Assembly: GCA_047495785.1 (NCBI GenBank)
Contig: JBLDXI010000048.1
Coordinates: 682,001 to 746,000 of the forward strand
Origin: Lepidodermella squamata
Lineage: Eukaryota; Animalia; Gastrotricha
Length of the DNA: 64,000 nucleotides
Direction of reading: 5' to 3'
In this document: piece by piece, positions 1 through 64,000 of the stretch
Numbering within the stretch: the first letter of the stretch is position 1
Layout: the number at the start of each line of letters is the position of its first letter
Made by a program: the position numbers and the translations under genes
Notes under the pieces: model-generated
The model's input: the letters and a program-made list of their open reading frames with translations, nothing else
Database searches by the model: none
Told to the model about the DNA's origin: nothing

Positions 1-130
1 TGTTTTGCCGAAAGCTACTACCACATACACCCCGAGAAGAATGCGGCCTATGCGCGCAATTTTCTTTGAATTAACTCGAAATTATTTTGGCTTTGATTTG
101 AATAATGTCGAATTCATAATTATTCCCCGT

Positions 131-1190
131 AGGTCTCTCATGCGGCAAGGCACAATTGCAGCGTTGTTCGCCGATGGCACAATGATGGTGGCCCGTGGGA
201 ATACGCCTGAAGAAGTCAAGGCGAAGCTAGAGGCGGATCTTCGCAGTATCGGCGATTGGTTAAACGCCAACCGTCTTAAAGTGATTCCGGATAAATCCAT
301 TATATGTTTTTGTCGAATAAACAGGCTTCTGCCCCAGCGATCCAATTCGGTACAGTCGATCTACCGCCACCTGACCACGTGAAGATCCTTGGAGTCTATC
401 CGGACACAAAGCTCACCATGGAAAAGCACGTCGATCATCTGATCAAAGCCGCTAGAAGTGGTACCTACGCACTACGTTAAGCGGCTCGGCACACCGATCT
501 GAAGACTCGAACAATGATGTACGACGGAATAATTGGGTCGCAATTCAACTACTGCGATGCCATCATCGATCAAGGCTGCAAGACCCAGCTGGATCGACAT
601 CAACACGCGCAAAACAAAGCCGTTCATGCCGTTCTCGACGTCAGTCCTGACGTGCCCGCCGATTAAGTTCTCGTGCGATTGCGATGGGTGAATTTGCAAG
701 GCAAACGACTGGTCCACCTGGCCACAACCGTGTGGAAATGCAGCAGGAATCCTGAGACCCCCGAGGCACTCTCGTCGCTAGTCAAGCCGATGAACCAACA
801 GCATGACCACAACACTCGAGGCGCTGCCACCTGGAAGTTTGGTCAAGCCACCGTGCAAGCTCGCCACAGGCCAGCGCTCGTTTCCAACCAAGGCCATCCA
901 GTGGTGGAACCAGCTACCAGCGAAGATCAGGCTATCTGCTTCTTCAAAGGCGTGCCGGCAAGCCACGCTCGACTTCCTACGCGAACGAGCCAAACACGAC
1001 GCCATCATCAAGGCGAAGGGCGAGCGAAAGAAGAAAGAGCTCAATGCCTCTCTTCAGCCGCAGGTCGCGTACAATCCGTACTCCAAAGCCGCCTTCGACT
1101 ACAACTACGCGCCGAGCTAAATGAGTTTTCCTTAAATTCTATTTTCACAAGCCTATATTCGACCAAATGTAATATATTTTATTTCATTTT
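131..1190 (+). mobile_element. 5'-truncated, decayed non-LTR retrotransposon (LINE ORF2 RT and C-terminus)
   Basis: ALFADG (degenerate FADD) followed by LEADLRSIGDWLNANRLKVIPDKS; frameshifted continuation KILGVYPDTKLTMEKHVDHL...FNYCD and RSFPTKAIQWWNQLP, typical of CR1/L2-like ORF2 C-termini; several stops and frameshifts. Confidence 0.8.
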
Positions 1191-2372
1191 ATAGTTCCGG
1201 CATTAAATTATCCTATATTTTGTCTCCGTGGAATCACCTCTTGCAAATTATCTCTACTCTTGTAAATCATTCTCCAAACTAGTCTTTTGGTAGCTTTCTT
1301 GCTACGACTGCGTTTGTAGGCTTCGCTGAGTGAGTGGAAAAGCCGCCTGGGCCCTGGAGAAACAGTCAGCAATAGCTGGGGTACCATGGGTAGGGACATC
1401 ATTAAACCAGATCAAACTTTCCTAGAGCGTAAGCTCGCGGTTTTCTCACTAGCACCGCCTTATGGCTAAAGCTTGAGTACGTCCGGGCGAGTAGAAATCG
1501 TAATTCCTGACCCTGATCTTCTCCAACATCCTTCCGTCATCTTGCCGACCAAGAATCGCCGACCCGGGCTTGCTAGCTGGTCCTCGCCCACGAGCGCAGC
1601 GGTCACCTACAAAAACAACACGCCGCAACAAACTGCCCTGCTACTATGTGTTGCTAGGTTGCTACTAATGTGTCGCTGCCATGTATCGCGCTTCGCGTAC
1701 AGCCCCGGGGTGCGTTTTTAGTCCGGTCTGAAAGAAGTTCAGTTGGTTCGACTCTTTTTTGAACGGTCTAATAGCATCATTTGCTGCACGTGCCGTGAAA
1801 AATTTAAGACCAAGAAGGCCGTGTTGCCAACATATCAACCTACGTGCTCCTTTGAATGAAGTTGTGGTAATTTTTGGTTATTTCTGAGATGAATTTATTT
1901 TAATTTTCCCCCTTTCACTTGATATTATTGGGTCATTCCAGGTCAATTCGACAAGCGACCGTACCAAGGTTCTCAGAATAGCCCGGAACTATTTTTATCG
2001 GATAGAGCTCAAAAAGTTAGGAAACTTTTATCCTTGTGATTTTTTTCTATGACGCAAAGGTAAGGCTCTAAAATTAAAATTGGAAATCGACTCTATATGA
2101 TAGCAACGGTTGCTAGGTTGCTGGATCTCGCCAGGTATGAACGTTCGAGGGGAGATCTCGTTATCAGATAATCACCTTGATGTACATGAGCGATCAGAGC
2201 GGCGTCTTGCTCTACCTTCGCGGATTATTTTCCAGCACGATCAAAAATATCGCGAAAAATGGCTATTTTCAACATGACTTTTCACCCTTTCGAACCGCTC
2301 CAAACCCCTCGAATCTTATACCAGCGGATTCAGCGCAAAAAACTGTATAACATATGTCGAAACCCCGATGAT

Positions 2373-2468
2373 AAAATTCTTTTTACCGAAATTTAATTTT
2401 ATCCATATTCACACAGCCCATATTCAAGGGCCTTATTCAAAAAATTAAATTTCGGTAAAAAGAATTTT
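2373..2468. repeat. Perfect 28-bp inverted repeat with 40-bp spacer
   Basis: aaaattctttttaccgaaatttaatttt (2373-2400) is the reverse complement of 2441-2468. Confidence 0.9.
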
Positions 2469-2844
2469 TACCTCAACCTACTTATACTGATTATTATTAT
2501 TATTACCATTATTATTATTATTGAAACAACCTTAGGATGTGGCAGTATAATGAGTTCAAGTCCACCGATCGCTGATATTTTACTTTATACATTATACAGT
2601 GCAAATAATTTCAATTTTAATGATGATTCCGATATCTCTGATTTCACTGTCCAACTAATCACAAGTACTTCGAATATAACGTATTATACATATCAATTTT
2701 TAGCCATAACTCGTTTTGAAAGGAGGGGGCTCAATTCGATATAGGTAATTGATGAAATTGAAATGATTAAAATGACAATATTACAAATTATTATTATATT
2801 TATCACAGCACGCGGCCTACGCATCGCATGTTTAACAGCCAGTC

Positions 2845-3592
2845 GGTATTCCGGGATAGCGAGTGTGAATGGTATTCAAGTTGAATAGCGTGCATTTGAA
2901 TACTATTAATTTGATTTGTATGCACATTAAATACTATTCATGAATTCTATTCAGTTTCAAAGTGCGTGCGAAATCGTGAATACTATACAACATTGATGTT
3001 CACACCGCACTTTGAATAGTATTCTAATTCGATTTTTTGTACACCGTTTTCGACTACCGCATTTTTGAGTACTCTTGCACTAGTGGTACTGATAAACTTT
3101 CGGGAAATCTCAAACTTGGCCCTTATTTTTTATGCCTGACGAAGCCTGATTTCTGCCTTGAAGAACACCTCTAAACACATCGATGACGAAGTTACGAAAG
3201 ATGGCAACACCTGGATTTAATATATAATAGATCCCTAGAAAAGGGCTAGTCTGATTTTCAAAACGTTTTGAAGATGACTTTCATCTTCCAAGAGGTAGAT
3301 ACGAAGCCATATGAGTTACAGGGCAATTAGAACAGAAATTATAGTATTTAAAAGCAGAGTTATATAGCGTGAGATGCTTCGTACTAATATCTAAAAAGTA
3401 TTCAATTCGGTAATCGCAAATCGAACTTGAATTACATTCAACTTAAAAGCGCGGACCAATGTTGAATTAGTCACATTTTCGCGCACACTTGGATGTTGAG
3501 TTGTATTCATTATGAATAGCATTCAAATGAATAGTATTCAAACGCACGCTATTCAACTTGAATACTAGCCACACTCGCTATCCCGGAATACC
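2845..3592. mobile_element. MITE-like non-autonomous element with long terminal inverted repeats
   Basis: ggtattccgggatagcgagtgtg at 2845 is the reverse complement of cacactcgctatcccggaatacc ending at 3592; imperfect pairing continues inward over roughly 150 bp of gaata/tattc-rich sequence; no ORF; no clean TSD. Confidence 0.8.
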
Positions 3593-6292
3593 TTAAAGGG
3601 AAAATACAGGGCTTGGGACCTGTCATAATTCAGTATTTGACGGTCTAAGGACGCTTTTATCACCAGGGTAGCAAGGGCCCTCGCTTTTTGCAAGTTTTCT
3701 TTTGATCAAGTGTATTTAAATATATTTTTGAGTAAATTGAACATTTTAAATTCATAATATTAATTTTGGTGAAAAGCTGGCTTCCTTGGCAACGAATTAC
3801 TAACCTTGAAAGTGCGATCGAACCAAAACTGTGGTAATTATTCGATGTAATCGTATGTCTGAGGCGATAAAACTGTCTTATGTCTTATGAAGTGCGATCG
3901 ACTAGTGTCGCTCATGGATGCCTCTCAGTTTTTTGTTGAAGGTTGTTGACTGATGTGGTGCGACTTTCGAGTTCGAGTTTCTGAAACGAATACGCCCGCA
4001 GCCACCGCTTAAGGGCGTAGTCGTGGGTTGCCATATTCCTTTAATGGTCGGAAGGTTCAGAGGAACCATTATCTAAATCGTTTGTCGTCATCCTCAGTCA
4101 GGACCGGTTATATGCGTTCAGCTGAAGGGCTGTGCAGCCAGCACAGTCCTCTCGGATGTTTGTGGGACTAGCCACTACGCTGGCGTTATGGTCATGTCGT
4201 TGGATGGTGCATGGCTTGACAGTACCCTCCCTACCCCTGCGCTACCCTACCATCAACGTTTTCAAGTTTTCAGCTCGACAGCGCCGTAATATTTCTATCT
4301 GTTTGTCCGTACATAATGAAGTTTTTCTGCTGAGCACTTCAGCTCGAACGCACTTTTATACAATTGGTAGGAACACTAGCTCGACATCTACCATCTTGAA
4401 AAATGTCCAAATCGTTTCTAAGATAAGTATGTTACATATTTTAATGACAAATGGAGTGCAAGAGTTTGCACGTCAAACTTTTGAAAAGTGCTGGAAGTGA
4501 TGAGATCTGCATGAAGACTGAAGACTCCTAGCTCCTCTTTGGCGTCCTTGCTCGGTGCCCTGGCCACGACCGAAAGCGAGCGCAAGGAGGAGATGAATGA
4601 ATGAGATGCAAGGACGAGATATTTTCACCCGTGAGAACGTAGAGAAATGTTTTTTATGAAAAATGGAAAAAATGAATAATGAAACAAAATTTCTGTAACA
4701 TTTTTAATCGATCGCATCAAAACCAATACGTAATACCGTTTCAAGATGCCATTTAAGCCCCAACCAACGACGTAGTTCCTTCCCCAAACTTTCCAGCTTA
4801 AGTTTTTGTCACTTTTTACCTGCTCAAATGCCGATGGGCTTACAATTCGCGAACACTCAAGCTTGTTCACAATTTTGTTGCTCTTTAATCGCTGTAATTC
4901 GTTAAAAGCCGTTAATTCTGCTCGAGACAACTTATTAACTACGGTCCAGCCTCTTTTCAACGATGCTCGAACCAACGCAGTCGCGGCAGCAGCGACAGCT
5001 ATCGAGCGAGAAGAAACCGCAGCGCGTCCACCAAACTTTAATCGAATCTCGTGTAATACATCTTTATTTCTGCCAGTTTCGGTGATAAAGTAACTAAAAA
5101 GTATTCCGTTGTTTGACTTTGCTTGTTGACTCGGGAATTCGCTTTCGGGCGTTAGTACACCAGTGTTATTTTAAGGCAAAGTTCGGCGTTTACACCTATC
5201 CACCTTATGTGTAACGGAATTTATCAGTATAATATTGTAGAAAATGTATTCCGAAAATAACATTGCCTTCTTTGAAGCGATTATTGGAAGCTGCCGAACT
5301 AGCAGTAAACCAAAATTTCAGGAAGTGCGAGCGAAACCAGCTTAAAATTTGATATTATGCTGGAATTAGTGATGAGAATAGCCTAAAATTGCTCCAAAAT
5401 AATGAAGATCTTTCAAAATAATTTAATAGATAAATCGCAGTTCATATTTCATACGCGATGAAACATCGTAATGATTGCTCAAAATATACAACCAAATTTG
5501 AGTCTCTCCTAACGTTTATTTCTCGGAAATAGCGTTAACAATTTAATCAGTGGTGTAGTACCTACTGTGTCGCGCCATTTACACTATCAAAGATGCCAGA
5601 AGCGAATAAATGGATGTACGCGAGCAGAAAAATAAGAGTTTTGCAGGCCAGGCAGGCAGGCTGCAGGCAGGACAATTTGAACGTTGAAAATGCATTACAT
5701 TGTGGAGCCACTTAAAAATTTAACTTTGGCGCGCACGCTGATTGGTCAATTGATCGTTGCTATGACTCTAATAAATCCACTAATAAATTATTTTTTATTT
5801 ATGCAAAAAATGACCTTGCCACACCCTCTGCACGGTTTCCATTGACCCCGAGCGTAAACTCCATATTAATCGTGGCAAATTACTGCGGCAAAAACACTTG
5901 TTGCAAAAACTTTAATGGATCGCACGACTGAACGTTTCATCCGGGAGTCATTGCAACGATCGATTGACCAATCGGCGTGCGCGTCAGGATTGGACTTTTA
6001 AGTGGTTCCACAATGTAGATGAGAGAGTTGGAAGTTTCCAGACCAAGGTGCTTCATAAGCATCGGCAGGTTTTGGATTCCGGTGTTTACTCCGCCTATTT
6101 TCGGTGTTTACATTGTAAACCCTTGAAACCCCTTAAAAACTGGTTAGTACTTTCGGTCCTAAGGTGAAATTATTCGCAACTAGTAAACTCATATTTGCAT
6201 ATGCACAACTGCTCGAAACCAAATTTTACGGTAAGTCTTCTCCAGTCTGAATCCTGCCTAAAGTCGTTACAAAATTATGCCCCAAATTTTCA

Positions 6293-6412
6293 CTCGGGTA
6301 ATAAATCCATGTTTATTCTCACGATATTTTAGCCCCAACTTCGAGTCATCATTCATGATGACTCGAAACTGCACAAGTATTCTTGCTAAAATATCGTGTT
6401 AATTACACCGAG
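6293..6412. repeat. Nested foldback (small palindromic element)
   Basis: cacgatattttagc (6320-6333) pairs with gctaaaatatcgtg (6385-6398); inner ttcgagtcatcat-tc-atgatgactcgaa hairpin (6340-6367); outer ctcgg/ccgag. Confidence 0.75.
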
Positions 6413-6556
6413 TCAAAAATACTCTACGATTCGATACCAACATTTATCGGTTCGGCACTCCATTTTTTCTAGTGTAATACCTATATGCTGTATTTACTTG
6501 CGCTGCTCCGAGAAATAATTCAGAGCTGAACTACCGTTTCAGTCGTTCTGAATATC

Positions 6557-7123
6557 ATGAACCATTTTATAGTTTCCAACCAAGCTAAATCGGCTTACTC
6601 GTCATTACAAGGTGATGTACTCGACGCAAGTAGTTTTGCAGTTTCAATTTGCATCGAAGCCTGCCAAAAGCAGAAATGCGTATGCAGCATGCACAACCGC
6701 GCAATTCCAGGATCTCTTTGTCAATTGCGATGCATGAGAAACGCGATGGCAATCACGCTACTGATTTGTGGTTGTCTATTTTCATTGCTGTTTCTACTCA
6801 TACTTACCTACGAATTCCATAATTTTGCTACTGTTTCGCAGCAGGAAAATGAACTCAGCCGGAACGCTACGGATAGTAAATCTGAATTCAAGGGTCTATG
6901 GCGGAGAGCCGATGTTTTCTTGACAATGATAGCAGCCCTGATGCTATTTGGCGCCATTTCCATCGTCGGCAAGGCGATATTCAAAGGAATGCAGATTCGA
7001 ATAGATGCTATCGAAAAAGAACTGGAAAAAGTTACTGAATCTCTATTCAAAGCATCCGAAAAGAGCAAGGTCCAGGCAGATGAAAGTGGACACATTTTGT
7101 TAAACACAGCAAATAACAATTGA
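6557..7123 (+). CDS. Orphan two-transmembrane protein with C-terminal coiled-coil-like tail
   Basis: 188-aa ORF; hydrophobic segments AITLLICGCLFSLLFLLILTY and VFLTMIAALMLFGAISIVG flank a loop with an NAT sequon; tail IRIDAIEKELEKVTESL; AATAAA near 7224. True start may be an internal Met. Confidence 0.55.
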   Translation: MNHFIVSNQAKSAYSSLQGDVLDASSFAVSICIEACQKQKCVCSMHNRAIPGSLCQLRCMRNAMAITLLICGCLFSLLFLLILTYEFHNFATVSQQENELSRNATDSKSEFKGLWRRADVFLTMIAALMLFGAISIVGKAIFKGMQIRIDAIEKELEKVTESLFKASEKSKVQADESGHILLNTANNN

Positions 7124-7260
7124 TAATTTCTGATCATTTGAATTCAATGGGAAACTCATCTGTGATATTCATAATATTGTATATTTTTTGTTTAGTTTAC
7201 TTTGATGTGGCTAAAATATAATCAATAAATCAATTTTTTGAAAACTTGTGTTTTCGCAGT

Positions 7261-8190
7261 TTAACTGAGGTCGTGCGAAACCTGAAGCTTGTCGTACATC
7301 TCTTGCAGAACTCTAAAAAAGAACTGCATTGCTGTTCAGGAGTGATGAACAATGGGAACGAACTTAGCTAAATCGCCATGCCCACTTGTAAGCATCGCGT
7401 CCAAAAAGTGTCGCCACTTGGAACAATCTTTCGCAACGTAGCCGACTAGCAGTAATTTCACTTTCTCCGAGTCGAGTCTCTGCAAATAAGCCGAAAGTAG
7501 AGTTGACAATAAAAATTTAACTTTAAACCTCTTTCGAAATCTCTCGTAAATCTTCAAGAGTGACAACCCTTGCCAAGTGCGTACTGAGCTTTGAATAATC
7601 AATCAAGGGAACGAGATGTTCCAGTGAATCTGTGATGACCTTCTCTACGATCTTTCTTTCTCTGCTCAGGTCTCCAAAAGGATTCATCGCATTAACTTCT
7701 GATCTTTGCGGGCTGTTGACTATTTCCTGGCGTACAGCAATGAAGTCAAATTCGATCCCACCGCAGATCTCATATTGCTGTTTTAGCATCCTTCCGATGG
7801 AATTATTTTATTTTGGACGACGTGACCTAATGTGTTGTGTACAACTGTACCTGGCCAGTTCAGCGTCGTAGATTTCAAGAGCAGTGTTGAGTCTTTGCCA
7901 GGCCTGGACACTTCTACCAACGTAGCAGTCGAAAAGCTCGTCGATTTTAAGCGCATCTGTGGGCTGTTTGAGCAAAATTTTCAGCCTTATAATATCAAAT
8001 TGCATTTGTGTAATACTTTGGCATCTATCGTTTTCATTTCTTGTTGAGATACGACATCATTCGCCAGAAGAGTTGTTCGGAAAAACTGAAATTTGATTGA
8101 ATTCTGAAAAAGCTCTCGCACTTTATTCAAAGCTCTTTGAATGATTTCGAGCTGCTTCACTGAGACATCAGGATCAAGGTCAGATCGCAT
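7261..8190 (-). CDS. Tandem CARD-only protein (238 aa, 5 exons)
   Basis: Exons 8190-8017, 7963-7851, 7790-7529, 7479-7364, 7312-7261 are joined by GT-AG introns of 53, 60, 49 and 51 nt into one 717-nt open frame. Two alignable helical repeats (VVSQQEMKTIDAKPTDALKIDELFDCYVGRSVQAWQRLNTAL / VVTLEDLREISKERLDSEKVKLLLVGYVAKDCSKWRHFLDAM) fit CARD helix 3-6 patterns. Confidence 0.7.
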
Positions 8191-8476
8191 CGCTTAAAAA
8201 TTGATGAACTCAGTTGAGGCCCAGGACGCTAACTGTCAGATTTTAGCAACACAAAATAGCAAATTAGCACCGTTTGTGATAATGATAAGAGCATGTTATC
8301 TACATGTGTTATCTATAAGACTTGCCACGAAACAACGATGACGCATAATAGACCCTGATACTTGCCCACATGAATTCATTTATTGACGGAATTCAAGTCA
8401 ATAGAAAACTGGCTTAAAATGAAGCAGCACATTGAAAAAATAGGAAAAGTCACAGGCACATAGACTTAGTAACTTT

Positions 8477-9146
8477 TCAGTTATCCTTATCGATATAAGC
8501 AAAAATCTGATGCTGATCAGCGTAACGGCAAAGGCTGCACTTCGGCCCTGATACGTTGAGGGGGCACCGCTCAGCATGACCCGAAACTCGTAATTCATTC
8601 AACAAATCCTGAACACCGGCATCATTCTGAGGAAGCGACTGCAGAAGTCGAACAGTTTCATCCGCCAGTTGAACAGCCAAGCTTTCATCACCGATCAAAG
8701 CCGCGGTCTCGATAACGCATAGAATGGTCACATTCCGTCGAGATAGGATCCATTCACGGCAGAAGGTGTCTAAAGCTTGGCTTGCCGTTGGCTGGCTACA
8801 GACATATTGGAAAAAGCTGTTGTCGAACGCTCTTTGGAACATTGGCTGCAAACTAGCCGCCTGCATTTTGCTGCAGAGTCTCTCAGCATTGAACGATCGC
8901 TGTCGGCATTTTTCCACCACTGGCTCGAAAGTCGGAAGGACCATGTCTCGTTTAAAAATCTATCATCAAAAAGAAGCAATTAGCTGTTATCTTCGAGTAC
9001 CCAGTTTCAACCCAAGAGATATAATGATACAAACAGGGGATATTGGGCCTTATTTCTCAGGAATGAACTTTTTATCGCTCACTCACTGTTGCTAAATTTT
9101 GCTTATCAGCAGTGCGCAGGCTGTTTGCGTAGGTTTTTGCTGGCAT
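8477..9146 (-). CDS. Orphan 180-aa protein with possible death domain (2 exons)
   Basis: Exon 1 9146-9087 (MPAKTYANSLRTADKQNLAT, donor gtgagt), exon 2 8959-8477 in frame. QPTASQALDTFCREWILSRRNVTILCVIETAALIGDESLAVQL resembles death-domain helices 4-6. Gene model is better supported than the domain call. Confidence 0.5.
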
Positions 9147-10059
9147 CAACGCTTCCGGTTGTTATCTTGATATCCGTGCGTTCGCGTGCAATTTGCTGCC
9201 AGCAATACTTTAGTCCCTGCTTTGGCTTGCCTTCTGTTTTGGCGCAACTAATAAGACCACGTATTATCTCAATACTAATTTGCTATTTAAACGTATAATA
9301 TAATCTGTCGACGCCATCAAAATCTGAATAGCCTCTCCTTTATACAGGATAAATGAGGGGGAGAGTTTCGTTTTTGATAAAACAAAACAAGGCTTTTATT
9401 TATGTTTTTGTTTATAAATATAACGGCTGAGTTGAGGAAAACTGCCGAGGCACGTTTCATCAGCCTTGTTTAAGACTGATTGAAGAGTGGACATCGTCTC
9501 ATTCATGGAAGAATTCGTTGGTGTAAACGGCGTGAAAAGACTTCATTATTATTCAAAATGACCGTCTGTAGTCGGCAAATTACCTGCCCTGAGAGTGATT
9601 ATAATAATAAAGTGTGAGCACCACCTTGCAGTGCGATCTTAGTTCAGGTAAATTACTACGCTGAATGCTAATGGTCAAAAGGCGTTAGCGATAGAGTTTT
9701 TTGTAGCATGAATCTGCGAGGCCTGAAAACTGTTCAGATGAAACTCCTTATCACAAAAAAGCTTTCAGTTGAATTGAAGCAGCCCAAGTGCTCGAACAAG
9801 AAAACGTTGTAACGGACTGGTTGACCCCATATCCCTAGATAAATAATCCTAATGGCCCATGCACGCTTGTATTTGAGTTAGCTAAAGAAACAATTGGCAA
9901 ATAAAATTCACATTCAATAGGATTTCTTGACCTGTACAAGAGTGTCACCAGTCTTCAGCTTCCTATGAAGATTCATAGCAGTTGAAAAATGTACAGAATT
10001 TCTGAAAATGTATTTCTTGTCCTTTATTTCAGCAAGAAATATGACAAAAACAAAAGGTA

Positions 10060-10449
10060 TTAATAAGAATTCGATTGTTCCAAGGCTGGGATTCGGCTCT
10101 TCAACGCTTTTTTCGCTCTCCGAACGTTAATGTAACTGACACATATGACGATGGTGATGACAATGTTAGCGGCGCTCGCTATGATTACGACCCAATTCAG
10201 GGCCATATAAGTATTCGATCGTCGCCTTGGTTTAATTGCGTGATCGAGAACTATGTCCCTTAATTCTTCGACGGTTGTATTTGCCGATTGTGCTTTGATC
10301 TCAGCTGGGATATATCGATTCGGTTCATCGATGCAAGCCATCGCGATGAAACAAGCTGGCCATACCAGCATCAGGACGAGATTGACGGCGATCAATAGCC
10401 TGCTAGCCTTTTCGGGTAGAATGAATTGGGAGCAAACAGGAGAACCCAT
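10060..10449 (-). CDS. Orphan two-transmembrane protein
   Basis: 129-aa ORF; hydrophobic segments LLIAVNLVLMLVWPACFIAMA and MALNWVVIIASAANIVITIVICVSYI, loop with NTT sequon, basic tail; AATAAA about 30 nt after the stop. Confidence 0.55.
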   Translation of the reverse strand: MGSPVCSQFILPEKASRLLIAVNLVLMLVWPACFIAMACIDEPNRYIPAEIKAQSANTTVEELRDIVLDHAIKPRRRSNTYMALNWVVIIASAANIVITIVICVSYINVRRAKKALKSRIPALEQSNSY

Positions 10450-12377
10450 TTAATAAGTTATAAAATCTAATATTATGGTAGGAATAAGGAATTGTTCATT
10501 AATGTTGTAAATATCCAGCAGAACAATACGAGACATCTTAATCCCGAACGTTTGCGAAAGAAGGCTCTCTGAATTTCAGCATCTGGGTAAAGTCTGTTGC
10601 AAGCAGTAACACACTATAGCTGCTACCCCACCGCCGCTCATTTCTCGAACAACACAGGGCATCATGATAAATCGAGAAGCAAGATGGAACATATATGTAC
10701 CAGAAACTAATTTTTTAAATTGCTGGAGCTAATAGAAAAAAATTGCGGGAGTGTTATTGTGACATTGACGACCTTTGAACGACGAAGGAGGCTTCCGATC
10801 TATCGTCCTTTAGAAGATTAATGCGTAATTATTTTGAAAAAAAACGAAACAAATGATGGGAGTGGGGCAGCGCACGCGTCCGCAAATCACGTGTGGAACG
10901 TGGCGGGACTGCGCCGCAATAAAATGATTGATGAGTAACGGTGGTTCATCAACTAGCTGGTAGAATAGGTACTGAAAGTACTGAAATGGAAATCGGGCAG
11001 CAAACATTGATTACATGCTTATCATTCATCTAGCGTAGTCATCCTGCTATAGTGTGTTCCGTAAGTAAGGCAAGTAAATAAATCGCCGGCTTTACCGTCT
11101 CAATAATTCAAAAACTGGCGCCTTGGGACTCGTGGGTTTCGATGGAATTTTCGACTCCAAAAATGAAAGGCCAAAGCAGGTGAACTTGACTGAACTTGCG
11201 CACGATTTCCTAGGTAGCGCAATCGCCTGCAAAATTCGGCAAAATAAGAAATAGTGAAAACTCGGATGATTCATCTTGACACAACTAGTTGGGTATACCG
11301 ACTTTCGCTCGCTTCGCTTATTTATTATTCGAACTGAATGTAACCACCCATCGGTAAAAATCGATTTTTTGCGGTCAAATCCTTCGAATTCGAATTTGAA
11401 ACGCTAAAACACGACTCGAAACACGAATTTACCTCTGACTGGTGAACAGAATTTCAATAAAATTTGGCCAACTCATCAATTTTAACGGGAACAAGGAATT
11501 GAAAAAGAAAACACGTGAGAGGCTCGTCCACTTTTCTTTACTTGCGAAAACACGCTTCGTTACAGCGCAGATGATTGTTCCGTTCAATTAGGAAACGAAT
11601 ATATGAGAAATGTTGCTAAATATCGAGATAATACTTGCTAGAATATCAGTGCAAAGACGGTCTCAACTTTTTATATATCGGTAAGAGAAGCAGAGGTGCA
11701 TGCGAACAATAAGCAAACAATGGTACAGCATATATTTAAAATAATGATTGAAACAATAAGACTGGCAAGTGGCAAATTTTTCCTTGGCTTAGTTACACAA
11801 CGGCTGACCAACAAAAATTCAGGCGTGACATGGCGAAAAAATACAAAAAGCAACGACGGCAAGAGAACAAAGAAATATATGCGATCGAATGGACAGGGAA
11901 AAAATGACAGAAAACGAGAAATTTCATATTTTAAACGCCTTGATAGAAATGAATCAATTCGACTGAAAAATGTTCAGATTTTCAATATTGGAACTAAACA
12001 ATTTTAAATTGATTAAATTGATTAATTTTGAAAATGCGAAAATTATAATGAAATTCACTGAAATTTTGAAAAGTCGAGAAAAATCAAAATTTCGCATCTT
12101 CCGAAAGAGTCCGAAAGAATCAATTCAATTATTTCATATTTTTCAAATAAATCTGAAATTTCAATTAAATCACATTTTGAAAATTGAAATCAAAATTCCG
12201 TGTTTGTATTTTGGCTAGATTATTGCGATTTTCTATCTCATTCGAGCGATTCATTTCCACCCAGGGTCAAGGACTAGTTTAGAACAGAAAAAAAGACAAA
12301 AAAATCGCTCGGTCGCACTGAAAGACCGAAATATGAGACACTGGAAAAAACGAGAAAAATTCCGTATTTTTTTCATC

Positions 12378-15300
12378 TCATTTTTCCGCCGCTTTCTGCT
12401 TCGCCTTCATGAGCGGCGGCGTAGTCCAGTGCTGGCTCGACGTACGCGGCCGAATGCGAGCCGGCCTGTCCGGGTTGTGAAGGGCCTCCTCGATGCCCTC
12501 AATCGACACCTTGTCCTCGTCCATTTCAAGGCGCTTTCGAATGCGAGCGTCAACCGCCGTCTGCTTCGCAATTCTCGCGTTCAACCGCGCCGGTTTCGCC
12601 CACTCCGGGATCGGCTTCAAGTCCTCCTCCTCGTCGTCATCGTCATCGCCGCACGGCTTGACGTCGTCGATCGGGTAGTCCGTGTAGCTCTCTTCGAAGC
12701 GGGTGATGTCGAAGGCGGCGATGGTTGAGTCGAGGTTGTAGTTGCCCTTCGAGTACGTCGAGTTGAACCGGTTGTTTTCGATGTTTTCGTCCGGCGTGAA
12801 ACTGACGTGGTTCGCCTGGTTCGGGTTCGCCGGTTTCGACTGCGGCTGCGGTTGTTGCGTGACAACGACGTGGGCGGCTTGGACGGGTTTCGGAATCACG
12901 GGCACAGGCAGTTTCGACGCAGACATTCTAAGAAAAATAGCGAAAAATATATTAATTTCACAAAATTCATCAAAAATTAAATTAAAAAATAAGAAAATTT
13001 CCGAAAAATTTTGAGAATAAAATTAGGAATATTAGACTATAGGAATTTTTATTCCAATTTTGTATACTATTTTTAGGGTTATGCCTCTTTAAAAACCGAA
13101 AAAGTGCGCATGTAGGAATCCAGTTTGCCCAAACTCTGAAACCCCTCGATTCGTTTGCGGCACACTCACTCGGGGTTCCAGAGAGGCTAGCCATAGAGTA
13201 ATCCCTTTAAACCAGCTGGAAGAATCTCCCCGCTTTTATCCGCGATTTTACAAAAAAATTGAAAATCTAACGAAGAAAACCCGATGGTAACTCTCACTGA
13301 CAAGCGACATAATTTATTGCCATTCTTATGTCGTTTTTAGTTTATCTCGAATTTTTCGGCCATGTGATGTGACTACGCCTTTCATTTTAGACTTTCTAGT
13401 CCCTTTTTCGTATAGTTTCCATGTCTGAGATCTGATGAGACACGATGTATCAGGCAATCACGCTTTTCAGAAAATTTAAAAATTCTAATAATTAATTTTT
13501 GTTTGCTATCGCTATTATAACCTCCAGACTGAGCGATTTTATCTAATAGGTTTCTAATAACGAATGGCCTGTTATACTCATAAAAATTTATGGATTTAGG
13601 ATAAAAATGATGATTACTAACCCAGAAGCAGCCAGGCCCTTGTTGAGCTTCGTCGTTGAAGCGGTCGAGGCAGCGTTCGCCCCGCCCAGCGCCTTGGACG
13701 CCTGCTCCGCCTTCGCCTTCAGCCCCATCGCCGTCGCCCCGGACGCGGCCGCCGCCTTCTGCAGCGCACTCGCCGACGTCGCCGAGCCGAGCTTCGTCTT
13801 CGGCTGCGCCGACTGCATGTTGTGGTTCTGCGGCACAAACGACATGACATTCGTCACCAAATTGTCGTATTTGCCCTTGTGCTGCTGCGCCGGCGCGGGC
13901 TCCACCTCTTGAACCGTCATGATTTTACCCATCGCAACAGCCCCGGCTAGACCGCCGGCGATCGGCATTTTGCCCATTGACGGCGCGACCGGCGAGTTCG
14001 GGCGAGACGGCTGTTTCGACGTTGTCGGCTGCAATTTCGCTTTCGATGGCGCCCCGCCTGATCCGAATGGGACAGGGACGGTCGGTTGCTGCTGGGCGGC
14101 AATCGCCTGGGTGATGGGGCCCTTCTGCTGCGGCGTCATGCCTTCGACGCGGAACACTTTCGTCGCAGTTGTTGGCGCTGGCAATTTCTTAGCCGCCGTG
14201 TTTTTCATCGGCGTACCGATTCGAGACGATTTTTGCGCTGTTGACGGTTGAGCAATGACCTGGAAAAAAAATCGAGAATTTTAACAATTTTCTAAATGCG
14301 AATTCGAAATCCAAGAGTCAGTTTTGAAATAGGTATTGATCCGAATTTTGACGGTTACATCGATAAATTGTAATCAATAAAACGCCTCGGAGAGCCGTCA
14401 AAACAAAATTTTCGGCGATTAATTCCCATTCTCAGTTCTATTCCACTATACGCTCAATGTTACATTTTTCGAGCTTGTTAATTTAAAAATAAAACATTTC
14501 CTAGATTATCTCAAAATATTTTTTCGGCTATGGCGTCCTCAAATAGTGTTATTATCCTGGGCAATCGAAATATTTAATTTTCCGCGTAATTTATGGTGTG
14601 AGCGGCCATTTTAAGTAATAATGCCGATATCGATTCAAAGTGTCGATTTTATAAATCCGAGATTTTTTAATCAAACACCCTAGAGCTGATGGTACCAGGT
14701 AGCCTAAGATTATCAACGTCGACCAAGGAAAAAACAGGCTGATATCGCAATGAATCGGAAAACTTAGTGCCTCAACTAAACTTAACAAAGAATGGACATT
14801 AAAATGGTGAAAGAAAATCTGGAAAAAAATTGGCTTTTTTGGCTGTATCGTAATTTGCTCTTCTTGGCTCATTTTCCTAATAAAGTCGACTTGGTACGCG
14901 AAATATTTTAAATGGCCATGAATTGATTGTTCGTCTCAGAAGAAAGTAACCCAAAATTAAATATTCGAAATGAAAAATGAAGCAATCACGTTTTCAATCT
15001 TCAAAATTCTTAAAAACTAAAATCTTCAAAAAATCTGGCGATAAATTGTCAAATTTCGATTGATAACATGCTAAAATAACAAACCTGATTACTGTAGCCG
15101 CCAGTTTTCGGCTTAGCAACAACTTTCTGCTGCTGCTGTTGCGGCTGCTTCTCCGCCTTGCCGTAATTCTGCATCAATTTCTCCGCCTCAGCCAGCGCAC
15201 TAGCCGACGGAATGACTATCTGCTCACCAGCATCCGCCTCCGCCTGCTCATTCGGACCAGCATTCCTCGACTCAGCCCGCTGCGCCTGGTTCTTCGTTTT

Positions 15301-16894
15301 CGTCCTAGTCGCGCCCTTACTCTGCTGCTGCTGAATATCAGCCTCAGGACCGACATTTTTCACCTCAGCCTGGGTCGCTTTAACAACAGGCTTCGTACCC
15401 TTAACCTCCAACGGCGCCATTGGGACTTCAACCGAGTTGCTGCGCTCAATTTTAGGCGGCTCGGGGGTCTTATTCACATCCTCGCCATCCTCAGTCTCGG
15501 TATCAGAGCCTTCATCAAACTCAACGTCTTCCTCATCAGATTCGAAATCGTCAACAAAAAATTCCGGTTGAATGACTTCAACAGGCTCCGGCTCAGGCTC
15601 GGCTATTACGTTCTTACTCGACCGAAGCGAGGCTTTTTTCGGTTGCTGAATTTCGGCCGTAACTTGCTTCGGCTCTTCGACTTTTTCCGTCAAGCGAGAC
15701 CGCCGGACCTGCGGGCTGGCAATTTCGAGGTCGACCTCTTTCAACGACTTTTTAGCCGCGCTATCCTCGGTTAGCAACCGTTTCGACCTGCGAACTTCTT
15801 GCTCAGGCACGATTTCGGGTTCGACGTTAGCTCGAATGGAGGTGCGAATTTTTTTAGCGGGGCTCGAATCATCCATGCGTTCGATTAAAACGACCGCCTC
15901 TTCTTTAGCTGCCGCCGAAATTGGCCGTTTCTCCAATGTTTGAACCTATGAAATTTATTGGAAATTAATTATAGAAAATTCATACATTTTTAAAAATAAT
16001 TAAAAATAGAGAGAGACATCTTGAAAATTTATCGAATACAAAAACTGATTTATTTGAATTTTTATCTGAAAATAAGATCTCTTTCTCACCTTTTGAAGAT
16101 TGACGACAGTGCTTGATTTATGCAGAGTCGGAATAACAACATCCTTGGCCGAACTAGCCGCTTCTTTAACAGGCTGAGGCGTGGCTTGGGGTGTCTCGAC
16201 AACCGGCAATTTCTTGCTTTTCACCACGGTTGAGCCGACTGAAACAACAGAATCTGATTTCACAAGAGCGGGAACGTCCGATTTCGACGCGGTTTTCTTC
16301 GCTGAAGCCGGCGGTTCGACTGAACTTAGCGCCTTTTTGACCGTGGTAGTTGCAACAGTCATTTTGCCCTTACCAACCGCGGTTTGAACTTCAACAGTCA
16401 TTTCACGATGCTGCATTTCAGTTTCTGGCTTTTCTAGATTCCTAAACAAAATTGGTTAAAAATGGCTACAATTTTGAACAATAATCTCACTTCTTTTTCC
16501 GAGTTTTGGAGGTCTTTTTCGAATTCTTGCTCGCAGTCTCCGAAATTTTGAGAAGAGCATCGTTCCATAGGGTACCAGGCGCAACTGGTTTAGCAGCTGG
16601 TTTAGCAGCTGGTTCATTTTTCGGCGTGATATCGAGGTCCGCTGAGGGCGATCCGGGCGTGGGAGATGCGTAGGACCCGGAAGCAGCCGAATTCGATCGA
16701 TCAATGCCCATTTTCTGCATTTCCTCCCACATAGCGAGTTTTTCCTGGTTCGGCCGCGGCAATTCGTTATTCTGAATCGCGTATATGAGGGCGGCTGTCT
16801 GAGGCTCGAGTTTGAAACGCTCGAGGAGAGACAGGCTCGCCATGATTTTATCTTCAATGGCCTGTTGAGCCTTCGTCAGCTTGCAGTTCATCAT
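12378..16894 (-). CDS. INCENP: INCENP-like chromosomal passenger scaffold (C-terminal IN-box)
   Basis: Exons 16910(ATG 16894)-16491, 16441-16090, 15945-15085, 14259-13622, 12927-12378, all GT-AG and phase-consistent. C-terminus DYPIDD..DDDDDEE..KPIPEWA...RPRTSSQHWTTPP matches the Aurora-B-binding IN-box with its TSS motif. Confidence 0.85.
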
Positions 16895-17039
16895 TTTAAC
16901 AAATGAACTCCTAAAACAAAAACACGAACAATTAGCCATTGTCTTTAATCTGTGCTCAGTTATATAAATTCAACTCAAAATGTGCTCGAAAAATCAAACG
17001 TGATAAAAACTAGACTGAAAAATCACAACAAAATGCTTC

Positions 17040-17768
17040 TTAGGAAGTCGTTTCGCCCTTAGCGACGGCGAGAAGGTGAGCATTTTGCTGTTTCAAAGCA
17101 TCGAGACTAGACCGCAATGACTCGACTTGAGTTCGAGCATCAGACAGTTCTTGATGTAGTTGCCAGACTTCTCTTCGTCTTGCCGATTCGACTTGGGCCA
17201 GCTGAGTCTCCAAAGCAGCCTTTTCCTTGCTGAAACGGGAGAGCAACTTGCAATATCGTTCGTTTCCAGTCACAAGTTCTGCCTGCAGTGCCGCGACTTC
17301 AGAATGAACACTAGGGGCTGACTGGTTGGCTTGCGGATTTGCTATCATCCTAGCGATAGTTCGCTGTAAAGTGTTGTTTTCGGCTATCAACTCGCTCATT
17401 TGTTGTGAGACCATGCTATCAATTTTCGTTTTGATATCAGAAGAAACCTCCGAGGAACGAGAGCTGTTTGGCCCTCCACATTCATCGTTGCCTTCGCCTT
17501 CGAACTGTTCAATGGCGACAGACAGGCGTCGGACGAGATTCTCAATTTCAGATGAATCGTTTCTCTGCTGATTCAGGGTAGTTTCTAGCACTGATAGAGC
17601 GGCTCGCCTCTCTGTTTCGCAGTTGGCATATAAATACCATAAATGAGAGATCTTGTCTTCGCTGGTGAACACGTTATCCGGCCAGTGAAAAGATTCGAGG
17701 TCCCATTCATCAGCAGATCCTCCATCGTAGGTATCGCTTTTCTCACAAGATTGCAACTTATCCCTCAT
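17040..17768 (-). CDS. Coiled-coil protein, N-terminus reminiscent of CCDC30
   Basis: 242-aa heptad-rich ORF from ATG 17768; SEDKISHLWYLY...QQRNDSSEIENLVRRL recalls CCDC30-like N-termini (from memory, unverified); acceptor just upstream and a gtaagt donor near 18277 suggest an upstream, probably non-coding, exon. Confidence 0.55.
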   Translation of the reverse strand: MRDKLQSCEKSDTYDGGSADEWDLESFHWPDNVFTSEDKISHLWYLYANCETERRAALSVLETTLNQQRNDSSEIENLVRRLSVAIEQFEGEGNDECGGPNSSRSSEVSSDIKTKIDSMVSQQMSELIAENNTLQRTIARMIANPQANQSAPSVHSEVAALQAELVTGNERYCKLLSRFSKEKAALETQLAQVESARRREVWQLHQELSDARTQVESLRSSLDALKQQNAHLLAVAKGETTS

Positions 17769-18857
17769 CAATAAACCTACGATAAATAATAAAATAAAAC
17801 GAAACTCTATTATGCGAGCTCAAGTCCTAGGTTATCAGTAACAAGAAACAGACAGTAACAGAAAAAAAACAGGAGAAACAGATTCTAGGAAAGATGGAAG
17901 ATAGAGGGAGACCTCTGAGAGCGATGCCCTCTTAGAGCTTAGAGGGCACTTCAACCAATAACCAATGAAATTGGCGGAGGCTATCCGTGGACATTGACAT
18001 TAAGGTAGGAAGGCAAGAGAGAGTGAGGTGTCAGCTCCTTCAAAGGATGGTTCAGCCTGGGGATTAGGGTGCGACTTTTTGCCCAAGCGGAAAAACGGCC
18101 GAGACAAATGCGCGAAAATTTGAATTTATAAAAATTAAAAACTTTGAAAATTCATTTGAACGTAAAGTTTTACATTAATTGTCGATTTGTTATTTTTAAT
18201 ATATTAGCAAGGACAAATGAAAGCAGCGCTTTGCAGAGAAAATCGATCAAATCGAAAATCGAACTTCAAATACTTACTTGAGTAAACTTGAAGAAACTTG
18301 AGCACCTGGTCGGACAGGTTGCATTAGGTACTAATATTGAGAGGACATTTTGCTCTGTCCATAAACAGATCTTTGTCCCGTGGAACGCTTCCTTCCAAAG
18401 TTTTGCAAACAAGTTTTACACGGCTCCTCACCGCTAAGCTCGCCTCACTCGGTGCGTACCGAAGTTTCACCTTTTTCCATGGTGCTTGTTCTTACGTAAA
18501 ACGCAGGTGACTAGCTGCGCGCTAGCCTTGCTACCGCGAGCTTTCCCTCTTCATGGCGAACTTATCCTTTGCGGCTTCCAAACGCTTACCAAGTAACAAG
18601 TCAGTTCATTGCGTTGGCAACTGTTAGCTGTCGCCAACGAGTTTGCTGATTCCTCGTTATAAGAGTACTAGCCGCTCGTGCCTTCTTTAACGCGTCTATC
18701 TTGTTAAATACCGCGTATATGTCATCTGAGACAATAAACTTATTTTTGCTCTACATGTGCTAGTGATACCTTTTGCAACCTTCTCCCTTCTTCTGCTTAA
18801 CTATGACTGAATTTGATTTATACTTGTTTTACTTTTGTTCATAGGGGGTCTGCCAAA

Positions 18858-21800
18858 ATGAGCGAAGATAGTTTAAATCTACAACTTCTATACTTCGATG
18901 CGTCCTTATTTCCTGATATCATTCAGAGTCGGGCGATCGTCGTCAAGGCTGGAATGTGCGCTGAAGACGTCCTGCGGAGATGCGCTGAGGAATTACATTT
19001 ATCAGCTCATTCGTTTCCATTTTTCGGTCTACTGGTGAAACCCAAGCCATCTGCCGTTTCAATGGAAACTTATTGGCTCACCCCCAACACGAATTTCAAT
19101 ATCTTATTGAAGCTGTCAGCAACGCATGATTTCTACTTTCGGTTTAGATTCAAGCCTGCTCGTGGTCTCATGCGTTTTGCTCAAAATCGATGCAAAGTTT
19201 TGGGTAAACATTACGGATTTCGTGCCCTGTTGCAACAAAGCATTGTTATGTCTGATAATTTATGGATGCTACTTCTCGGACAATGCGAAAACGACTTGAA
19301 TGAAGAAACGTACAGTATATTGAAGATGAAAGATTCAGCTAGAGGAGATCGGGAAGTTCGCGGCGACTTGTGGGCTCTCCGTGTTATGAGTAGGTCCAAT
19401 TCAACTAGGATTTGTCTGAAATGGGATATCAACAGTATTGCTGGTTGCTTGCCGGAAAAGCTGCGAAATAAAAAGGACTTTCTTCGAGATGTTAAAGAGT
19501 GTCTCGCCGATGCAACGCGCAAATTCAGCGCACTGTCTCTGCACGACATTTACATCACTTTTCTTGAAGAATATGTCTACGAAAATGCTACCAGGCTCAT
19601 ACAGCGCTTTAATGTTGAATATGAAGACTTCGGCGAAGGTGTGACTTACATCGACACTCAGGAATGTAATTGCTACCCGGCTGTCCGATTTGCGGGCCGG
19701 AATACTTCTCAAATCAGGGAGATTTGCACTCTGAAAGACCTGAATGGTTTTTCAATTTCCGATAATATTGTTAAGCTTCATTTAAAACGACTAGGCGACA
19801 TTTGTTCTCTGAAATTCACCACCAAGAACCAGGCTGAATCTTTTGCGTCTGAAGTGGATGCTCAGTACCGAACGTGTGTGGATTGGTACGGAAATTTGTG
19901 TCTGAATTTACCTCAGTCGGTCTACTCGCCTCGAATTGCGAGCTTAAAACTGAATTTCGTCATGCCATCGGCTAGTTTAAGCAACAACTCGCCTGGAATT
20001 CGCATCACTGACAACGTTCCATCTTCCCTCTTCAAATTTCGCCCATTTATTTTGCAACAGAGCAGCCAGAAAGTCGGAAATGTCAAGGTTGAATTTTCGA
20101 ACGCGGTTAAAAACTACGGTGAATTCTACTGGCAACTTCGCATTATATTGAACGCGGACGGCGCATGGCAAATTCGTGAAAATTCTGGCTCGATCGATTT
20201 CGAGGATAATCGGGATTTACTACAAGATTTTTTGTCCTTGCAAGACGCATGTCAAGCTTTGTTGACTAATATCGCTAATAGACTGGGAGGTCTATCAGGA
20301 AGATGGCTGCCGACATCTATTGACGAGAAGGAAATAATGGTACGATTGGGTCACATTGGCCGTTCACCGCGCATTCATTTCATCGATCCTGAATTGATTG
20401 AGGTGAGCGAAATTCCGCGATTTTTCGCCAAATATTAAGGCCAGCGCGTTTTATATGATGCCATAAGGAATAAAACGGCCAAGAGGTCACGATTCATATC
20501 ATAACCGGTCATATCACCTTGCGCACAGGGCTAATTATCGAAATATTACGCCATCACTCACTCATTGTCGCGCGCGGTTTATTGCACCCTATTATATGTA
20601 TTGCACCAGCGCCGGGTCTGCCTGCTTATTGATGATGCCTATCTAACCCGGTATGACCCTTAATATTTGAAATCTAATATCGTTAGTTAACATTTTCCGG
20701 CAAACATTTAGTCATCTAATTATGCAATTTTCAAATACGTAAATGACCAAATATTAGCTATTTTTTCTTATTTCCCTTCAAGAATTTTTAACCGATTTTT
20801 GCTTTGTTTTAGGCTATAAAAGCCGATGGTAACAACTTACCTGTTCTCGCCTTTTCGGAGCAAGTAATTCGCATGGAAAACGTGGCAGACGGCGAATTTT
20901 CCCGCCTAGTTTTTGCCGCATGGGCCAACACCGGAAACCAGTATCTACTCCGAGAATACAACGGAACTCGTAACCATCTGCTATCCCGATTTTGGTCAGC
21001 CGCTGAAAAATGGGCGCAATTATCTTATTCCGGATTGGCTCAAATCGCCGCATTTTCGCCTGGAGCTGATTTTTACCTGCTCGAATTTGCGAGTGGCGGG
21101 CCGCTTGACGTTTATCTTAATTCTTGCAATTCAGCAATCTACCCGACTCATTTGCTTCTGACTATGAAGACCCTGTGCGATAGTCTTGTCTACTTCAAAG
21201 AGCGGAATTACACTCATGGCGATATTCGCCTGGCCAATGTTGTTTTGCTGAATCATACCATGGAACCGCCGATTTTATTCGAAGTGAAATTACTGCCGCC
21301 CGAGATAGATCAACGCGCCTTACCATCCGGCGCGGAACAACCGTTTTTTCTTCGCGATCGCGAAATTTTTTGGCCGCAAAATGGACCTAAAACCGACATT
21401 TACGCCCTCGGTGTTACTTTCATCCAGCTATTGAGGCTCGGTAGTGTTCCGACCCAGCAAGATTTGGCTGGTTTTCTCGACTCGCCCGAGCCTAATTTAG
21501 CGAATTTTCTCGATCGATTCGCTGAATTTCAGCCTGAATTTATCAAATTATTTCAGCGAATTTTTGATTTGATAAAAACTATGCTAGTCAAAGTTGATGG
21601 GGACATCGATTTTGTGCGCGATATTTCGCGAAAAATAGACGAATTGGTAAATTATTGCCGAAATCTGCCACTGGTCGCCCTGAATAGCGCTTCCACCGAG
21701 TCTTCATCTATCGAGACTGAAATAAATCGCTACTACCACATTCCGTTTGAAAATATCGAGCCTGGTCCGAGGCTCAGTCACGGCCATTTCGGCGAGGTCA

Positions 21801-24777
21801 TTCGAGCGAGTTGGCGCCAGCAAAATACGGCTGGAGATGTGAAAATTTCCACTGTTGCGTTGAAACGATTGTTGCACGATCGACCTGATGATTTCCAACC
21901 GGCTTTCAGTCGATTGAATTCTGAGTTCATGATTTGGGTCAATTTGAAACACGAAAACAGTAAGTTTAACACTATGCCTGACTTTACTCTCAGTTGCATT
22001 TTTTCTTGCTCCGAAAATGAACGCGCGTAATATTAATCATTTTTTCCTAGAAAATGTGGGTAAACCTTGGGAAACATAATATCTTTTAGCAGAACTAAAT
22101 TAGGTGATGTTAGATTAGCCAAATGTCACTTTTCCAATGGGTTTATTTATCACTTGCGCTCAAATGTGTTATCACTTGCATATTTTTCTGGTAAAATGAC
22201 GCCAATCATCATTTTCGCAGCCAATAATTAAAAAATGTTATCAGGTATCAAATTTGTTTGATTCGGAACAATGGGTGCTATTGCTACGTACACAAGCCTA
22301 ACTCGAACGGTTCGGGTGTCGAAATTGATTTCAATAGTTTTACTATTATAAACATCACATGCCTACGGAGGACGAAAAATAAAACTGATTCATTTGGTCA
22401 TACTATTATAAATTATCCTCCTTTCTGCTATCGCTAATTAAAGTACATTTTATCGATAACCAAAAGCGTTATCGCGATCGTCTCAGAGCAATATCAACTT
22501 TCCGACGAAATCCCGTCAACTGCTCTTAGTTCTTACGAAATTCACTACGAAGGTTCAAGGTTCAACTAAGGCCAGGAAGCAGCTCTGCTTCCATGGGGAC
22601 CATTTTCATCTCTGAACACAAAATTAAAAATCCCCACTAAGAAAATCAATTTCAGTGCGCGCATTGAGCCCATTAAAAGTTTATATCGATGAGGACGGCT
22701 CGCTTGAAATCCGAGGCTGCAAAATCAGACTAAATACTCACGGCCCTTCTACCCGCGCTCTTGCAGCCGATTTGTGGTAACCCTGCCCCAAGTCGCAAGT
22801 CATCTGGTTGACAATTTAATTTAATAAAATGCGATAAAATTTTTGTAATTATCAGCTACGAAAATGATGCTTGGGGTAATTTTACTAGAAAAATACGGAA
22901 GTGAGGGTATTTCTCTCTAATATTTCTACGAAAATAAGACTATAAATTCTATAGTGAAGAACGCGTCTTATACAGAGTTTTAAGCTGAAATTAAAGATGA
23001 TTTATTACGAATTTCGCTGATCAAGCATGACTTCCCTGGAAGTCTCGAAAAGTGGTTTAGGCCCATCGAAAATTTCAAAATTTGGTCCCCTACCCTACAG
23101 TCAAATTTGGTTCCGCTAAAAGACGCTTTAGGAAAAGCGGCTTATCTTTTGCACCTGAATCTTTTGAACTGATCAACGCGAAAAAATTCAGTGCCTTGTT
23201 TTTCTAATACATACTAGTCATGGTATGATATTATCTTTGATTTGTTTATAGTTATTCGAGTTTACGGCATGACCTATTTCGACGGCCGACCCGGTATCGT
23301 GATGGAGTTCATCGAAAACGCCCTGACTCTGGAAAAATATTCAAAGGGCAAATCTCATCGTGATTCTGCGTTTTTTCGCGAAATGACCGGTTTATTAATT
23401 CAGGTTGGCTTCTTTTAAGAATATTTGGTTCGTCATCATTGTGAATTATAATGAATTTTAATTGAACATTTTTCGGAAAGTATGTGGAAATCGAATTCTC
23501 AATTAAGTTTAGGAACACCGGCACCTACTATTTTTTCAATAGTGAACTAAAGACCAACATTTGAAATGGCTCGAGTAAAATAATAATTAATTTTTGATAT
23601 CAACATTTTGCTTTTTTTATTCTGCGTCCCATGGCACTGGACTGGTATTTTTATTCAAGCTCTGTGATTTTCTACACCAACCAGAAATTTTATAAATTTG
23701 CGAAATTTATCAAATAATTGATTTCTAATAATTTGTTTACGGGGTAATCCAATTCATATTTTTTTTTCTCTTGAAAAATCAGCTCATAATTTTGTCCCAT
23801 TGAAATTTGAAAATTCAGTAATAACTGTCCTGTGTTCAATGGCACCTTGAATCCCTGCGCCCAGTCAAAACTCGAGTGTAATCGTATAGTAGTCAGCGAA
23901 AGAGAATGATCATTTTTTTTCTGGCATCAATTCACCTGTTAAATTTCATATACGTGGTTGTTTTAAGTGCTACAAATATCCGAGTCTGGCGTTCCCATAG
24001 TTCCATAAATGTTTGCCTTGCCACCCCAGGCCGATCTCCTAGAGCTTTCTGATATAGCTTGAAAATTCGATTCAAGTTGTACCACGACACCAAAAAGCTT
24101 GGTTGTAACGCTCCTGCATTTTTTCGATTTTTTCTTTTTGTGGCGTGTTCCCCGAAAATACCTAAAATTATTTAAGAATATTACATAGCTCGAGATCTTA
24201 CGACGAAAAATCTCGATTTCTGTTGCAAGTTTCGCAAGTGTCGGTTTTCTCATTTATCAGTCTCAAATAACTGAATTTTCTAATTTTTATTGAATTTTTA
24301 AAGGTCACGAAAGGAATGCAGCATTTATCGAATCGCAACATGCCAATTGTGCACTGCGATTTGGCCGCAAGAAACGTCCTCATCCAACAGCTGCCTCAAA
24401 ACAACGGCTCGCCTAATCTAGTCGCAAAAATCGGCGATTTTGGATTAGCTTGCTTGGTCGATACTTCTTCGACGTACCGCCGACTACCCGCTCAGCAGGA
24501 AATGCCGAGACCATGGTGCGCCCCGGAGGTGCTGGGCGAGTGCCGCGCGACCCCAGCGTCTGATGTTTTCAGTTTCGGCGTGCTAACTCTGGAGGTTATC
24601 TGTCAAAAGTCGCCGAAAAAACCGCCTGTTTTTGACGACCCGCGAACGCATCTATTCGAGAGAGATACCCCGTCTAAATTGCGAGAAATTATGTTGAAAT
24701 GCTGGCAATTTCGCCCCGAAGAACGGCCGAATTTCCAGATGTTGGAAGTGTTTTTGAACGCGTTTTATCAGGGCTGA
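18858..24777 (+). CDS. JAK: Janus-kinase-like tyrosine kinase, copy A (FERM, SH2-like, pseudokinase, kinase); non-RD
   Basis: Exons 18858-20402, 20813-21959, 23252-23403, 24304-24777. FERM motifs AEDVLRRCAEEL..FFGL..YWLTPN..FRFRF and AESFASEVDAQYR; pseudokinase HGDIRLANV; kinase GHFGEV, VALK, HCDLAARN, DFG, WCAPE, SDVFSFG, CW..PEERPNF. Confidence 0.88.
22172..22904. mobile_element. MITE-like element with about 70-bp imperfect TIRs in JAK-A intron 2
   Basis: tcacttgcatatttttctggtaaaatgacgccaatcatcattttcg... pairs with ...cgaaaatgatgcttggggtaattttactagaaaaatacggaagtga; absent from the 269-nt equivalent intron of copy B. Confidence 0.7.
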
Positions 24778-25101
24778 ATATTTTTTTACATGTCTTTCTA
24801 TTTATTCTATCTGTTGCTTCTTGCTGTCATTTTTATGTGCTGTGCCAAGACATTACTGCTCACACTGAAACTGGTCATTCCGCCACACTGTTGTGCTAAA
24901 AAATATTTTAATTGCGACGAAAACTTTGTTCAAACGATTTTATTATTGGCTATTAAAATATTTTGTTGTCGTTCAAATGACTGGCTTTGTTCAATTTTAC
25001 TAATTTTTCTGTTATCTTTTTAGAGTAATTTGAAGATGAGCTGAGAGAAGTCAATCCTTTTGGGTGTTTCGAATAGAATGTCGACAGCTTTTTCTTTTTT
25101 C

Positions 25102-25303
25102 TTTGGTGAAGATCGAAAATCTCGTCAAATTCTCGTTGATTCTTGAATCGAAATTCGATGTCGCACAGTTCACGCATTTGATGTGCCGTTTCTGCCGATC
25201 AGTCGTTGTGAGAGCCGAAACCCGGACAGCTAGTGGTTTTCGGTCAGCGCGGCAATTGGGACCGAGGCGTCCGGCGGGGCGCGAACAATGTTCGAGGTTG
25301 GTT
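25102..25303 (+). pseudogene. Decayed copy of the 3' half of Tudor-gene exon 4
   Basis: Close match to 38941-39148, including the gag|gttggtt donor; carries a CGA>TGA stop and a deletion. Confidence 0.9.
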
Positions 25304-27146
25304 GAAGTTTTTATTGTCCTTGTTTTTTATTGATATTGTTGCCTGGGCTTCAATATCGTGTTATGCATACTGTATACAGCTCAATTATCGTGGTTTTTAT
25401 TTTCGTCGTCGCCCTCACAACCAACATTATCACTACGGATGTTTTAATTTGTTGTGACTTCTAAAAAACCAACGAAAATTGAGTCGCTACGAAGAATAAG
25501 CCGTAGACGAAGTAATTCCACCGTGCTTTGTTCGAGGGAGCTTTCGACTTGAAAAAGGATATCTTGAAATGTGAAGAAAGTTCACTGGTTGCAACATTAT
25601 TTGGGATAGCATAGAGTAATCCCATTCCTTCAAGCGCTCAATCTGGAACATCTTATTTGGGCGTTCAAGAGGCATACCTTTTGAAAATGGCATACAAAAT
25701 TAAATCGAAATTCTTGAATCCATAAAGCTACCCTGATATTATCCGTGTCAATAGCTTTAACAGCTGCATAATTTTTTCCACATAAATTGTCGAATACTAG
25801 CCCATCTAACCCAAGCAACGATACATTGACCTAGAAGCCCACCTCGAATAGCCCTAGCTATTACGTAAATTAGTACGGCTATAACGAACGGTTGACTCAT
25901 TTTTCGCCAGAACAAGTGATTATATAGCTTAAACTCAGCAAAATGAAAATGATTCAAATGATGAAGGGGAGCCTATGAATTACAGTGATTACAGCGAAGA
26001 GGAGGCGGAAATTTTCCTAGAAGATGAATAATAAAGAACGCTTGCCCTTTACTTGTTTCTATTAGTCCATCTCGAATAGAAGCCCAGTTTTCACCCTTTT
26101 ATGGACATTGAAAATCTAGAAGCCCGGGCTAGTATTTGAACATTTACGTTTATCCATTTTTGAAATAAATTTAGAAGATTTAGCTTTGAGCGAGTCTGCG
26201 CTCGCCGGGAAATGCCTTGAAATTGATAGGATTGAGGTGTATGCTTACCTATTACCTTGCTAGAAAAAGGGATTCAGGTTTTGGAGAAAAAGATGTGAAT
26301 ATGAAGTAACATAGAGGTTATTTTCGGAGCTGTCTTTATTGTCAAGTCAACACTATCGATGAAGTCGGCTCTATTTGGTAACAAACAAGGCGCCAGTTTC
26401 GAAGTGCTCATCGTTAGCCGTGATCTGCTTACTGCCAGCCTCTTTTATTGCTATGATTTATAATAGTAGTCGGTCAACGCGTGTTTTTGAGGTCAAAACG
26501 TACGATTTCAGACAAAAATTTGCCGCTAAAGTCGACTTTATCTATTTTTACGAGATAAAGCCGCCTTCATGAGAATGGAGCCGACTTTCATCATGTTCAA
26601 AAATCATACCGGTCATCAAATCCCATCATGGAATGAAGTTAACTTTGTCGATAAATACGGCTTCGAAAATAACCCTCGTTTGAAAAATGAAGTTGAAATT
26701 CGACACTTCGATATTGCGGATCAAAATGGACGAAATTGTGGCAATTGTGATTCCAATATATCAAGCAGAATTTTCTCAAAAATATTAGAAAAAATTCAAT
26801 ATTCAATGCATTTTGGGCAGCGCCTGCTGCAATGACAATGACTTGATACAATGAACACTTATGAATGAGAAAATCCTCTAAACTTGAGATATTTCTGATT
26901 TTGAAAATTGTCAGGTATTTTTCGAATTAAATACGATTCTTCACATTATTCACACATCAAATTGTCCAAAATTTAGGAATTTTTGGGACAAATGAGCCTC
27001 TAGCTCGTGTAAATGCGATGAGAGCAATTCCCTATGGCAAAAATTTTGCCATGTGCATGTAGGGTGTAGGAATAGGGTATTAATAGAGCCATCAATCTAA
27101 AGTTGAAATTATGTTGAATTTTCTTCTTGATTATTTTAAATTTTAG

Positions 27147-27396
27147 GTTGAGCTGGTCGACTGCTGGATTTTCACGGCGCAGCAGTTTTTGCTGGATCGC
27201 GACTTTCCGATTCCGATGCAGCAGCTGATGGGGTTGTTTATTGGGAGAAAGATCGGAGTTCGTTCGACTTGTTTGCCGGGCGCGAAAGGAGGACGTTGAC
27301 GGATTTCGCCGGCAACCAGCCGTTACGTCGACGAGTCTCATTAAAAACGAGTCGTGCAGCGTAAAATTCGGTAAGATTTTTACGTATTTTTTCGCT
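27147..27396 (+). pseudogene. Decayed, internally deleted copy of Tudor-gene exon 5
   Basis: ag|gttgagctggtcga matches the exon start at 39307, then jumps to sequence matching about 40097-40360, including the g|gtaagatttt donor. Confidence 0.88.
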
Positions 27397-28944
27397 AAAT
27401 ATCATATTTTTTGGAAAAATTCTAAATTTTTCATCTTCTGCAAATGAACAAAAATTTGGATTTTATCAAGTCTACCACTTCGATGAGTATCTTCCTTGAT
27501 AGTCTGGTGCCCGGCTAGTAACGCAACTGAAACAAATCCCATTTTTCAGGAAAGTAAAAATTTTCCAGGCCCGCCGATATTTCATCGGCGCGCGCCTGCT
27601 GGTTTGTCGTCACGGCCAATGCCGCCGCCGCTCGCTGGCTCGCTCGCTTGCTTTCTGCTCGCATTGCATAAAGTCAATAGCGCACGCGACTTGCGACGAG
27701 ACCTAACAACGCTTTATTCAAATCATTTCAAAAACTGTCAAAGCTGAGTGCTTGCACTCAGCAGAGGTCAAGCGCTATTAACAAGAAACGCTTAAATACT
27801 TCGATTAATTAATTTTGAAAAAATACAAGAAAAGACAAGACATAAATAACGGAGAGGGTGGAATGCCGTTTCTCATTCCTTGTGCCTGACTTCATCAAAG
27901 CCTTGGCGAGCCAAGATTTCATCGCCATGACGCTAGCGCCTACGAGCGTTGATCGCCGATGGCTGAATTTGTTCGCTTGCTTCAAAAGCCCGCTGTTCCA
28001 TTTGTTTTCAGCGATGAGACGTTTGACTTTGGCGCGCATAGCTCTGAAATTGCCGATTTATTTCTCTGCGAATCCGCCGTTGTTGTCTGCATTCACGCCG
28101 GTTTCTGGCTCAATAGTCATAGAATTTGTTTCGCTGTTGTCGGAAGCATTTTTTGTAATCGAGAGTTCCAACAGCCTTGCGGCTTGTAGGCTGAGAAACA
28201 GTCTAAGTGGCAACCCCGATGGGACATTTAAACTTGCCATTTGATCCGTGCTCCTTGAAGGACCCGTGTCGAAGGCTAACGTCGCTCAGCTCCGCATGTT
28301 GCTGTTAAGTTTTCATTGCCACCTGAAGTGAATCGCCATCATCCGGCAGCCTAATTAGTGTACCGATCGGGATTATTTCTTTGATGGACTCAGACAATCC
28401 TGCTCGGGAGCTGGAACTGGTAGTTCAGAAACCGAATATATTTGCAGTTAGCTATTTTGAATACCTTAGCAAAGGTGATTCCGCTCGGCCGCCCTGCTAA
28501 CATGGTTTCTAGCGGAGCATGAAATGCTTCAAGGAACTATGCCTCGAGGCTAGAACAGGTAAAATGAGAGTAAGATACGTGAACCCAAGCAACTGAAGTT
28601 GTAAAAAGAGGAAACCAGTTCAGCCTTGACCCTCCCTGGTTGGTCGGTATAGCTATACCCAAAACGTGTTTCCCTGCCTGGTTAGGTGAAACAAAATCGA
28701 ATTCAGCTTTAAAATTATTTTCGACGCTTATTGCTTGCGTATATTGCTGCGTCTTCTTTGTTGCGTCTATCATGTTTGATCTGGTGTAACCATATGTCAT
28801 ATGAAACAATCAACTTGTTTACTCTCCATTATCATGGGCTTTCATTGCTTTGATGAGCCCGTGTCCCTCAATCTCCCTACTACTCCTAAGCTGTCACTGA
28901 TTTTCATTGATAGTCGCTTACTTCATACATTGGGATCTGCCAAA

Positions 28945-31900
28945 ATGAGCGAAGACACTCTAAATCTGCAAATTTTATACTTCGACGCGTCATCATTTCC
29001 TGATATCATTCAGAGTCAGCCAATCGTCGTCAAGGCTGGAATGTGCGCTGAAGACGTCCTGCGAAGTTGCGCCGAGGAATTGCATGTATCGGCTTATTCG
29101 TTTCCATTTTTTGGTCTGCAGGTGAAACCCAAGCTATCTGAGGCTTCGACGGAAACGTATTGGCTCACTCCCAACTCGAATTTCAATGTATTAATGCAGC
29201 TGTCAGCAACGCATGATTTCTACTTTCGGTTTAGATTCAAGCCTGCTCGTGGTCTCATGCGTTTTGCCCAAAATCGATGCAAAGTTTTGGGTAAACATTA
29301 CGGATTTCGAGCCCTTTTGCAACAAAGCAATGACATGTCCGATAACTTGTGGATGTTACTTCTCGGACAATGCGAAAACGACTTGAGTGAAGAAACGTAC
29401 AGCATATTGAAGATGAAGGATTCAGCTAGAGGAGATGAGGAAGTTCGCGGAGGTTTGTGGGCTCTCCGTGTTATGAGCAGATCCAGCTCAACTAAGAAGC
29501 GACTACATTTGAGTACTGATTTTGTCCTTGGTTGGTTGCCAGAAAAACTGCGCAAAAAAATCGGCTACCTCCGCAGTTCCAACCCCTCTATAATGTGTGT
29601 GAAATGGGACTTCAACAGTATCGCCGGTTGCTTGCCGGAAAAGCTACGAAATAAAAAGGACTTCCTTCGAGATGTCAAAGAGTGCCTCGCCGACGCGACG
29701 CGCAAATTCAGTGGACTGTCTCTGCGCGCCATTAACTTCACTTTTCTGGAAGAATATGTCTACGAAAATGCCACCAGGCTCATACAGCGCTTTAATGTTG
29801 AATATGAAGACTTCGGCGAAGGTGTGACTTACATTGACACTCAGGAGTGTAATTGCTACCCGGCTGTCCGATTCGCTGGCCGGAATACCTCTCAAATCAG
29901 GGAGATCTGCACTCTGAAAGACCTGAATGGCTTTTCAATTTCCGAGAATGTTGTTAAGCTTCATTTAAAACGACTAGGCGACATTTGCTCTCTGAAATTT
30001 ACCACCAAGAATCAGGCTGAATCTTTTGCGTCTGAAGTGGATGCTCAGTACCGAACATGTGTGGATTGGTACGGCAATTTGTGTCTGGACACACCTCAGT
30101 CGGTCTACTCGCCCCGAATTGCCACCTTAAAACTGAATTTTGTCATGCCATCAGCTAGTTTGAGAATCAACTCGCCTGGAATTCGCATTACCGACAACGT
30201 TCCATCTTCTCTCTTCAAATTCCGCCCATTTATTTTGCAACAGAGCAGCCAGAAAGTCGGAAATGTCAAGGTTGAATTTTCGAACGCGGTTAAAAATTAC
30301 GGCGGATTCTATTGGCAACTTCGTATTATATTGAACGCGGACGGCGCATGGCAAATTCGAGGAAGTTCTGGCTCGATCAATTTCGAGGAAAACCGGGATT
30401 TATTACAAGATTTTTCGTCTCTGCAAGACGCTTGTCAAGCTTTGTTGACTAACATCGCTAAAAGACTGAATGGTCTATCAGGAAGATGGCTCCCCACATC
30501 TATTGATGAGAAGGAAATAATGGTTCGATTGGGTCACATTGGCCGTTCTCCTCGTGTTCATTTCATCGACCCAGAATTAATTGAGGTAAGCAAAATTTGG
30601 AGGAATATTTCAAACCTTCAGCAAACGTTAGAAAACATATTTTCCGTCAGCAACTGAAGCCCTATTATTTTTATTAAGATTGTAAGTGATTAGCGACCGC
30701 TAGAGCTGTTATAAGTGAGGAGCGCACACATAAGCAGCACAATCAAATTACTTGAGTTTAATCGACGCTTATTTACCTAAATTTGGGGGAAAGTCTTCCG
30801 TTTATGCGCCTCGGCGAACTCGCGCTAGCGTTTATTTATTTATTTTATTCATTTATTTTTATTTGACATGCAATTATCGCACTTGCGATTGTAGCAAACA
30901 GTAAAACAGAAAAAGAAAGATAATTTTTCACGTATTACGGCGCCTCACTGACGACACAAGATGTTTATCAATATCAATATTCATAAGAAATTTTTTAAAT
31001 GAATTGGGTTGGACTCCGAACCCACATAAATCGACGCAGCTTAGCAGCAAGGAGCTGCGCGCAAAATGTCGGACATTACGTCTCTGGTCTGAAATCAAAG
31101 CTGGGCGATGGCGTGTTGATGTTATCCGCGATACCAGGTGCTAGCTCAAAGCTCTCCTACAAAATAACGAAATAACAATCTGGTTACAGATTGAAAAATT
31201 ACGAAAACGAACATTAGAGTCCGACATTAGAAAGAGATTTTCGGCTGTGTCGAAGATGTACCTGGTTGATTTTAGCGAGGGCCAACAGTTCGAAGCTCCA
31301 CGACTGGTTCAATTGCAGCCGCAACTGCGGCATCCGAATAGATTTTCTTAGATCGCCCAGGCTTACGCTTTGTTGGGGTGGGGAGACAATCCATCAGTCG
31401 ATCGATGACGCCTGAGATGCCCTTGACGATCGACCAGTTTTTCCCGACTTGCCAGATGACGTTCGCGACTTGGCTTTCGTTTTGCGCGCTTTTCTTCCTG
31501 GAATAGGATTAATGCTGGCAACGATCCTGAAACCTCCAATGCAGGTCGTCGAGCTCGACTGTGAGTGCTGGACGGCCTGAGCCACTCTGCGAAACAGCTC
31601 GCCAGTCACTTGGTATCTCATCGATGCGAGGCAGGTGCTTGGTTATGGTGGAATGAATAAAGGGGCCTTTTTCGACCCAGGTTTACAAGTGCAGGCATGG
31701 AAGGTCACAACAGTCCTCTGTCATCTGGGCGCTACTTGCGCCGGGTTCGGATGACGGATGACATAATCTGGTCTTTAGAGGGCAATTTGTTATCCAAGAA
31801 TGAGCCAAATATTCCCATCTTGCTCCCCGGTGTACAACGTCGACAGATACTGTGACCTTGAGACTGTTATTGCTTATCTATGAGCCAACAAAATCGACAT

Positions 31901-34217
31901 TGATTTGGGGAAACTTCTATGATAGAATCAGGCTGAATGCTGTCTATACAGAGCAATTACAATACATCACTTTTATATCCTCCTTTATACTATTACTTAT
32001 ATAAGTTTTATGTTTTATTCATTTGTTTGTTTTGATTAAGGCTATCAATGCTGATGGTAACAACTTACCTGTTCTCGCCTTCTCGGAGCAAGTAATTCGC
32101 ATGGAAAATGTAGCAGACGGGCAATTCTCCCGCCTAATTTTTGCCGCATGGGCCAACACCGGAAACCAGTATCTACTCCGAGAATACAACGGAACTCGAG
32201 ACCATTTGCTCTCTCGATTTTTTTCAACCGCTGAAAAATGGGCGCAATTATCTTATTCTGGTCTAGCTCAAATCGCCGCATTCTCGACTGGAGCTGATTT
32301 TTACCTGCTCGAATTTGCGAGTGGCGGCCCGCTTGACGTTTATCTCAATTCTTGCAATTCAGCAATCTACCCGACTCATTTGCTTCTGACTATGAAGACG
32401 CTGTGCGACAGTCTTGTCTACTTTAAAGAGCGCAATTACACTCATGGCGATATTCGCCTGGCCAATGTTGTTTTGCTGAATCATACCATGGAACCGCCGA
32501 TTTTATTCGAAGTGAAATTACTGCCGCCCGAGATAGATCAACGCGCCTTACCATCCGGCGCGGAACAACCGTTTTTTCTTCGAGATCGCAAAATTTTTTG
32601 GCCGGAAAATGGGCCTATAACCGACGTGTACGCCCTCGGTGTTACTTTCATCCAGCTTTTGAGGCTTGGTAGTGTTCCGACTCAACAAGATGTGGCCGGT
32701 TTTCTCGATTTGGACGAGCCAAATTTAGCGAATTTTCTCGATCGATTCGCCGATTTTCTGCCTGAATTCAAAAAATTATTTCGCCGAATTTTTGGTTTGA
32801 TCAAAACTCTGTTGATCGAAGTTGATGGGGACGTAGAATTTGTGCGCTATATTTCAATGCAGCTTGGTGAAATGGTTAATAATTGCCGAAATCTGCCGCT
32901 AGTCACCCTGAATAGCTTTTCCTCTGAATATTCTTCGATCGAGACTGAAATAAATCGCTACTACCACATTCCGTTTGAAAATATCGAGCCTGGTCCAAAG
33001 CTGAGTCAGGGCAGTTTCGGCGAGGTCATTCGAGCGAGTTGGCGGCAGCGAAATGCGACTGGCCATGTGAATGTTACGGCCGTTGCGTTGAAACGACCGT
33101 TGATAGATCGACCTGATGATTCTCAGCCCGCGTTTAGCCGACTGAATTCCGAGTTTATGATTTGGGTCAATTTGAAACACGAAAACAGTAAGTAAATTAT
33201 TGTCATTTTTCATCTGGCCAAAATTGTTTTTTCTTTAACCATAATTTTGTCCTGGAAATGTACAATTTTGGACATGATATCGGAAATATCTTTGTCCATC
33301 TGACCAGGAATTCGACCCTTTCAATAACCCAGTTTTAATAGTCTTATTACTTTCGGCTTAAAGTTGGAATTATTCCTCCACAATATTGTCCGATTATCCT
33401 TAGGATGCTCCTTGGGGAATACCTCTCTTGATAATATCTTTTTTTTTCAATTGAAGTCATTCAAGTTTACGGCATGACGTATGAAGACGGGCGACCCGGT
33501 ATCGTGATGGAGTATATCGAAAACGCATTAACTCTGGAAACATATTCGAAGAGCAAATCTCATCGTGATTCTGCGTTTTTTCGCGAAATGACCGGTTTAT
33601 TAATTCAGGTTGGCTTCTTCTAAGATTATTGACTCATCATTAAATTCATTTTACTTCAAAAAATTTCGAATTATTGTTTCTGTTTGAATAATTATTTCCC
33701 AATTGTATTTTAAATCTTAATTTAATCGATTTTTAATTTTAAGGTCACGAAAGGAATGCAGCATTTATCGAATCGCAATATGCCTATTGTCCACCGCGAC
33801 TTGGCCGCTAGAAACGTCCTCATCCAACCGTTGCCATTAAACAACGGCTCGCCAAATCTAGTCGCCAAAATCGGCGATTTTGGATTAGCTTGCTTGGTCG
33901 ATACTTCTTCGACCTACCGCCGACTATACGATACGTTTTTTTCGCCGCCACCGTGGTGTGCTCCAGAGGTGGAACGCTCATGCCGCGCGACCCCAGCTTC
34001 TGACGTGTTCAGTTTCGGTACGGTAACTCTGGAGGTCATCTGCCAAGTAACTCCCGAAGAAAGGCCTGTTGTCACTAAACCGCACACGCATTTATTCGAG
34101 AGAGATACCCCGCCTAAATTGCGAGAAATAATGTTGAAATGCTGGCAAAAGCGACCGGAAGATCGGCCAAATTTTCAAATGCTGGAAGTGTTTTTGAACG
34201 TGTTTTATCAGGGCTGA
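28945..34217 (+). CDS. JAK: Janus-kinase-like tyrosine kinase, copy B; canonical HRD
   Basis: Exons 28945-30585, 32041-33187, 33457-33608, 33744-34217; same intron positions and phases as copy A; HRDLAARN, DFG, WCAPE intact. Confidence 0.9.
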
Positions 34218-34567
34218 ATATTTTTTACGTGTCTTTCTATTTATTCTAGTTTTTGCGGTCAATTTTTATGAGCTCTGTCAAGACATAACTGCTCACATTC
34301 CGACGCTCTGTTGAGTTATAAAAGTGTTGTGATGGCTGAGAATATTTGTTACTGCAATTTTATTATTGACGATTAAAACATTTCATTCTCTCTCAAATGA
34401 CTTGAATTTTCACATTTTTCTGTTATTCTTAGGATATGCTTTTAAGATGACCTGATAAAAAATCGTGGCGGCTTTTTTTTCTCTACAAGTGGCGATATTT
34501 TTATAAAACATTATAGCATTCTTTTATTGATAGATTGGTAGATAGTATATTGAGTGAAAGAAGAAGA

Positions 34568-37500
34568 ATGAGTCCGTCGTCGAGTCAAATCATCATTCGC
34601 AACGTCGGGCGTTCGGCCGATGAGAAGGATTTGCACCAGTTGCTGCGCCGTTTCAACCCGCTAGGCATTAGGCTGATGCCGAGTCGCGCGAATGGTCTGA
34701 ACCAAGCGTAAGTTTTCTTCCTTGCGGGGCTTCTATTACGGTCAGAGAAAGAATTTTGTGAATAAATTATAGTTGAAAAAATTAAAAATTAAAAAACTAT
34801 CATACTCAATTTCAATTTTATTTTAAACCGCAAATTCGTTGATGTTGCAATTCGGGACATTTCCCCTTAAAAACTATCAATATCTTTCACTGATTTTCAA
34901 TCAGTTCAAAAATGTCCATCTTCTATGCTTTTATTTCAGAATCGTCGATTTTGACCAGCCGGAATTAGCTCACAAGGCTGTACAGACCCTGAACGGCTTT
35001 GATTGGGTCGACAACGAGTGTCTCTTTGTCGAATTCGTCCCGCCAAGTCAAGACCGCCCCGGCCCCCCAGCCGACCACTCCCGCTACGTTCCGGCCGAAG
35101 ACCCGCGATACGGGGCTCGACCCCCGCAACAGGCCCTGCCACCCCCGGACCACGCCCAGGCCTACTGGAACCGCCAGAACCCTCCGGTCGTGCGCCCGGC
35201 TGGTCACCACGCGGGTGGTCAGTGGGACGACGGTCCTGATGACAGTATGCCGCCAATCCGGGCCAAACCTCGTGGAGTGGTCGATGTCGACGACCTGTTC
35301 GGTTCGTCGGGTCCGAACAAACCAGCTAGGACCCCGTTCTACAGCAGCGAAGTCGACCAGGACATACCGCCTCCCCCGCCTAGGTACGCTGAACGGCCCC
35401 CGCCGACCCGCCCGATGCCACCTGTTGATCGCGACATGTACGACCGCGAAAACCAGCGGCCGCAATACCGCCCGGCCTTCAACGACCAGCCCCCGCCGCC
35501 GCGCCCATCTGTTCAACCCGGCCGTCCTGTCCCGCCTGAGTACATGGGCAAGGAGGAGCTGGTTGACACGTGCTACCGGCAGCGCGATGAAATCGAATCT
35601 CTCCGCGCTGAGGTGGAGCAGTTGATGATTGAAAACGCGAAGCTGAAGCATAGACTGGCGGCTCAACCGGCGTTCCAACCGCCCCCGGTTTCGGCAAACA
35701 ACCCGGCGTCGCAGAACTACGCACCCGGTTCCTACGGGTTCCAGTCACGTGACCCGCAACAATCTCGCCCGGTCGAGCCGGTCAATCGATTCGAATTCGA
35801 TTACCAGCGAAGCGGAGGCGGCGCGCCAGCGCAGAATTCGGCTGGAGGTCAGCGCAGTTTTGACGACGCCCGTGGAGGGGGAGATGCTCCCAGGGGCGGT
35901 GGCGATGGGTTCACGATCGACCGGCAGGGTGATCGTGGCAATTTGAACCGCAGTTATGGCAACGACCGCCCGAGAGCTGGCGGTTTTGATGACGGCGAGG
36001 CTCCCCGCCGATTCGGCGGTAACCGAGGTGAGCAGGGTGATCGGGGTGACCGGGGCCCAATGGGTGATCGGGGTGACCGGGGCCCAATGGGTGATCGGGG
36101 TGACCGGGGCCCAATGGGTGATCGGGGCCCAATGGGTGATCGAGGTGATCGTCCTAGGGACGGCGGGTGTTTCAAATGCGGTGAACAGGGTCACATGTCT
36201 CGTGAATGCCCGAAGGGTGGAAATGACCGGCCCCGTGGTGATGGGTGTTTCAAGTGTGGTGAGCAGGGGCATATGTCTCGGGAGTGTCCGAAGGGGGGTA
36301 ATGATCGGCCGCGTAATGACGGTGCATGCTTCAAGTGCGGCGAACAGGGTCATCAGTCGCGTGATTGCCCCAAGGGAGGCGATCGCAGGGGAGGAGGCGG
36401 TCCTGGTAACTGTTTCAAGTGTGGTGAGTATAATGTTTACGTTCCCTCTGTTTTTGATAATATTAATGAAAAAAATATTACAATTGTGTTTTCTTATTAA
36501 AAATTAAAATATTTTGTACGCAATTGTGGATACATCGGAATTGAGTTATTCGGTACTCTTTGGCTAAAAGGGCTATTTATTATTCATTTTTTAACAATTT
36601 TTCATGATGTGGTAAAAATTGGACGCATCTGTTCTGGGTTGTTCATCCGGTTTGGTTTTGTTTTATTCATTTTTTTTGTTCCGCGTTGGAGTTTCATTGT
36701 GAGTGTAAACATATTTAAATGATGGCCGGAACATTCTTAAAGAAAATAGAAAGATGCATTTGAATTTTTATAATATGACTCCCCTTGGTGTATTTTTCAG
36801 CTTTTTTGGCTTTTTTGAACATGAACAGCTATCTTTTGTAGAATTTGCAATGTTCATAAAAAAAACAGAACAAAATCGGGTTTTCAATATTTCAAAATTG
36901 AGATTTTCTAAAAAAAACTCCGAAAATCGAACATTTCATGTAAAAATCATTGCTAAACTTCGAACAATTCTTGAAAACTTCTGTGTTATCTTGGAGATGA
37001 TCATTGTCAGAAATTAAATTCAAATTTTTAATTTTAATCCTGTGTTATCAGGCCAACCTGGTCATATGTCTCGAGAATGCACTCAGAGTGGCGGTGACGG
37101 TGGTTCTCGCGGCGGCCCTCGCGGCGGTGGCGGAGGCTATGGCGGCGGTTCTCGCGGTGGTTCCAGCTACGGTGGCAACAACTCGAGCGCTCTGAGTGCC
37201 GGCCCCAAGAAGAGCATGGTTGACGATGATTTCGCTGAAGAGGCTGAAGAAACCCCAGCCCCGACCCCTGCTGCCGCTTCAAGCGGTCCGGCTCTAGAAA
37301 GGCCTGGCCAAAGATCGGCTGGATTAGTCGACAGCGAATGGGCCGACAAACCGGAGGAACCGAGCGAAGCCCCGACAACGGCTGAACCTGCCCAACCGGA
37401 AACTCAAACGGTAGAAGAACCAAAGCCTCCAGTAGTCGAGGAGCAAAAACCACCTGTTGAGTCGGCTACCTCTGACAAGCCGAAAGTTCGGATGAACCTG

Positions 37501-40500
37501 CCTTCGGTCCCAATGGCCCTGTTATCGAGAGCTGGAAAACCAGCCCCGGCTCAACCTGCTCCGGCCCCGCCGGCCCCGGTCGAACCCCCAAAACCGGTCG
37601 AGGAGAAACCACCTGTTGAATCGAACGAAAAGGCTTGTTCTTTCTGCTCGAAAGTCCTCGGTAATCTCGTGAAAGACTGCCCAGATTGCCAGGAAGTTCT
37701 TTGCAATAACCTGGACTGCCTAGACGGGCATGTCGGTTCGCAGAAATGCGTTGAAAGGGCCGCGCTTTTAGCTGCTGAAATCCTCTCGCCTGAACATTTG
37801 CGCCGGAAGGAGGCTGAGAAATCAGCCGGAGCCTGGCGCGAGGCGTTGGACCAGATCGAGGCGAAGCGATTCGAGAAACTGACCCGTCACACCCCGGTCC
37901 TGGTTTCAGTCGCAAATTTCAAGAATCCAGACGATTTCTGGGTGTTTGAAGTCTCGCCACTTGACGAAAAGCTGTATCGAGCTGATTTCCCGAGCCTCGC
38001 GATGAAGGCCGCCGTTATCCCGGAATCGAGCCGCGACATTAAGGCGGGTCTTTTCGCGTATTCGACCACAGTTCTGCGACCGCTCGTTCGCGGAACTCCG
38101 GTAGTTGTCGCCCCGCAACAGCGATCGATTGACGCGATGGTTCTGCGAAATGACGACCCGACTGCCGTTATTTTCGAGGATTTCGTCCGGTGTTTGGTGC
38201 TTTCCGTCAATTACGACACGATGATGGCCCAGGTGTTCTGTCTGGATGGCGCGTTCGAGGCTGAAGTTGCAACCAGTGCTCTTCGATATGCCGATGCGGC
38301 TTTCAACGACCTGCCTATCAGGGTAAACAATTACTCTGTTTTTACCTTGAATTATTCAAAAAAATTGGCTGAAGAGAAAAAATTTGAAAATTGGGAGTAG
38401 TCCCAAATAATGGCGATTTTATAATTTATTTTCTAATAATTAACAGAAATTTCCCGAAAAATAAGTGGGTTTTCTTATTTTTCGTCTCTATTTTCAGAAT
38501 TTCAGTAATATTTGTTAATTAAATTGAATATTCTCTGAATATTGAAAAAATTCGAAAATTAGTTTTTTGATATTTTAATTGAAACCCAATAATAATTTTT
38601 TTACGAATTTTCTCGTCTTTTTCAGGCTATTCATTGCACGATGGCTCCATTTTTGCAACCTCCAGCTGGCGGCTCGTGGCCCAGCTCGCAAGATTTCGCG
38701 AATCTGTCCGGCAAGCAGTACTACGCCCTGTTCTCTGAGTCGAAAAACGGCCGTGTCGAAACGCAACTCGCTGAAACTAATGGCGAGTTCAATTTCGTAG
38801 CCGACAAACTGCTGCGGACCAAGCACGCATCGTCGACCAGTGTCACCAGCGCTGCGACCACCCAGTGCCCGGCTGATTCGAGCCATTCGTTTAACAGCCC
38901 ACTGCAATGGTTGACTCCGAACTCGCAGTTCGAGGCGAATTTTGTGAAGATCGAAAATCTCGAGAATTTCTCGCTGATGCTGCAATCGAAATTCGACGTC
39001 GCCCAATTCACGCAGTTGATGTGCCGTTTCTACGACAATTTCTCCTCGGATCAGTCGTTGCGAGAGCCGAAACCCGGACAGCTAGTGGTTGTCGGCCAGC
39101 GCGGCAATTGGGATCGAGGGGTCTGGCGGGGTGCAAACGAGGTTGGTTTTAAATTTTAAATTTTTAAATTTGCTCGCAAAATTTTGAATATTTTTTGTTT
39201 GTTTGAATATTTGCTAAATATTGGAGAATTTTAAAAAATTCAGAAGTTGCAACACAGAATTTTCTTCTTCTTTGAGTCGGGAAAATGAACGTTTTTTATA
39301 TTTCAGGTTGAGCTTGTCGATTCGGGTCACGTGTTGACTGACACGAAAAATCTCCTCGTCTACCCGCTGCACTACCAATTTTTGGTCGCTCCGGCTATCG
39401 GCGCCGCGAAATGCCGTCTCGCCGAAGGATTCATCAACTCAATTGACTATTTCGACAAAGACGCAATTGCCGCTTTCGGCTCGATCGTCGCTGGGCAGTC
39501 GATCAAACTACGGCTTGTTTCGATTGAAGGCAACGCCACTCTGGTCGTCGCTTTCTGCGACGATAAATACCAGAAGCTGGTTGTTGAGAAGATCAAACGG
39601 CCGCTGGTTACAATCGAGAGCTTCGAGAAGTACATCGCCACCGGCCAGGTGTACACGGCCACCATTCTCGAGACCGGCGAGCGGAAAGGCCAATTCATTG
39701 AGGCCAAGATCATGGTTCACGGTCCCGAGTTTGATAAAGCTCGGGATTCGCTCTCGCAAATCTCGATCGATGAGTCGAAGCGGAAAGCGGTGCCGAGGCC
39801 GGTCGCAAACCAAGTCTGTCTGCGGGTATCGCGCGATGACGAGGGCGAAATGCTGTCGCGAGTCAAAATTCTGGGCAAGAGCGAAAAATCGCCACTGGAA
39901 AAGGTTCGCGTTGAGTCGATGGACACGGCTGAAATCGAGGAGATTCCGATTTCCGAGCTCATTGAAGCGAACCGGGAAATCGCCGAATTGCGCCGTCTAG
40001 CCCTGCGTTGCCGCATCGAGCTGTCGAAATTGTACGACGAGTCAACGGCCGTTTGCCAGTATCACACGCTGGAAATGAAGGCTGACCTGCACGATGGCTG
40101 GGTTTTCACGGTGCAGCGGTTTTTGATGGATCGTAACGTGATTCCGATGCAGCAGCTGCAGGGGGATACGGCGGATGGCGTTGTGTATTGGGAGAAGGAT
40201 CCAAGTTCGTTCTACGTGTTGGTCGAGGCGCACGCTGATATGGAGGATGAGTTGCAAGATTTCGCGGGCAACCAGCCGCCGCGTTACGTTGACGGGTCTT
40301 CTCTCATCAAAAATGAGCTGTGCGTCGCCAAGTTTGGTAAGATTTTTTTACGGATTTTTCTTCGCTTTTTTGTATCAACTATTAACATTTATTCACCGAA
40401 GATAAACAAGGAAAAATTGGCTTATACCAAGGCTAACTTTGCTACCTCCCTGAGTTCCTCCCTAAATTATTTTAGACACTATCCCTGATATTTTTGTTTA

Positions 40501-42874
40501 TAACAAACTCAACTTGCATTGATTGCTGCCATTGCGTGATTTTTTCATCGTTCTTTTATTCTGAAGTTTGAATTATATTCTGAAACGCTAACAATTGCAT
40601 CATGGGTGGCTGTAAGGCCATCTCAATTTTTTTCGAAAATTTGCAAAAATGGTATTTAACCCGTTACCACCCAGACCTACGGTTTCCTGAGGCCTACGGT
40701 CAAGAAACGGTCTTATAGATAAAGTTTAGGCGCTAATTAGAATTTAAAAAAACTCAAAAATTGTGTTGCACCGCGTTGCACCATGGCGACACGAGCCGGC
40801 TGTGGAATCGTGGCCATACGAGACAAAGACGAGGACCAACGCTTCGCACTTTCCGTCGTCTCGGCAGTTTCGAAGTTCGTAGCCATAGTGACGCAGTTGT
40901 TGTCCTTCCATCGAACCAGCAAAACTTCTCCGTCGCTCATGAACTCGAAATGCCCACGAAGCTTCTTTTTCATTTGCTTCTCATCAGATCACCACCGGCC
41001 ATATCAGCATCGGAGTAACCACAAAGAGAGCGGTCGTCGCGGCGGTACAAAATACCGTAATCCTTAGTGCCCTTGAGGTAGCGCAAGACCCGCCTAGTTG
41101 CGGTCAGGTGCACTTCGGTCGCCGCGGTTAGATGGCGGGATAAGAGCGATACGGCGCACGAGATGTCCGGCCGCGTGCCAATAGTGGCGTAATTTAGGCT
41201 GCCGACGACGCTTTGGTAGAGCAGCGGGTCGACTGGTCGGCTAGGACCGACATCGGTAAAGCGCGGACATTCGGGTCTGTCTAAACTTCATCCAGAGATG
41301 CGGTGGGGTTCTTCGTACGTAACTTTAGCCTCCTGGAGGTTGCGGACGATGGTGGAACCGCGAGATATATGAGTCGATGGTCTCGCTTTCACACTTGAGT
41401 GGAGCTGATCTCGCCACATGGAGTTGCCCGCTTGACATGTTGTTCGAGGCGCGAATAGATGATGTGTTGGTCGTCGTCGGAGCCACTCATCATGTGGGTC
41501 AGGGACCTGTCGATATGGTCGGACAAGATGATGCAGGCCTTCCGTTGGCGGGCTTCAAACTCCGTCTCTTATCGTCGATGGTAGCAGCCGGTGCTAGGAC
41601 TTCGGTGCCATCGACTAGTTCATCGGGGGGCGGGCGTGTATTTTTTTCATTTACCGAATATGTTCAGCTCTAATCAAAGATTATGGCCTGGAGAGTTTAT
41701 CTGTGTTTTAAAAAGACCATGTCATTGTTTTCGGGAAAACATCTTTTGGGCGCGCATTCGCAAAGACCAGTGTCTCAGTCGGCGGCCGTACGCAGTATCA
41801 ATGGTTCAGAACTGGAACCCATAACCTGTAAATATTAAGTGCTTCTAGGAAATCGCTGTTTAGCATACTACGAAAGAAATAGCTCAAAACAACGATACAT
41901 ACAATAAATACACCATAGTACCTTAGTGTAGTAACTTAATTGTCGGTAATTCCGGTACTTCTCTCCGGCTGCATCCTGTCAGCGATGGATGTACAATTGA
42001 AGTTATTGCTCTTGACTTCGGCCTCGATTATGCTGAACGCTGCGAGAGACAAACCGCGCTTCGGCTCTTCGACTTGGGGATGACATTCGTGTCGCGCCCC
42101 AGAAACTTCGACAACTGCAGACAGACATGCGCAGGGTACGAGATCCGCATCAGCATCGGACACTTCCCCGCCTCGTTGCCATTGCGACAACCGTTTTTTC
42201 AGTAGTATTCTGATCGCCTACCATACTTCCCGTGGTTGAAGCGGTTTTTTTCCGATATTTTTTTCCGACATTCTCTTTTGAAATCCTGATTTCGAAGGAT
42301 TTAAAACTTGCTAAATAATATGAAATCTTGTTAATTACATTTAGAAATATTCTAAATGAAATCTAAGAGACTCTTGCCAATGGTTGCTTTTTGGATGGTC
42401 AGGGTGATGTCCAAATAACTGAGCTCACCTAATTCACCTAATATCAGAACAATTGAGAGTTTTTATTTGAAATTTGAATTTTTTGTTATTTTAGAGGACG
42501 TCTGGTACCGCGCTGCGATCACCACGCCTGGTGCCAAGCCGAAAGTCCTCTTTGTGGACTACGGAAATGAGTGCGAGATCGACAACCCGACCGACGATCT
42601 GCGCCAATTCGACCCTCGATTCGCAAAATGGGCCCTCCAGGGTGTCTTCTGCCAACTGGCTGGCGTCGCCCCGAAAGGCGGTCAGCTAGGCGCTGAATGG
42701 CCGCAAGAAGCTGCCGAGGCGTTCCGCGAGGCTGTTCACGAACGGGATGTGACCCTCAGTTTGGTGCCGCAGCGGGATGAGAACAACGAAGTCGCGGTAA
42801 AATTGATCCGCAAAGATGACAATGTCGATGTTGCGGACGAACTAGTCTCGCAGGGCCACGCTGTTCGAGTTTGA
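34568..42874 (+). CDS. Multi-Tudor protein (TDRD1-like) with RRM, four CCHC zinc knuckles, RG-rich regions and MYND-like finger
   Basis: Exons 34568-34707, 34940-36423, 37052-38322, 38626-39141, 39307-40336, 42495-42874, phase-consistent. RRM (IIIRNV...AIVDF...AVQTLNG); 4 x CFKCGxxGHxSRxC; CSFC..CPDC..C..C..H..C finger; about four extended Tudor units, the last canonical (FEDVWYRA...VLFVDYGNE). Confidence 0.85.
36018..36152 (+). repeat. Coding minisatellite: 15 consecutive Gly-X-Y triplets (GDR/GPM)
   Basis: 27-bp unit ggtgatcggggtgaccggggcccaatg repeated in tandem within a run of 9-bp sub-units. Confidence 0.9.
40660..40985 (-). mobile_element. piggyBac transposon fragment
   Basis: MKKKLRGHFEFMSDGEVLLVRWKDNNCVTMATN...RWS...IPQP matches the PGBD transposase core; ttaa|cccgtt terminus at 40656-40665. 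Confidence 0.8.
40992..41610 (-). mobile_element. Ty1/copia LTR-retrotransposon fragment (gag remnant joined to RT/RNase H)
   Basis: Minus strand reads YQSVVGSLNYATIGTRPDISCAVSLLSR...RRVLRYLKGTKDYGILY...GYSDADMAG; upstream ETIDSYISRF..IVRNLQEA is gag-like. No start codon, so missing from the ORF track. Confidence 0.85.
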
Positions 42875-43778
42875 TGAGCGAGGGAGAGAACTTTTTTGTA
42901 AACCTATATCTCTTTTGTGAAAAAATCTGAGCGTAGAAATCTAGTTTGAAATGTAGTTCTGAATTTACACCGAAAATATTTGCTCAAAACATAGCTGAAA
43001 CTTTCAAAATAAGGAATCTGAAATTACTTGCCACTATTCTTACACAAGCTGGTGAAACTGTTATCGGTGATTTGTTATTGTTTTTTCGTATCATGTTGTG
43101 TTTTTCTAGCCAAGCGATTGGAAATTACAGGGTAACAATCGGCTCAGTCTTACGCGAGGTTTCTTTGAAATCTAGGGGTAGTTGAGCTGATTTCTCGGAA
43201 AATCGCTTGTAAAATATATTGTCAAAATGATATTCCACTTTTGCTCAAATAAAATGAACAAAACTTGTCTTATTATATTTGTTAGTCCTATTGCGGCCAT
43301 AACACAATCACGAGAGAATTCAAAAAAATCAGTCGAAAATAGCGAAAAGTAATTTCTTCAGATTGGATTAAATAATGTTCAAGTTTGTAATGAGTCAATC
43401 AGAATTTTTTTTCGAATTCACAGCATTTCCGTTTCATTATATCTCAAAGCTCCTCAAACACGATTGAAAAGATGAATTGGGCAGGTTTTTTTGAAATTAC
43501 ATGAAAAAGAGCCTTCACTCGCTTATTACCTTCAAGTAGTACCTTCAAGTTTGGTAAGGGAAAATTTGAAAGTTTCGAGAGGAAATGAATTTTTCTGAAT
43601 TTTCTTCAATTTTTCTAATTTTTTTCAATTTTCTTCACGATAAAATCGAATATTCTCAGATGGTTCAATAATTTAGCAAAGACATTTAGATTTTTGAAAT
43701 TTTGCATAATTTGCTGTATATTTCATTTTACAAAATTTAATGTTTTTAGGTGTTAATTTTAATTATTTGAGGCGGAAA

Positions 43779-44510
43779 ATGCCTTTCCCGATGTTAAAAC
43801 TCGGCTACCTGGCCTTCAGGCAGCTATCGAAGCCCATCAACCGCTGGATCCAGCAAAAAGCGAAAGCCAGCCCTTTCGTCCGAAACTACTTCTGCATCCC
43901 ACCCGCTCAACTGTACCACTGGTACGACACTCGCTTCACAAAAAACAGCCTCAACCTGCAAGTCGGAACAATCAAACCTATGAAACCAGAAGAAGCCGTG
44001 CAACTAGGCGCCGAAATTCTCGGCGAAATGTTCATTTTCGCGATTTGCGTGATAGTCGTGAGCTACGAGTACTACCGGTCCTACGCGAAAGAAACAGCCA
44101 GGGAAAAGGCGCTGCAGGACCGGTTCACCCGGCTTGAAATAAAAAATCGAGAACTCGACATTGAAGTCGATCAAATGGACGCGAGACTGCGCCATGTCGA
44201 GCGGCTAGGCCTCGGATCTGAGGGCGGCACGCTGATATCGCAAATCGCGACTAAATTGAATTCGATTGTCCCAATCGGCGGCAAGGACTCGCAGCAGGCG
44301 AAGGAGGGCGAACGGGGCCCGAGGAGTACGGAAGAACGGCTCGGGCACGTTGAAACCCGCCAAATCGAACTGCTGATCAGTTTGAATGGTCTCGATAAAC
44401 GGCTGTTGGATCTTCAAACTTTGGTCGATGAGCTAACGAAACCGGCGCCGATTTTGAACCCTCTTGGTATCGGAACTGGAAATTCGAATTCGAATAAGGA
44501 AAAGAAATGA
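43779..44510 (+). CDS. OPA3: OPA3-like mitochondrial protein
   Basis: MPFPMLKLGYLAFRQLSKPI...PPAQLYHW...IKPMKPEEAVQLGAEILGEMFIF is the OPA3 signature; single coding exon with a long coiled-coil tail. Confidence 0.92.
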   Translation: MPFPMLKLGYLAFRQLSKPINRWIQQKAKASPFVRNYFCIPPAQLYHWYDTRFTKNSLNLQVGTIKPMKPEEAVQLGAEILGEMFIFAICVIVVSYEYYRSYAKETAREKALQDRFTRLEIKNRELDIEVDQMDARLRHVERLGLGSEGGTLISQIATKLNSIVPIGGKDSQQAKEGERGPRSTEERLGHVETRQIELLISLNGLDKRLLDLQTLVDELTKPAPILNPLGIGTGNSNSNKEKK

Positions 44511-44783
44511 TGATCAATTTGTTTGCCTGACTTTTAATTCTATGTTCTAGACCACGATATTTCAGTCAATTATACCGAGATATTTTTTTGTCGTTTGTTT
44601 TTTCCGCATTTTCTTCCTCACTTGAATTGTGACACGAATTATGACGATCATCGTGAATGTTATTATGCTATTATTAGCCTCGGAAAAATGAAGCCAATTT
44701 TTTTATTCTAGAATTTGACTTATTTTTCTGATTTTTTTCTAGAATTTTACTGGTCGTACTTCTGTTGTGATTTTGGTTTTGAA

Positions 44784-47700
44784 ATGGCTGAGGAGCTGCA
44801 TAGCATCGAGTCAGTTTTGGACAAATACATTCCCGAGGCTGAACTGGCACAAGTCAAGCGGGTTTTATACGGAGCCCCCTTGAAGTAAGACTATTTTCAC
44901 TTCAAATCTCGATTTTTGCAAAATTCGACGTAAATCATTCAATCATTTTAATTTTTTAACACTTATATTTTTTGCCTTTGATTGTTTTCGAACATTCTTC
45001 AGCCATTACACTGACTGGAAAAAAATTAACTGATTTGAATTTTTTCCATGATTTTTCTCATGATTTTTGTGAATTTCTTAGGGACTTGGAAATTCCGGAC
45101 GAAGCACGTAAATTGGCGGAAAATGGCGATTTCGAGCTTAAAGGCTACGTCATCAACGCTGCTGCCGAGCAAATGCGCCAACCGCGCCTAGTCAGAATTG
45201 CGGCCATTCAAAACAAAATTGAGTTGAAAAATCTAAAATTGCTTAAAAGCGGTGAAAAGTAGAAATTTTTTGTGAATTTTTACTCTAATTTGAATAATTA
45301 TCCAAATATTTGAGAAATTGAATTGATCAATGATTTTATTCGATTATCGGCTTCGATTTTTTATTTTTCAATTTCTTTGAATTTAATCTTAATTTTTCAT
45401 TATTTTCTTATTTTTTTAGTTGTCTTGCCTACTACTGCTCCGATCGCTCAGCAGCGAGTCGCCCTACACACGCGTATTGGCCAGATGTTGGAAGCAGCCC
45501 ACAAAGCCGGCGTTAACGTCGCGTGCCTGCAAGAGACGTGGCACATGCCGTTCGGTTTCTGCACCCGCGAAAAGCTGCCATGGGCCGAATTCGCTGAAAA
45601 TGCCGAAACTGGGCCATCGACTACGTTTCTGCGGGAATGCGCTCGTCGCTTCAACATGGTGATCATCAATCCGATTTTGGAGCGGGACGAAACTAGGGGC
45701 GGCGTTATCTGGAACACGGCTGTTGTTATCAACAGCGATGGCGCGATTCTAGGCAAAACTCGCAAGAATCACATTCCGAGAGTTGGCGATTTCAACGAGT
45801 CCACTTATTACCTGGAAGGAAATTTGGGTAAGATTTCGTGTCGACATTTTGTGCCTTAAGCTACCAAGAGGAATTGAAATTTTGCAGTTTTTTTCGCAGT
45901 TTTTGTCGGGCAAACAAAAACACGAAATTTAATTTTATTTCATATAGTTAAATTTTTTTATTCATTCAAATTCATTTAAATATGAACATTTTTACTTGTA
46001 GGTCACCCTGTTTTCGACACGGCTTACGGTCGCATCGGCATTGTCATATGCTACGGCCGGCATCACACCCTCGAGTGGATGGCCAATTCGTTGAACACCG
46101 CTGAAATCGTGTTCAACCCAAGTGCGACGGTTGGCGGCCTCAGCGAGCCGTTGTGGCCGATCGAAGCGCGATGCAACGCTATTGCCGGCTGTTTCTACTC
46201 GGTCGCGATCAACCGAGTCGGCACTGAGACATTCCCGAACGAGTTCACGAGCGGCGATGGCCGGGCTGCGCATCACGATTTCGGCCATTTCTACGGCTCG
46301 AGCTACGTTGCAGCCCCAGATGGTGAGCTTATTTGTCTTGTAAAAAAGGAATCGAATCGTTGATTTCGCTGATTTTTTCAAAAAAGATCTTAAAAATCAA
46401 CGAATAAGGCTCTTTGAAAATTGAATAGACTGAAATTGACTCGCTAAATCGAACCAATTTCATCAGAATTCGAGGCTTTTTGCCTGAGTGAAGTCGGTGA
46501 GTGATAATCAAAATGAATGGGGACTATTATCCTTAGTTTTCCGTGGTCGTAGTAATAATAATTTTTCTACGGTTGCCAGCAATTTTGAATCGCCGCTATT
46601 TAAACCGAACTCAATCTGAATTTGTTATCGATGCGACGAGGGCGAGTTAACTTTGGCTTAATTTTATGAAATCATCGTCTGCGTGAAGCTCTTCTGGATC
46701 GGGTTCGATTATTGCTGAGACAGTATTCTAGAATATACTCAATGGTATAGGATGGATAACAACAAGGCGTGGTTCTTCCAATAGCTAGTTTATTGCGAAT
46801 CCAATCCACCCTACTGACGCCTGGTCAGGGTTATTAAAGGCCCACTGGGCGCGTGTCGCCGGGCGCAGCGGGCGCCACCCCAGTGTGACTCAGGACGCAC
46901 GCGTTCACATGGCGACGGCCGAGGGCAAAGGTTATTCACCCTTACAATTGCGTCTTCGGGTGCCCCAGGGTGTCGCGTTTTCAGCCGCAGGTCAAGAGGA
47001 TTCTGCAGGAATAAAATTGTTAATATAGCCCAGGAGAGACAAAAAATACGAAGAAAATGACGAAGATGACGGCAAGCTGGGCCAGCTTCAGGCGTTACAC
47101 TCTTTAAAATGTTTGTCTATTACATAATTGTGACCATCATAAGCGCCCCAAGCTTGGCGCCGGCGAAGGTCAGCGCCAGCACCGCCAGCCCAGCAGCAAC
47201 AACCTTGAGCCAAGACGGAATCTTCCCACTCTCCCTTTCGGCACCAGTAACCTTCGAATCCGCAGAATCAGTCATGATAACAAATGCCGTTAAATCTAGA
47301 TCGAAAAGGGAGATAATACAATGCACGTCCACGTTAGCTCAAAAGGTGCTTCGTCAATGTGCGGTGAAGCAGCTGGAGTCACTGGTCCGTGGCGAAAAGG
47401 CAACTTTAGAGTTGGTCGAGATCAGTATCCATTCAGTATCAATAAATTGATAAATCCATCGGATTCATATCGATTATTATTCATTTGAAAACATGCAGTT
47501 ATCAACACAATTTGAGAGCAGGAAGTAGTAAAAGCATTGAGTTATTGGTTCCAGAAAAATTCTGGAGAAATGGTCACGACTAATAATGTCTTCTTGGAAA
47601 GATGCCGGCAAAGTTGTCAGGGAATTGTAGTGCTCGTAGGAGTGAGATAGCCTTGGGCGTCGATGAGACGAACGCCAACAAGATACAGGAAATGATCAAA

Positions 47701-48517
47701 GAATGAAAATCGCAACAAAAGGAGAGGCGACTCACGTCGAATGATCGAACGCCGTGTTTTTCGAGCCGAAAATCGGACACCGATTAATAATTATTGCTTG
47801 CTGATGGCTTTTTCAACCTTTTTCAAGCACAAATAACCGAAATTGTTTGCTATTGTTGTTGAACCGCCGTAAATACGAGTTATTTTCGATTAGCTGTTGA
47901 TTGCGGTAGCCTGTAGTGATTCTAGTGGGTCTACTCTGGTTTTTTTCATTATTGAGTTGGAGGCATTGCAAGCTTGTTAAGCATGAAAGAGATGAACGAC
48001 TGGCGGCTGAGCGTCCACCGCTACATGATGAAGGGACGGCTGAACTTGAATAGAAACTGATGCTGTAGACAATAAATCGGTTGACATGATGAGTCGCGGT
48101 ACTCGGGTACTAGGGGAACAGATATAACCGAAATCTGGTTTTCCTTGGGCCGATTACCAAATTATCAAGTGCCTAAGATTTCTTTATTTCAAATCGTTTT
48201 CTTGGAAATTTGATCGAAAATTTTAACGGAAAAAATGAATTTTAGGTCGCCGCACGCCTGGTCTTTCGAGAACGCGAGATGGCGTTCTCATCACCGAGGT
48301 TGACCTGAATTTGGTGCGTCAAACCGCCGACAAGTGGATGTTCCGATCGACGATGCGCTTGCCAATGTACGCCGAGCTGTTCAAAGCGGCGGCTCACCCG
48401 GAATACGAGCCGCAAATCATCCGCGCGGACCAAGTTGGCAAGCGCCAGAAAGTGCCTGGCTATGCAGCTGATCCTACCCTGGCCATCAATGGCAATGGCC
48501 ATCACCACCATCATTGA
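44784..48517 (+). CDS. UPB1: Beta-ureidopropionase (nitrilase superfamily)
   Basis: Exons 44784-44884, 45082-45218 (or -45251), 45420-45827, 46002-46322, 48246-48517; [34 protein letters not shown] and ICYGRHH supply the E-K-C triad. Confidence 0.95.
46716..46946. mobile_element. Short solo LTR (231 bp) with 5-bp TSD ATTGC
   Basis: attgc|TGAGAC...CTTACA|attgc; homologous to both ends of 50837-51474. Confidence 0.85.
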
Positions 48518-49114
48518 AAATTATATAACGAATTTTGACCAATTTCACCCTGTAATTTTTCGGTGCTTTTCGAAATTATTGATGCTAAAAATTCGATTTT
48601 TTTCGATTAATGAGTCATGTTGTGCAATTTTTGCTCGATTTCTCGAATTTTGGATAATTAACCAGAAAAAATCCCCGCGACCTTATTGATGAAACCCGAT
48701 ATATACTGACCTAACCGAGGATTGATTTTTGGTGCTCGAATCTTCAGATTTTTCTAGTGACCACTATTTCTTACCTGTAAACTGCGATAATTTATGAATG
48801 ATCAACGACCAATAAAAAGATTATTTACGAATATTTCTCAATTTTATTCAAATATGGAGTCGAGCAAAATTAAAAATTAAAAATTCAGGAAAAAGCCACT
48901 CTACTTATTCGACAAGTTTTTTTAATTTGTACTAAAAATCGTCTTAATTTTGCTACTTATGGTCATTAAATTTGTGTAACAATTTAAATTTTGTTTCGTT
49001 TTATTTTCTGAAGCCGTCTATTGAATTTTTTGTTTTTTTGGGCGAGTCGTGGTTTTTTCCAGCAAATTCATTAACATTAATTTTTTACTTTCTTAGTTAT
49101 TTTGTTATTTTACA

Positions 49115-52100
49115 ATGTCCGACGAAAATCCGCCGGCAGAAAGCGTCGAAAAACCACCTGTTGACGATTCCGCGTTCAAAAAGCCGCAGTTCAAAGCGCC
49201 CGAGTCGAAACAGCCCGTAAAATCAGAACCGGAACCGCCCAAACCAAAACCTTCATCCGAGCCATTCAAATACGAAATACCAGTATGGTCCGGCGACCCG
49301 CCTGCTGACCGGAAATACCACTTCGATGTGATTAAGGGCGGTACGAACATCGAACCAATCGATTTATCGACAAAATCTCACTTCGTAGTCGGCCGAATGG
49401 TCGATTGCGACATCCCACTACAACACCCGAGTCTGTCCAGGTACCACGCGGTCGTTCAATATTGCGACTCGACGAAAACCCGGGATCCAACCATGCGTGA
49501 CGGGTGGTACATTCAAGACCTTGGCTCATCGAATGGAACTGTGGTCAATAAAAAGAAGCTGGAACCAGGTAAATACCAGAGGCTGGATATTGGTTACGTC
49601 GTCAAATTCGGCATGTCGACCCGAATTTTCGTGCTCGAGGGTGTTCAAATCGAGGAAAAAACCGAAAAAACCGCTGATCCCCCGAAAATTCCGCCCGGTC
49701 TGCAGATCAAGCAGAAAAAACCGAAAAAACCTGAATCGGCCCCGAAACCAGTGGTAGCAGACGGGTGCATGTGGGGTATTGATATGGACGATGATGCTGT
49801 GTATAACTCGGCCGAAGTTGACCCGAATTTCGAAGATTCAAGCGAAGATTCAGGCGAATCGGGCGACGAATCGAAGGAGAAAAAGCGAAAACCCCTCGAT
49901 TTATCCGACCCGAAAAAAACGCTGCGGGTCTTTTTCGAACGGGAAGATCTCGGGTTACCCGAGTACGGGGTTGAAAATATCGGGAAAAATAAACATCGAG
50001 CTTTTATTGAAATTCCAACCGGCGAAAAAACGTTGTGGGTCGAGGGCGAGGGTGGCAATAAAAAAGAGGCCGTTGCCGAATGCGCGAGGGAGGCGTGTAT
50101 TTTGCTGGATAAAATGGATATTTTAAGGCCTCGGAACAAAAATTCGAAGCAAAAATTGGTGAAAAAAGACTGGGCTGCTAATGACTACTACGACTCGGAC
50201 GAGGATAATTTCTTCGATCGAACTGGTCAATTAGAGGAGAAGCGGCGGCAGAGAATGGCGAGGGAAAAATTGGAAAAAGCCGGAAAAAATCCCGCAAATT
50301 CCGGCACGGTTCATACTGAAAAATCGCTCGAAGCTGATTTGGAGAAATTGGTCGAAGAAATTAATTCGATTACTAGTCAATTAGCGGAGGATGAGCGGAA
50401 ACGGGCGGAATTTGATCGAGCCCGAGGCGGTGAGGCCATGGGCGAGTTGGATGCGCTCGATGCGTACATGAGTGCGTTGAAGCAGGGCGTTGCTATGGAC
50501 GCTACGACGCGGGTGCGGCTGAAACATCGGTTGCTAGAGGCGCAGAAGGAACGGTCGCGATGTGAGCGGTTGCTGTCGATTGCGCGCGGGCCGAGAATGC
50601 CGGCGTCGCTGATGGCGAACAACTGGTCTTCGTCTTCGGCGACTTCGGTTAAATCTGAGGCGGGTGGCGAGGGTGAACTGCAATCGAATGCTGCGCCGGG
50701 TTCGACCAGCCAAGTGCCAGCGATTGGAAAAATGCCGAAATCGACTCCGCAATTGAAGGTGAGCATTTTTGTTATAAAATTTTCAATCTCTCAAATGTGA
50801 AATAATTGCGTAAAAAAGAAAACACTGTACAGTTATTGAGACGGTACTCTAGAATATACTCAATGATATAGGATATCAACAAGGCCGAGGTTCGTCCAAA
50901 TAGCTAGTTCATTGATTATAAGTTCAATCCACCCTACTGACGCCTGGTCATGGTTAATGAAGGCTCACAGGGCGCGTGTCGCCGGACGCAGCGGGCGCAG
51001 CCCCAGTGTGACTAAGGACGCCTGCGCCGCCCACCTTGCTCCAACGGTTGTTGCCTTGCTATACCAGCCGGCCTTGCTTCTGCCCACCGTTGACCTGAGC
51101 CCTCCGGGATGCCGCACGGTCAGCTTCTTCCTGGGCCCTCATGGTAGCCGCTCGAGTCGCTTCCTCCTGGGTCCTCCTTGTTGCCGCTAGGGCCGCTTCG
51201 AGCTGGCTGAGCATGGACCCAGCCCTCTCGGTAATCCGGTTGGCCGCTTCCAACATTTGCCGGGCTGCTGCCTGGCTGGGCGATAGCTTGGCGGTTCTTG
51301 AGGCGCCGGGGCATACGTCGGTGGATTGTCGGTGTTGTTGAAAGAAGAAGAAAATTCAAACAAAATTTAGGATTAATTGTTTTTGTTTGTTTTTTCTGTT
51401 GAGGTTGCCGGCTATATACTGAAGGCACGCGTTCACATGGTGACGACAGAGGGCAAAGGTTATTTACCCTTACAGTTATATAGCGATAGGCCTGTATATT
51501 TACGCCACCTAAACTGCGGTTCCAGCATAATTTTTCTAAGGACGAAGAATTCCCATTTGAAGGGTGTATGGAATTCATTCATTGCCTAAATTTAGTAGAA
51601 ATATTCGGAAAAGCGACCTTGGACTATCTAAAATTGGGTTCCACAACATGCCGCTATCGCTCTTCTGGCAGCGTTGTTCAGCCGAACCTCAGGCAGCTTC
51701 AAAACACCGATATCATGTTGAGTAGCGCTGAAGCGCTTATTCCTCGGGTGCATAAGGGCGGCCGAGAAAGTATCAAGCACCGGATCGCTTTGGCCCCCTT
51801 AGTGATTGCATCTCTGAACTCTTGGGCAGCTCATCCCGTCACGAAGGATCTAATGCATCTAGCTCTGGATATCGGCTCCCTTTAACCCTTCCGTCTCTAA
51901 GAAGTTCAAAACACCGTCCAACCTTAGTTAGACGTCACCCGTCCCGTCAAACACCTGAGGTTTCGCCATACGAATTCGCACGCAAGTGAATTATTCGTTC
52001 AGAGAAATGATAGGCTGCTTAGTCCAAGAGCGCCATGTATCCGATGCGACCTTTAGCCAAGTCCGTCCAGAATTCAATGAAAGAGCGCTTATTTAGCCGT

Positions 52101-53367
52101 TCGTAATGGCGTGGAACCGACGTTTTGTGATTTTTATCCGAAATGTAGCCGATGGCAGCACGATTTTCACTTTCTAATTCAAGCATCAATCGTACTGCTA
52201 AACATGCGGGTGAGGACGCGCACTTTTTGTTAGTCCGATCTGTCATCAGCAAGGTTGTTGATGCGGATGTCGAGGCCATGTACGCATCAGAATCGTTGCC
52301 AATGCGAATACAGATATTGCATTATTATTCACTGTAAAAGCGATAATAAGCGACAAGTCGAACTGTTTATTACGCAATGGGACTAGGCCTCTTAGGCGCT
52401 CGCCGATCAGCCCGCATATCGGCCTCGTACTTACGCTGGCTCGACCAGTTTCATGTCGGGCTACGATGACCTCTTGAGTGTTTTGCTCGGCCAAAAACGC
52501 TTATACCAGACAGGCAACGGTTGGATGAACTCGATCGAGCGCGGCTTGAATGGCCGAGCTATCCGTTCATGAAAGATGTTGTCGCACGCGATTCGCGACG
52601 TTCCATAACCGAAAAGATCGCCTAGAACATTGGGAAGGCCGATGTAGTACTGCTCGAAGTAATTGTATAAATCGCGAAGTTGCCCAGGTACGAACGAGAA
52701 CTTCCTCACGTTTCTGAGATGCGTTTCATTAAGCAAAATAATGTCAGCCTTAAATCGATGTAGCCGTTGTTCTAATCAGAGGTGCAGCCTGCGTCGAGGT
52801 TATTGTTTTGGCTAGAATCCAAAATGTTCGCTGTTGTAAACCTGATCATCGCGGATCATTCCTAAATTGTCTCAAGGTCAAATTTTACTTGATTGATTGA
52901 ACACACGGGGATAATCTATTAGGTCAATTGATGGGTCTCTTCTTTATCTACGGAATTCATTTTAAAATCGCTAATTTTTTCTTCCACTTTAGTTTGCAAG
53001 TAATCTGCCGAAACTGAGTGCTTTCAACGCAGAGGAGGAAGACGACGATGACGGTGCTTCGAAGCCGAAAATGAAGAAACTGACCGAGTTTCTGAAAGAA
53101 AACGCGGACGACGAACCCGAAGAGCCGGTGCCAGGCAAAAAATCACCAGAAAAATCTAGAACTGAGCCGGAGAAAATTGAATCTGAAGCGGCCAAGGAAG
53201 AACCCGAAGAGGACGTTGGTGATCGCAAGGTCTACGGCGTATTCTTGCCGCCTGAGCTGCGGCAGACCCTCGAATCGCACGCCGACGAGACGGGCGAGGA
53301 AATTTGGGACGTTGACCGTGCAAAACAACTCGCGAGCATTGTCGATTCATCGGAGCAAAAGTCCTGA
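49115..53367 (+). CDS. SLC4A1AP: Kanadaptin-like protein (FHA, dsRBM-like, coiled coil)
   Basis: Exons 49115-50758 and 52993-53367; FHA (VGR..CDI..HPSLSRYHAVVQ..DLGSSNGT), CMWGI, DPKKTLRVFFERE, NDYYDSDEDNFFDRTG and DALDAYMS motifs. Confidence 0.9.
50837..51474. mobile_element. Solo LTR (638 bp) with 5-bp TSD GTTAT
   Basis: gttat|TGAGAC...CTTACA|gttat; TG..CA termini; second family member at 46716. Confidence 0.88.
51640..52860 (-). mobile_element. Decayed LINE ORF2 N-terminus (APE endonuclease)
   Basis: MIRFTTANI...KADIILLNETHL...VLGDL...FDLSLI follows APE motif order; multiple stops and frameshifts; boundaries approximate. Confidence 0.6.
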
Positions 53368-54400
53368 TTTTTGCGACTTTGACTACTTATTCCCGGTTTA
53401 TCATCAATTGATAAGGAGGATGTCTTGAATTATGTTCATCGTTTTCTCCGTGATTCAATCGTTTTTTACAGAACAATTTCTTTCATTTTTGTTACTATGT
53501 ATTCTGAGTGAAAATAAAAGTGCGATGAGTTCGAAATGCTTTGTTTTCTGTTATCGCTTTTTCCTTATTTTTAAGAAAACCTTTCAGCCGAACCAAATTT
53601 GCCAGCTGCCAAGCAAAAATTGATCTTTTGGCGGACCCGTAAATCTTGGCATAAAACTTGAATTATTGAAAACCACCATTTTCGAATAACTCTACTAAAT
53701 CACGATGACTGATTAATTTTTGTTAATTTATTTCGATTTTCTAAAATCAACTTCGAAATTATAGGAAATTTGGAAAGTGCATTTTTGGGCGAATTTCAGA
53801 GCATCCTAAATTTGCCACCTTATGGATTTTCCCAAATTTTCCAGTCAGGTGAAGTGTTAGCATTGCGGAGTTTATTTCAATGTTGTCCAACATGTGAACC
53901 CGCGTCTGCTTGGCTTTCCGAAATTTATTTCCCAGAGGCCAAGAGGTTTTATTTTCTTTCTTTAAAAAAGCCGCTCTGAAAGCGACTGACCCCTCCGGAA
54001 GTGGCCCTAATTAAAGAACCACCAACCCGGAACGTTCATCAACGGCCCACGAGACCAGGCACCGGTAAAGGCACCCGGCCAGGTGAAGCCAAATTCGCGC
54101 TCAGGGCCAGTCACCACGTCTCGTCATCGCGGTTTGGGTTTGTCGTCAGATGAGGCTGACGTTGGGGCAAAACTTAATAAAGTAATGATCCCAAGAAGTA
54201 TGATCTTAAATATACTATGAAAATTTTTACGACCCCTTTCTCGACGGGACGTTTTTATTGCCGGCTCGCTAATTAGCATATGCACACTTCTCAAAACAAC
54301 ACTAATAATATTATAACGCTAACACACGACACTAATAATTATAATAAATTAGGTCAAATTACAGTGTGTGCGCATATAAAATAAATAGAAAGTGTTATTT

Positions 54401-56237
54401 TTAGCTCATGTATAAAATAATCGGGGATAAAATTGTAGTGACAACGCCGCCAACGAAAAATACGCAGTCGATGATGAAAACAGTCTTCTCCCGTGTCATC
54501 TGCCGATATTTTTCGTTTAAAATCGGATCAATCGCCCGCACACTTCCGTTCAATTCAGCGCTGTTTGTCGTGTTCAGCGAGTAATGGTGATGATGATGAC
54601 TATTAGGCTCAGGTGGGCCGTTGTGATGGGTTCGGTAGTCGAAATGCATATAGCGGAGTAAGAACATCGAGGCGATGGCATTTGCGACGCAAATTACGGA
54701 TTGAATGCCGAGATGGACGAGTAGGGCGCATTGCCGGGACGTATTCGGAATGATTTCAGTAGTCACTTGTTGAATGACCCAGAAAGCGAGCAGGGTGACC
54801 AAGAAAAAGGCTGTTTTAAAAAAAGTAGAGATACATTTTTGGGATTTTTCTTTTTCCAAGATTGAATTTAAAATTGAATTCGAATTTTTTTAATTTCGTG
54901 AAATATTTAGAATTTAGAATTTTTCTTTGGTTCTCTCAACTTTTACCTGGTCTTTCTGGGCAATGTGGATGGAATAATGCTAATAGCTGCAGTAGACTGA
55001 TCATAACCGACGGTACCAAAATAGTGAGTACGTAAAATTGCGGTTTTCTTTTCGCCGTTAATACGAAGGAAACAGCTGAATAAACGAGGTGATTGGTCGG
55101 ATCGGTGACTTCATGCTCTCGATAGGTGGTCTCTAACAAGTCCCAAGTGTCACAATTTTGTGATGCGACGCCCTGTATATAAATCAGGGGCGGGTAGCCG
55201 GTTTCATTTGCGCGGCGAGACAATTTCAGTATGGCCTTTTTCTTGTCTTGAAGAGATTGATACGTAAATTCGCATGTATGCGAGTCGAATGGAAATACTC
55301 GAAAGTCCATTTCGCCTATATAGGAAAAAATAAAAAAATTAGAGTCGATAAATTGCTACGAGATATGTTTGAGATAGGGATAGGAATAGAGACATAGGAT
55401 ATAGGAATAGGGATAGGGATAGGAAGTAGGAATAGGATTGAGTATAGGATTTTAGCCAGATTGAGAATAGGAAGTAGAATTATGCTAGGATTATGGCTAG
55501 AATTAAGGATAGGTTAAGGTTAGGAATTTGACTTGGGCATAGGATGAGTACGTGTATAGGAATAGATATAGGCAGGTGCAATAGGAAAGGTTAGGGTGAG
55601 GGTTCAAAACCCCGATTAGGATAAGGGTCAGGCTTAGGGTTGAGGGTTTAGAAATGAAGGGTTAGGATTTTCAATAAATAGAATTCAATTTGCTATGTTT
55701 ACATTTTGAAACGAATTGCCCAGCCGCAACCCATTCGCAGTGGCTCTCGTTCATGCTGGTCCATTCTATTTTGACAATGGTATCTCGCCTGAGTTGTATC
55801 AACCGTAGGGTGTTCTCAAAATCCGACACCTGTTGAATCAGCGGTATCCAAACCGCCGTAGCCGGTAGCCGCATCGACACCCCGCTTTGATTAGCCGGCA
55901 CCAACTCGCCGCATTCTGTCACAAAATCATCCGTCCACCTGAAGCTGAGCCGGCCGTTGAACGTCATTGTTTGCTGCTCATCATCGATGCCGAGAAAAGT
56001 CGCGATTCCTAAGCTGACTGAAACAGTTACTGGTCTTAAGCCCTTTGAAGTTGGAGCGATGTAGCCCAAAGCTGGGTAGGTTTGAAGCACCTGTTTTGCT
56101 ATTTCAATCTCACGATCGACACTATCTTTAGATCGATTTAAGGCAGCCTGAAGCGCAGTATCAGTTTCTTTCTCATAGCCGTTAGTAGGGTGACACAAAA
56201 ATACAAGGACAATTGCCAGAACGAAGTTCGGTTTCAT
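54401..56237 (-). CDS. Divergent Cys-loop ligand-gated ion channel subunit (437 aa, 3 exons)
   Basis: Exons 56237-55703, 55315-54947, 54810-54401; signal peptide, WTD, VWIP, Cys-loop CEMDFRVFPFDSHTC across the first junction, pre-M1 KRKPQFYV, four TM segments. Confidence 0.9.
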
Positions 56238-56797
56238 TTTTCTCCGAAAATAAATTCCGATTTTTACAAAAAGGGCAAGAAATTGATATCCTTACACCGG
56301 CCGGCTATCATAAGTTCCGCTAGTAATATATGCGAATTTGTCGTTTTCAAGTGGTTCCAAGTTGGTACCGTATCGATCCACTGCACGAATAAGAGCTCTT
56401 AATTTTTATTTACTCAGCTCAATTTTCACGATTTTTTGCGAAACTCGACGCCCGTTGCCTGGAATTTATCTGTCATTTTCAACAAAATGGTACACCAATT
56501 AAAGTACACATCATTCTGAGCCTGGTAAATTGGGGTTAAAATTCAATTTTTTCAAAATTTTCAATTTTTTGAAATTTAATAAAAATTCGAGTTTTTCCTG
56601 ATCCTTCATTATTAAATAATGAGTTTAATAATATCACATTTTTCAACACTTGGGAGCTGACTTACTAATTAATAATTTCTTTTTATTTAAAAATATATTT
56701 ATTTTTTTGCTTTCGAAATTGAAAAATAATTCATAATTTACAGAAAAGAGCCGAATTGTATCCTATCCAAATAAATTTGAAAATGTCTGCAACATAG

Positions 56798-58109
56798 TTA
56801 GTTTGCTTTCGCTCTTGGCGTTCCGTATCCTAGTTGGAACCAAAATGCGCTTGCCAATGACGATAATAGCGAGGTCGTTGTCGAGGGCGTTGTTTGGACT
56901 GGAGCTCGTGGTTGCATAGCCGGCGGTGCGTTGTTGATGTTCGGTACAGAATTAACATCGCGCCACGGCAGAGGCGGGTCGAGGGGCACGGTGACTGGAA
57001 CAACAGTCGGGTAGTTGTAGACAGTACCCGGCTGGGCTGAGCCAGATTGAGACCAGCAGAAGCACTGGCAGTTGCCCTTCCACGCCCATTGGCCGTTGTT
57101 GTTGTTGAATCCAGACCCAGATCCGGAACAGGGTGACCCAGCCGCGTAGGCTCGGCCCATGTTTTCTTGAATAGTTGACCTAGCGGCGGATTCTTCGGCG
57201 AAAAATTCCATTTCTGGGTTCGAGGAGTGTTCGGAAGCGGACCTGGAGTTGGTGCCGCATAGGCAGTTGCACGGGCCCAGGAGTGAGTTGGTTGATGGTA
57301 CGGATGGGATGTAGGGTATGGTCGGTTGGGTGGCGCCGGGGGCATTTGCTGCGATACCTCCAGGTGGAACATACACCCACTCTTCTAATAAAGAAATAGG
57401 ATTAGAACATAGGCAACATAACAGAAAGGAAAGGAAAGGAAAGGAAAGGAAAGGAAAGGAAAGGAAAGGAAAGGAAAGGAAAGGAAAGGAAAGGAAAGGA
57501 AAGGAAAGGAAAGGAAAGGAAAGGAAAGGATTAGGATTAGGAATAAGATTAATGGAAAGAGGAACCGAAATAGCATAGGAATTGGATTGGAATAGGTTAG
57601 GATAGTATAGGAATAAGAAGCAAGAAACGGTTGAGAATTTGTCATAATAGGAATATATAGGAATTTAGCGTAATAAGATAATTTGGAATGTGGGAATGTG
57701 GGTAGAAAAACTCGCTTTGTCGAGACTGCCGAGGAGCCGGCGCCGAAGGGATCATGTTCGATCTAGAATTCGCGAACATAGCCGCGTAGGGTGACCCCGG
57801 ACCATTCTGCACCATTTGGTTCAACTGCGCCAACATTTGATCTGCAGAGTCTGAGTTTTAACAATCGAATAATGCGGAAAATCTAATAAAAACGTCCTTA
57901 GTTACCAAAAACTATTGGTTGCTAAGGACGCGTTTTGGGTACTTACGAGCTGCCTTCTTATTGGCATTCGGGTAGGCGTAGTCAATGCCATCGATGATCG
58001 AAGTCGGGCGGTATTTCGGGGTCTTCTTCACAGCTGCCTCACTTGCCGTGGTCACGCTTGAGAGACTCGAAACGACAAAGCAACACGTCAGAAACCGGTT
58101 GATGGTCAT
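56798..58109 (-). CDS. Secreted Cys-rich orphan protein A
   Basis: Exons 58109-57947, 57841(or 57850)-57716, 57384-56798; signal peptide; intron 2 modelled with a GC donor (a|gcgagt); motifs PCNCLC, SPCS and GQWAWKGNCQCFCW. Confidence 0.7.
57424..57529. repeat. (GAAAG)n microsatellite, about 21 units, intronic
   Basis: Uninterrupted pentamer array. Confidence 0.97.
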
Positions 58110-58460
58110 TTTTGCGTCCTAGTAAAAAAATGTTCTCGTAAAAAACATGGGCACTTACTTATTTTGTGCCGGGTAGAGATGCGCGCGCGCTCGCGCGGGT
58201 GTGACCTAATTTAAACAAGGTCACTCATAAACATGTCACGCGCGCATCGCAGTAAAATAATATATTAGGTATGCGCATAATATATTTTCCGCATTATTTT
58301 ATGCGATGCTCAATTATTATTGACACGGGGAAAATATTGAAAGAAACAAACAAATCGAAAATCTCAAAAATTTATTTTTGTTTGAAATTGTTTACTGAAA
58401 CTTAAAATTTCACAAATGATAAGCAACAAATATTCGGAAAAATGAAAAGAAATCCGGAAG

Positions 58461-59289
58461 TTATTTGATGAGAAGCATGATGGTCAAGTAGATAAAAATG
58501 CGAGGTGAGTCGAAAATTGTCACTGAGCCGGCTCGAATAGGCGGAACAGGTGTGGCAGGTAACCGCTCCCAGCAAAAGCACTCGCAATTCGCTGGAAATA
58601 ATGGTAGAAACATATTTAAGCTGTAAAAAAACAAGATTTTTCATACTTTGGAAATTCCATTGTCCTGTAGTTTGAGTGGTTTGGGCGAGGGGCGGTTGAG
58701 CTGTACACGCCGATATAGTCCAATTTCGAGCTATTGCGCTGAGTTGAGCTTGGGTGACTACAACATTAACGTTCGATGGCTGGTTACATTGGCATTGGCA
58801 CGGGCTCGACCAAAGTGAAATTGGAGCTTCAAAATCATAATTTATATTATTAAAAACGGAAAATTCTGAAAAATCGGCTTTATCGATTTTGCTCCAAATT
58901 TCTAATTTTTAAGTATTTTTAAAAAAAATTTCAGCCATTTGGAAAATCCTGAAAATTCTTGAAATTTTGAAAAATTTGCTTGAAATCCTATCGAAAAGTT
59001 TGAATTTAAACTGCGCTAATTTCTGCTGTTGGGTTTCATTTCTATTTTTAATTGCTTGAAATTATTTACTGTTCAAAATATTTGTTGGAATGTTTTGAGT
59101 AGTTGTAATAACAGGTGGATTAGCGTATAGAGTCGGTAATCGCTGGATATAACTCGGTAAGGCCGCCGTAGCCGCAGTCGGAAATATCGTCCCAGCGTTC
59201 GACGGCAACCAAAACCAGTCCTGCCGGCTGAATTCCGTGAAAATCGACAGGAATACACATAGAACAGGTAAAATCCGATACTCTAACAT
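58461..59289 (-). CDS. Secreted, possibly GPI-anchored Cys-rich orphan protein B (176 aa), paralog of A
   Basis: Exons 59289-59070, 58826-58647, 58591-58461 (GT-AG, 531 nt in frame); signal peptide; PCQCQC, SACT, GQWNFQTNCECFCW; hydrophobic end IFIYLTIMLLIK. Confidence 0.75.
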
Positions 59290-59861
59290 TTTGCATTTGA
59301 ATTTCCAAAAAAGTGAACGAAATTCTTGGTGCGCCAAGTCCACTACACTTCCTGCTTTAAAGTTGTTTGCTTTGACGCGGAAATCGCGTATTTGCTTAGC
59401 GGCTGTCTATATTTGCGCGAGTTTAAACCCGCTTTTTCGTCTCAAAAAAGCCTCATCACGTCCTCTCAAAGTTATGAACATGCAAACCAATTAGAAAATT
59501 TATTACAAAAATTGCGCTACATTTTTCCATTTCAAAATAAATTTTTTTTGAAATTTCCAATTTTTAAATTCAAATGTTTTGAATTTCACAATTTTCAGAA
59601 ATTCCGTGGAACTTGAACCTAGATTTATTTCAAATTTCAAACGAAAAAATGAGAAATTCAAAATTTTAAATTTTAAATTTTTTTCGATTCAGGGTGGTAT
59701 CCGGCCAATCAATTTTTTCTCAAAAATTAGGACCAAAATATTGCTTTATTTTGAAGCAGATAAACTCGAATCAAGCATTCAACAATCAGGACAGAAAAAA
59801 GTTGAATCACATTTGCAAGTTTAGGATTACAGATAGTCTTTGGTTTAGACACCCTGATGAA

Positions 59862-61123
59862 TTAGCAGCTACCCTTCTCCAGGTAAGGATAGTCCGGGTG
59901 GGCCTTGAGAGCCGGCATATCCATAACAACGCATCGCTCGTTTTCATCCAACGTCCGAATCTTGGCCATATCCTCGGCGCTCAGTTCAAAGTCCCAAATG
60001 TCGAAGTTATCAACAACTCGCGACGGCGTAGTACTCTTCGGAATTGTAAAAACGCCCAACTGAATAATCCACCTCAACACAACATGGCTCGGCTTCTTGC
60101 CGTATTTCGCCCCGATTTCAGTCAGCAGCGGGTTGGTGAACACGTTGATTTGCTTGCGGGGCAGCGCCGTGTAGCCAGGGTTGCCGAATGGCGAGTAGGC
60201 CGTGAAGTCAATGCCGTGTTTATGGCAGAATTCAACCTGTTTCTGCTGCTGGAATAGCACGTGCATTTCACACTGATTCATAGCCGGTTTGATTTTAGCG
60301 GCTTTCAGCAGTCGCTCAAGTTGCGGGATGTTGAAGTTCGACACGCCAATCGAGCGTATCAGACCGAGACCGACAGCTTCCTCCAACTTGGCCCAGGTTG
60401 CTTCGAAGGTGAAGCTGGTTTCGATTTCGACGTTCCAGTTAGCATCGAGGCTTTTCAGGGGCATCGGCGAGTGGAGAAGCTCGAGGTCAATATAGGTCGT
60501 GCGCAACAGAGCCAATTGACCTTTGACCTAGATCGAAAGAAATTAAATTTGAATTATTGCCGAATTTTGACCCAATTTCCAATAATCAATTTTCATGAAA
60601 AAAATTACAAAAAAATTCGATTTACCTGCTAAAATTTCCTTATGTTGAATTTAATGGCATTTTTCAAAAGAAATTATTCAAAATTTCAATTTAAAATTTG
60701 AAATTTAAAATTTCATGAACCACACGAATCCCTAAAACTTCTGAATTTCGATAGCGCATAGTTTTTTTTATAATTTTATTGAATTTTTGAAAAATAAGAA
60801 CAATGATTTGAATCTAGGTTGAAAGGAAGGTGTTCTCAGCTGACCTGATCAATGACTTTGTCGGGGTGGAAGTTGGTTAGCCACAGTTTAGTCGTGATGA
60901 ACATGTCCTCTCGCTTGACAACGCCTTCGTTGTAAAGTTCTTCCAAAACTTCTCCAATCACGCCCTCGTTGCCGTAGACCTGGGCGGTGTCGATGTGGCG
61001 GTAACCGGCTTTAACAGCGGCCTTGAGAGCCGTTTTCAGCTCGTCAGCATTTACGGCCATGTACGTGCCATAGCCTAGCATCGGGCATTCGTAGCCAGAG
61101 TTCAACTTCTTCGACAGAGGCAT
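59862..61123 (-). CDS. Aldo-keto reductase (AKR1-like, 314 aa)
   Basis: Exons 61123-60845 and 60527-59862; GYRHIDTAQVYGNE, FITTKLW, IDLELLH, IGVSNF, AYSPFG, IPKS; D-Y-K-H tetrad present. Confidence 0.95.
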
Positions 61124-61199
61124 TTTCAGAATTTTATTTTCCTAAATTGAGAGAATAATTTATTTTATGGCCTCGGAATATTTAGTTATTGTCCCATTT

Positions 61200-61720
61200 C
61201 ATCCTATCGCATTATTCCTATTATTCCTATTCCTACTCCTATTCCAATTCCTTTTCCCATCCTTACTACTAATTCCTATTCATATTATTCCTATTTCGAT
61301 TCATATCCCACTGCCAATCCAAGTCTTATTCCTATCCTTTATATAATTCATTTTATTATTCCCATTCTCATCCCAATTTCTAACCCAACCCCAATTCCTA
61401 ATTCTATACCGTTTCCTAATCCTTTCTTAAGTTCTTAAGTCTTATATATTTCAGATAGGATCGGAAAGTAAGAAGAGGAATCAAAGAATAGAATAGGAAA
61501 TAAAAGTCGGAATTTCCGGCTGTATTCCCCATTCCTATTCCTATTCCGTTTCCTATCCTGTGCATAGTTCCATTCCTCTACCTAACTAGCACTATCTCTA
61601 CCACTTTGGACGCCAATCCAAGCCACTTTCCCAGCAATTTTCTTCTTGGACGAAGAAATAGGAATGGAAATGTCTTAATCCTTAGCCTATTTTCAATTCC
61701 TATTCTAATCCTAATCGAGT
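61200..61720. repeat. Degenerate (TATTCC)-like hexamer low-complexity tract
   Basis: Repeated attcct/attccc/aatcct units; reverse-complement tracts at about 55370-55665 and 57530-57700. Confidence 0.75.
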
Positions 61721-61778
61721 TTTATTTTTCCTAAAACTTTTGCAACCATGTTAAGGTCCAGTTCTTTCAAGGTGTATG

Positions 61779-63225
61779 TGTCGTATATAATGTGGATTTT
61801 TATCTAAAGTAGACATTAGATAGACCACACCTATCTAAAGTGGACATTACATATCTAAAGTAGACATTACATATCTAAAGTTAACTTTACATGGTTTATG
61901 TCATTTTTATTATTATTTAAAGTGGACATTACATATCTAATGTGTGTCATTTGTGTCATCTAATTCGTGGACAAGTTGACCTAATGGATTACCAATCAAT
62001 CAAGTTTGTTCAAAACAAAGCGGTCACTTACGCATGGGTTTTGGTTTATCAAGATCATTACGCGAAACTCTGCTTCATCCGCCCAATCGAGACCAAGCAA
62101 GCCAAGAACGTTGCCAGGGAGCTGATGTCGATATTCTGCATAATAGGAGCGCCAATGATTTTGCATTCTGATAACGGGAGGGAGTTCGTTAATGAGATTA
62201 TTCGCGAACTGGTGGAACTCTGGCCTGGTTTGATCATCGTGAATGGAAGAGCTCGCCATCCACAGTCTCAGGGTAGCGTTGAACGAGCAAACGAAGACAT
62301 CAAGCCCATGATCTCAGCCTGGATGTTGCAAGAATACACGACCTCATCGCAATCTCGAACACAAAACTCCGCAGGAGGTTATGTTTGCGTACCCGCCCAG
62401 GAACGGTTGTCCAGCTGAAATTCTGCCAGAAAAGCTGAAGAAGGCTGTCTGGAGCGAGGAAGATCTCTCTCCCTCCGATCTGCCTCCTTTGCTGGAAGAA
62501 GATGACGAAGTCGCAGTTCCAGTTGACAACGACGAAATCGAAAATCGGAGGAGCGAAGCTGATCATGCTGCTACAACTGGTCAACAGAAAAGTGCCGAAG
62601 AAATGCTAGCTCATGCAGCCAAGCTAGCGCCTATTGCCAAAGTCGGTGACACTGTATCATTGCTAGTTGACAAAGTCGATCGAGGCCCGGGTGACCTACC
62701 AAGTCTGGTCTGTGTAGTTCTTGAGCAATTCGAAGATGGTAGCGTCTCGCTAGGAACTCGCCAAGGACGGCTGGAAGGACATTACTTCTCCAACTGCTAT
62801 CGAATTAGCAGTGCGAGGGTCTTGACCCCTGAGGAGGTGCCTGACGTGGTCTTCAAATCGCTAAGAACAGCAAATGGTCAAGCCTCTTTGTTTGGGACCC
62901 AGGGACACCTCCATTGTAACTGCAAAGGGACGTGCACTGCTAGTGGAAGAGGCGCTAACTGCAAATGTCTAAAAGGCGAAGTTCGGTGCAACAGCCGTTG
63001 CCACCCTGGCTCTTCGAAATGTGAAAATCATGACTAAAAATTGATTTCGAACGAATAAATCATGTTTTCTGTTATTTCTGTTGTTTTTGAACACATTAGA
63101 TATGTAATGTCCACATTAGATAATAATAAGCTATGTAAAGTATACTTTAGATATGTAATGTCTACTTTAGATGGGAGCAGTTATCTAATGTCTACTTTAG
63201 ATAAAAATCCACATTATATACGACA
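61779..63225 (+). mobile_element. Ginger-type DNA transposon (rve integrase, KRBA2/SCAND3-like), internally deleted
   Basis: tatg|TGTCGTATATAATGTGG...CCACATTATATACGACA|tatg gives TGT-starting TIRs and a 4-bp TSD; about 20-bp subterminal repeats (tatctaaagtagacattaca); QVDL, HSDNGREF, HPQSQGSVER catalytic motifs; C-terminal CNC..C..CKC..CNSRCH; frameshift near 62340-62380. Confidence 0.9.
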
Positions 63226-64000
63226 TATGCAAAGTAGAATTTATTGAAAAGTGTAGAAAAGTCGAGATTTTTAAACTGAGGCTAATAATTGAGAACGATG
63301 TTGCTAAACGGTAGTTTATAAAGACAGAGATATCACTACGGTCTGTGTTAGTGGCCTGATATCTAAAAACTCGCGACAAATTACACAGACCATAGACCCT
63401 GTTGCGGTCCAAGTCTGATATATCGAGTCACGATAAGAAACGGAATAAAACAATACTACGGCCAAGGACCAGGGGGTTTCAGCTTAGATTATTTAATGCG
63501 ACGTAGTTGCACACAGATATACATAAAGCCGGGTTTTTTGCATGACCCACCGGCTAATTTTCATTAATGCAATAAGTCAAGCGATAAAAAAATACGTGTA
63601 AACCGATGCCAGATTTAGCGGTCAACCCAGAGATCTCCTATCAAATGAAAAGCGGGTTATTACGACAAAATAATGCAAAATAAATTTCAAAGAATACGTT
63701 AACGTCATGAAACGGCGAATGTAAAATGAACATGTATGAACAGGTATGAACAAATTGAATTTTTGCATATGCAAATAGGGTGCCCAAAAAATCTAAAACC
63801 GCGTCATTAAAATCTCTGATTAGCTTTATAAAATATAGGCAAAATGAGTAAAATCCCCAAAATTCGGGGAAACAATCGAAAAACGTTCCCAAAGGTCTTT
63901 CCCTAATAGCCCTGAAATATCCTGAAATTATTCGAATCATTTCTAATTTTCTAGGCGCTAAAAGGTACTGTTCGGGCTACGAACTTTGCGATGATGCGGG

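Follow-up and report, generated by a model that had tools for sequence, protein, structure and literature searches.

A tandem pair of divergent JAK-like genes in the gastrotrich Lepidodermella squamata: an expressed non-RD kinase beside a paralog that probably regained the HRD arginine

The arginine of the HRD motif (RD arginine) is nearly invariant among tyrosine kinases and takes part in switching JAKs on. FLS2 and XA21 are plant non-RD immune receptor kinases with a cysteine in the HxD motif. The plant kinase EFR carries Cys848 at HxD, yet phosphorylation of its activation loop is required, and it acts allosterically on BAK1 (PMC8463890). Pairing of a plant non-RD immune receptor kinase with the RD co-receptor BAK1 is described in two sources (PMC8463890; PMC11259431). 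For human JAK2-V617F, the substitutions R975A and K999A were shown to lower pTyr1007/1008 and pSTAT5, while factor-independent growth remains (PMC12208895). A literature search for a natural non-RD JAK found no description of one.

The window analyzed here (64,000 nucleotides of contig JBLDXI010000048.1 from Lepidodermella squamata; positions are counted from its first base and all features lie on the forward strand) was shown to contain two adjoining genes in tandem, JAK-A and JAK-B, each modeled as an intact four-exon gene with GT..AG introns. The predicted proteins of 1105 and 1137 amino acids showed 88% identity (130 of 1105 aligned residues differ), and the 121-Mb genome yielded no third JAK-like copy. 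JAK-A exon 1 (18858–20402) is an ATG-initiated frame that is open to its GT donor and encodes the N-terminal 515 amino acids, comprising a FERM-like part and the region in place of the SH2-like domain of JAKs. Exon 2 (20813–21959) encodes a JH2-like pseudokinase domain, a linker and the catalytic N-lobe including the G-loop, the beta3 lysine in VALK (21863–21865) and the alphaC glutamate in NSEF (21923–21925). Exon 3 (23252–23403; AG..GT borders, phase 1) covers the end of the N-lobe, the hinge and alphaD/E, and exon 4 (24304–24777) covers the catalytic C-lobe through the stop codon (Pfam PK_Tyr_Ser-Thr, E 4e-32). The exons of JAK-B were placed at 28945–30585 (exon 1, with an internal insertion of 32 amino acids at about 29497–29592), 32041–33187 (exon 2, with the JH2-like domain and the catalytic N-lobe), 33457–33608 (exon 3) and 33744–34217 (exon 4, with the catalytic C-lobe through the stop codon).

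A sequence-only reading of this locus had described JAK-A as a non-RD kinase with an otherwise complete catalytic core next to a copy with HRD, and both codon triplets were confirmed in the assembly. Positions 24352–24360 in JAK-A read cac tgc gat (His-Cys-Asp within IVHCDLAARN; Cys966, codon TGC at 24355–24357), and positions 33792–33800 in JAK-B read cac cgc gac (His-Arg-Asp; Arg998, codon CGC at 33795–33797), each in the reading frame of the final exon. Both copies also have the catalytic Lys, Glu, Asp and DFG, and APE. The TGC codon of JAK-A, which was to be confirmed in reads, was upheld by a run from another study (2015; run X2) that behaves as cDNA. Its depth was confined to the JAK-A exons, with joints exactly at the three introns (including 20402/20813 and 21959/23252; exon 3 is jointed on both sides). 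The cDNA contigs at 24309–24472 and 24643–24800 showed no differences from JAK-A, and the former holds 13 sites that discriminate between the two copies, including 24355 and 24360. A DNA run (X1) also covers the JAK-A codon, and no other letter was present among the differences listed. Thus, the TGC in JAK-A is not an error. JAK-B is transcribed as well, since one X2 cDNA contig ends loosely in the exact 27-mer of 33927–33953, which is specific to this copy. Another loose end in X2, of 21 bases at 18880, was considered as a spliced leader and rejected, its sequence being absent from the genome; it presumably derives from the SMART template-switch oligo, whose reverse complement it matches, and is thus a cDNA adapter.

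Both proteins have the domain order of JAKs, with a FERM-like part first, then a pseudokinase domain and, at the C-terminus, a tyrosine kinase domain, and we tentatively place them in a divergent JAK-like lineage, a membership suggested mainly by domain architecture and weak at sequence level. For the FERM-like part, the 50 best PDB matches in Foldseek were all FERM domains (probability 0.77–1.0, TM 0.11–0.20, model pLDDT 41), as were the ten best named ESM-feature matches, and Pfam FERM_F1 and FERM_N were matched below threshold (E 0.011–0.07). In both ESM and Foldseek, FAK/PYK2 ranked first among the FERM matches, which favors another origin: the genes may not be true JAKs, but an independent assembly of FERM, pseudokinase and tyrosine kinase domains, for example from a FAK-like FERM kinase, in which case JAK regulation would be a mere analogy. 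The Pfam results point the same way, since no SH2 match was obtained even at E 10, and neither SH2 nor any other domain was matched in residues 101–515. The kinase profiles are not JAK-specific; the catalytic C-lobe sequence is as near to Eph, Src or FGFR as to JAK. A Pfam search of the genome for FERM_F2 and Jak1_Phl (PF18377, PF17887), run without a positive control, was also blank. AlphaFold models of exon 1 (pLDDT 33 from the single sequence and 41 from a five-row alignment) were too poor in residues 380–515 for an SH2 call.

However, the domain order and the C-terminus just after the kinase domain are those of JAK and not of FAK. A profile of the N-termini of JAK-A, JAK-B and the outgroup gene described below, compared with 177,635 PDB sequences, had JAK2 (three entries) and TYK2 FERM-SH2 as its four best matches, in two collinear segments (E 0.045–0.44). 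The JH2-like domain in JAK-A exon 2 (Pfam PK_Tyr_Ser-Thr, E 8e-13) showed its best PDB match to JAK1 JH2 (residues 628–743, or 628–795 in the longer match), with KLLPPEI aligned to KLSDPGI of JAK1; it lacks a DFG (KLLPPE), carries Arg at the beta3 Lys position (LLREY) and has a degenerate G-loop. In addition, a STAT_bind match above the cut-off was found in the same genome (G000:C3:1021198-1021554), in which no other JAK candidate was found. We therefore regard an origin outside the JAK family as unlikely, though it keeps some weight.

The sole relative found was a single-copy JAK-like gene of another species, present on metagenome contigs and 46% identical, which was used as outgroup; its contigs were collinear with the window over 38 kb (12.4–50.6 kb). 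A phmmer search with JAK-A exon 1 against 1.84 billion representatives gave this gene as the one match. Word-index searches with JAK-A exon 4 and the outgroup C-lobe gave the outgroup cluster and otherwise generic kinases at ≤38% identity, and JGI metagenome scans gave nothing, or generic kinases at ≤39%. The outgroup gene is constrained (pN/pS 0.16, aligned contigs), and its HxD motif reads cat tgt gat (His-Cys-Asp) on each of three contigs, which come from at least two assemblies. The ortholog check proposed in the sequence-only reading thus gave Cys at HxD in a syntenic single-copy gene. In JAK-A and the outgroup, HCD occurs together with the retained Lys, Glu, Asn, DFG and APE, as in non-RD kinases in the sense of Johnson and of Dardick and Ronald, and the catalytic domain as a whole shows VALK, the alphaC Glu, HxDLAARN, DFG and APE. 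The canonical JAK combination of HRD, a YY loop and the DFGLTK lysine was found in none of the three proteins (HCD in JAK-A, HRD in JAK-B and HCD in the outgroup). Given the 130 differing residues, the lone HCD/HRD difference is not statistically special; what gives it weight is that tyrosine kinases hardly ever vary at this arginine and that the outgroup shares the Cys.

The second position of the phosphate pocket, DFG+5, is Lys in JAKs (DFGLTK) versus Cys in JAK-A, JAK-B and the outgroup (DFGLAC; in JAK-A at 24436–24453, with DFG at 24436–24444 and Cys998 at 24451–24453), and its presence in all three proteins suggests an old dismantling of the pocket. As a control, the five next-closest tyrosine kinases of the genome were all shown to have HRD and DFGL[AST]R. 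DFG+5 and the loop tyrosine were placed by HMMER alignment to JAK1, which is gap-free from DFG to the loop Tyr. By this alignment and a three-way alignment, Tyr1006 of JAK-A (24475–24477) corresponds to the first Tyr of the YY pair of JAKs, the second position being Arg. The activation loop reads T-Y-R in both JAK-A and JAK-B and G-F-H in the outgroup; thus, both copies keep Tyr at the JAK phospho-site, where the outgroup has Phe. The B-specific segment YDTFFSPPP (33927–33953) corresponds to PAQQEMPRP in JAK-A and PVAQQMPYD in the outgroup.

Rooting with the outgroup assigned 12 polarized amino acid changes to the branch of JAK-A and 28 to that of JAK-B (p 0.017), and within JH2 and JH1 the numbers were 4 and 22. 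The pairwise dN/dS between the copies was 0.20 (dS 0.33, total dN 0.065), and that on the branch of JAK-A was estimated at about 0.1. The possibility that JAK-A evolves neutrally, which had been raised as a refutation, fails on these values and on the fewer changes on its branch: a neutral JAK-A alone would give a dN of about 0.17, more than the total observed. Judged by the polarized changes, JAK-A is the conservative copy since the duplication. The Cys is probably ancestral and the Arg of JAK-B a derived T-to-C reversion (TGC to CGC), with polarity given by one outgroup lineage; this is suggested by the syntenic single-copy ortholog with Cys, by JAK-A being the slower copy and by CpG not being depleted in the genome (observed/expected 1.26). 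The direction implied in the sequence-only reading, that JAK-A lost the arginine and JAK-B keeps it, is thus probably wrong. The CpG transition suggested there as the origin of the Cys in JAK-A also finds no support in this CpG ratio, on which CpG hypermutation was rejected for this genome.

A history in that direction would start from an HRD ancestor, with JAK-B keeping the arginine, JAK-A losing it by a C-to-T change after the duplication and the outgroup losing it independently. HRD is found in all canonical JAKs and in the five tyrosine kinases of the genome nearest to these genes, so that Arg is ancestral at some depth, and either codon change, CGC to TGC or CGT to TGT, takes one transition at a CpG. 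However, two identical changes instead of one are needed, and no hypermutability is expected at undepleted CpG. Moreover, JAK-A is the slow copy in the kinase domains (4 changes) and JAK-B the fast one (22), JAK-B is derived at nearby activation-segment sites at which JAK-A equals the outgroup, and the DFG+5 Cys was already in all three proteins. We consider independent losses distinctly improbable.

The history that we favor, and consider probable, is that of a clamp-less HCD ancestor, from which JAK-A kept the non-RD state and JAK-B regained the Arg and rebuilt part of its activation segment. The ancestor of the lineage would already have been without the two basic residues with which ordinary JAKs and other RD kinases clamp their phosphorylated activation loop, and with both lost, the kinase domain would most likely be without dependence on the canonical phosphotyrosine–Arg clamp. 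Control of the kinase may instead lie in the pseudokinase domain and receptor-driven dimerization. In JAK-A the ancestral non-RD state would have been held by purifying selection. After the duplication, a single T-to-C change (TGC to CGC) would have restored the Arg in JAK-B; the C-terminal half of the activation segment would have been remodeled in this copy, with a new Tyr added, and the outcome may be a partial re-coupling to loop phosphorylation or a specialization as partner of JAK-A. By analogy with plants, independence from loop phosphorylation does not follow from the non-RD state alone, since EFR has the Cys and nevertheless depends on phosphorylation of its activation loop.

A more speculative version, to which we give little credence, is that the Arg/Lys clamp (HRD Arg in beta6, DFG+5 Lys in beta9) gave way to two cysteines (Cys966 and Cys998 in JAK-A, with Cys at the same positions in the outgroup). 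This pair would act as a reversible disulfide or a metal/redox switch that takes over the role of the phosphate in linking catalytic loop and activation segment; JAK-B would have reverted one half of it, and the non-RD/RD pair of JAKs would be asymmetric like EFR-BAK1. If true, redox state would take over from loop phosphorylation as the gate of a JAK.

Apart from its origin, the Cys in JAK-A might mark a copy in decay or with attenuated function, whose kinase is weak or nearly a pseudokinase and which serves only as scaffold or regulatory partner for JAK-B. Low in vitro activity is general among non-RD kinases (PMC8463890), JAK2 R975A shows reduced autophosphorylation (PMC12208895), and the first glycine of the G-loop is Ser in JAK-A (SHGHFG). 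However, this Ser is common to JAK-B, and the frame of JAK-A is intact, spliced and expressed with all catalytic residues kept. Its branch has the low dN/dS given above and is more conservative than that of JAK-B, and the single-copy outgroup gene, the sole doer of the job in its species, has the same Cys and is under constraint; decay of JAK-A is therefore very unlikely. That the difference stems from a mistake in assembly or base calling, or is a rare private variant, has negligible probability, the error being refuted by TGC in independent cDNA contigs (identical to JAK-A over 24309–24472) and the polymorphism opposed by TGC in two samples and by the same residue in three contigs of another species. 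In keeping with the sequence-only reading, JAK-A is a real non-RD kinase next to an HRD paralog, and it is expressed and maintained by selection.

These results suggest that a JAK-like lineage lived without the RD arginine and its partner Lys, and that purifying selection on it persists across species that are only 46% identical. In the history that we favor, a regulatory feature would have been lost and then partly re-evolved in a recent duplicate, JAK-B. With their 88% identity, the two copies are a matched pair of natural origin in which the contribution of the RD clamp to JAK activation can be studied, and they add a JAK/STAT module for Gastrotricha, a phylum with scant molecular data. The practical reach is limited, as the organism is obscure and the evidence on the genes consists of sequence and transcripts.

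Compared to canonical JAKs (Drosophila hopscotch and vertebrate JAK1, JAK2, JAK3 and TYK2), the two genes share the order of a FERM-like part, pseudokinase and terminal kinase in about 1100 amino acids, a JH2 without DFG (KLSDPG versus KLLPPE here), the catalytic HxDLAARN, DFG and APE, and a STAT in the genome. They differ in having HCD for HRD (JAK-A and the outgroup), DFGLAC for DFGLTK (all three proteins), an activation loop with at most one Tyr where JAKs have the YY pair, an insert of 8–10 residues ahead of DFG, an N-terminal half that is barely recognizable by sequence and in which SH2 was not detected, and a JH2-like domain that keeps the Asp (HGD), where canonical JAKs have HGN. As in plant EFR, the RD arginine is a Cys while the rest of the kinase core is complete, and an RD kinase exists alongside as a putative partner, here paralog JAK-B, but the plant proteins belong to an unrelated family of serine/threonine receptor kinases, and nothing seen here ties the gastrotrich genes to pattern recognition. 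The same two positions (HRD Arg and DFG+5 Lys) are non-basic in the R975A and K999A mutants of JAK2; these alanine substitutions were made in the laboratory on a V617F background, whereas here natural Cys residues are conserved across species and the loop appears to have co-evolved with them.

The window carries animal DNA with spliced genes, including two tandem paralogs on the + strand, JAK-A (exons 18858–20402, 20813–21959, 23252–23403, and 24304–24777; 1105 aa) and JAK-B (exons 28945–30585, 32041–33187, 33457–33608, and 33744–34217; 1137 aa), both with open reading frames and GT..AG borders at every intron. The sequence-only reading of their catalytic loops was exact: JAK-A encodes His-Cys-Asp (cac tgc gat, 24352–24360) within IVHCDLAARN and JAK-B His-Arg-Asp (cac cgc gac, 33792–33800), and both keep the beta3 Lys (VALK), the alphaC Glu, the catalytic Asp and Asn, DFG, and APE. 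Introns 2 and 3 were far shorter in JAK-B (269 and 135 bp) than in JAK-A (1292 and 900 bp), and JAK-A intron 2 included a high-copy repeat (22233–22431; summed contig depth in X1, a DNA-type sequencing run, ~2220 vs. ~60 in the flanks). Retroelement-type open frames were found at the left end of the window (1–1200, reverse-transcriptase-like) and near the right end (61921–62415, integrase core rve, E 5e-8).

Each search and fold took one exon at a time, joined exons being used solely in local alignment and substitution counts. Exons 2 and 4 matched Pfam tyrosine-kinase domains (E 8e-13 and 4e-32), and the top PDB-sequence match for both was full-length JAK1 (7t6f), with exon 2 aligned to the pseudokinase domain (JH2, 628–743) and exon 4 to the catalytic domain (JH1, 987–1074); a TYK2 JH2-JH1 structure was also near the top. 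The first kinase-like domain is a pseudokinase: it lacks DFG (KLLPPEI opposite JAK1 KLSDPGI), Arg replaces the beta3 Lys, and its G-loop is degenerate. The 515-aa N-terminus gave no significant Pfam match (FERM_F1, E 0.07 for JAK-A and 0.011 for JAK-B). Its ten best named ESM-feature matches were all FERM domains, as were the 50 best PDB matches in Foldseek with a poor model (pLDDT 41), JAK2 FERM-SH2 among them. A profile of this region from JAK-A, JAK-B and the outgroup gene described below, was searched against 177,635 PDB sequences; its four highest-ranking matches were FERM-SH2 of JAK2 (three entries) and of TYK2, aligned in two collinear segments with E values of just 0.045–0.44. No SH2 domain was detected, and the catalytic C-lobe was not specifically JAK-like, similar scores being obtained from Eph, Met, FGFR, and Src-family kinases. 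On architecture, we consider it highly probable that both are divergent JAK-family genes. They were the only copies of the family in the genome (121 Mb, 151 contigs), for which a single STAT_bind match above the Pfam cut-off was reported (G000:C3:1021198–1021554, locus L011).

Among 1.84 billion representative proteins, phmmer with JAK-A exon 1 matched only P0001 (42% identity over residues 4–515), from metagenome contigs in ENA assemblies (loci L012, L013, and L014); further searches for relatives beyond this gene found none. The gene (L013 6886–8739, 8792–9632, and 9697–10322; GT..AG introns of 52 and 64 bp; 1106 aa) showed 46% protein identity to JAK-A and 44% to JAK-B, and was constrained (pN/pS 0.16, L012 vs. 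L013). By tblastn, the genes of its contig were collinear with 12.4–50.6 kb of the window, in the common order four upstream minus-strand genes, JAK-like, zinc-knuckle/Tudor, OPA3, small gene, CN-hydrolase, and FHA, with one gene standing where the window has JAK-A and JAK-B. Gene order was thus kept over 38 kb (12400–50600 vs. L013 2725–19093) despite 33–84% protein identity, the outgroup contig being far more compact than the window (introns 52–64 bp). Since JAK-A and JAK-B are 88% identical with a dS of 0.33 (0.48 in exon 4), the paralogs arose long after the split from this lineage, which makes the single gene a proper outgroup. All three contigs encode IVHCDLAARN (cat tgt gat) as its catalytic loop. 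A 32-aa insertion in JAK-B exon 1 (~29497–29592), absent from JAK-A and the outgroup, repeats the adjoining LPEKLR.K and so is a tandem duplication within the FERM-like region.

Changes were polarised at sites where JAK-A differs from JAK-B and the outgroup agrees with one of them. This placed 28 changes, the Cys/Arg site among them, on the JAK-B branch and 12 on the JAK-A branch (binomial p 0.017): 10 vs. 1 in JH2, 12 vs. 3 in JH1, and 6 vs. 8 in the N-terminus. When dN was apportioned by these counts, the pairwise dN/dS of 0.20 became roughly 0.12 for JAK-A and 0.27 for JAK-B (JH1, roughly 0.10 and 0.41). The slower branch shows JAK-A to be the conservative copy and not a decaying one. By parsimony, Cys was in all likelihood the state at duplication, and the Arg of JAK-B would have arisen afterwards by a single T-to-C reversion. 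The direction implied earlier, with Arg lost in JAK-A and kept in JAK-B, is therefore most likely reversed, although a real, expressed and constrained non-RD JAK-A stood. The alternative of two independent Arg-to-Cys changes, in JAK-A and in the outgroup, is less parsimonious and gains no help from CpG mutability, and neither does the single CpG transition suggested earlier, since CpG was undepleted (observed/expected 1.26 in the window, 1.37 in the JAK-A coding sequence).

Reads were compared over 18850–24800, i.e., JAK-A, using X1 (2024; 91% of sampled words) and a cDNA-type run from another study, X2 (2015). X2 depth was confined to the four exons, with zero in introns, and its joints (20400/20811, 21959/23252, and 23401/24302, the first and last fitting equally 2 bases further on) corresponded to the three introns. 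One X2 contig over 24309–24472 showed no differences from the window, including 13 positions that distinguish the paralogs (24355 and 24360 among them), and is thus a transcript of JAK-A carrying TGC. X1 covered the Cys codon with no alternative letter among the rows listed. The loose end of another X2 contig equalled JAK-B 33927–33953, showing that JAK-B is also transcribed. A 21-base X2 end was not found in the genome; it matches the SMART template-switch oligo read in reverse complement, consistent with a cDNA library. A TAG acceptor-like site lies at 18844–18857, 13 bases 5′ of the JAK-A start codon, and no leader-bearing contig was seen among the run contigs examined at JAK-A.

When JAK-A was aligned with JAK1, which needed no gaps between DFG and the loop tyrosines, Cys998 (DFGLAC) fell at the Lys of DFGLTK, Tyr1006 at the first tyrosine of YY, and Arg at the second. 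DFGLAC was shared by JAK-A, JAK-B and the outgroup, the latter having Phe in place of the loop Tyr (SSGFHRI). In the same genome, the five tyrosine kinases next in similarity all kept HRD and a basic residue at this position (DFG+5), so the loss of the pocket is specific to this family. In the activation segment, near the Cys/Arg site, PAQQEMP became YDTFFSP in JAK-B alone, while JAK-A still resembles the outgroup (PVAQQMP). Nearly all of a nine-codon block differed between identical flanks (JAK-B 33927–33953, YDTFFSPPP, vs. JAK-A 24487–24513, PAQQEMPRP), which looks like block replacement more than point changes. Synonymous divergence was 0.06–0.14 at JAK-A residues 601–720, compared to 0.2–0.46 elsewhere, and clusters of JAK-B-like letters were seen at 21100, 21118, and 21355–21390 in JAK-A-type contigs of other samples. 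There are signs of ectopic gene conversion between the paralogs at 21100–21400, in the JH2 C-lobe of JAK-A exon 2, and in the corresponding stretch of JAK-B. The paralogs diverged most in exon 4, where the Cys/Arg site lies (82.6% nucleotide identity).

In human JAK2 the pocket positions are Arg975 and Lys999, and alanine mutants at either (V617F background) showed reduced pTyr1007/1008 and pSTAT5, were rescued by pervanadate and retained factor-independent growth (PMC12208895); clamp loss thus weakens or destabilises the phosphorylated loop and does not kill the kinase. Most likely, the catalytic domain here would no longer rely on a phosphotyrosine-Arg/Lys clamp and would be controlled instead via the pseudokinase domain and receptor dimerisation. 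However, EFR, a plant non-RD kinase of the Cys type, is catalytically weak and still requires phosphorylation of its activation loop (PMC8463890), so the non-RD state alone is no proof of uncoupling. A single JAK is usual in invertebrates (PMC3296744), and a full-text literature search combining non-RD kinases with JAK yielded plant papers only. What is new here is a naturally non-RD JAK-like lineage with a young paralog that probably regained Arg. The nearest parallels are plant non-RD receptor kinases of the Cys type with their RD co-receptors, for the JAK-A/JAK-B pair, and the engineered JAK2 mutants, for the natural pocket of JAK-A and the outgroup.

Follow-up and report, generated by a model that had tools for sequence, protein, structure and literature searches.

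Lopsided divergence between two tandem JAK-like kinase paralogs, with differences clustered on surface loops of the kinase C-lobe

JAK SH2-like domains are known as very divergent. In RD kinases, the arginine that precedes the catalytic aspartate binds the activation-loop phosphate, and in the insulin receptor Leu1171 and Leu1219 are contact residues. Kinase structures with bound substrate show contacts through positions 4-11 counted back from the APE end; of these, positions 8-11 form a short sheet with the substrate in tyrosine kinases (PMC10401967). In vertebrate JAK1, the surface bound by SOCS1 is made up of the activation loop together with alphaG and its GQM motif (1097-1099) (PMC5908791).

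The window analysed here, a stretch of 64,000 nucleotides of eukaryotic DNA, holds two head-to-tail paralogs on the + strand, copy A (18858-24777; 1105 codons) and copy B (28945-34217; 1137 codons), which have an identical four-exon layout. Exon 1 of A (18858-20402), with an ATG, an open frame and a GT donor, encodes residues 1-515, a putative, divergent JAK-type FERM region; exon 2 (20813-21959; residues 516-897) encodes a JH2-like pseudokinase, the linker and the start of the kinase N-lobe; exon 3 (23252-23403), with AG/GT boundaries and 90% identity to 33457-33608 of B, encodes the kinase N-lobe and hinge; and exon 4 (24304-24777; residues 949-1105) encodes the kinase C-lobe with an HCD catalytic loop. 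The exons of B lie at 28945-30585, 32041-33187, 33457-33608 and 33744-34217, the last encoding a C-lobe with an HRD catalytic loop. The 32 residues by which B is longer than A correspond to an internal duplication in its exon 1, at about 29495-29592. In both copies every splice site is GT..AG and the reading frame is open, and the genes are intact. Exons were searched singly, and the joined coding sequences were used solely for the comparison of A with B.

B is spliced as modelled, and A-type sequence is present in the same RNA-like sequencing run. In the contigs of that run (X2) the introns are without coverage, and 33187 is joined to 33457 and 33608 to 33744 at GT..AG (the second joint reads 33606 to 33742, the cut being placed 2 nt further on); some of the pieces are identical to B, and A-type sequence is also carried. 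A contig of a second run (X1) is exact to B across 33884-34300, and a third run from the same study (X3) gave no match at 80% likeness. The read contigs also hold a third, unexplained sequence type, which could complicate the two-copy picture.

Close copies of the gene number only two in the 121-Mb genome, namely A and B. A third close paralog was sought and rejected, the nearest other genomic kinase being 43% identical. On the outgroup contig the gene is single-copy, and its neighbours, both upstream and downstream, are those seen in the window; A and B therefore stem from a tandem duplication, specific to their lineage, of a divergent JAK-like kinase.

By sequence, A and B are divergent JAK-like kinases: both have a putative FERM-like region, a JH2-like pseudokinase and a tyrosine kinase, the order found in vertebrate JAK1, JAK2 and TYK2. 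Exon 4 matches the Pfam PK_Tyr_Ser-Thr family as a tyrosine-kinase C-lobe (E 2.6e-30 in A, 2.1e-29 in B), the DLAARN, DFG and APE motifs are all kept in the C-terminal kinase of both copies, and the top PDB sequence match is full-length JAK1 (E 2.4e-22). By fold search, Src, Abl, Syk and JAK were equally good matches to the C-lobe, which thus has a generic tyrosine-kinase fold that is not diagnostic of JAKs. Exon 2 matches the same Pfam family as a partial kinase fold (E 1e-12), and its top PDB match is the JH2 domain of JAK1 (residues 628-743; E 4.8e-8), with TYK2 JH2-JH1 third; JAK1 is therefore the best PDB sequence match for both kinase-like domains. In the pseudokinase, HGD and LPPE replace HRD and DFG, and are aligned with HGN and DPG of JAK1, respectively. 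Moreover, this JH2 pseudokinase lies immediately N-terminal to the kinase, as expected of a JAK. For exon 1, a profile built from three sequences (A, B and the outgroup) found JAK2 FERM-SH2 as its best PDB match in two colinear stretches (E 0.017), followed by a weak match to TYK2 FERM-SH2 (E 0.28); the Pfam matches to FERM_F1/FERM_N (E 0.01-0.07) fall under the cut-offs, and the AlphaFold model of this N-terminal exon (pLDDT 37) is too poor for use. Residues 360-515 are covered by no PDB profile stretch, and an SH2-like domain gave no Pfam match even at E up to 10.

The kinase domain itself is unusual in several respects. The first activation-loop tyrosine of A and B (Y1006) aligns with Y1034 of JAK1 in a gap-free HMMER alignment of the activation segment, and, as the initial annotation had stated, neither copy has the adjacent YY of typical JAKs: the two columns, which are Y in 65% and in 80% of tyrosine kinases, read Y-R in both copies and F-H in the outgroup. 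An 8-residue insert precedes beta8. The segment from alphaF to alphaH is about 22 residues long, vs 44 in JAK1, and alphaG is cut to one turn; residues 1075-1118 of JAK1 are left unaligned, A and B having only 22 residues there, and the JAK insertion with its GQM is absent.

The differences between A and B in the C-lobe are concentrated in short patches, most codons of which carry two or three changes and which stand between near-identical flanks in the codon alignment. Patch 1 is L1009-R1017 (LPAQQEMPR) in A, at 24484-24510 on the + strand, and LYDTFFSPP in B, at 33924-33950 on the same strand; it covers the activation loop's C-terminal part and the P+1 loop, and is ancestral-like in A and derived, or rewritten, in B. 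Within its codons 1010-1017, A and B differ at 15 of 24 nt, with 2 differences across the 60 nt that precede the patch, which bears out the near-identical flanks described initially. Patch 1b (24532-24540, +; L1025-E1027) is LGE in A and ERS in B, at the first alphaEF turn after APE. Patch 2 (K1050-R1062, + strand) covers the alphaF-alphaG loop and the vestigial alphaG, reads KSPKKPPVFDDPR in A (24607-24645) and VTPEERPVVTKPH in B (34047-34085), and differs at 10 of 13 residues, at some of which the charge is reversed (K,K to E,E and D,D to T,K). Exon 4 has no indels between A and B, and length is exact in every patch. The peptides quoted in the initial annotation are found exactly where it placed them, in the translations of 24304-24777 and 33744-34217, and the extra activation-loop tyrosine that it reported in B is there as well (YRRLY).

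By homology, the patches lie on the C-terminus of the activation segment, with the P+1 loop, and on the alphaF-alphaG loop and alphaG, in line with the location proposed initially. Under the contact rule of PMC10401967, numbered from APE, the patch 1 changes are positions 7 and 9-14, on the strand that pairs with the substrate. For patch 2, the AlphaFold model of exon 4 of A (pLDDT 93) has alphaF at exon-4 residues 84-100, followed by a loop (101-112) and a helix of 4 residues (113-116), with a lower pLDDT (72-85) in the patch region. The patches thus fall on the same elements, activation loop and alphaG region, that make up the SOCS1 surface of JAK1 (PMC5908791).

The C-lobe differences are clustered beyond chance. 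Of 1105 aligned residues, 130 differ between A and B, and in permutations across the whole protein the best window reached p=0.005 at a width of 15 residues and p=0.0002 at a width of 60. The uniform model, named at the outset as the one under which the clustering claim would fall, is thus rejected, and the clustering survives in exon 4 under a null in which each column was weighted by its entropy among the C-lobes of 52 other tyrosine kinases (p=0.001 for the two best 15-residue windows). In the C-lobe, 21 of the 28 differences fall within residues 1009-1062, vs 9.6 expected. The view that divergence is concentrated on the substrate-binding face holds within the C-lobe but not across the gene, where two other stretches are equally dense: residues 753-812 (21524-21703 in A coordinates, +), in the pseudokinase tail and JH2-JH1 linker, form the densest 60-residue window of all (21 differences, p=0.0002), outside the kinase C-lobe, and residues 850-864 (21815-21859 in A coordinates, +), in the beta2-beta3 loop of the kinase N-lobe, differ at 8 of 15 positions (omega 0.68). 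The gene therefore has four hot spots, these two together with the activation-loop and alphaF-alphaG patches.

The sole ortholog-like sequence in any collection is that of the outgroup (P0004), known from a pair of metagenome contigs with 99.8% mutual identity. It was the only such match in a library of 1.8 billion representatives and the only one returned by an exon-4 profile search; a word search with exon 2 yielded no further outgroup, and a metagenome scan gave no match above 39% identity. With this one outgroup, about 40-52% identical, 83 of the 122 differing sites are unpolarisable, and those that can be polarised comprise 29 B-derived and 10 A-derived sites (p=0.003). Divergence is thus lopsided and mostly B-derived. 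The ratio of B-derived to A-derived sites is 7:7 in exon 1 and 22:3 in residues 516-1105, and residues 753-840 hold 8 B-derived sites and no A-derived site. In the loop patch, 3 sites are B-derived, none is A-derived and 4 match neither. Patch 1 of A is identical to the outgroup at 4 of 9 residues (P, Q, M and P; the C-lobe average is 52%), and patch 1 of B at 1 of 9, so that P..Q.MP is common to A and the outgroup at the loop, vs YDTFFSP in B. Likewise, the HCD catalytic loop is common to A and the outgroup, vs HRD in B. In the alphaF-alphaG patch (1049-1062, with 13 mapped positions), 1 site is B-derived, 1 is A-derived and 7 match neither, and in patch 1b all 3 residues differ between A, B and the outgroup.

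We read these observations as asymmetric divergence of B, made up of a rewritten loop, a hypervariable alphaF-alphaG loop and a conversion mosaic, and give this reading an even chance of being right. After the duplication, B evolved faster than A in the C-terminal half. It replaced the C-terminal activation loop and P+1 strand that are still common to A and the distant single-copy ortholog, and acquired an Arg in place of the catalytic-loop Cys (HCD to HRD) as well as a second loop Tyr; its substrate choice and/or its activation-loop control may have been altered as a result. The alphaF-alphaG loop, different in all three lineages, is probably a short, flexible and weakly constrained surface loop. 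Finally, intermittent gene conversion of the exons may have kept A and B mostly alike, sharpening the contrast around the patches.

The last element is suggested by the silent sites. Gene-wide, A and B have a dS of 0.33 and a dN of 0.065 (omega 0.19), and exon 4 without the patches has an omega of 0.09. Over a tract of 149 nt (codons 646-696) the copies show no difference at all (p<5e-5), and conserved codons have a synonymous change of 0.33 within residues 1005-1065 vs 0.17 elsewhere (p=0.017). The three introns show no detectable similarity between A and B (z at most 1.5), and 4-fold sites of the exons differ at 0.23. This pattern suggests intermittent homogenisation of the exons by gene conversion, with the patches as possible islands that escaped it. 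With silent divergence such a mosaic, it is unsafe to argue for positive selection from rates, and the loop patch is to be seen in that light. Its 9 codons contain 13.8 nonsynonymous vs 1.2 synonymous differences, for an NG86 omega of about 7 that is nonsignificantly above 1 (p=0.10 within the patch; p=0.07 vs local silent sites). Its nonsynonymous density is higher than the 4-fold divergence of the gene as a whole (p=4e-5); at a neutral p-distance of 0.23, 15 differences in 24 nt have P=4e-5, or 0.005 when corrected for 138 windows. The alphaF-alphaG patch has an omega of 0.53, and the three patches pooled have an omega of 1.26.

The pooled value, close to 1, is also what relaxed constraint alone would give, if B were partly redundant and its loops had drifted, the patches being the least constrained stretches and no new function having arisen. 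This reading, which we regard as improbable while giving it some weight, is consistent with the faster evolution of B overall and with the finding that most of the differing sites fall in columns that are variable among tyrosine kinases. Moreover, if the introns show the true age of the pair, neutral divergence lies far above the exon silent value, and the near-saturated patches need no acceleration. The loop patch, however, shows average conservation between A and a distant outgroup (4 of 9 residues identical), and so was formerly under constraint, and many C-lobe columns that are equally variable are identical in A and B. B is also still expressed, with all catalytic motifs, an open frame of 1137 codons and canonical splice sites in place, and the gene-wide omega is 0.19.

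Of about the same modest likelihood is a concerted regulatory switch in B, from an ancestral non-RD kinase with a loop that was not phosphate-controlled to an RD kinase. It would account together for the change from HCD to HRD, the new loop Tyr and the rewritten P+1 strand, and the ancestral loop is taken not to have been phosphate-controlled because the outgroup, with F-H at the Y-R columns, is without any loop tyrosine. If such a switch did occur, the pair would be a natural before-and-after example of a JAK-type kinase acquiring phospho-dependent activation together with a new preference for substrates.

Somewhat less probable still is the explanation proposed in the initial annotation, diversifying selection across the whole substrate- and inhibitor-binding face, for new substrates or for escape from a SOCS-like or pathogen inhibitor. 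The differences do cluster on substrate-binding elements that bind SOCS1 in vertebrate JAK1 (PMC5908791, PMC10401967), many patch codons carry two or three changes, the loop-patch omega is high and the alphaF-alphaG patch has the charge reversals given above. Against this, neither the pooled omega nor that of the alphaF-alphaG patch is above neutrality, and the alphaF-alphaG loop, which differs in three lineages and has a lower pLDDT, behaves like an unconstrained loop; the hot spots off the substrate face are, furthermore, equally dense. With the loop-patch omega nonsignificant and silent divergence a mosaic, diversifying selection is left unproven.

Escape from an inhibitor fares no better, and a pseudosubstrate inhibitor of the SOCS1/3 type is without support. 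The GQM-bearing JAK insertion has no counterpart in A or B, and none of the SH2 genes recovered adjoins a SOCS box. A genome search gave at least 150 SOCS-box matches and 27 SH2 matches, and by coordinate none of the 27 SH2 matches coincides with one of these SOCS-box matches. A scan of about 3 kb around 20 SH2 loci, with a SOCS-box profile built from boxes of the same genome, found no SOCS box (best E 0.29), and none of six SOCS-box genes examined has an SH2 domain. One STAT-like match was also detected in the genome.

That one or a few complex mutations wrote the patches, whether several nucleotides were replaced at once, the template was switched or a diverged donor supplied a short conversion tract, is the least probable of these readings, since, for all that runs of adjacent codons with two or three changes each (1012-1015, 1058-1060 and 788-791) stand between near-identical flanks, no donor for patch 1 of B was found in the genome or, with as many as 3 mismatches allowed, in the window, a third close paralog that might supply one is lacking, and every patch has kept its exact length, which deletion-insertion seldom gives. 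A compensated frameshift or micro-inversion was rejected, as the codon alignment, inspected by eye, showed no shifted or reverse-complement similarity.

As it stands, the pair is an unexceptional example of paralogs that have diverged asymmetrically on their surface loops. If, as the preferred reading of an asymmetrically diverging B allows, the rewritten strand and the HRD arginine alter specificity or regulation, A and B would provide a compact natural experiment in which a JAK-type kinase gains a new output after duplication. They also come from a poorly sampled invertebrate lineage, and add a JAK without the vertebrate hallmarks of YY, the GQM insertion and a full alphaG.

Set beside known systems, the locus departs from vertebrate JAKs in its Y-R in place of YY and, for A and the outgroup, in HCD in place of HRD; from JAK1 it differs further in the missing JAK insertion and GQM and the single turn of alphaG, and no SH2-like domain was recognised. 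In gene-conversion mosaics of tandem paralogs, long identical tracts likewise alternate with diverged islands; unlike in long-tract conversion, the introns of A and B are without any similarity, and conversion is here read from the pattern in two sequences. As in other asymmetric tandem paralogs, one copy has apparently stayed near the ancestral state and the other has accumulated changes at a functional surface. The pair also recalls the contrast between non-RD and RD kinases, A and the outgroup being without an arginine before the catalytic aspartate and B having one; unlike in the plain form of that contrast, however, the arginine of B is accompanied by a rewritten P+1 strand and a new tyrosine.

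The introns of A and B, the tandem four-exon JAK-like kinase paralogs, have little in common. When paired by position (A 20403-20812 with B 30586-32040, A 21960-23251 with B 33188-33456, and A 23404-24303 with B 33609-33743), their lengths are 3- to 7-fold apart in all three cases, and no similarity between A and B introns was detectable in any of the three pairs (z at most 1.5). In contrast, the divergence between A and B at the 4-fold sites of the exons is only 0.23 and, unlike the introns, the 3' UTRs can still be aligned. Overall, 11% of coding sites differ between the two genes. Within the pseudokinase exon, A (21205-21353) and B (about 32433-32581) are identical over 149 nt, covering codons 646-696 (p<5e-5), and this tract is probably the mark of a recent gene conversion. 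Exon 1 of B carries a 32-residue in-frame internal duplication (window 29495-29592) around an 'LPEKLR.K' motif; the duplication is absent from A.

A third sequence type is found over exon 4 of B, in one contig from each of the sequencing runs X1 and X2 (window 33833-33841 and 33943). It has a six-letter insertion in the kinase-insert loop, followed downstream by A-type sequence, and would represent either an allele of A or else a copy absent from this assembly. The word depth in X1 over window 28900-34300 is about 45-53 for B-identical contigs, as against about 82-97 for cross-mapping A-type contigs; B may be heterozygous or hemizygous in the X1 sample, or A may be collapsed.

The single-copy ortholog used as outgroup to A and B, P0004 (L008:9828-10322), is a JAK-like kinase without any loop tyrosine: F-H occupies the two columns where tyrosines would stand in the activation loop, and its catalytic loop reads HCD. 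At least 150 SOCS-box matches exceed the Pfam cut-off in the genome containing the window, many of them arrayed in tandem (for example, C7:2.84-3.07 Mb, C32:2.56-2.58 Mb and C48:1.11-1.14 Mb); no recognisable N-terminal domain was present in the six SOCS-box genes checked among these matches. The same genome yields a single STAT DNA-binding-domain match (L016; G000:C3:1021198-1021554), of 29 bits and barely above the cut-off, and the JAK-like kinases may thus have a STAT-like partner.

What the first reader, a model, noticed from the sequence alone, without database searches (positions are those of the whole stretch)
34568..42874. Unusual germ-granule scaffold: RRM, Vasa-like knuckles and RG repeats fused to MYND-like plus multi-Tudor
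Seen: one gene carrying RRM, Pro-rich region, short coiled coil, RG-rich tracts, four CFKCGxxGHxSRxC knuckles, a MYND-like finger and about four Tudor units. Established: TDRD1 is MYND plus four Tudors; such knuckles and RG repeats typify invertebrate Vasa/GLH N-termini; Tudors read methyl-arginine in RG motifs. Inference: a protein holding both the mark and its reader plus RNA-binding modules, able to self-assemble nuage in the piRNA pathway.
Basis: partly seen in the sequence, partly recalled or inferred. Interest (0 to 1): 0.75.

Follow-up and report, generated by a model that had tools for sequence, protein, structure and literature searches.

The report
Multi-Tudor scaffold carrying Vasa-type zinc knuckles
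This is one real six-exon animal gene for a TDRD1/Vreteno-type multi-Tudor scaffold (the kind that organises transposon-silencing granules), with four Vasa-like RNA-binding zinc knuckles added; I found that combination only here and in one related species.

Summary
Window 34568-42874 (+) is one six-exon gene of 1606 codons. All introns are GT..AG and the phases fit. It encodes:
- an RRM split by intron 1
- a Pro-rich disordered region and a short coiled coil
- G/R/D-rich repeats
- four CCHC knuckles, the fourth split by intron 2
- an eight-ligand Cys/His finger
- four extended Tudor domains

A whole-library HMMER search found one true relative, P0001 (37% identity). It lies between the same neighbours, a Tyr kinase and OPA3. 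There the stretch from the Pro-rich region to Tudor 4 carries no introns, with one 100-N assembly gap. That confirms four of the five splice junctions and rules out two genes.

- RRM + MYND + Tudor is already the known Vreteno/Veneno design, and MYND + 4 Tudor is TDRD1. Only the knuckle/repeat insertion is new.
- The "mark plus reader" idea is weak. Only Tudor 4 keeps the aromatic cage, the RG sites are mostly DRG, and RG richness is not conserved in the relative.
- Pfam does not recognise the finger as MYND. Its spacing looks more HIT-like.
- The relative lacks the RRM.
- Expression and germline function were not testable.

Verdict: a new variant of a known kind, of moderate interest.

The parts
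34568..34707 (+). Exon 1: start codon and the N-terminal half of the RRM (RNP2 reads IIIRNV)
   Evidence: ATG at 34568, donor GTAAGT. Pfam RRM_1 profile positions 1-34, 16.7 bits.
34940..35039 (+). Start of exon 2: the C-terminal half of the RRM (RNP1-like NQAIVDF, alpha2, beta4)
   Evidence: Pfam RRM_1 profile positions 44-66, 16.6 bits. 56% identity over 18 aa to the RRM of an SRSF7-like gene of the same genome. Phase 2 fits exon 1.
35040..35552 (+). Pro-rich disordered region with short motifs shared with the relative (PPPDH..AYW, GQW[DE]D, LF.SS, R.PF.S.E)
   Evidence: BLASTP E 4e-9 against the upstream ORF of the relative; alignment A4.
35553..35675 (+). Short coiled coil of about 40 aa
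   Evidence: Weak Pfam coiled-coil matches here (SlyX, DUF7653) and at the same position in the relative (KASH_CCD, Spc24). Sequences shown.
35838..36155 (+). G/R/D-rich low-complexity tract with RG and RGG sites, including perfect GDRGDRGPM repeats at 36035-36142
   Evidence: Tandem Repeats Finder: period 27, 3.4 copies, 100% matches. RG counts.
36168..36368 (+). CCHC zinc knuckles 1-3 (CFKCGEQGH[MQ]SR[ED]C), a 78-nt tandem repeat
   Evidence: Pfam zf-CCHC 71 bits. TRF period 78, 2.7 copies. Regex listing.
36411..37080 (+). Knuckle 4, split by intron 2 (36424-37051): CFKC G | QPGHMSREC
   Evidence: Donor GTGAGT and acceptor TATCAG, phase 1. The ortholog has this knuckle unbroken.
37087..37173 (+). 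RGG/GGY box after knuckle 4
   Evidence: Translation; three RGG.
37636..37749 (+). Eight-ligand Cys/His finger (C4-C2HC, MYND/HIT-like) at the position of the TDRD1 MYND
   Evidence: All eight ligands are invariant in the ortholog. No Pfam MYND or HIT match. hhalign gives 26% to MYND and 29% to HIT.
37837..38322 (+). Extended Tudor 1 (degenerate, no aromatic cage), end of exon 3
   Evidence: Colinear with Tudor 1 of TDRD1 in A3. Structured block at residues 340-560 of the ortholog model.
38626..39141 (+). Exon 4: end of the Tudor 1 unit and N-terminal part of Tudor 2
   Evidence: Pfam TUDOR profile positions 3-72. The junction R|AIHC is contiguous in the ortholog.
39307..40336 (+). Exon 5: rest of Tudor 2, Tudor 3 (degenerate cage), N-terminal part of Tudor 4
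   Evidence: Pfam TUDOR E 2.5e-9. 37% identity over the full length to P0001.
40337..42494 (.). Intron 5 (2158 nt), carrying fragments of dispersed repeats
   Evidence: A piece of about 105 nt has at least 11 copies elsewhere in the genome at 75-94% identity. Donor GTAAGA and acceptor TTTTAG, phase 1.
42495..42874 (+). Exon 6: Tudor 4 core with an intact aromatic cage (F of AKF in exon 5; Y of WYRA; F-V-D-Y-G-N), SN-like C-terminus, stop codon
   Evidence: Pfam TUDOR E 3.3e-8. Best PDB sequence hits are TDRD1 eTudors 5m9n and 4b9w. Cage columns in A3.

Best explanation
The locus is a single gene for a TDRD1/Vreteno-class scaffold built on extended Tudor domains. The lineage is probably a rotifer, an attribution taken from earlier agents and not checked here.

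Shown:
- The layout is a zinc finger followed by four extended Tudor domains, colinear with TDRD1.
- In front of it lie a disordered, Pro-rich N-terminus with a coiled coil, G/R/D repeats and four Vasa-type CCHC knuckles. In this species an RRM precedes those.

Inferred:
- The last Tudor, the only one with an intact aromatic cage, docks symmetrically dimethylated arginines of PIWI proteins.
- The three cage-less but conserved Tudors and the finger bind partners without methylation and help place the protein in granules.
- The knuckles, plus the RRM where present, hold single-stranded RNA on the scaffold.
- The coiled coil and low-complexity repeats favour multimerisation or condensation.

The net effect would be a scaffold that brings RNA and PIWI together in one polypeptide.
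For: One gene:
- Canonical splice sites with matching phases.
- Knuckle 4, Tudor 2 and Tudor 4 are each completed across an intron.
- The only true relative among 1.84 billion representatives, P0001, carries knuckles, finger and four Tudors in one ORF. Its neighbours are the same kinase and OPA3.
- In that relative the Pro-rich, coiled-coil and repeat part continues upstream in open frame, apart from a 100-N gap.

Family:
- Named hits of the Tudor region are mostly TDRD1.
- The nearest ESM Atlas clusters are TUDOR+zf-MYND and TUDOR+RRM+zf-MYND. Their scores are below 0.9, so this is a lead only.
- Foldseek top hits are Drosophila Tudor eTud10-11 and TDRD1 eTD3, the latter with TM-score 0.71-0.74.
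- PDB sequence hits of exon 6 are TDRD1 eTudors.
- By position of hits, no other finger-plus-Tudor gene turned up in the genome.

Cage: intact only in Tudor 4, in both species.

Knuckles: zf-CCHC at 71 bits, 52-55% identical to Vasa arrays.

Context: PRMT5 and many Piwi-domain loci exist in the genome.

Published analogues: the Vreteno RRM binds RNA, the Veneno MYND is needed for granule localisation, and cage-less eTudors bind partners (PMC10711660, PMC6411831).
Against: - There are no expression, localisation or binding data. No transcript could be retrieved because the joined protein was not searched.
- The finger is not recognised as MYND or HIT by Pfam.
- Orthology to TDRD1 rests on architecture and hit ranking, not on a tree. 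The Tudor-gene survey notes that multi-Tudor proteins cluster noisily (PMC12147562).
- The RRM has degenerate RNP motifs and is missing in the relative, so it is dispensable for the conserved core.
- The structure model is of low overall confidence (pLDDT 52.7).
Confidence: 0.7

Rival explanations
1. One reading: the protein's own RG repeats are dimethylated and read by its own Tudor domains, so it polymerises into nuage by itself.
For: The window protein has 19 RG dipeptides, 6 of them RGG. It has one cage-competent Tudor. PRMT5 genes are present in the genome.
Against: Most RG sites are in a D-R-G-D/P context, with no GRG and only one [GA]R[GA]. The repeats are very young, with 100%-identical 27-nt units. 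The ortholog has only about 7 RG and a different repeat unit, GGNDRFGGDSRS, so RG richness is not a conserved feature. Three of the four Tudors lack the cage.
Confidence: 0.12
2. There are two adjacent genes, an RRM/knuckle RNA-binding protein and a finger/Tudor protein, wrongly read as one.
For: Intron 2 is 628 nt and AT-rich. No transcript evidence was obtained here.
Against: Knuckle 4 is completed only by splicing exon 2 to exon 3, in matching phase. The ortholog encodes knuckles and Tudors in a single uninterrupted ORF. There is no + strand AATAAA between exon 2 and exon 3.
Confidence: 0.03
3. It is a general RNP-granule or RNA-processing scaffold that works in the soma (stress-granule or P-body type) and is unrelated to PIWI.
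For: The knuckles and RRM resemble those of an SRSF7-like splicing factor of the same genome, with 56% knuckle identity. No germline data exist. Veneno itself acts in somatic cells (PMC6411831).
Against: The Tudors are of the extended (SN-flanked) type. Their solved matches are almost all piRNA-pathway proteins: Tudor, TDRD1, TDRD2/Papi, Krimper and Qin. The named sequence hits are TDRD1, TDRD6 and TDRD15.
Confidence: 0.15

Closest known systems
TDRD1 (vertebrates): MYND finger plus four extended Tudor domains
   Same: A zinc finger directly N-terminal to four colinear extended Tudors (A3). TDRD1 gives most of the named sequence hits, the best PDB sequence hits for exon 6 and Foldseek matches to eTD3 with TM-score 0.71-0.74. 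The last Tudor has a full aromatic cage.
   Different: The finger does not match Pfam zf-MYND. Its spacing is C-x4-C-x4-C-x3-H where MYND has C-x5-C-x3-C-x7-H. Three Tudors lack the cage. About 700 extra N-terminal residues carry the RRM, Pro-rich region, coiled coil, G/R/D repeats and four CCHC knuckles.
Vreteno / Veneno (CG9684) of insects: RRM + MYND + 2-3 extended Tudors
   Same: An N-terminal RRM, a disordered linker, a zinc finger and then Tudors of which only some keep the cage (PMC6411831, PMC10711660). The ESM Atlas lists arthropod TUDOR+RRM_1+zf-MYND clusters among the nearest, as a lead only. Presence or absence of the RRM also varies here: the relative lacks it, much as Bombyx Vreteno has long and short isoforms.
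   Different: There are four Tudors rather than two or three. CCHC knuckles and G/R/D repeats sit between the RRM and the finger. The RRM has degenerate RNP motifs. No sequence-level orthology was shown.
Vasa/DDX4 N-terminus of many invertebrates: CCHC knuckles with G/RGG spacers
   Same: The knuckle array is 52-55% identical to the Hydra CnVAS1 and sea-urchin Vasa arrays and shares the GHMSR[DE]C signature. The genome's own Vasa-like gene has the same type of knuckles.
   Different: There is no DEAD-box helicase core. The genome keeps a separate knuckled Vasa-like gene, so this is an addition and not a replacement. Ser codons differ (TCT/TCG against AGC), so there was no recent gene conversion.

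Membership tests
TDRD1 | N-terminal MYND-type zinc finger (Pfam PF01753) | tested here: inconclusive
   An eight-ligand finger sits at the right position and is conserved in the ortholog. There is no PF01753 match in hmmscan runs set to E <= 10, whose speed filters drop most matches above about 0.1, and none in the whole-genome scan. hhalign gives 26% to a MYND set and 29% to a HIT set. The spacing is HIT-like.
TDRD1 | Four tandem extended Tudor domains | tested here: met
   Four Pfam TUDOR stretches in the ortholog. Colinear with the four Tudors of TDRD1. Four structured blocks match solved eTudors.
TDRD1 | Aromatic cage that reads sDMA on PIWI | tested here: inconclusive
   The cage residues are complete only in Tudor 4, in both species. 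Binding itself cannot be tested here.
TDRD1 | Orthology by phylogeny, germline expression, PIWI binding | not testable with these tools
   No tree was built because multi-Tudor proteins cluster noisily (PMC12147562). No expression or interaction data were reachable.
Vreteno/Veneno | N-terminal RRM | tested here: inconclusive
   The two halves match complementary parts of RRM_1 at 16.7 and 16.6 bits, each below the 20.7-bit cut-off. The joined domain was not scored. The RRM is absent from the ortholog's locus.
Vreteno/Veneno | MYND finger followed by 2-3 eTudors | tested here: inconclusive
   A finger is present but is not recognised as MYND. There are four Tudors rather than two or three.
Vasa/DDX4 | DEAD-box helicase core (PF00270/PF00271) | tested here: not met
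   No helicase domain in any exon or in P0001. Only the knuckle array resembles Vasa.
zf-CCHC (PF00098) zinc knuckle | C-x2-C-x4-H-x4-C units above the Pfam cut-off | tested here: met
   71.1 bits against a cut-off of 20.8, with three units plus one split unit.

The most novel reading that the evidence does not exclude
In this lineage a TDRD1-type scaffold has taken on the RNA-tethering N-terminus that otherwise typifies Vasa. One polypeptide would then hold the RNA substrate (knuckles, with or without the RRM) and the PIWI docking site (Tudor 4). That would give a natural answer to the open question of how target RNA is delivered to TDRD1-type complexes that lack an RRM. The near-coincident intron inside a knuckle in this gene and in the genome's own Vasa-like gene would then hint that the knuckles were copied from Vasa.
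Probability: 0.25. Interest if true: 0.6.

Novelty: new variant of a known kind. Interest (0 to 1): 0.45.

Why it matters
Tudor scaffolds organise the piRNA machinery, but how RNA is brought into TDRD1-type complexes is unresolved (discussed in PMC10711660). A TDRD1-like protein that carries its own Vasa-type knuckles would be a natural experiment on that question. The design is kept in two species only 37% identical. It also shows how modular germ-granule proteins are rebuilt in a poorly sampled animal lineage. Without expression or binding data it remains an annotation-level result.

Tried and rejected
- Word search with exon 5 found nothing.
- Two JGI metagenome scans and one GTDB genome scan found no further relatives.
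- Single-sequence AlphaFold of finger plus Tudor 1 was unusable (pLDDT 45).
- The ESM Atlas search with the finger alone gave no usable hit.
- The RRM halves found no counterpart anywhere in the 23-kb locus of the relative.
- P0002 (LRR) and P0003 (Ig) from the big search are spurious repeat matches.
- An origin of RRM plus knuckles from the SRSF7-like gene L004 was considered. Knuckle identity is 56% and the RRM similarity is generic, so nothing can be inferred.
- A retroelement Gag origin of the knuckles was considered. Gag hits reach only 38-42% identity.
- As a result, the combined RRM score, a full-length architecture search and an exact-sequence look-up of transcripts were not run.
- My reading of the ORF fragments in intron 5 as copia-like and piggyBac-like got no Pfam support. 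Only their repetitiveness is shown.
Full report
**Observation**

The region 34568-42874 on the + strand holds six open stretches that join into one reading frame of 4821 nt (1606 codons plus stop). The five introns all have GT..AG ends, and their phases fit. I examined the exons one by one, by reference. So three things were not run: a combined score for the split RRM, a full-length architecture search, and an exact-sequence look-up of transcripts.

The exons carry these features:
- **Exon 1 and the start of exon 2** give the two halves of an RRM. The Pfam RRM_1 matches cover profile positions 1-34 (16.7 bits) and 44-66 (16.6 bits). They are complementary, in order and in phase, but each is below the cut-off alone. 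The RNP motifs lack the usual aromatic residues.
- **The rest of exon 2** encodes a Pro-rich disordered region, a coiled coil of about 40 residues, a G/R/D-rich tract and three CCHC knuckles (zf-CCHC 71 bits). The tract includes GDRGDRGPM units from 100%-identical 27-nt repeats. The knuckles themselves form a 78-nt tandem repeat.
- **The fourth knuckle** is split by intron 2 and is complete only after splicing.
- **Exon 3** adds an RGG box, an acidic and Pro-rich linker, an eight-ligand Cys/His finger and the first Tudor.
- **Exons 4-6** complete four Tudor units. Tudor 2 and Tudor 4 are each split by an intron.

**One gene**

A HMMER search of exon 5 against 1.84 billion representative proteins gave a single true relative, P0001. 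It is 1131 aa long, 37% identical, with E 2e-50. The other two hits are repeat artefacts.

P0001 has four CCHC knuckles, the same linker and finger, and four Pfam TUDOR stretches. It is one uninterrupted ORF on a metagenome scaffold, flanked upstream by a Tyr kinase and downstream by OPA3. The window gene has the same neighbours.

Upstream of P0001, and open apart from a 100-N assembly gap inside the repeat array, lie a homologous Pro-rich region (E 4e-9), a coiled coil and G/D/R/S/F repeats. Alignments A1 and A2 run straight across the window's exon 2/3, 3/4, 4/5 and 5/6 junctions. The two-gene reading is therefore excluded for everything from the Pro-rich region onward. The gene is single-copy in the 121-Mb genome.

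**What it is**
- The Tudor region of P0001 finds multi-Tudor proteins, and the named ones are mostly vertebrate TDRD1.
- In a joint alignment the finger and the four Tudors are colinear with the MYND and four Tudors of TDRD1.
- Exon 6 finds TDRD1 eTudor structures first by sequence.
- An AlphaFold model of P0001 has low overall confidence (pLDDT 52.7), but its four Tudor blocks reach 70-90. It matches Drosophila Tudor eTud10-11, TDRD1 eTD3 (TM-score 0.71-0.74), TDRD2/Papi, Krimper and Qin.
- The ESM Atlas places P0001 nearest to TUDOR+zf-MYND clusters and lists arthropod TUDOR+RRM_1+zf-MYND clusters. The scores are below 0.9, so this is a lead only.
- By position of hits, I saw no other gene in this genome that combines a MYND hit with Tudor hits.

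The literature shows that RRM + MYND + Tudors is the Vreteno/Veneno design, and that TDRD1 is the RRM-less, four-Tudor form (PMC6411831; PMC10711660).

**What is different**

*The knuckles.* Among all hits of both word searches, only P0001 combines zf-CCHC with TUDOR. A full-text search returned no paper combining Tudor domains, zinc knuckles and germ granules. The array is 52-55% identical to the Vasa knuckle arrays of Hydra and sea urchins. The genome also keeps its own knuckled Vasa-like gene, so the knuckles here are an addition.

*The finger.* All eight ligands are conserved. Neither zf-MYND nor zf-HIT matches it. Profile comparison is undecided, at 26% for MYND and 29% for HIT. The spacing resembles HIT more than MYND.

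*The aromatic cage.* Only Tudor 4 keeps F..Y..F-x-D-Y-G-N, in both species. Tudors 1-3 are degenerate yet conserved.

*The RRM.* The relative has only about 90 nt between the kinase stop and its first ATG, and no RRM-like sequence anywhere in 23 kb. The RRM is therefore either a gain here or a loss there.

**The mark-plus-reader idea**

The window protein has 19 RG dipeptides. Most are in a D-R-G context, with no GRG and one [GA]R[GA]. The perfect DNA repeats are very young. The relative has about seven RG sites and a different repeat unit. RG richness is therefore not a conserved property of the family, and only one Tudor could read sDMA. Self-recognition is possible but has little support. 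PRMT5 and many Piwi-domain loci do exist in the genome.

**Mechanism (inferred)**

I read this as a TDRD1/Vreteno-class scaffold.
- Tudor 4 docks methylated PIWI.
- The cage-less Tudors and the finger bind partners and help localise the protein. The published parallels are Vreteno eTD0 and eTD2 and the Veneno MYND.
- The knuckles, and the RRM where present, hold RNA.
- The coiled coil and repeats favour multimerisation.

None of this was tested. Earlier agents of this scan take the genome for a probable rotifer, and I did not check that.

**Verdict**

This is a new variant of a known kind, seen in two species, and of moderate interest.

Noticed in passing
L025 (G000:C33:2706300-2709400), 1-800 and onward: The genome's Vasa-like gene builds its N-terminus from mini-exons. 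Four GHMSRDC-type knuckles are each split by a phase-0 intron directly after CxxC. Two unsplit GHFAREC-type knuckles and the DEAD-box core follow in one 686-aa exon. Knuckle 4 of the Tudor gene is split one nucleotide further 3' (phase 1).
   Followed up: partly
window 40337-42494 (intron 5): The only long intron (2158 nt) holds dispersed-repeat debris. A piece of about 105 nt (about 41640-41745) has at least 11 copies elsewhere at 75-94% identity. Minus-strand ORF fragments look transposon-derived from memory but got no Pfam hit.
   Followed up: partly
window 36035-36142: The GDRGDRGPM array is encoded by 27-nt and 18-nt tandem units at 96-100% identity. This is a very recent expansion and likely varies in length between individuals.
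   Followed up: no
L002 8691-8811 against window 34217-34940: The relative has only about 90 nt between the kinase stop and the first ATG of the Tudor gene, and it has no RRM. The window has 351 nt of spacer, an RRM exon and intron 1. The relative's coding region also has no introns where the window has four.
   Followed up: partly
L004 (G000:C3:4460865-4464038), minus strand: This is an SRSF7/9G8-like gene, with an RRM (69 bits) followed by an exon with two CCHC knuckles. It holds the closest knuckle paralogue of the Tudor gene within the genome (56% identity).
   Followed up: partly
window 32023-34217 and 43740-44510: The neighbours are the 3' end of a JAK-like Tyr kinase gene (upstream) and an OPA3 gene (downstream). 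Both are syntenic with the relative's scaffold.
   Followed up: partly
G000:C9:1456478-1456606 (-) and C9:1460937-1461083 (+): A MYND hit and a weak Tudor hit lie 4.3 kb apart on opposite strands. I took them for separate genes but did not inspect them.
   Followed up: no
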